From: Candidatus Micrarchaeia archaeon
GTDB taxonomy: Archaea > Micrarchaeota > Micrarchaeia > Burarchaeales > JAVZCV01
Assembly: GCA_038874215.1 (NCBI GenBank)
Contig: JAVZCV010000018.1
Span: 1-24,539 of the forward strand
Reading direction: 5' to 3'
Length of the DNA: 24,539 nucleotides
Position 1 is the first letter of the stretch. The number at the start of each line of letters is the position of its first letter. This document shows, piece by piece, positions 1 to 24,539 of this stretch. The translations under genes were made by a program, and so were the position numbers. The notes beneath the pieces are model-generated. The model did not search any database, was not told the DNA's origin, and saw only the letters and a program-made list of their open reading frames with translations.

Positions 1-1497
1 GATTATCCGAGGGTGAGGATGTTTGACTTGTCTGGCAACTATTTGGGAGAATTCAACGGTGACAAGACTGGTGTGGATTACACGCTCAACAATCCGCAGG
101 GCATCTTCGCATATGGTGGTATGCTTTATGTTGCGGACACCGAGAATAACCGTATAGTTATATACAATATTACAACGGGCGAGGTTGTAGGGAAACTCGG
201 TAGAGGTCCTGGTGATGCCATTGCAAAAAGGCCAACGAGAGTTTTTGCAGACGAGGGGATCATTCTTGTCAGCGATACGGGGAACAACAGAATTATGGTT
301 TTCTATTCTAATTTCACATATGCGGGGAGCTTTGGCTCGTTTGGAAACGGAACAAACAAGTTCAGCTCTCCCATAGGTATCTTCGTTCAAAACAAAACGT
401 TGTTCGTTGCTGATAGCGGGAACAACAAAATAAAAATTTATAGGATAGGGGGGGAAGGGACCGGCGAGAGCATAAACATTTCAGAAACGCAGGCAAGATT
501 GGCGATAAATAGCGCAAACGAGACGCTTGCAAAACTTGTTTCTTTATCAAGAAGTGCAGCCGAGATAGGGCTGGGCGCCGATATTCTGGACATACAGATA
601 AGGATTGCTGATGCGGTAAGCGCAAAGTCTGCGGGAGATTACGAAAGGGCGAAAGAATATGCGGATGAAGCGAATGCGCTTGCAACTGCAAGAGTTGATG
701 AATTAAAAAAGGCGATAGAGCGTGAGATAGGAGTGAGAATTTCCGCATGTCGGGAAATGTTGAGGCTTGCTGATGGGAACAATACGGCGTATGGCCTTGA
801 TATAGATGCACAGGGCTTGCAGGCTTCAATTGAGAACACGATGCGAGAAATTTCTTCAGGAAATCATGAGCAAGCAGTTATGTGGGTAAAACTCGCTGAG
901 GGTAATAGGACTGTTGTTGGAGTTCTTCTTGCCGCTTCGCAGGCGGGTGTTGAGGCAAGAAAGAGCATTTTGCAGTCGCGAGTTTATAAAGCGCAAGAGG
1001 GAATAAACGCAATCGGTGTTTTGGCGATCGCTTATAATTACTCAGTAGAAACTGCAGAGCTTGAGAGGCGTATAAACGACACGATTTTGGAGATTGAAGC
1101 GGGCAGGCTTGAAAGTGCGAACGACACTCTGAGTGAGTTGGAAACAGAGATAAACAGGACGATCGATGGGCTTTATGCCAAAATAAAGGCTGTTGATAAA
1201 GCGAGGAATGCGATAAGGAGGGCGAAGGAGGAGATAGCAAAGGGGGAAGCAGGACTAATAAAGGCAAACATGGGGGATGCCATCAAAGAAATGGGTGAGG
1301 CAGAGGTAATTTTATATTCAGATCCCGCAAAAGCTGAAGAGAAAGCCCTGCATGCAGTAAATATGGCAAGAGTAGAAAACGAGAAAACAGAGAAGATTAA
1401 GTCGCTTCTTACATTTGGTGGACTCATATGCTCGCTAGCGGTTTTCATCGCAGTTGCGGGCATTGTTTTGATGTTAATAAAAAAGAGGAAGAAGTAG
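1..1497 (+). CDS. NHL-repeat (beta-propeller) cell-surface protein with alpha-helical stalk and C-terminal TM anchor; 5'-partial
   Basis: NHL repeats (LNNPQGI..LYVADTENNRI, RPTRV..VSDTGNNRI, FSSPIGI..FVADSGNNKI); Ala/Glu-rich helical region; C-terminal hydrophobic helix followed by KKRKK. The frame is open from base 1 (gat tat ccg agg gtg), so the true start lies upstream of the window. Confidence 0.8.
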   Translation, partial: DYPRVRMFDLSGNYLGEFNGDKTGVDYTLNNPQGIFAYGGMLYVADTENNRIVIYNITTGEVVGKLGRGPGDAIAKRPTRVFADEGIILVSDTGNNRIMVFYSNFTYAGSFGSFGNGTNKFSSPIGIFVQNKTLFVADSGNNKIKIYRIGGEGTGESINISETQARLAINSANETLAKLVSLSRSAAEIGLGADILDIQIRIADAVSAKSAGDYERAKEYADEANALATARVDELKKAIEREIGVRISACREMLRLADGNNTAYGLDIDAQGLQASIENTMREISSGNHEQAVMWVKLAEGNRTVVGVLLAASQAGVEARKSILQSRVYKAQEGINAIGVLAIAYNYSVETAELERRINDTILEIEAGRLESANDTLSELETEINRTIDGLYAKIKAVDKARNAIRRAKEEIAKGEAGLIKANMGDAIKEMGEAEVILYSDPAKAEEKALHAVNMARVENEKTEKIKSLLTFGGLICSLAVFIAVAGIVLMLIKKRKK

Positions 1498-1498
1498 C

Positions 1499-2719
1499 TC
1501 AGGAGCCATATACGTGGGCATGACCCATTTTGTCTTTTATTATGGGCATTAACTCAATACCTCTCAGGTGGCCAAGCGAACCCCTTGCGCATGATATCTC
1601 ATCAAATTTTTCAACATCATCAACGCGCACATTCTTCCCATAGATGAGAATAGGTGTGGGGTCTGAAGAATGGCGTTTAAGAGATATAGGCGTGCTGTGG
1701 TCTCCTGTTAAAATAATGTATGTGCCTTCGGGTAGTTTTGGGGTTAAATCACCTATCATTGCGTCTATCTTCTCTATCATCGCAACCTTTCCATCAAAAT
1801 CTCCATCGTGGCCCGCATTGTCAGTGCCTTTTATGTGGAGAAAAACGAACTCGTGCGTTTTGAATGCTTCAAGAACTGCTTTTGCCTTTGCGCTCAGGTC
1901 CGTGTTGAATGTTCCTATTGCGCCCTTAACCTCAATCACATCCATGCCGACATATTTCGCTACTCCCTTATAGAGCGCGCCTCCTGCTATGCATGCGGCT
2001 GAGAAGCCATGCCTCTCTTTAAAGGGTTGGATGCGCCTGTAAGCTCCTGCACCGCGGGAGAGTATTATGTTTGCTGGGAGTTTGCCCTCTCTCTCGCGTC
2101 TCGTGTTTATCTCTGCTTTTGAGAGGATATCGTATGAGAGTTTTGTAAAATCATTCAGAACCTTTGAAGTTTTCCTCGCTTCAGGCGTGCTATCAATCGG
2201 CTCTGATTTCAGAACCTTGCCCGCCCCATGGGGGTCCACATCGGTTATGTTTGCGGATAGGCCATCACCCCTTAAGATGAGCGCACATCTATGCTGCGTT
2301 GAATGCTTCAATATAATTTTAACAGTATCGATTTCCTTTCCGTCAATGAGTTTTGCGAGTTCATCCGCACCTTCTTCTATTCTGCCAGCTCGCCTGTCTA
2401 TTATATTCATGTCCTTATCCACGGTGGCGAAGTTTGAGCGGAAAGCGATATCGCCGTCCCTAAGTTCAATGCCAATGCCAAGAGCCTCCAAAGGCCCTCT
2501 GCCAGGGTAGAACTTTTCGGGCTCGTATCCAAAAAGCGCAAGATGGGATGTATCGCTGCCGGGTATTATTCCGGGGGAAATTGTATAGAGCAATCCTGTT
2601 GCGCCTTTTTTCGCAAGTCTATCTATGTTGGGCTTTTTTGCAGCCTGAAGCGGTGTCTTTCCATTTTTTGAGGGCAAATCGCCAAGACCATCGCATACGA
2701 TGAGAAGTGCTTGCGCCAT
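1499..2719 (-). CDS. apgM: 2,3-bisphosphoglycerate-independent phosphoglycerate mutase (archaeal type)
   Basis: Motifs DGLGD, TPLQAA, PGSDTSHL (catalytic Ser), GRGPLEALG, DNAGHDG, GDHSTP. Start placed at ATG 2719 (MAQALLIV), about 25 nt downstream of a TATA-like element. Confidence 0.95.
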   Translation of the reverse strand: MAQALLIVCDGLGDLPSKNGKTPLQAAKKPNIDRLAKKGATGLLYTISPGIIPGSDTSHLALFGYEPEKFYPGRGPLEALGIGIELRDGDIAFRSNFATVDKDMNIIDRRAGRIEEGADELAKLIDGKEIDTVKIILKHSTQHRCALILRGDGLSANITDVDPHGAGKVLKSEPIDSTPEARKTSKVLNDFTKLSYDILSKAEINTRREREGKLPANIILSRGAGAYRRIQPFKERHGFSAACIAGGALYKGVAKYVGMDVIEVKGAIGTFNTDLSAKAKAVLEAFKTHEFVFLHIKGTDNAGHDGDFDGKVAMIEKIDAMIGDLTPKLPEGTYIILTGDHSTPISLKRHSSDPTPILIYGKNVRVDDVEKFDEISCARGSLGHLRGIELMPIIKDKMGHAHVYGS

Positions 2720-2739
2720 GGTTGAGGTTTTTGTTGCGA

Positions 2740-2810
2740 TAAATATAAAACATCTGTGCATGCGGCGGGAATGGGCAATTTATTAAAACATCTGCCAACA
2801 TAAGATTGCC
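2740..2810. promoter_or_regulatory. Divergent apgM/aroC promoter region with TATA boxes, probably leaderless transcripts
   Basis: TTTTATATTTA on the minus strand (~2740-2750) upstream of apgM; TTTATTAA (2779-2786) about 25 nt upstream of the aroC ATG; direct repeat TAAAACATCTG at 2746-2756 and 2784-2794. Confidence 0.55.
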
Positions 2811-3875
2811 ATGAACACCATAGGAAGGCTTTTCAGGGTAAGCGTATTCGGGGAGTCGCACGGAATTTGTGTGGGTGCGCTCGTTGATGGAATGCCTGCA
2901 GGAATAAAGGTTTCGGAGGAATATATACAGGGGGAGCTTGACAGAAGAAAACCGGGGGGTCAGCTCGCAAGCAAAAGAAAAGAGGAGGATAGAGTGGAAA
3001 TACTCTCGGGGGTTTTTAGGGGCTATTCAACTGGTACACCCATACTCATGCTCGTTTGGAATAAAGATGTTGATTCGTCAGCGTATGAGAAAATGAAAAA
3101 CACCCCGAGACCAGGCCATGCGGATTACACTGCTTTCCTGAAATACAAAGGGTATAACGATTATAGGGGTGGTGGAATCTTTTCTGGCAGGATGACTGCT
3201 GCTTATGTCATGGCGGGTGCGCTTGCAAAACTTATGCTGAAAAAATGGAGAGTAGTTATAGGCGCATACGCATGCCAAATCGGTAGCGTTACGTGCGAAA
3301 CCCATTATTCATTGGGGGAGGTTCTTAAGGCGAGGAACATGCTCAGATGCCCAGATGAAAAAAAAGCAAGAGAGATGGAGGAGGAAATAAGGCGTGCAGC
3401 GGAGGAAGGGGACAGTGTTGGCGGTTGCATAAGGTGCATCGCAAATTTGCCTCCATGCCTTGGAGAACCTCTGTTTGATGCAATAGATGCAGACATAGCA
3501 AAGGCGGTTTTCTCAATACCTGCTGTCAAAGGAGTTGAGTTTGGGGATACAAAGATGAGGGGCAGTGAGAACAACGATGAGTTTTTTGTAAAAAACGGGA
3601 GGATAATGACGCGCACGAACAACTCGGGCGGTGTTCTCGGTGGCATAACTACGGGCATGCCTCTGGAATTTACGGTTAAGTTAAAACCCACGCCGAGTAT
3701 ATACAAAGAGCAGCGGACTGTTGATATAAAAACGATGAAACCAGCAAAACTAAGGATTGCGGGAAGGCACGACCCATGCATAGTGCCAAGAGCAATTGTT
3801 GTTGTTGAGTCTGTTGCGGCATTCGTCATAGCGGACCACGTGTTGAGGCATGAGGCATATGGGGCGGGATTTTAA
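2811..3875 (+). CDS. aroC: Chorismate synthase
   Basis: Signatures FGESHG, PRPGHAD, DYRGGG, GDSVGG, SIPAVKGVEFG, NNSGGVLGGIT, KPTPSI, GRHDPCIVPRA. Confidence 0.97.
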   Translation: MNTIGRLFRVSVFGESHGICVGALVDGMPAGIKVSEEYIQGELDRRKPGGQLASKRKEEDRVEILSGVFRGYSTGTPILMLVWNKDVDSSAYEKMKNTPRPGHADYTAFLKYKGYNDYRGGGIFSGRMTAAYVMAGALAKLMLKKWRVVIGAYACQIGSVTCETHYSLGEVLKARNMLRCPDEKKAREMEEEIRRAAEEGDSVGGCIRCIANLPPCLGEPLFDAIDADIAKAVFSIPAVKGVEFGDTKMRGSENNDEFFVKNGRIMTRTNNSGGVLGGITTGMPLEFTVKLKPTPSIYKEQRTVDIKTMKPAKLRIAGRHDPCIVPRAIVVVESVAAFVIADHVLRHEAYGAGF

Positions 3876-4935
3876 GGATAAGCTTGTGAAATACAGGGGG
3901 GAGATTGACAAGATAGATGATGAAATCCTTAGGCTTATTGAGAAGAGAATAGAAATTGCGAAAGTTATAGGGAAGATTAAGAGAGAGAAGGGCATGAGTG
4001 TGGTTTCGTTTTCCCGCATGAAAGAAGTGATAAACAGAATGAAAAGGAAGGCGCGAGTTGCGGATAAAAAGGCTGTTGAAGCCATTTTCACGGAGATAAT
4101 GTCAGCATGCATAAGGGCTGAAGGCGGAGTGAAGGTTGGTTTTCTCGGTCCGGTGGGCACTTTCTCGGAAGATGCAGGACACGAGATCTTTGGTAATTCA
4201 GTGGAGTATAAACCGTATGAGTCAATAGATGACGTTTTTGAAGCGGTTGTTAGAGCAGAAATTGATTATGGCGTTGTGCCGATAGAGAACAGCGTTGAAG
4301 GAAGCGTCAATTCAACTCTTGATAAACTGATGGAGCACGAAGTGTATGTTGTGGCTGAAAAAACCATACCGATAAGGCATAATCTTGTGGCGATGAAAGG
4401 AGTTAAGAAAGAAGACATAAAAGTCATAATAACCCACCCACATGCACTCGCACAGTGCAGGAATTACCTTAGAGGTATGCGGTGCAGGCTGAGAAGTGTG
4501 AGTAGTACTGCTGAAGCGTGCAGGCAGTTGGATATGACAAGCGCAGCGATAGCCAGCGAGAGAGCGGCAAAAATATATGGGCTTGATATTTTGGAGAGAG
4601 ACGTGCAGGACAGCGAGTTCAACTCAACGAGGTTTATAGTGATTGGACGTGATAAAGCGATGGGCAGGAGAACAGGCAAGGATAAAACTTCAGTTATTTT
4701 CTCTTTAAAAGATGAACCAGGTGCGCTTTACTGCGCCCTTGGTGAATTCGCAAAAAGAGGTATAAACCTAACAAAGATAGAATCGCGGCCAAGTAAAAAG
4801 GAAAAGTGGGAGTACGTATTTTTCGTTGATTTTGAAGGGCATATAGAGGATAGGAAATGCAGGGATGCGCTCACGGCGCTTGGCAAACGCACATGTTTTC
4901 TACGCGTTCTTGGCTCATACCCACGAGAGGGTTAA
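3859..4935 (+). CDS. pheA: Bifunctional chorismate mutase / prephenate dehydratase (P-protein) with ACT domain
   Basis: N-terminal AroQ-type mutase (YRGEIDKIDDEILRLIEKR); PDT motifs LGPVGTFS, PIENSVEGSV, HPHALAQC, NSTRF; ACT motif NLTKIESRP. Overlaps the aroC stop. Start is 3850 or 3859. Confidence 0.95.
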   Translation: MGRDFKDKLVKYRGEIDKIDDEILRLIEKRIEIAKVIGKIKREKGMSVVSFSRMKEVINRMKRKARVADKKAVEAIFTEIMSACIRAEGGVKVGFLGPVGTFSEDAGHEIFGNSVEYKPYESIDDVFEAVVRAEIDYGVVPIENSVEGSVNSTLDKLMEHEVYVVAEKTIPIRHNLVAMKGVKKEDIKVIITHPHALAQCRNYLRGMRCRLRSVSSTAEACRQLDMTSAAIASERAAKIYGLDILERDVQDSEFNSTRFIVIGRDKAMGRRTGKDKTSVIFSLKDEPGALYCALGEFAKRGINLTKIESRPSKKEKWEYVFFVDFEGHIEDRKCRDALTALGKRTCFLRVLGSYPREG

Positions 4936-5933
4936 TATCTGCATCGGTGCGTCATGATATCGCATGTCGTACCTGGGCAGTCGGCGTTGCTTGAACACGT
5001 GCTGTACCTCCATGTGCATGTGTGGTTTATCGGGTTGCATATCTCCTCGTATTTGCATTCTGAATCGTATGAACACCTTCCTGGTTTGGATGCGCAGATG
5101 TGTCGTGAAGGCTCGCAGTATTGCCACTCATTGCATTCTGAATCGGTGTTGCATTTTCCGCTGTATGTTTTGCACCTGTGGTCGTTTGGGTCGCAGAACT
5201 GCCATGACTTGCAATTTGCATTTGTATCGCAACGGTCGTTCTTAGCTTCGCAAACGTTTTTTGTAGGGTTGCAGTATTGCCATTCTCCGCATTCAGTATC
5301 AGATGTGCAATAGAACTCAAAAAGCTCGCATTTGTGCTCTTTGCAAACATACTTCGTGCATTTGCACCACGAATTGCAATCGTAGTCGTTGTTGCAGAAG
5401 CCAGGCTTGGGAACGCACCGTTTTGAAGCGAGATTGCAAAGCTCCCAACGCTGGCACGAAGAGTTATCAAAACAGTAGCCATCTTTCGGAGCACAGTAGT
5501 TTGTGCTCATGTTGCAGAACTGCCAGAACTCGCAGTCAAAATCGTCTGAACAACGGCCAGGGCTTGGGGTGCAATAATGCTTACTGTCGCAGAACTGCCA
5601 TGGGCTGCATGAAGTGTCGTCTTTGCATCTGCCGATTTTCAGCTTGCATGTGTTCAGAGTGATGTCGCAAACCTCCCACTCATAACAGTCGGCATCCTTA
5701 CCGCAGAAACCACGCTGGTACTGGCACTTGTGCGTCTGCTTGTTGCAGAACATTTTTCCCTTGCAGTCTGTGTCATCGCTACAAAAACCCGGCGCTGCAA
5801 TGCACGTATTGGTGGAGACGTTGCAGGTTTGCCAGCTTTGGCAGTCTTTGTCAGAGTTGCATTTGGGCGGGCCGCCTCCGCACCCTATGAGAAGCAAAAA
5901 CGGAAGCAGGAAAACCAAAGTTTCACTTCGCAT
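4932..5933 (-). CDS. Cysteine-rich repeat lipoprotein (12 repeats of ~26 aa, four Cys each)
   Basis: Signal peptide with lipobox LLIG-C18, then 12 repeats of consensus CxxDxDCxxW(Q/E)xCxxxxxxCxxxxGx; 51 Cys in 333 aa; own TATA box TTATATAA at 5955-5962. Confidence 0.85.
   Translation of the reverse strand: MRSETLVFLLPFLLLIGCGGGPPKCNSDKDCQSWQTCNVSTNTCIAAPGFCSDDTDCKGKMFCNKQTHKCQYQRGFCGKDADCYEWEVCDITLNTCKLKIGRCKDDTSCSPWQFCDSKHYCTPSPGRCSDDFDCEFWQFCNMSTNYCAPKDGYCFDNSSCQRWELCNLASKRCVPKPGFCNNDYDCNSWCKCTKYVCKEHKCELFEFYCTSDTECGEWQYCNPTKNVCEAKNDRCDTNANCKSWQFCDPNDHRCKTYSGKCNTDSECNEWQYCEPSRHICASKPGRCSYDSECKYEEICNPINHTCTWRYSTCSSNADCPGTTCDIMTHRCRY
4935..5861 (-). repeat. Protein-level tandem repeat array (12 units of ~78 nt), diverged at DNA level
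   Basis: Units include CNSDKDCQSWQTCNVSTNTCIAAPGF, CSDDFDCEFWQFCNMSTNYCAPKDGY and CNTDSECNEWQYCEPSRHICASKPGR; unit 7 has two extra Cys. Confidence 0.85.
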
Positions 5934-5962
5934 GAGAAAATTATGCTGGTTGTTTTATATAA

Positions 5963-6265
5963 TTAATGCTGCACTGGTGCCGTTTTCAGCGCTTTTATGA
6001 AAACGGATAAAACCAGTATAAGCAAAATCCAGAGCGTCAGAAGGAAGAGATTTCTGTCTCTTCTTTTTAGGTAATATATAAGAAGCGAAACCACGCCTAA
6101 TAGAGGCGCAAAAACGAATGCGCCCACTCCTAAAAGCAGGAATGATGCCGATATAGTATTGCCTGCCAAGTAAAGAAGAATGCCAAGAGACAAAAATAAG
6201 ATGCTGATAGTACAAGCTGTTTTGTATATTGCGGTGAGCAGATTTGAGGTTTTATTTTCATCCAT
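5963..6265 (-). CDS. Small membrane protein, DUF1634-like
   Basis: Three hydrophobic helices; overlaps the stop of the upstream TauE/SafE gene, the usual partner of DUF1634; motif LLGVGAFVFAPLLGV..YYLKRRDR. Confidence 0.7.
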   Translation of the reverse strand: MDENKTSNLLTAIYKTACTISILFLSLGILLYLAGNTISASFLLLGVGAFVFAPLLGVVSLLIYYLKRRDRNLFLLTLWILLILVLSVFIKALKTAPVQH

Positions 6266-7070
6266 AGAAAATCCCTTTTAAGAGAAGCACAATGGAAATA
6301 AGGAATAGCACAAGAACTATAATGTTCTTCACCGTCTTCTCATCGGCGTTTTTGAAAAAAGCGCTTCCTAAATGCGCACCGAAAAAAACCCCAAAAAGTG
6401 CTGTTCCAAAAAGCGTCATTTCAGAATACCCAGAAGCGGTGTAAACGAGTGCGCCAGCACATGTATTTATGCCCATCATGAAAACACTCGTCGCCACAGT
6501 GCGCTTGATAGGGATGCACATAAGCCTGTTCATTGTAGGGACGAAGAATATGCCGCCACCTATGCCAAACAGCCCTGCGAAAACTCCTGCAAAAAAACAT
6601 ATAGGAAATGCCAACTGGCAATTGGGGATTTTTTCGCTTTCATTGCTACGGGCGGAAGTTGGCATTTGTATGTTTGGGTCTGCTCTTTTGTTTCCCGAGG
6701 GGGACTCAGATCTCATCAGAAGAAAAATGAAGAATAGAAGGATGCCCAAAGCGATGCTGATTATTCTCTCTGGCAGGGATATTGCGGCGGTTGCACCTAC
6801 GATTGCGCCCAAAACTGCTGGCGCCTCCAAAAAAAGAGCAAGACGCACATTAACGAAGCCGCTATGCAGGTATTTCCGTGATGAGATAACAGATGTTGCG
6901 ACTGCTGAAATCAGGCTTGTAGCAATTGCGTAGTGTAAGGGTACGTTTGCGCAGAGAAATAAAAGCGGGGCAAGCAATATTCCCGCACCTATGCCAGTGG
7001 ATGAGGAAACTGTTGAAGCAAACAGTGATATTAAAAATACGATGGCGTGCTGGATGGGTGTGAAATGCAT
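6258..7070 (-). CDS. Sulfite exporter TauE/SafE (TSUP) family membrane protein
   Basis: Two repeats of the TSUP motif (GIGAGILLAP...AIATSL; GLFGIGGGIFFVP...VATS); about 8 TM helices; RBS-like GAGGAAGGTGA upstream. Confidence 0.9.
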   Translation of the reverse strand: MHFTPIQHAIVFLISLFASTVSSSTGIGAGILLAPLLFLCANVPLHYAIATSLISAVATSVISSRKYLHSGFVNVRLALFLEAPAVLGAIVGATAAISLPERIISIALGILLFFIFLLMRSESPSGNKRADPNIQMPTSARSNESEKIPNCQLAFPICFFAGVFAGLFGIGGGIFFVPTMNRLMCIPIKRTVATSVFMMGINTCAGALVYTASGYSEMTLFGTALFGVFFGAHLGSAFFKNADEKTVKNIIVLVLFLISIVLLLKGIFYG

Positions 7071-7092
7071 GGTTCACCTTCCTCGCTTATCG

Positions 7093-7767
7093 CTAAGCTT
7101 GTGTTGAAGTCTCAAACGCATCGGCTATCTCTTTACCCTCTATATAGACAAGGTTTTTCCTGAGAGCATATTTTCTTGCTTCATCAGCATCAAGCGCGTT
7201 TCCATCTTCCCCCAGCATTTCGCATAAAACGGCGATGGGTCTCTCGCCAGCCATGCGGGCAATCGCAAGCGCAAGCTCGGTATGCCCTCGCCTTTTTTCT
7301 AAACCACCTTCATGCTCTATGAGGAGGGGAACGTGGCCAGGCGAGCGGAAGTTAAGCAAAAACTCATCTTTGCTTTTGACAGAAGACAGCGCTGTTATCG
7401 TAAGCGATCTATCGTTGTCGGTTATGCCCGTGAATGTTTTTATGTGATTTACGGTTATTGAGAATGCGGAGGTACTCCTATAAGGAAGAGGATGGAGGAG
7501 GGATGAGAGAAAACGATAAGTTGATGAGGCGTATATTTCATGCATAAAAACAAGACCGAGCGTTTTTGCTATTTCGTTCCCAAGCGCAACGCATATAAGG
7601 CCGCCAGCGTCCTTTCGCATCTGCTTAATTTTGTATGGTGTTGAGTGGCGCGCGCAGAGTACCATATCCACCTCGTTCTCGCGCTTTTCATCATCGTGAA
7701 TTAAAAGAATCTCGCCTCTACGGAAGGATTCTGCTGCTATTTTTATCATTTTATCACTCGCCTTCAT
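7093..7767 (-). CDS. ribB: 3,4-dihydroxy-2-butanone 4-phosphate synthase
   Basis: Motifs DDEKRENEVD, GGLICVAL, SAFSITVNH..TFTGITDNDR, FRSPGHV, RRGHTE, LCEM (archaeal RibB type). Start probably ATG 7767 (or 7749) rather than 7806. Confidence 0.95.
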   Translation of the reverse strand: MKASDKMIKIAAESFRRGEILLIHDDEKRENEVDMVLCARHSTPYKIKQMRKDAGGLICVALGNEIAKTLGLVFMHEIYASSTYRFLSSLLHPLPYRSTSAFSITVNHIKTFTGITDNDRSLTITALSSVKSKDEFLLNFRSPGHVPLLIEHEGGLEKRRGHTELALAIARMAGERPIAVLCEMLGEDGNALDADEARKYALRKNLVYIEGKEIADAFETSTQA

Positions 7768-7863
7768 CGTGCGTACTACACGACTGATGTTTGACTGATG
7801 AAACATTTATATAGGAGTTAATTATATGTTTTTAGCACTCACGCGTAATGTGCGACCAGTTGT
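7768..7863. promoter_or_regulatory. Divergent ribB / GTPase promoter with candidate operator repeats
   Basis: TTTATATA at 7806-7813 (usable on either strand); direct repeat GACTGATG at 7782-7789 and 7793-7800; inverted repeat ATGTTT-N8-AAACAT at 7787-7806. Confidence 0.5.
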
Positions 7864-8502
7864 ATGGAAGAGAGGGGGAAGATGCCTTTTAGGTATATAG
7901 CAGACATAATCAACAAAATTCTCGGAAGAAGAAAGACCCTGAGCCTCGGCGTTTACGGCTCGCCAAATACGGGAAAAACAACGCTTGCCAACAGGATATC
8001 AATGGACTGGCTTGGCGAACCGGTTGGGACTGTTTCGGAGATTCCCCATGAAACGAGATTTGTGCAGAAGAAGGAGAGGATAAACATTGAGGCGAACGGA
8101 AAGAAGCTTACGATAAATTTGCTTGATATGCCAGGGATAGCAACAAAAGTGGACTACAGAGATTTCTTGGAATATGGGCTGAAAGTCAAAACAGCGCAGG
8201 AGAGGGCAAAAGAAGCGACGAAAGGCATAATAGAGGCGATAAAGTGGCTTGAGCACGTTGATGCGGCCCTCGTGGTTATGGACAGCACAGATGACCCTTA
8301 TACGCAGGTTAACATAACTGTGCTCGGCAATCTTGAAGCAAGAAGGATACCCGTGATAATAGTTGCAAACAAAATAGATTTGCCGAATGCAAAGCCCGAT
8401 AGGATACGGGAGGCTTTCCCGCAGTATCCTGTCGTGGATGTATCGGCAAAGGAAGGGACAAACTTGGATGCGCTTTACCATATGCTCAGTGAGAAGTTGT
8501 AG
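7864..8502 (+). CDS. Era-like small GTP-binding protein (OapA-like)
   Basis: G1 GSPNTGKT, G2 HET, G3 DMPG, G4 NKID, G5 SAK; family motifs EATKGIIEAIKWL and DPYTQVNITVLGNLEAR. Alternative start ATG 7882. Confidence 0.9.
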   Translation: MEERGKMPFRYIADIINKILGRRKTLSLGVYGSPNTGKTTLANRISMDWLGEPVGTVSEIPHETRFVQKKERINIEANGKKLTINLLDMPGIATKVDYRDFLEYGLKVKTAQERAKEATKGIIEAIKWLEHVDAALVVMDSTDDPYTQVNITVLGNLEARRIPVIIVANKIDLPNAKPDRIREAFPQYPVVDVSAKEGTNLDALYHMLSEKL

Positions 8503-8510
8503 GTGTTGCC

Positions 8511-8873
8511 ATGGGAGTGCAGATAGAGTTTATATCGTCAAGCGTCCTTGAACCAAAAGGCGAGGAGAAAATAAATTACATAATTGAAAGCATAAAGGAG
8601 AACAGGATAGTAGTTCTTGAGAAACCGCTGACGATAAGTGAAGAGAAGAGGCTGATAGAGGAAACGATGAGGCAAATAAACACGGATTTCACGGGTATAG
8701 AGGTGTCAACACTGGGGAGAAACGAGGAGAGCGGGCTTAAAGGATTGCTCATAAGACTCCTTGGAGGGAAGGTTGGAGGGCTTACTGTTATAGGGCCGTC
8801 AAACCTTGTGAAAAAAGTAAAGAGGAATGCGGATAGTATAGAACTTTTCGCGATAAGCGGGAGAAGGCGTTGA
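8511..8873 (+). CDS. DUF2073 family protein (OapB-like)
   Basis: Motifs IVVLEKPL..EEKRLIEETM..I..DFTGIEV and GLTVIGPSNLVK; lies directly after the Era-like GTPase, as in the conserved archaeal cluster. Confidence 0.85.
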   Translation: MGVQIEFISSSVLEPKGEEKINYIIESIKENRIVVLEKPLTISEEKRLIEETMRQINTDFTGIEVSTLGRNEESGLKGLLIRLLGGKVGGLTVIGPSNLVKKVKRNADSIELFAISGRRR

Positions 8874-8874
8874 G

Positions 8875-9195
8875 ATGCCGCACCGATGCGTGAAATGCAA
8901 CAAGATATATGGGGAAAATTCTTCGGAACTTGCCAATGGCTGTTCCTGCGGTTCAAGGGTTTTTGTTTTTGTTAAGCCTGGTGGTGAGATTGCAGGAGAT
9001 GAAGATATATCGTGGATAGCGAGGGAGCTCGCAGGCACGCTTGAAAAGCCGAAGGGAGTAGTAGCGTTGGAGGTTGAAAACATACGGATGCTAAGCAAGG
9101 GAATTTTTGAAGTGGATATAAGCTCGCTTATGAGCAAAAACCCCGTTGTTGTTAAGGATGGTAATGGCGTATACTATATAAGGTTGTCTGGCTGA
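8875..9195 (+). CDS. Zn-ribbon protein, DUF2072 family (OapC-like)
   Basis: MPHRCVKC...GCSCGSRVF Zn ribbon; C-terminal ENIRMLSKGIFEVDISSL...GVYYIRL; third gene of the cluster. Confidence 0.85.
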   Translation: MPHRCVKCNKIYGENSSELANGCSCGSRVFVFVKPGGEIAGDEDISWIARELAGTLEKPKGVVALEVENIRMLSKGIFEVDISSLMSKNPVVVKDGNGVYYIRLSG

Positions 9196-10506
9196 TTACT
9201 CTCCTCCCCTTAATGCTCTTTCAACTATCTCTTCAGCTTTCCCGATATATGTTGCTGGATCGGTTAGCTCTTCAACCTCCTCTTTTGTGAATTTCTCAAG
9301 AAGAAGCTCGCTGAACTTCCTTTTTTCGTTTCTAGCACGGATTATCATTGTTCGCACATACTCGTGTGCGTCCTGCCTGCCCATCCCTTTTTTTGTTAGC
9401 GCGAGCATGACTCGCTCAGCAAATATCTCGTCTGTAAGCATAAGATTTCTTCTTATGTTCTCGGCGAAGAATTCCAAGCCTGAAAGGATGCTAGTCATCT
9501 GTACGAGCATATAGTCTGTGATTATGAATGCCTCAGGCAAGATGAAGCGCTCGTTTGCTGAGTTTGTCAGATCCCTCTCATGTTCAAGCGGAATGTTCTC
9601 AAGCGCAACATGTAAGTTAGTTCTAACTATGCGCGCGAGACTGCATATCCTCTCTGATTTGTGTGGGTTCCGTTTGTGAGGCATTGTTGAGCTACCAACC
9701 TGCTTTGCACCAAAAGGCTCGGCAACCTCTGCTATTTCAGTCCTCTGAAGGTTTCGTATTTCCTTCGCTATTTTTTCAAGCGTGCATGCAATAAGAGATA
9801 AAATAAAGATTGCTTCTGCATGTCTATCCCGCTGTATAACTTGGTTGGAAACAAGTGCGGGCTTTAAACCAAGTTGAGACATAACTTTATTCTCTATAAG
9901 AAAAGCCTTGTCGCCGAATGTCGCCATCGTGCCCACAGCACCGCTCATCTTTCCGACAAAAAGACGCGGTTTCGCCTCATGTATACGTTTCTGATGCCTA
10001 CGTATTTCTGATAGATAAAGTGCGAATTTCATACCATATGTTGTTGGTACTGCATGCTGCCCGTGTGTTCTCCCTATACAAACAGTCTTCTTATGCCTCT
10101 TCGCCAGTTTTATGAGCACCTTTTCCAGCTCTCTCAGTCGTTTTTCTATCAACCCGATGGCATCTTTCAGCGTTAGTGCGAGTGCGGTATCCTCTATATC
10201 ATAGCTTGTAGCACCAAGGTGGACATATGCGGCTGCCTTCGGCGAGCACTGCTCTGAGAGCGCTTTCACCATCGCCATTAGGTCGTGGTGTATCTGCTCC
10301 TCTATTTCCTTTACCCTTTCTGGCTTTACCTTTCCGCTCTCTGCTACTCTCACTATTTCTTCAGCCACATTTTTTGGGATATTCCCAACTTCCGCATGCG
10401 CTCTTGCAAGCGCAGCCTCAACGAGAAGCCATTTCTTAAGCCGTGCTTCCTCATCAAAAATTTGGGACATCTCGGTTTTGTATCGGTATTCAAGAGGGGA
10501 TATCAC
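9196..10506 (-). CDS. purB: Adenylosuccinate lyase
   Basis: SPLEYRY, HHDLMA, HLGATSYDI, GRTHGQHA, GSSTMPHKRNP, HERDLTNS. Start probably GTG 10506, preceded by RBS GGTGA. Confidence 0.97.
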   Translation of the reverse strand: MISPLEYRYKTEMSQIFDEEARLKKWLLVEAALARAHAEVGNIPKNVAEEIVRVAESGKVKPERVKEIEEQIHHDLMAMVKALSEQCSPKAAAYVHLGATSYDIEDTALALTLKDAIGLIEKRLRELEKVLIKLAKRHKKTVCIGRTHGQHAVPTTYGMKFALYLSEIRRHQKRIHEAKPRLFVGKMSGAVGTMATFGDKAFLIENKVMSQLGLKPALVSNQVIQRDRHAEAIFILSLIACTLEKIAKEIRNLQRTEIAEVAEPFGAKQVGSSTMPHKRNPHKSERICSLARIVRTNLHVALENIPLEHERDLTNSANERFILPEAFIITDYMLVQMTSILSGLEFFAENIRRNLMLTDEIFAERVMLALTKKGMGRQDAHEYVRTMIIRARNEKRKFSELLLEKFTKEEVEELTDPATYIGKAEEIVERALRGGE

Positions 10507-10585
10507 GAAAATCACCACAGTATTAGAAAGCAATGCGAATGATTAAATAATGTTGGTGGGGTAAGTCTTCTACACTATCTCGGAA

Positions 10586-10652
10586 TGTAGTTGAATTACA
10601 AATCAAGTTTATATACTACTTTTGCGTATTATAATACCACTGATTTGGTGGG
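10586..10652 (+). promoter_or_regulatory. Promoter of the 1298-aa gene: TATA box with flanking palindromes
   Basis: TTTATATA at 10608-10615; perfect 12-bp palindrome GTATTATAATAC at 10626-10637; imperfect palindrome TGTAGTTGAATTACA at 10586-10600; GGTGGG just before the ATG. Confidence 0.5.
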
Positions 10653-13600
10653 ATGATGCCTACATTAAAAAGCCCTTTAGCAAAGATGCCAGGGGGGAAA
10701 ATACAAAATATAAGAAGCATTGTTGCTGAGAGAATAAAAAATGATAAAAGATTTGCCCCAGGCCGATGGCCATTAGAGCAGTTAAAAGGTATCAGCGAAG
10801 CGCTGTATCTGGGAGTGGAGACAAAACTAAGAATCGGCGGGTCTACATGGGACCCCATAGAGCCGAAAGATGCAGAAATGACTGTTGCGTTTTCTGGTGG
10901 TGAATCACTTAGTTGGTCGCCAAGGGTTTTGGGTGCAATAGACGTAGTGAAAAAAGGTGGGGAAGAGCCTCTGGTGCAGTACTATATTAAAATAAATGAT
11001 CCGTGGCAGTTTTTGGCAGGTCTGTTTGCAGGCAAACAAAGATGGGGTCCTGAACTGTTCCCGACAGGAATAGTAATACCTTCTGTGAAGTTGGGTGGTG
11101 AAGAAACTTCGGATATAATTGTGGCTGTTGAGGAGAGATTGGTGAAAGGCACGGGCCTACAGAATTTATTTAGAAGATATAGGGAAGGGGAAGCTGGCTT
11201 GGGCTCAATAAAGGGTGTGTATTCATCGCTTGCTTCCAAATTGAATCAGATGCTAACAAGAGTGCTAAATATTGGGGATTCGCCAACTCCATCTTATTTA
11301 GTATACACTTTTGAGGATAGGCCTGATGAGAGAATTCGTGTGTTGGAAGAAAGTGGGCATTTTGATATAAGAATGCTGAATTTTGGATATTCCGTCATAA
11401 TCCCAGCAGATATAGAGCCATATACTTATTCCCGCGAAGGTAGGTTGGAACTGAACAACGTCTACGGTGCATTAGTTAGTGCAATCAGAAATATTGAGGA
11501 GATGACGTTTACGCTTTTGCCTTCTCACACTGCCCAAAATGCGTGGGAGGGATTTAGAAATGGGCTTCTGAATCTGGCACGTGTTGACCCTCAGCGAGAG
11601 ATGTTCCATAGGTTAGTTTTTGATGCCGCTGAAAGGGAAAGTGGAGTAGGATTTCGAACGATGGGGAGAGTCAAGCAGAGGGTTCTAGAGGGCTTGGCGG
11701 AAACAGCGATAAGGAGGATAGAGGGCGAACTATCCCGTGCAGATTTACCGAATGAATCCGCGAGAGAGATGATAGATGCTATAGGGATAGATGTACGAAG
11801 ATTTCTAAAGAATGTGGAGGAGCAAGAAAGGATTGAATTAGACATTGTGGGTAGTCCCACGAGTTCTGTGATCACAGTAAGAGGACCGTTGCCCGAGGAA
11901 ATAAAATTGGTAGAATACGTTATTAGTAGTAAGGGGGTAGATGAAGAGACTAAAAGAGCAGTAGAAAAGGGTGAAAAATGCAATGTGGGGACTCATTTCG
12001 TATGTGCAGGCCATGTAGTTATGAGGAGCTACGGGGATAGATGGAAGCTAACCGAGAGCCTTAAGGGTAGTCCGTCAGAGATTGCAGAGATAGGCGAGAG
12101 CATAGGGCGAGCTCTTTCTTTGATGATAAATGCTGAGTTTTTACCAGCATCAACGGACATATATGAAAGAGGAACGTATATTATACCAGGTTTAGAGGGA
12201 TTTCTGCACTTCAAAATTGGAATAACAGATGTAGCTAATCTTAGCAAATCAAAAGATAGAGTAAGAGTTATAGCGGACCACCTAACTGCAATAGCGGGAA
12301 TACTCTCGCGTTTTGATAATGGGGTTATAGGCTGGGGAAATCTGAAGAGAGAACTACTTTCAAACGTGCGGGACGAATACCATAGCGACGTGAGAATGGC
12401 TATCAATGAAGTAAAGGGGGGAGAAGAACGGAGAGATTTCTTTGCTCGTGTGGGGAGTATAGAAAGGATGCCAGAGACGCTAAGAGAAAGGATAAAAAGT
12501 GAGCTGTCCACGCGTGGTTGCGCCGATGTAAGCAGGGCGTTTTATAATGTTCTCGCGATGTCTGTTACAGAAAAAGCTGAGGACCAAGAGAGATTTTTCA
12601 GAGACATATTTCCGAATTTAGTAGATGCAATAAAACGTGCAAGAGAGATGGGTGTAAACCCAGACCATGCTTTTGAAAGGCTTAGGATGCTAGGTGATAT
12701 ATTTGAGGAATGCAGAACGCACCCCCGTTCTGGGATAAGTGCAGGGATTTTCAGTATGAATAAACATGATTTTTATAGGGCGATAGGGAATAATCCAAAC
12801 GCAGTGCGGGTTCTCGTTGATGCGCAACCTAGACAAAAACCTGAACAAAGGCCGGTGATAGAGATAGCCGATGGCTTAAAATTCCAAGCCAAGTACATAG
12901 GGAGGTTGTTTCTCCTTAGTCTTGCTATGGCGCCGGAGTATTGCGAGCGCCTTTGTGATATCTACCCTGTAACAGCTAAACGTAGTATCGGCCTAAGAAG
13001 AATGTTGAAGGAGATTCATGAAGGATTGAATAAAGCGAGACTACAGGCAGAAAAGGAGTTTGAAAGAAGTGAAAAAACTGGGGATCCAGAAAAAGACAAA
13101 GAAAGACTGAGAGATATGGTGATGGAGAGGCAAACCGAATTTTTGAGGATATATTCGTATGTTGGGCTTGTTAGGTTGGGGCACATATATCTTAGGGATT
13201 TCGTTGGTGTGGCAAGAGCATCTTGGGAAGCACCCGATTTCCATGAACGAGTTTTTGAAAATTCACGGAAAAATATGAAGGTAATTCATGATGAGATGGG
13301 TGCGCTTAGCGATGCGCTCCTTTGGGGCGCATACTGGATAGCACGGAGGTATGCGGATGTGCGGTATGGTCGTAATTATGGCTTTGCTGTCGTTTGCGGT
13401 GGGGCAAACGCAAGAATAGACGATTTTCCATCGTTTGACTATGATGTAATTCCTCTAGGGCGTAACGCAAGTAATAGGGATTACTATGGGTGTCTAGCTG
13501 CAACCATGGAGAATATTGTAAGGATGATAGGACATGATTTTGATCCAAGCATATCCCTAACACGGAGAGATGTTAAATTGGTAGAGGAGCATATTAGAAT

Positions 13601-14549
13601 GTTAAAAGAAGCGGCAAGAGGAGAAGGTGAGAAAAGAGTATGGATTCGAGCATACACTTCGCTTAGGTATGCTGTAGGAGACCACAAAACTGCACAGGAG
13701 TTTATAAGTGGTGTTAACGAAACTTTGCTAACTCCAGCAGTAATTGAAGATATTATAGCGCTCAGACTTTACGGAAGATATTATAGAATGAAGGTAGATG
13801 AGTGGGGTGAGGAGGATTCCGAAAGAAACATAAAGATGAGGGAAGGCGGGCTTAGGGATGTTAATGAAGTCTTCTGGCTCTTTAGACTTTGGTTAAACCA
13901 ACAGACGTTCAAGCATGGTGGTGGGATTGCGATGGGTGTTGAGGAGGGCAGAGATACGCGAGAAGTTATAGAGATGATGGTTGAAAATCGCTTAATCACG
14001 AGGGAGGAGGCAAACCAGTTGCTTGAGTCTTATGATTTCTTGATGGATTTGAGAATAAGAATGGATCTTCATTTTGGCAGGAACAACAAAGAATTACCTG
14101 CAGGCGATGAACTGCGCGATTTTGCATTTTCTTTGGGCTACAACGATACTGAAAACAGTAGAGCAGAAGATAGATTTGATGAGAATTTAAGATATCACGC
14201 TGGCAGAGTAAGAAAAATAACAGAAAAAGCCGTATCTGCAATGTTTAGAGATAGAATTAAGCCGTATGTGGAGCAAGGGGCAGAGCTGCACGGCACTCGT
14301 ATTGGAGTGAATGACTTTGGGGGGGCTGTTTGGGATGCCATAGACCCGGCTATGAGAGAGATTATTCAGGGATACATAAGGACAATTAGGAACAGGAACC
14401 CGAATTTTATGGGTGATAATCGCGGTGATGAGGGGCAAGCGAGGATAAGAGAGGCAGAAATAAAAGGTAGGATTGGGGAAATGCGAAGACGGGAAGCAGA
14501 GGAAGCAAGAAAGAGAGGGGAATGGATATACCCGCACAACGGCGACTGA
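10653..14549 (+). CDS. Large multidomain protein: two putative degenerate protein-kinase-like domains plus a GlnE/GlnD-like nucleotidyltransferase
   Basis: Uninterrupted 1298-aa ORF. C-terminal half has Pol-beta NTase motif FAVVCGGANARIDDFPSFDYD (D929/D931), RYAVGD, NIKMREGGLRD and LITREEANQLLESYDFLMDLRIRMDL, typical of GlnD/GlnE. N-terminal half has two Bud32/RIO-like segments (YYIK..EDRPDER..MLNFGYS; IGRALSLM..STD..GITDVA). The CDS is very likely real; the NTase call is moderate and the kinase-like call tentative. Confidence 0.7.
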   Translation: MMPTLKSPLAKMPGGKIQNIRSIVAERIKNDKRFAPGRWPLEQLKGISEALYLGVETKLRIGGSTWDPIEPKDAEMTVAFSGGESLSWSPRVLGAIDVVKKGGEEPLVQYYIKINDPWQFLAGLFAGKQRWGPELFPTGIVIPSVKLGGEETSDIIVAVEERLVKGTGLQNLFRRYREGEAGLGSIKGVYSSLASKLNQMLTRVLNIGDSPTPSYLVYTFEDRPDERIRVLEESGHFDIRMLNFGYSVIIPADIEPYTYSREGRLELNNVYGALVSAIRNIEEMTFTLLPSHTAQNAWEGFRNGLLNLARVDPQREMFHRLVFDAAERESGVGFRTMGRVKQRVLEGLAETAIRRIEGELSRADLPNESAREMIDAIGIDVRRFLKNVEEQERIELDIVGSPTSSVITVRGPLPEEIKLVEYVISSKGVDEETKRAVEKGEKCNVGTHFVCAGHVVMRSYGDRWKLTESLKGSPSEIAEIGESIGRALSLMINAEFLPASTDIYERGTYIIPGLEGFLHFKIGITDVANLSKSKDRVRVIADHLTAIAGILSRFDNGVIGWGNLKRELLSNVRDEYHSDVRMAINEVKGGEERRDFFARVGSIERMPETLRERIKSELSTRGCADVSRAFYNVLAMSVTEKAEDQERFFRDIFPNLVDAIKRAREMGVNPDHAFERLRMLGDIFEECRTHPRSGISAGIFSMNKHDFYRAIGNNPNAVRVLVDAQPRQKPEQRPVIEIADGLKFQAKYIGRLFLLSLAMAPEYCERLCDIYPVTAKRSIGLRRMLKEIHEGLNKARLQAEKEFERSEKTGDPEKDKERLRDMVMERQTEFLRIYSYVGLVRLGHIYLRDFVGVARASWEAPDFHERVFENSRKNMKVIHDEMGALSDALLWGAYWIARRYADVRYGRNYGFAVVCGGANARIDDFPSFDYDVIPLGRNASNRDYYGCLAATMENIVRMIGHDFDPSISLTRRDVKLVEEHIRMLKEAARGEGEKRVWIRAYTSLRYAVGDHKTAQEFISGVNETLLTPAVIEDIIALRLYGRYYRMKVDEWGEEDSERNIKMREGGLRDVNEVFWLFRLWLNQQTFKHGGGIAMGVEEGRDTREVIEMMVENRLITREEANQLLESYDFLMDLRIRMDLHFGRNNKELPAGDELRDFAFSLGYNDTENSRAEDRFDENLRYHAGRVRKITEKAVSAMFRDRIKPYVEQGAELHGTRIGVNDFGGAVWDAIDPAMREIIQGYIRTIRNRNPNFMGDNRGDEGQARIREAEIKGRIGEMRRREAEEARKRGEWIYPHNGD

Positions 14550-14554
14550 AACCG

Positions 14555-15829
14555 CTACACAGGGTATCTGAACTTCTTTCCCGCATATCTAGCACGCTTT
14601 CCAAGCATTTCTTCTATGCGGAGCAGTTGATTGTACTTCGCAACCCGTTCCCCACGCGCTGGGGCGCCAGTCTTTATCTGGCCCCCATTTATTGCAACCA
14701 CTAAATCGGCAATCGTTGAATCGTCCGTTTCTCCAGAGCGGTGGCTCACAACAACTCCGTAGCGGTGCTTTCTAACGAGCTCCGCTGCCTCAATAGCCTC
14801 TGTGAGCGTGCCTATCTGATTTACTTTTAGGAGAAGTGCGTTCATAGCACGCTTTTCTATGGCTTGCTGTATCCGCCCTACATTAGTTACTACGAGGTCG
14901 TCTCCGACTATCTGGACTTTTTTGCCTATGCTCGCATTCAGTTCTGCAAAAGATTCAAAATCCTCCTCAAAAAACGGGTCTTCTATGCTCACGATCGGGA
15001 AGTTCTCAACTAGCTCCTCGTAGAATTCAAGCAACTTGTTGCTACTCACGCTTTTGCCGTCCAATCTGTATTGGTGCGTTTTCTCATCGTAGAAAGAACT
15101 TGCGGCGGCATCTATCGCAAGCGAAACCTGCTTCGTGTAGCCAGCTGAATCAACCGCATCCTGTATTGCGCGCAATGCGTCTTCTGCCTTTTCAATTGGC
15201 GGTGCAAAGCCACCCTCGTCGCCAACATTTCTCGCAAATGCGCCGTATTTTTTCGTTAAGATTGAGCCGAGATGATGGTATGTCTCGGAGCCCATGCGCA
15301 GGGCTTCTGAGAAGGAGCGCGCGCCTACGGGCATAATCATGAACTCCTGAATGCTCAACTTGGTGCCCGCATGCTTGCCGCCATTTAGTATGTTGAACTG
15401 CGGGACTGGAAGAACGCATGCTTTAACGCCTCCCAAATAGCGGAAAAGCGGGAGGTTCAGCGCGTTTGCTGCCGCCTTCGCAGCAGCCATTGATGTTGCG
15501 GTTGTTGCGTTAGCGCCGAGCTTCGCCTTGTTCGGCCCTCCAAGCTCTATGAGCTTTTCATCAATTTTCTTCTGGTTTCTGACATCGTAGCCACGAAGTT
15601 CCCGTGCGATTATTGTATTCACGTTTCTAACAGCTTTAATAACGCCCTTTCCGAGATAGCGCTTGCCGCCATCGCGGAGTTCAAGCGCCTCATGCACGCC
15701 AGTTGATGCGCCAGATGGAGCTGCAGCACGCCCCATTGCTGTGCGCGTTTTAACATCAACCTCAACGGTAGGGTTCCCACGCGAGTCCAGAATTTCCCTT
15801 GCAAAAACGCTAGCGATTTCAAAACTCAT
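14555..15829 (-). CDS. eno: Enolase
   Basis: ILDSRGNPTVE, SGASTGVHEALELRDG, GDEGGFAP, IEDPF, VGDDL, LLKVNQIGT, SHRSGET, QIKTGA..ERVAKYNQLLRIEE; RBS AGGTGG and TTTTTAAA TATA upstream. Confidence 0.98.
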   Translation of the reverse strand: MSFEIASVFAREILDSRGNPTVEVDVKTRTAMGRAAAPSGASTGVHEALELRDGGKRYLGKGVIKAVRNVNTIIARELRGYDVRNQKKIDEKLIELGGPNKAKLGANATTATSMAAAKAAANALNLPLFRYLGGVKACVLPVPQFNILNGGKHAGTKLSIQEFMIMPVGARSFSEALRMGSETYHHLGSILTKKYGAFARNVGDEGGFAPPIEKAEDALRAIQDAVDSAGYTKQVSLAIDAAASSFYDEKTHQYRLDGKSVSSNKLLEFYEELVENFPIVSIEDPFFEEDFESFAELNASIGKKVQIVGDDLVVTNVGRIQQAIEKRAMNALLLKVNQIGTLTEAIEAAELVRKHRYGVVVSHRSGETDDSTIADLVVAINGGQIKTGAPARGERVAKYNQLLRIEEMLGKRARYAGKKFRYPV

Positions 15830-15881
15830 AAAACCACCTGAATGAGATTGTTGCTGAAATTTAAAAAGCTTGTGAGGATAC

Positions 15882-16208
15882 TTAATCTTTTTTTAGGGAT
15901 AGTATAGCTTTCGCTATATCGCCCTGCGATTCTCTGAGCGCTTTCTCTGCAGCTTCCCGTGTTGCATTCGCCTGCTCCATAACGAGCATAACATCGGCTT
16001 CGCTGAACTCCTCTTCCTTTATGTTTCCCATCACCTGAAATGTCTTCTGCCCCTGAAATTCAATCGCTGTTACCTGGGGATTTTCTATTATTATCTTGCC
16101 GTTTGAAGTTTCTATTATAACCCTTTTTGCGTCTATCTCCTCGCTTTTTATTCCCATCTGCTCCATCATTCGCCTCATCTGGCGCGGGTTTATACCAGCT
16201 GGAAACAT
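15882..16208 (-). CDS. nac: Archaeal nascent polypeptide-associated complex protein
   Basis: INPRQMRRMMEQMGI..EEIDAKRVII NAC domain; C-terminal UBA-like DVMLVMEQANATREAAEKALRESQGDIAKAIL. Start ATG 16208. Confidence 0.93.
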   Translation of the reverse strand: MFPAGINPRQMRRMMEQMGIKSEEIDAKRVIIETSNGKIIIENPQVTAIEFQGQKTFQVMGNIKEEEFSEADVMLVMEQANATREAAEKALRESQGDIAKAILSLKKD

Positions 16209-16221
16209 GGTACCACCACAG

Positions 16222-16737
16222 CTATTTTTCACCAAGCAATTTAAAAACGAGTTCTACTGCTTCTTTTGCGCTTTTCGCACGCATAATTTTATCCTGCCTT
16301 TTTGAATCAACCGCCTTTCCTGCGTATTCGTCTGCGTACCCGCCAGTTCCGCCTATGGCAACGGTAGGCTTTCCATATATCCAAGCGAAACAGATTTCTG
16401 AAAGCGTGCCGGCCTCCCCTCCTACAACTATAACTGCATCGCTTGATAGAACAACGAGCTGGTTTCTCGCATATCCCATTGAAGTTGGAATTCGTATATC
16501 AACATATTCGTTAGCCTCCTCTTTTGACGCCGACGGCAGTATTCCAACGGTAAGACCGTTTTCGCTCTTCGCTCCAGCGCATGCACGCTCCATTATCCCG
16601 CTGCGCCCACCGCAAACCAAAACCGCCCCTCTTTTCGCTATCTCTCTTCTAACTTCAAACGCAACATCAAGTGCCTTCGTTGTGGCGCACTCTGACCCTA
16701 TAACCCCTATTTGAATTCGCCCTTTATGGTGAGGCAT
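16222..16737 (-). CDS. LOG/SLOG family Rossmann-fold nucleotide-binding protein (TIGR00725-like)
   Basis: IGVIGS, LVCGGRSGIME..CAGAK, TVGILP, ARNQLVVLSSDAVIVVGGEAGTLSEI. Confidence 0.88.
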   Translation of the reverse strand: MPHHKGRIQIGVIGSECATTKALDVAFEVRREIAKRGAVLVCGGRSGIMERACAGAKSENGLTVGILPSASKEEANEYVDIRIPTSMGYARNQLVVLSSDAVIVVGGEAGTLSEICFAWIYGKPTVAIGGTGGYADEYAGKAVDSKRQDKIMRAKSAKEAVELVFKLLGEK

Positions 16738-16767
16738 GCAAAACTACCGCGTTGCAAAAATAAAATC

Positions 16768-17442
16768 CTACTCCTTAGCCTCTTTTTCCTCTGCCTTCTT
16801 CTCGTCTTCCTTCTCCTTTTTCTCGGCTTTCTTTCCCTTCTTCTCTTTCCGCTTATCCTCTTCCTCCTTGAAATACTCTGCCAGCTCGGTTTTGCGTATT
16901 TCAAGCCTCTTTATGGGCGCTATTTTCTTAACAGAGTTAAAGAGAAGCGCTGGAAATTTTCCGAAAACAATCTCCTGAACAAGCCTCTGGAAGTCCATGT
17001 CGGCAGAGCGCTCAATTATTTCTTTTCTTAGGGCAGCGCGAAGAGCATGTTTAACGGGCGTGCTAACCCGCACTGCGGTATATAGGTTAACTTTTATCCT
17101 AAGCTCAATACCATCCTTTGTTTTTACATCTATTACATCCGCTATTATGTCCCTCCTTCTGCGCACGAGAGTTTTCAAGTATGTACGGGACAACTCGTGG
17201 CCCACGAACTTGGTGAATGCACTCGTTCCTTTTACCGATATTATGCGGAAAAACAAGGTAGTGTACATTTGGCTCATATCGCCCGTTATCTCCCACAAAC
17301 CAACCGTCAATTTTCTGTTGATTAGGTTGGCTTCATCGCTGCTTATGACCTCTGCAATTTTCTTATTCTCAAACATGTCTGGAGCATAAACCGTATACCA
17401 TCTCTTTGCCTTCCACTTGTCAACAACTCTCGTCTTCGCCAT
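16768..17442 (-). CDS. rps3ae: 30S ribosomal protein S3Ae (eS1)
   Basis: DKWKAKRWYTVYAP, TKFVGHEL..YLKTLVRR, DVKTKDG, KKIAPIKRLEIRK; Lys/Glu low-complexity C-terminal tail. Confidence 0.95.
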   Translation of the reverse strand: MAKTRVVDKWKAKRWYTVYAPDMFENKKIAEVISSDEANLINRKLTVGLWEITGDMSQMYTTLFFRIISVKGTSAFTKFVGHELSRTYLKTLVRRRRDIIADVIDVKTKDGIELRIKVNLYTAVRVSTPVKHALRAALRKEIIERSADMDFQRLVQEIVFGKFPALLFNSVKKIAPIKRLEIRKTELAEYFKEEEDKRKEKKGKKAEKKEKEDEKKAEEKEAKE

Positions 17443-17453
17443 TCAAAGCACCA

Positions 17454-17909
17454 TTATTTCACAAGAAGGGCAGCCTGCTCTGGGTCGTAGTGCCAGTCCT
17501 TCGGCAATCTGCCCGTTGAAGTATAGTATCGTGCGAGCCTGCGTATCTTTGACTCCACATGCACGAGCTTAATCTTGTTGTGTATGTCCTGCGTCCTCTC
17601 TTTTAGGTGGCGCCTCATTCTCACAGCGCGCTTTATAAGGTTTAGCATGTCTTCGGGATATTCTATTTTCATGCCTTCCTTCTCAATTATTTGGGATATA
17701 CTCATGCCCGTCGCGCTTTTGACGCTCGGAATTCCGTATTGGTCCCGTAGAATCTGCCCAACCATAGCCGTAGAGTTGCCCTCTTTGTAAAGCCTTATGA
17801 CGAGTTGCGTGATATCCTGCGGGGAATACTCTACCCATTCTGGTAGTATCTTCACGCTTGGCTTTTTTGAGCCCGATTTGCCTCGTTTCTTTGAATGCAG
17901 TCTTGCCAT
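17454..17909 (-). CDS. rps15: 30S ribosomal protein S15 (uS15 / S13e)
   Basis: [50 protein letters not shown]. Confidence 0.97.
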
Positions 17910-18476
17910 TTAATACCTCTTCAGGATATATTGAGCAAGCTTGCGCAACGCACGGGTGCGATGCGATATTTTCATTTTCGTTTCAGCATCCTGCGCGAAT
18001 GTCTTTTTTTTACCTTTCGGGATGAAAATTGGGTCAAACCCAAAGCCTCCCGATCCCATCATGCGTTTTGCTATTTTTCCTCTGCATATACCAACGAAAG
18101 TTTTTATTCCTTCCTCATCAGCAAAGGCAACAGCAGAGCAGAAATACGCCCCCCGTTCCCTCTTTCCTTCCATGAGGCGGAGAATTCCGCCGTTGCCTAT
18201 CTTTTTGAAAACCCAAGCAGAGAGTGCGCCAGGGAATCCTTTCAGCGATGGTATGAAAAGGCCAGCATCCTCAACGAAAAGAGGTTTGCGCAGCTTTTCG
18301 TATGCAAGAGAGGCGCAGCGAAATGCTATCGCTTCGCAGTCCTCCCCCCGTGGCTCCTCAAATTCTGGCTTGGCTTGTTTAATCTTTATCGCATACGAGT
18401 TTAAAATTTTTTGCGCCTCGGAAAACTTGTGGTCGTTTCCCGTGACGAATAGTATTTTAAGATCCATCACCGCCAC
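17910..18476 (-). CDS. rdgB: Non-canonical purine NTP pyrophosphatase (RdgB/HAM1 family, XTP/dITP diphosphatase)
   Basis: FVTGNDHKFSE, VEDAGLFIPSLKGFPG, GFGFDPIF, KISHRTRA. Start GTG 18476 or ATG 18467. Confidence 0.93.
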   Translation of the reverse strand: MAVMDLKILFVTGNDHKFSEAQKILNSYAIKIKQAKPEFEEPRGEDCEAIAFRCASLAYEKLRKPLFVEDAGLFIPSLKGFPGALSAWVFKKIGNGGILRLMEGKRERGAYFCSAVAFADEEGIKTFVGICRGKIAKRMMGSGGFGFDPIFIPKGKKKTFAQDAETKMKISHRTRALRKLAQYILKRY

Positions 18477-19333
18477 CCTATGAGGCCTGATATTTTTTTA
18501 AATAAAAGATGATTGCACGCAGCGAGGAAAGAAACCTTAACTTTCGGGTCAAGAGGGATATCGCCATTTTTTAAGTATTTTGAGCCCATTTTTGCGCGCA
18601 TGCTTATTGGGCAGTCAGCCTTCTTAAGTATGAAGTATGATGCGCAGACATCATGAACGCCAGCGCATATGTCCATGCCAAGCATCGGGCGCATGTCCAT
18701 GCACACATTTATCGCCCCTTCTGCCACGTAGCATAGCTCTATCGCAGATGAGTTGTATATGCGGGGAAGCACTTTGAAAAAACGGGAGAGATTTTCAATG
18801 TATAGCGAGTGCGCGACATAGCTCTCGCCGAAGTGGGAGCCTGGTGCAATTACGATTCGCTCATCGCACGGGCTTTCTGAAAGCCTTTTTATCGGCACCT
18901 TTTTATCAGAAGGCATGCCCAAGTAGAGAAAAGAACCTACCGAACTTGCCACGAAGGTTCTGTTCCTGTCAAACTCGCAAACAAGAGAGGCGAATACGTC
19001 TTTCATGCGAGGGCGGTTAATTTTGTTCGCTATCGCTATTGCGCATGCGTAGTGGGGCAGGCCCTTCATCGCATTTCTCGTTCCATCTATGGGGTCTACA
19101 AGAAAAATAAAGTCGCTTTCCCCATCCACAAATCCGACATCTTCCGTAATGTATGCTATACGCCTCCTCTCGCAGAAGCGCTCCACAACCCCCTCGGCTA
19201 CTTCGTCTATGGCGAATGTCTCGTCCCCATACCCGAACCTTTTCACTTTCCGTGCGTTCATTTTTCCGATATGGGGTTTTATCGCCCTGCCAATCGCATA
19301 AGCCAGTTCGCATGCAAGCTTGAGCTCCTTCAT
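18467..19333 (-). CDS. Inositol monophosphatase / archaeal FBPase (FIG superfamily)
   Basis: GDETFAIDEVAE, TED, VDPIDGTRNA metal-binding motif, SSAIELCYVAEG, HDVCAS. Confidence 0.85.
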   Translation of the reverse strand: MKELKLACELAYAIGRAIKPHIGKMNARKVKRFGYGDETFAIDEVAEGVVERFCERRRIAYITEDVGFVDGESDFIFLVDPIDGTRNAMKGLPHYACAIAIANKINRPRMKDVFASLVCEFDRNRTFVASSVGSFLYLGMPSDKKVPIKRLSESPCDERIVIAPGSHFGESYVAHSLYIENLSRFFKVLPRIYNSSAIELCYVAEGAINVCMDMRPMLGMDICAGVHDVCASYFILKKADCPISMRAKMGSKYLKNGDIPLDPKVKVSFLAACNHLLFKKISGLIGWR

Positions 19334-19339
19334 AAAAAG

Positions 19340-21685
19340 TCAGTGGAATTCAATTTTAAATTCACCGCTCTTGACAGAGATTTCCCTTATTCGCCCTACC
19401 GCCTTTATTTCTGCCTTAATTTCGTCTATGTTCCCATCCACTGTTATCTCCGCGTGCGCAACTTCGTTGTTCAGCGGCATTTTGTTCCTTGCCTTGTAGT
19501 TCCTAACCTCGGAGATTATTTTGTTGAATAGTTCGGCTTTCTTCTCAGCCTCTTCGTCTATTTCGCCCGCCTCAGGCCATCCAGAGAGGAATATGCTCTT
19601 CTCCTTGCCGAATATGTTGTCGTATATTTCCTCTGATATGTGCGGCGCTATCGGCGCAAGTAGTTTGAGGAACTTTTCAAGAGTTTCGCGGAGTGCCCTC
19701 TGAGCACCCCTTCGGCTTTTTTCCCCATAAACCTCTGGCTGGTAAAGCCTGTGCTTTACGCTCTCAATGTAATAATCGCAAAACTCATGCCAGAAGAACT
19801 CGTGCATCTTGGTTATCGCGGCGTGGAAGTTGAAGTTTTCGTATGCTTCTGTGCATTCCGCAACGAGCCTGTTGCATCGCGAGATTATCCACCTGTCTGC
19901 AAAGTTGTATTCGTATTCCTCCCCGTCTTTAAAATCGCCAGTAAGCGACCATATGAAACGGGAGGCATTCCAGAGCTTGTTCATGAAATTCTGCGCAAAC
20001 TGTATATCCTTGTAGATGAAGGGCCTATCGCGTGCGAGAGCACCGCTCAGTGCAGCCCATTGCCTTATCGCATCGGCCGAGTATTTTTCAAGCAGTTCAT
20101 CTGGTGCGATTATGTTGCCAAGGCTTTTGCTCATCTTCTTACCGTCAGGAGCGAGCACGTTTCCGTTAAGGAGGAGTTCAACAAAGGGAGGTTTTCCAGT
20201 AAGCACAAGGCACCTGTATATGGTGTAGAATGCCCATGTGCGTATTATCTCTGTTCCCTGCGGGCGGAGGGTTGAAGGGTAGAGCTTTGAGAAGCGCTTT
20301 TCATCGTATGGCCATGACGAGATTATGAGCGGGGTTATTGAGCTGTCGATCCAGCAGTCGCACACTTTCTCCTCTCCCCGCGTCTCGCCACCACACTTCG
20401 GGCATTTTTTCTTTTGCAGTGCGGGATTTACTGGCAACTCTTCGTATGAAGCTGGGATTATGCCACACTTGCCGCAATACCAGAATGGTAGGGGCGTGCC
20501 AAATATCCTGTCCCTTGATATAACCCAATCCCATTCAATGTAGTCGGCCCAATCGTATAGATATTGGATTGTAAATTCAGGAACCCAGCGCATGCTTTTT
20601 GCAGCATTTTTTATATCTTCCTCAAAGCCCTTAAGCTTGGCGAACCACTCGCGGGACATTATGAACTCTACGGGCGTCTTGCACCTATCATGGACTTTCA
20701 CAACCTGCCCTATTTCATCACGCTTTACGAAAAGGCCTTTTGCCTTTATGTGCTCCATTATTTTTTTCCTTGCTTCATCAAGAGTAAGGCCCGTGAATTC
20801 GCCTGCATTCAGAAGTTTCCCGTTCTCATCAACAGCCTTTATTATAGGCAGCTTGTGCCTGTACGCCCACACAACGTCGCTCTTATCACCGAATGTGCAT
20901 ACCATCACTATGCCCGTGCCGAATTCCATATCAACGTCTGCATCGGCCTTAATCGGCACTACTGCGCCAAGGGGTGTTTTCGCCTGCTTTCCAACGAGGT
21001 GTTTATACCTTTCATCCTGTGGATGGACAAAAACGGCAACGCACGCGTGAAGGAGTTCGGGTCGTGTTGTCGCTATCGTTATATTCTCTCCATCAACAGT
21101 GAATATGATGTAGTTCAAGTATGTTTTGCGCTCAACTTCATCTGTTTCAGCTTTCGCTATTGCCGAACCGCATCGCGGGCACCAGAAAACGGGATGCTCA
21201 GCAACATAAAGCAGACCCATGTCATACATTTTGAGAAGAGAGTACTGCACTACCTTGTGGTACTCTGGGCTCATTGTTTTGTACTCGTAGCGCCAGTCTG
21301 GCGAGAAGCCAAGCGCCTTCATCTGCCCCCTCATTCTCTCTATGTATCTCTCAGTCCATTCATGGCAGTATTTAAGAAACTGCTCACGGGGCATGTTTTT
21401 CCCGTATTTCTCCTCAACCTTAACTTCTGTGGGGAATCCCTGGCAGTCCCAACCCTGCGGATAGTACACATTGAAGCCTCTCAGCCTTTTGTAGCGCGCG
21501 ACGAAGTCAAAATATGCGTAGCTTAGCACATGACCCATGTGAAGGTCTCCTGAGGTGAAAGGTGGGGGGGAGTCTATGGAGTATATGCGGTTTGGATTAT
21601 CCTCATCAAACCTGTGAATTTCTAATTTCTCCCACAACTCTTGCCATTTTTTCTCTATTTTCTTGCAGTCAAGGTTTTTTTCCAC
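19340..21685 (-). CDS. valS: Valine--tRNA ligase (archaeal type)
   Basis: IDSPPPFTSGDLHMGH (HIGH), ATTRPELL, GTGIVMVCTFGD editing domain, WDWVISR, KMSKS; GTG start directly abuts the upstream gene's stop. Confidence 0.96.
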   Translation of the reverse strand: MEKNLDCKKIEKKWQELWEKLEIHRFDEDNPNRIYSIDSPPPFTSGDLHMGHVLSYAYFDFVARYKRLRGFNVYYPQGWDCQGFPTEVKVEEKYGKNMPREQFLKYCHEWTERYIERMRGQMKALGFSPDWRYEYKTMSPEYHKVVQYSLLKMYDMGLLYVAEHPVFWCPRCGSAIAKAETDEVERKTYLNYIIFTVDGENITIATTRPELLHACVAVFVHPQDERYKHLVGKQAKTPLGAVVPIKADADVDMEFGTGIVMVCTFGDKSDVVWAYRHKLPIIKAVDENGKLLNAGEFTGLTLDEARKKIMEHIKAKGLFVKRDEIGQVVKVHDRCKTPVEFIMSREWFAKLKGFEEDIKNAAKSMRWVPEFTIQYLYDWADYIEWDWVISRDRIFGTPLPFWYCGKCGIIPASYEELPVNPALQKKKCPKCGGETRGEEKVCDCWIDSSITPLIISSWPYDEKRFSKLYPSTLRPQGTEIIRTWAFYTIYRCLVLTGKPPFVELLLNGNVLAPDGKKMSKSLGNIIAPDELLEKYSADAIRQWAALSGALARDRPFIYKDIQFAQNFMNKLWNASRFIWSLTGDFKDGEEYEYNFADRWIISRCNRLVAECTEAYENFNFHAAITKMHEFFWHEFCDYYIESVKHRLYQPEVYGEKSRRGAQRALRETLEKFLKLLAPIAPHISEEIYDNIFGKEKSIFLSGWPEAGEIDEEAEKKAELFNKIISEVRNYKARNKMPLNNEVAHAEITVDGNIDEIKAEIKAVGRIREISVKSGEFKIEFH

Positions 21686-22456
21686 TCATTCACCCAATGA
21701 TATGCGCATACCGTCGTATGCCGCAACTGTTTTAACACCGCTCTCGCGCTCTATCATAGCTGCCTCACGTTCGGCAACTTCGCGCGTTAGCTCTGTTCCC
21801 ATGTGAGTAAGCACTGATTGTTTTGGCTTTGCGCCTTTTAGTATTTTTATGCTTCCTGCACTGTCGTTATGGCCAGGTATTGCCCTTCCGTTCGGCTGGA
21901 GGTTGTTTATTATCAGAAGATCGCAGCCTGAAAAGATTTTGCATAGTGCAGGAAAGTATTCAGTATCGCCAGTATAGCCGACCTTCACTTTTTCAGAGCG
22001 GATTATCATTCCGACAGCATCCCATTCATCATGCCTTGTTTCTGTTGCTATGATCTCTATCCCATCCATACCGAAAACTGTTCCAGGCCTGAGCACAACG
22101 CATCGTTCTAAAAGTGATTGATGATAACGGGATACGCACCTGTCAAACTCAGCATCACCGATAAGGACGTTTGAACTCCCAAGCAGGATCCCCCGCCTTT
22201 TCTTTGTATATTCAGTCATTGCCTCAATCATCAGGCTGGTATCGTTAGAGTGGTCTATATGGACGTGAGAAACGAGGAGTATCTGGGTGTCTATTGGGTC
22301 GCAGCCGAGCTCTCTGCATTTTATCAGCGCTCCTGGGCCTGGTTCTGCGTGCATTTTCAGGCCGTTTTCAAAATGAACTCTGAAGCCTGCTGTTGCCCTC
22401 CTTTGGTCTATCAAATTCAATCTTCCGCCGCCAGTCCCGAGAAATATTATCTCCAT
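21686..22456 (-). CDS. Metallo-beta-lactamase fold hydrolase
   Basis: FLGTGGGR N-terminus, SHVHIDHSND (HxHxDH), YTGDT, C-terminal LTHMG and AAYDGM. Confidence 0.88.
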   Translation of the reverse strand: MEIIFLGTGGGRLNLIDQRRATAGFRVHFENGLKMHAEPGPGALIKCRELGCDPIDTQILLVSHVHIDHSNDTSLMIEAMTEYTKKRRGILLGSSNVLIGDAEFDRCVSRYHQSLLERCVVLRPGTVFGMDGIEIIATETRHDEWDAVGMIIRSEKVKVGYTGDTEYFPALCKIFSGCDLLIINNLQPNGRAIPGHNDSAGSIKILKGAKPKQSVLTHMGTELTREVAEREAAMIERESGVKTVAAYDGMRISLGE

Positions 22457-22557
22457 GCCACCACATCATTTACGGCGCATTAGTTAATTGGTGAAATATT
22501 AATAGCTTAACTTTTAACATGATGGCCATCTTGGCGCTCAGCACTTAGCAGAATAGA

Positions 22558-22599
22558 TATATAAAATAAATCAAAGAGTATGTTGGTGGAGGATACAAA
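22558..22599 (+). promoter_or_regulatory. thrC TATA box and ribosome-binding site
   Basis: TATATAAA at 22558-22565; GGTGGAGG at 22585-22592, 7 nt before the ATG. Confidence 0.55.
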
Positions 22600-23793
22600 A
22601 TGTACTGGCTTGAATGCATATCATGCGGAAAAAAATACGATAAGGATACCGTAATCTATCAGTGCGATTGCGGGAGTATATTGGATGTTAAATATGATAA
22701 GCTAAGCGGTAAGGTTGACGGTAGGATTAGGCGCGGCATATGGAGGTATCGGCATTTTCTTCCCATAGAAGATTGGGATAAAATCGTCTCGCTTAACGAG
22801 GGCAACACAACGCTTCATGAATGCAAAAACTTAAATGAAAAAATCGGGTGTACGGCAAGGATACATGTGAAAAATGAGGGAGAAAACCCGACGGGAAGTT
22901 TTAAGGATAGGGGCATGACGGTTGGGATAACGCGCGCTCTTGAATTGGGCATGAGGAGAGTTGGTTGCGCATCAACGGGAAACACTTCTGCATCTCTCGC
23001 AGCGTATGCCGCAAAGGCAGGCATTGAATGCGTTATCCTCGTTCCATCTGGAAAAATAGCCTATGGAAAGATGGCGCAGGCGCTCGCATATGGGGCAAAA
23101 GTTTATGCAATAAAGGGGAATTTTGACGATGCGATGGCAAGAGTAAAGAAGATGGCTGAGCAGGGTTCTTTCTATCTTCTAAACTCAATAAATCCATATA
23201 GGCTTGAGGGGCAGAAAACGCTCGCATACGAAATTGTTGATGAGATAGGCCGTATTGACAAGGTTTTTATACCTGTTGGAAATGCGGGCAACATAAGCGC
23301 TGTCTGGAAAGGGCTTAGGGAATACAAGCAGGTGGGAAAGCTTGATGAGCTCCCGAATATGATTGGAGTGCAAGCGGAGGGAGCATGCCCCATATACAAC
23401 GCATTTTTAAGCGGCACTTTTGAGCCAGTCAAAAACCCCGAGACAGTTGCGAGCGCGATAAGGATAGGCAATCCCGTCAGCTGGCGTAAAGCCTTGAATG
23501 CCGTTAAAGAATCGGGCGGGGAGATGCTGAAGGTGAGCGATGAAGAGATTTTGCAAGCACAGGCGCTTCTTGCGAGAAGCGAGGGCATATTCGTGGAACC
23601 TGCAAGCGCTGCAAGCATTGCGGGTTTGCTGAAGTTTGTAGAAGCTGGAAAAATTGAGAAAAAAGAGAGAGTGGTTTGCATAACAACGGGGAACGGGCTC
23701 AAGGACCCAGATACGGTAGTGAGTAGATATAAATCGGAGATAAAGGAGGTTGATGCCGAAGCGATTATGATGCGGATGGAAGCGCAAGAATAG
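22600..23793 (+). CDS. thrC: Threonine synthase with N-terminal Zn ribbon
   Basis: CISC..CDC Zn ribbon, NPTGSFKDRG (PLP lysine), CASTGNTSAS, NSINPYRLEGQKT, PVGNAGN, FVEPASAA, TGNGLKD. Confidence 0.96.
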   Translation: MYWLECISCGKKYDKDTVIYQCDCGSILDVKYDKLSGKVDGRIRRGIWRYRHFLPIEDWDKIVSLNEGNTTLHECKNLNEKIGCTARIHVKNEGENPTGSFKDRGMTVGITRALELGMRRVGCASTGNTSASLAAYAAKAGIECVILVPSGKIAYGKMAQALAYGAKVYAIKGNFDDAMARVKKMAEQGSFYLLNSINPYRLEGQKTLAYEIVDEIGRIDKVFIPVGNAGNISAVWKGLREYKQVGKLDELPNMIGVQAEGACPIYNAFLSGTFEPVKNPETVASAIRIGNPVSWRKALNAVKESGGEMLKVSDEEILQAQALLARSEGIFVEPASAASIAGLLKFVEAGKIEKKERVVCITTGNGLKDPDTVVSRYKSEIKEVDAEAIMMRMEAQE

Positions 23794-23800
23794 GCGGAGA

Positions 23801-23815
23801 AGGTTTTTATAATTT
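23801..23815 (+). promoter_or_regulatory. TATA box of the tRNA-His gene
   Basis: Purine-rich BRE-like GAGAAGG followed by TTTTTATAA (TTTATAA at 23806-23812), about 25 nt before the tRNA 5' end. Confidence 0.6.
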
Positions 23816-23872
23816 TGAAGGATATTCATCAGTGTGGCCACGGTGGTGTAACGGTAGCACGGGGGCCTGTGG

Positions 23873-23901
23873 TGTTGCTTTTAGGGAAGAGAGACGCAGA
23901 G
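23873..23901 (+). other. tRNA intron 1 (29 nt), canonical position 37/38, strict bulge-helix-bulge
   Basis: Central helix CTGT(23867-70)/GCAG(23896-99); 3-nt bulges GG|T and AG|A; outer stem GTTGCTTTT/AAGAGAGAC with one mismatch and an AGGG loop. Confidence 0.9.
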
Positions 23902-23922
23902 AGCCCTTAGTCCGAGTTCGAA

Positions 23923-23959
23923 TAGACTTTGGCTAACGAAAAACCAAAGCGTGCGAAAA
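23923..23959 (+). other. tRNA intron 2 (37 nt), non-canonical T-loop position 59/60, relaxed BHB/BHL
   Basis: Central helix TTCG(23917-20)/CGAA(23954-57); 3' bulge AA|T closed by the T stem; 5' site AA|T opens into an internal loop before the hairpin CTTTGG/CCAAAG. Confidence 0.85.
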
Positions 23960-23974
23960 TCTCGGCTGTGGCCC

Positions 23975-23980
23975 TTTTTT
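23975..23980 (+). terminator. Oligo-T terminator of tRNA-His
   Basis: TTTTTT just after the tRNA 3' end; overlaps the stop codon of the convergent DsbA-like gene. Confidence 0.5.
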
Positions 23981-24539
23981 ACATAGAGCTATTGTATTTA
24001 AGCTCCTCGTGTATTATGCTGGCGAACTCGTCATATTCAAGGGCTCCGAAGAACATGCGCCCATTTATGAAAAATGTGGGCGTGCCCATAACCCCTATGC
24101 TTTTTCCATAATCAAAGTCTCTCTGAACCTTCGCGAGGTTTCTTTTTGAGGAGAGGCAAGAAGCGAAGGCGGATTTGTTTATGCCGATGAGACGGGCGTA
24201 TGCGATCAGGTCATTCCTGCTTTCTGGTGTTCTGGAGAAAAGAGCCTCGTGGTAATCCCAGAACTTTCCCTGCTCTCCTGCGCATTCAGCGGCCTCGCTC
24301 ATGAGCCAGCTGCTTGAATGAACTGGAAAATGAAAATAGGCGAACTTTACGCTCCCATTGTATTCGCCTAATATTCTTTTTATAGTTGGTTGGGAGCTTA
24401 TGCAAAATGGACATTCGTAGTCTGCAAACTCCACAAGGGTTATGCTCGCATTTTCGCTTCCGAGAATAGGCTTGCCTGAGATGTTGATGGCCACGCGCTC
24501 ATGGGCGGGTTTTTGTGTGGAACAGTCAGTAAGCAGGAG
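23979..24539 (-). CDS. DsbA/thioredoxin-fold disulfide oxidoreductase; 5'-partial
   Basis: GSENASITLVEFADYECPFC (CxxC), HFP, EAAECAGEQGKFWDYHEALF, GVMGTPTFFING (cis-Pro). The frame stays open to the window edge (LLLTDCSTQKPAHERV), so the start is outside the window. Confidence 0.92.
   Translation of the reverse strand, partial: LLLTDCSTQKPAHERVAINISGKPILGSENASITLVEFADYECPFCISSQPTIKRILGEYNGSVKFAYFHFPVHSSSWLMSEAAECAGEQGKFWDYHEALFSRTPESRNDLIAYARLIGINKSAFASCLSSKRNLAKVQRDFDYGKSIGVMGTPTFFINGRMFFGALEYDEFASIIHEELKYNSSM

What the first reader, a model, noticed from the sequence alone, without database searches (positions are those of the whole stretch)
10875..12359. Internal duplication of a degenerate Bud32/RIO-like kinase fold with altered catalytic motifs (pseudokinases)
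Seen in repeat 1: beta3-like YYIK (K113); IVIPSV..IIVAVEERLVKGTGLQNLF (hinge, cf. vmEyi.G..L.dl); VYSSLASKLNQM (alphaE); FEDRPDER (catalytic loop, D222 kept, Asn position = R227); IRMLNFGYS (DFG replaced by NFG, N243); end AWEGFRNGLL. Seen in repeat 2: HVVMRSYGDRWKLTESL; EIGESIGRALSLM (cf. Bud32 iGr.va.lH); STD (D502); KIGITDVAN (D526, DFG replaced by DVA); end GWGNLKRELL. Both segments show the elements in the same order. Known: kinase-fold proteins with rewired motifs can be allosteric ATP sensors or catalyse other reactions (SelO AMPylation, SidJ glutamylation, NiRAN NMPylation). Inference: neither domain is a canonical kinase.
Basis: inference. Interest (0 to 1): 0.75.

Follow-up and report, generated by a model that had tools for sequence, protein, structure and literature searches.

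The report
Orphan N-terminus on GlnE-like nucleotidyltransferase
A tiny archaeon encodes one very large protein whose back half is a recognisable protein-tagging enzyme (GlnE/GlnD type) and whose front half has no detectable relative anywhere; the front half may hold one or two dead kinase-like domains, but only weak signals support this and the claimed internal duplication cannot be detected.

Summary
The finding lies in the first half of one 1298-aa ORF (10653..14549 +) of a DPANN-type archaeon.

The two segments show no similarity to each other. The relaxed K…D…[DN]xG motif set turns up in 9-13% of shuffles.

Residues 1-637 have no homologue in 1.84 billion representatives, in 401 genomes of the phylum, or in Pfam, PDB or PHROGs. 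AlphaFold2 without an alignment failed twice, at pLDDT 35, so the fold was never tested.

Two weak signals favour a kinase-like reading:
- Segment 2 matches a Bud32 profile at the αE/catalytic-loop/DFG region with P 0.005, and none of 430 null sequences reaches that score. With about ten profiles tried, this is borderline.
- Language-model neighbours of segment 1 are Kdo, WaaY, APH and DUF6206 clusters.

RIO, Kdo and DUF6206 profiles give nothing for either segment.

Residues 638-1207 are a GlnE/GlnD-type nucleotidyltransferase module with an intact GG…DxD motif, shared with four rare homologues that lack this N-terminus.

Verdict: the duplication is unsupported, the degenerate kinase-like fold is plausible but unproven, and interest is moderate to low.

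The parts
10653..14549 (+). Single 1298-aa ORF (P0001) containing the finding; monocistronic, between divergent purB (9196-10533 -) and convergent enolase (14555-15829 -)
   Evidence: GC skew of +0.25 to +0.39 over 11001-14000 resembles other + strand genes.
10653..12563 (+). Orphan N-terminal extension, aa 1-637: no detectable homologue anywhere searched
   Evidence: The homologues of the C-terminal module (P0003, P0004, P0005, L128) lack it.
10875..11570 (+).
   Evidence: Strings confirmed. PLM neighbours are Kdo/WaaY/APH/DUF6206 clusters at 0.91-0.93. The best, non-significant hhalign hit to Bud32 puts DIRMLNFGYSVIIP on vyvIDFGL (P 0.52). No significant profile match.
11829..12452 (+).
   Evidence: A low-confidence alignment is collinear over the whole Bud32 profile. 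Only the core below carries any statistical weight.
12063..12188 (+). aa 471-512, KGSPSEIAEIGESIGRALSLMINAEFLPASTDIYERGTYIIP: the only stretch with a borderline-significant match to a kinase profile (Bud32 alphaE, catalytic loop, strand before DFG)
   Evidence: hhalign P 0.0047 and 0.0052; 0 of 200 shuffles and 0 of 230 real-protein pieces reach the score; the HGD of Bud32 falls in a gap.
12564..14273 (+). Conserved GlnE/GlnD-type nucleotidyltransferase module, aa 638-1207 (helical part, NTase core, PF08335 helical domain)
   Evidence: BLASTP to P0003 E 1e-71 over aa 638-1207. P0004 and P0005 match as well. Alignment A1. NCBIfam gives partial GlnD/GlnE hits far below the cut-offs.
13398..13445 (+). 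Nucleotidyltransferase motif GGANARIDDFPSFDYD (G916-G917 ... D929-x-D931)
   Evidence: Read. G917, N919, A920, R921, F925-D931 are invariant in the 3-sequence alignment A1.
13815..14228 (+). PF08335 GlnD_UR_UTase domain, aa 1055-1192
   Evidence: Pfam E 3.5e-20, 72.9 bits against a cut-off of 21.
14274..14546 (+). C-terminal tail, aa 1208-1298, ending in a charged Arg/Glu-rich stretch; not conserved in the homologues
   Evidence: Alignments to P0003, P0004 and P0005 end at aa 1197-1209.

Best explanation
The finding lies in the lineage-specific front half of one large protein.

Shown: aa 638-1207 are a GlnE/GlnD-type nucleotidyltransferase module with the catalytic GG...DxD motif intact. Enzymes of this kind transfer AMP or UMP from a nucleotide triphosphate to a tyrosine of a target protein.

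Shown: aa 1-637 are an orphan extension, found only in this genome.

Inferred, with weak support: this extension contains at least one strongly degenerate, catalytically dead protein-kinase-like domain. The better candidate is the Bud32-sized segment at aa ~393-600. Segment aa 75-306 is possibly a second such domain.

Inferred: these domains do not phosphorylate anything. They would act as a nucleotide-sensing or target-docking regulatory region that gates the nucleotidyltransferase, in the way the non-catalytic parts of GlnE and GlnD do.

The two segments are not demonstrably copies of each other.
For: The C-terminal module is solid:
- PF08335 scores E 3.5e-20.
- The motif GGANARIDDFPSFDYD is conserved in P0003 and P0004.
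- A profile of the module reaches a true GlnE, P0006, which carries PF03710, at E 9e-20.

The N-terminus is an orphan:
- 1 of 1.84e9 representatives matches at E<=0.001, and that one is the protein itself.
- Only the protein itself matched among 7997 scored candidates.
- 7 of 400 other genomes of the phylum give matches of only 10-14.5 bits.

Kinase-like signals:
- Segment 2 against Bud32 profiles gives P 0.0047 and 0.0052, score 24-24.7. The nulls have mean 14.1-14.4, sd 2.7-3.0 and maximum 23.9; 0 of 430 null sequences reach the observed score.
- As a positive control, a single RIO sequence against the Bud32 profile gives probability 98.9.
- The low-stringency alignment is collinear over the whole roughly 200-aa Bud32 domain.
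- PLM neighbours of aa 60-320: 9 of 30 clusters carry Kdo, WaaY, ABC1 or APH, families that a true Bud32 of this genome cross-hits in Pfam. A further 16 of 30 carry DUF6206, whose profile aligns collinearly with Bud32 at P 0.052.
- With aa 60-620 as query, rank 3 is a cluster named 'Protein kinase domain-containing protein'.
- Three weak alignments agree on one register. Segment 1 N243 aligns with the Bud32 DFG Asp, P0003 N98 aligns with the same Asp, and P0001 239-303 aligns with P0003 94-158. The two-sequence profile improves to P 0.035.
Against: - No Pfam kinase family hits any of four N-terminal pieces at E<=10.
- hmmsearch --max with my own Bud32, RIO and combined HMMs scores no better than shuffles. 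For example, 82 of 500 shuffles reach the segment 1 score and 199 of 500 reach the segment 2 score against Bud32.
- Segment 2 gives P 0.24 against RIO, 0.35 against Kdo and 0.79 against DUF6206. Segment 1 gives P 0.37-0.52 against Bud32, 0.93 against RIO, 0.57 against Kdo and 0.42 against DUF6206.
- About ten profile comparisons were made, so P 0.005 is only about 0.05 after correction.
- By the tool's own statement, PLM scores of 0.91-0.94 are reached by 4-10% of shuffled proteins, and only 134-152 of 256 features are shared.
- Both AlphaFold2 models are unusable.
- No conservation data exist, because there are no homologues.
- The regulatory role is pure inference.
Confidence: 0.42

Rival explanations
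1. The N-terminal 637 residues are a lineage-specific alpha/beta plus helical region of some other or novel fold. The kinase-like motifs, the one borderline Bud32 match and the language-model neighbours are chance resemblances.
For: The motif set occurs in 9-13% of shuffles. There is no Pfam, PDB or PHROGs hit. HMMER with --max scores no better than shuffles. Eight of about ten profile comparisons give P>0.2. PLM scores at this level are reached by 4-10% of shuffled proteins. Foldseek on the poor models gives no kinase above noise.
Against: None of 430 null sequences reaches the segment 2 to Bud32 score. That match falls on the catalytic core and extends collinearly. Three weak alignments agree on one register.
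Confidence: 0.4
2. Both segments are pseudokinase domains that arose by duplication of one Bud32/RIO-like domain inside this gene.
For: Both segments have some kinase-like signal. Their sizes, about 230 and 210 aa, fit small atypical kinases. Proteins with two tandem Kdo-type kinase domains in one frame of about 560 aa exist in Desulfobacterota genomes, so the architecture is not unprecedented.
Against: There is no similarity between the segments by BLASTP (E 3.4), by Smith-Waterman (301 of 1000 shuffles reach the score) or by hhalign (P 0.27). Segment 2 against a profile of segment 1 plus the P0003 N-terminus gives P 0.34. RIO profiles match neither segment.
Confidence: 0.12
3. The N-terminus is a decayed second nucleotidyltransferase half, as in GlnE, which carries two NTase modules.
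For: GlnE has that architecture (established knowledge, recalled). The total length of 1298 aa would allow it.
Against: hhalign of aa 1-637 against the module alignment A1 gives P 0.29, with 21 aligned columns. There is no PF03710 or PF08335 hit in the N-terminus.
Confidence: 0.03
4. The long ORF is an assembly or fusion artefact, or its front half is not translated.
For: It is a singleton from a metagenome-assembled genome: one cluster member on one contig. Internal Met codons exist.
Against: The frame is open for 1298 codons. GC skew and composition are uniform across both halves and match neighbouring + strand genes. The flanks are ordinary archaeal genes on the same contig.
Confidence: 0.03

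Closest known systems
Bud32/PRPK, the small atypical kinase of the KEOPS complex (NCBIfam TIGR03724)
   Same: Segment 2 has the right size, about 208 aa against about 200. Its aa 471-512 align to the Bud32 alphaE, catalytic-loop and pre-DFG region at P 0.005. A low-confidence alignment is collinear to the C-terminal RGRY region.
   Different: In the alignment, the HGD of the catalytic loop is deleted, the loop Asn is Ser and the DFG Asp is Ile/Pro. The segment is far below any family threshold. The genome has its own ordinary Bud32 on another contig (181.5 bits). Segment 2 is fused inside a 1298-aa protein rather than standing free next to Kae1.
GlnE (glutamine synthetase adenylyltransferase) and GlnD (PII uridylyltransferase)
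   Same: The protein has a PF08335 domain, an NTase GG...DxD motif and a helical region before the NTase core. The module profile reaches a GlnE at E 9e-20. Two glutamine synthetase genes are present in the genome.
   Different: There is one NTase module, not two, and no HD or ACT domains. NCBIfam equivalog scores are 40 bits against cut-offs of 519-1299. No P-II gene was found in this 91%-complete genome. The 637-aa N-terminus is unrelated to either enzyme.
Rare 'module-only' homologues P0003, P0004, P0005 and L128 (uncharacterised; metagenomes; one from an Omnitrophota MAG)
   Same: They share 24-31% identity over the whole aa 638-1207 module, with the FPSFDYD motif.
   Different: Their lengths are 644-910 aa. 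None carries the window's N-terminus. P0003 has its own 313-aa N-terminus with a DUF5752 hit, and the best hhalign match of that N-terminus to Bud32 also falls on HGD...DFG (P 0.11).
Kinase-fold enzymes and pseudokinases with rewired chemistry
   Same: The concept is shared: a kinase-like fold without canonical catalytic residues, in a protein concerned with nucleotidyl transfer. A review abstract lists adenylyltransferase, FIC and kinase domains as the three AMPylase types (PMC12409994; only the search listing and abstract were seen).
   Different: No sequence or structural link to SelO, SidJ or NiRAN was tested or found. Here the nucleotidyl-transfer chemistry is already accounted for by the GlnE-like module.

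Membership tests
Protein-kinase-like superfamily (Bud32/RIO/Kdo/APH type) | Bilobal fold: five-stranded N-lobe with helix C, and a helical C-lobe | tested here: inconclusive
   AlphaFold2 on single sequences gives mean pLDDT 34.7 (aa 1-640) and 35.0 (aa 60-330). Foldseek against the PDB gives TM <= 0.16 and no hit at E<=0.001. The order of secondary-structure elements in the poor models is compatible for segment 1 but carries no weight.
Protein-kinase-like superfamily (Bud32/RIO/Kdo/APH type) | Significant sequence or profile similarity to a member family: segment 1 (aa 60-330) | tested here: not met
   No Pfam hit at E<=10. hhalign gives P 0.37-0.52 for Bud32, 0.93 for RIO, 0.57 for Kdo and 0.42 for DUF6206. 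The only support is PLM-feature neighbours.
Protein-kinase-like superfamily (Bud32/RIO/Kdo/APH type) | Significant sequence or profile similarity to a member family: segment 2 (aa 380-600) | tested here: inconclusive
   Bud32 gives P 0.0047 and 0.0052, and 0 of 430 null sequences reach the score. However, RIO gives 0.24, Kdo 0.35 and DUF6206 0.79, and HMMER with --max scores no better than shuffles.
Protein-kinase-like superfamily (Bud32/RIO/Kdo/APH type) | Catalytic loop HxD...N and Mg-binding DFG Asp | tested here: not met
Segment 2: there is a gap at Bud32 IiHGD, Ser500 sits at the Asn position and IIPG at IDFG. If the fold is present, it is a pseudokinase.
Protein-kinase-like superfamily (Bud32/RIO/Kdo/APH type) | Beta-3 Lys paired with helix-C Glu; Gly-rich loop | not testable with these tools
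   K113 exists, but no alignment of any confidence covers either N-lobe. The low-stringency alignment of segment 2 puts Thr at the Bud32 Lys (confidence about 0).
Internal duplication (two homologous repeats) | Detectable similarity between the two units | tested here: not met
   BLASTP E 3.4. 301 of 1000 shuffles reach the Smith-Waterman score and 286 of 500 reach the semi-global score. hhalign P 0.27.
GlnE/GlnD-type protein nucleotidyltransferases | PF08335 helical domain following an NTase core with G[GS]x9-13DxD | tested here: met
   PF08335 scores 72.9 bits against a cut-off of 21. GG916-917 and D929-Y-D931 are invariant in A1. The motif definition itself is recalled.
GlnE/GlnD-type protein nucleotidyltransferases | Full-length equivalog architecture (GlnE: two NTase halves; GlnD: NTase-HD-ACT) | tested here: not met
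   The best NCBIfam score is 40.1 bits against a cut-off of 519.4, and all hits are partial. The N-terminus against the module gives P 0.29.
GlnE/GlnD-type protein nucleotidyltransferases | Known partner or target encoded in the genome (P-II, glutamine synthetase) | tested here: inconclusive
   P-II was not found (0 matches; the genome is 91% complete). Two glutamine synthetase genes lie on contig C4. Whether either is a target was not tested.

The most novel reading that the evidence does not exclude
A DPANN archaeon has built a new signalling enzyme. It would consist of two tandem, catalytically dead Bud32/Kdo-type pseudokinase domains, diverged beyond sequence recognition, that act as nucleotide or partner sensors. 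These would control a horizontally acquired GlnE-like AMP/UMP-transferase. In a genome without P-II, that enzyme would modify glutamine synthetase or another central enzyme. This architecture links the KEOPS-type kinase fold to protein nucleotidylylation and has not been described.
Probability: 0.2. Interest if true: 0.6.

Novelty: new variant of a known kind. Interest (0 to 1): 0.35.

Why it matters
If the front half really holds dead kinase-like domains, this would be a compact natural example of pseudokinase modules gating a GlnE-type protein nucleotidyltransferase. It would also hint at how a reduced archaeon with glutamine synthetase, but with no P-II found, regulates nitrogen or central metabolism.

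As it stands, the finding is mainly a cautionary case. It is a 637-residue orphan region for which motif reading, profile searches and single-sequence structure prediction do not settle the fold. It is a singleton from one metagenome-assembled genome, so generality is low.

Tried and rejected
Homologue searches for aa 1-620/640:
- The word-indexed search found only the protein itself.
- Exhaustive phmmer over 1.84e9 representatives found only the protein itself.
- 41 relatives searched with the whole protein: 1 of 41 matched, the protein's own genome.
- 401 genomes of the phylum gave only 10-14.5-bit noise.
- tblastn against phages found nothing.
- PHROGs, PADLOC and PDB phmmer found nothing useful.

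Structure:
- Two AlphaFold2 single-sequence jobs failed, at pLDDT 34.7 and 35.0.
- Foldseek on both models gave meaningless rows. ROR1, EphB4 and APH(3')-Ia appear at E 0.6-1.4 with TM 0.10-0.16, which is not evidence.

Profiles:
- My own HMMs from 29 Bud32 and 29 RIO ORFs, run with --max, gave no signal.
- Kdo (A3) and DUF6206 (A5) profiles gave no signal for either segment.
- Pfam family searches of the own genome with PF06293 and PF19709 did not touch this gene.

The idea that the N-terminus is a second, decayed NTase half was rejected (P 0.29).

The idea that P0003's DUF5752 could bridge to the window's linker was dropped, because DUF5752 was found in 0 of 151 genomes of the phylum and no profile could be built.

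A global-mode hhalign null test was lost. One script timed out, one was killed, and the script machine was then lost. After that only protein comparison was available.

Literature searches for 'DUF6206' and 'DUF5752' returned 0 papers each. 'Micrarchaeota + glutamine synthetase + adenylyltransferase' returned 1 unrelated survey, seen only as a listing.

No complex prediction was run, because no binding claim is made.
Full report
WHAT IS THERE

The finding (10875-12359) lies inside one 1298-codon ORF, 10653..14549 on the + strand. Its neighbours are adenylosuccinate lyase (9196-10533, -), enolase (14555-15829, -), OapB/OapC, NAC and ribosomal protein S3Ae, so the host is an archaeon. Earlier notes of this scan call the genome a Micrarchaeota-type DPANN archaeon (I did not check this beyond the archaeal markers). 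The assembly is 1.13 Mb and 91% complete. GC skew is strongly positive over 11001-14000, as in other + strand genes. The whole ORF therefore looks coding.

THE OBSERVATION

What is not confirmed is that they amount to a repeated pattern:
- BLASTP of aa 75-306 against aa 395-570 gives a best E of 3.4.
- The Smith-Waterman score of 34 is reached by 301 of 1000 shuffles, and a semi-global score by 286 of 500.
- hhalign of the two segments gives P 0.27.
- A relaxed version of the motif chain, K, then 80-130 residues, D, then 15-30 residues, [DN][FVLIM][GA], is found in 262 of 2000 shuffles of segment 1 and 177 of 2000 shuffles of segment 2.

THE BACK HALF IS A GlnE/GlnD-TYPE NUCLEOTIDYLTRANSFERASE

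Pfam finds only PF08335 (GlnD_UR_UTase) at aa 1055-1192, E 3.5e-20. NCBIfam gives partial hits to GlnD and GlnE equivalogs at 11-40 bits, against cut-offs of 487-1299.

Searching with aa 620-1298 found two relatives. P0003 (910 aa) is 31% identical over aa 638-1207 (BLASTP E 1e-71), and P0004 is 777 aa. A profile of the three (A1) added P0005 (837 aa, named by NCBI as a partial protein of an Omnitrophota MAG) and a true GlnE, P0006, at E 9e-20. One metagenome contig carries a 644-aa module-only relative between prmC and rpsB.

The motif GGANARIDDFPSFDYD (G916-G917, D929, D931) is conserved in A1. I recognise it from memory as the G[GS]...DxD signature of pol-beta-type nucleotidyltransferases.

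None of 40 relatives of the genome has any part of the protein.

The genome has two adjacent glutamine synthetase genes and no P-II match.

THE FRONT HALF IS AN ORPHAN

Residues 1-620/640 match nothing but themselves in:
- the word-indexed search, among 7997 scored candidates;
- an exhaustive phmmer of 1.84 billion representatives, where 1 protein passes E<=0.001 and it is the protein itself;
- 401 genomes of the phylum, where 7 other genomes give 10-14.5-bit matches, which is noise;
- phage records, PHROGs and PDB sequences;
- Pfam at E<=10 on four pieces, where no kinase family appears and the only rows are PSII_Pbs27 at 0.028 and Hydro_N_hd at 0.25.

P0003, P0004, P0005 and L128 all lack it. 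It is also not a decayed second NTase half: hhalign against A1 gives P 0.29.

IS IT KINASE-LIKE?

Structure could not decide. AlphaFold2 without an alignment gave mean pLDDT 34.7 for aa 1-640 and 35.0 for aa 60-330. Foldseek on these models returns TM-scores of 0.05-0.16 and no hit at E<=0.001. The few kinases in the second list (ROR1 rank 10, EphB4 rank 36, APH(3')-Ia rank 38, at E 0.6-1.4) mean nothing.

Profile tests
- I built Bud32 and RIO profiles from 29 ORFs each, taken from genomes of the phylum. The two loci of the unpublished genome G061 were left out.
- With HMMER filters off, no segment beats its shuffles. For example, against Bud32, 82 of 500 shuffles reach the segment 1 score and 199 of 500 reach the segment 2 score.
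- With hhalign, segment 1 gives P 0.37 against Bud32 and 0.93 against RIO. Segment 2 gives P 0.24 against RIO but P 0.0047 against Bud32 (score 24.7, probability 7.4%), aligning aa 471-512 to the alphaE, catalytic-loop and pre-DFG columns.
- A single RIO sequence used as positive control gives probability 98.9 against the Bud32 profile.
- None of 200 shuffles (maximum 23.9) and none of 230 random 221-aa pieces of real, non-kinase ORFs of the same genome (maximum 23.4) reach 24.7.
- A second Bud32 alignment built with another tool (A2, 20 sequences) reproduces the match at P 0.0052.
- At low stringency the alignment runs collinearly over the whole Bud32 domain, but with confidence near zero outside the 38-column core.
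- In the alignment, Bud32's IiHGD falls in a gap, the loop Asn faces S500, and IDFGL faces IIPGL.
- Kdo/WaaP (A3, 24 sequences) and DUF6206 (A5, 9 sequences) profiles give nothing for either segment, at P 0.35-0.79.
- About ten comparisons were made, so P 0.005 is borderline after correction.

Language-model neighbours
- For aa 60-620, 29 of the 30 best clusters carry no common Pfam family (one of them, at rank 3, is named 'Protein kinase domain-containing protein', score 0.93), and the remaining one carries DUF6206.
- For aa 60-320, restricted to named clusters, the 30 best are DUF6206 (16), no common family (5), Kdo (3), WaaY (3), WaaY+ABC1 (2) and APH (1), at 0.91-0.93 with 134-143 of 256 features shared.
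- A true Bud32 of this genome cross-hits APH, RIO1, Pkinase, Kdo, ABC1 and WaaY in Pfam, so those families are one superfamily by a test made here.
- DUF6206 aligns collinearly with Bud32 only at P 0.052.
- The tool states that 4-10% of shuffled proteins reach 0.9, so this is a lead, not a test.

A consistency observation
- The best, non-significant hhalign match of segment 1 to Bud32 puts DIRMLNFGYSVIIP on vyvIDFGL (P 0.52).
- The best match of P0003's own 313-aa N-terminus puts its aa 77-117 on LH..HGD..IDFGL..EDKA.DL (P 0.11-0.18).
- BLASTP's first hit outside the shared module aligns P0001 239-303 with P0003 94-158 (E 4.3).
- The three registers agree: N243 = N98 = the DFG Asp.
- A two-sequence profile (A4) improves to P 0.035.
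- This hints that N-terminal extensions in this NTase family may descend from a kinase-like domain. None of the pieces is significant alone, and they are not fully independent.

READING

The best-supported account is a GlnE/GlnD-type protein nucleotidyltransferase (solid) carrying a lineage-specific 637-residue N-terminus. That N-terminus plausibly contains at least one dead, Bud32-sized kinase-like domain, with aa ~393-600 the better candidate and aa 75-306 a possible second.

My odds are:
- about 0.45 for segment 2 being kinase-like;
- about 0.4 for segment 1;
- about 0.6 for at least one of them;
- about 0.12 for a true internal duplication.

A regulatory or docking role is inference by analogy with the non-catalytic parts of GlnE and GlnD.

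The main rival, at about 0.4, is that the region has an unrelated fold and the resemblances are chance.

NOVELTY AND INTEREST

The C-terminal module is a new member of a known kind, in a rare subfamily: four other members were seen. The fusion with an orphan, possibly pseudokinase, N-terminus would be a new variant.

I found no paper on DUF6206 or DUF5752 (0 hits each). I did not search the literature specifically for this architecture beyond one query (5 papers, listings and abstracts only).

Because it is a singleton and the fold is unproven, I score interest at 0.35.

Noticed in passing
own genome, contig C4:35251-37683 (locus L127 440-3202, - strand): Two adjacent glutamine synthetase genes (460 and 445 aa) sit in a 1.13-Mb genome in which no P-II gene was found. 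One has a short masked stretch that reads X. The 445-aa copy has a Tyr in '...EEDVYDFDDEK...' near the place where, from memory, enterobacterial GS is adenylylated.
   Followed up: partly
genomes of the phylum of G406, e.g. G548:C44:8407-9777, G442:C36:16572-17882, G461:C31:239121-240485: Many open frames of about 550-610 aa carry two separate Kdo/WaaP-type kinase-domain matches, so tandem two-kinase-domain proteins seem common there.
   Followed up: no
window 8511-9195 (+): The origin-associated protein genes OapB and OapC lie next to a GTPase gene (7864-8502). Cumulative GC skew peaks near 15 kb, so a replication origin may lie in or near the window.
   Followed up: no
P0003 aa 1-313 (protein from a JGI metagenome): This homologue of the NTase module has a different N-terminus with a DUF5752 hit (E 8e-6, aa 146-204). 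Its best hhalign match to Bud32 also covers the HGD...DFG core (P 0.11). DUF5752 was found in 0 of 151 genomes of the window's phylum.
   Followed up: partly
L128 5429-7363 (+): A 644-aa module-only relative of the NTase sits between prmC and rpsB, after prfA, on a bacterial metagenome contig. This housekeeping context gives no clue to the target.
   Followed up: partly
window 16222-16737 (-): A SLOG cluster-4 (LDcluster4) family gene lies between the NAC gene and the ribosomal protein S3Ae gene.
   Followed up: no
own genome, ORF g243 on contig C10: One further ORF of at least 300 aa in the genome matches my combined Bud32+RIO HMM at E<=1e-3. This is a third kinase-like gene besides Bud32 (C12) and RIO (C20).
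   Followed up: no
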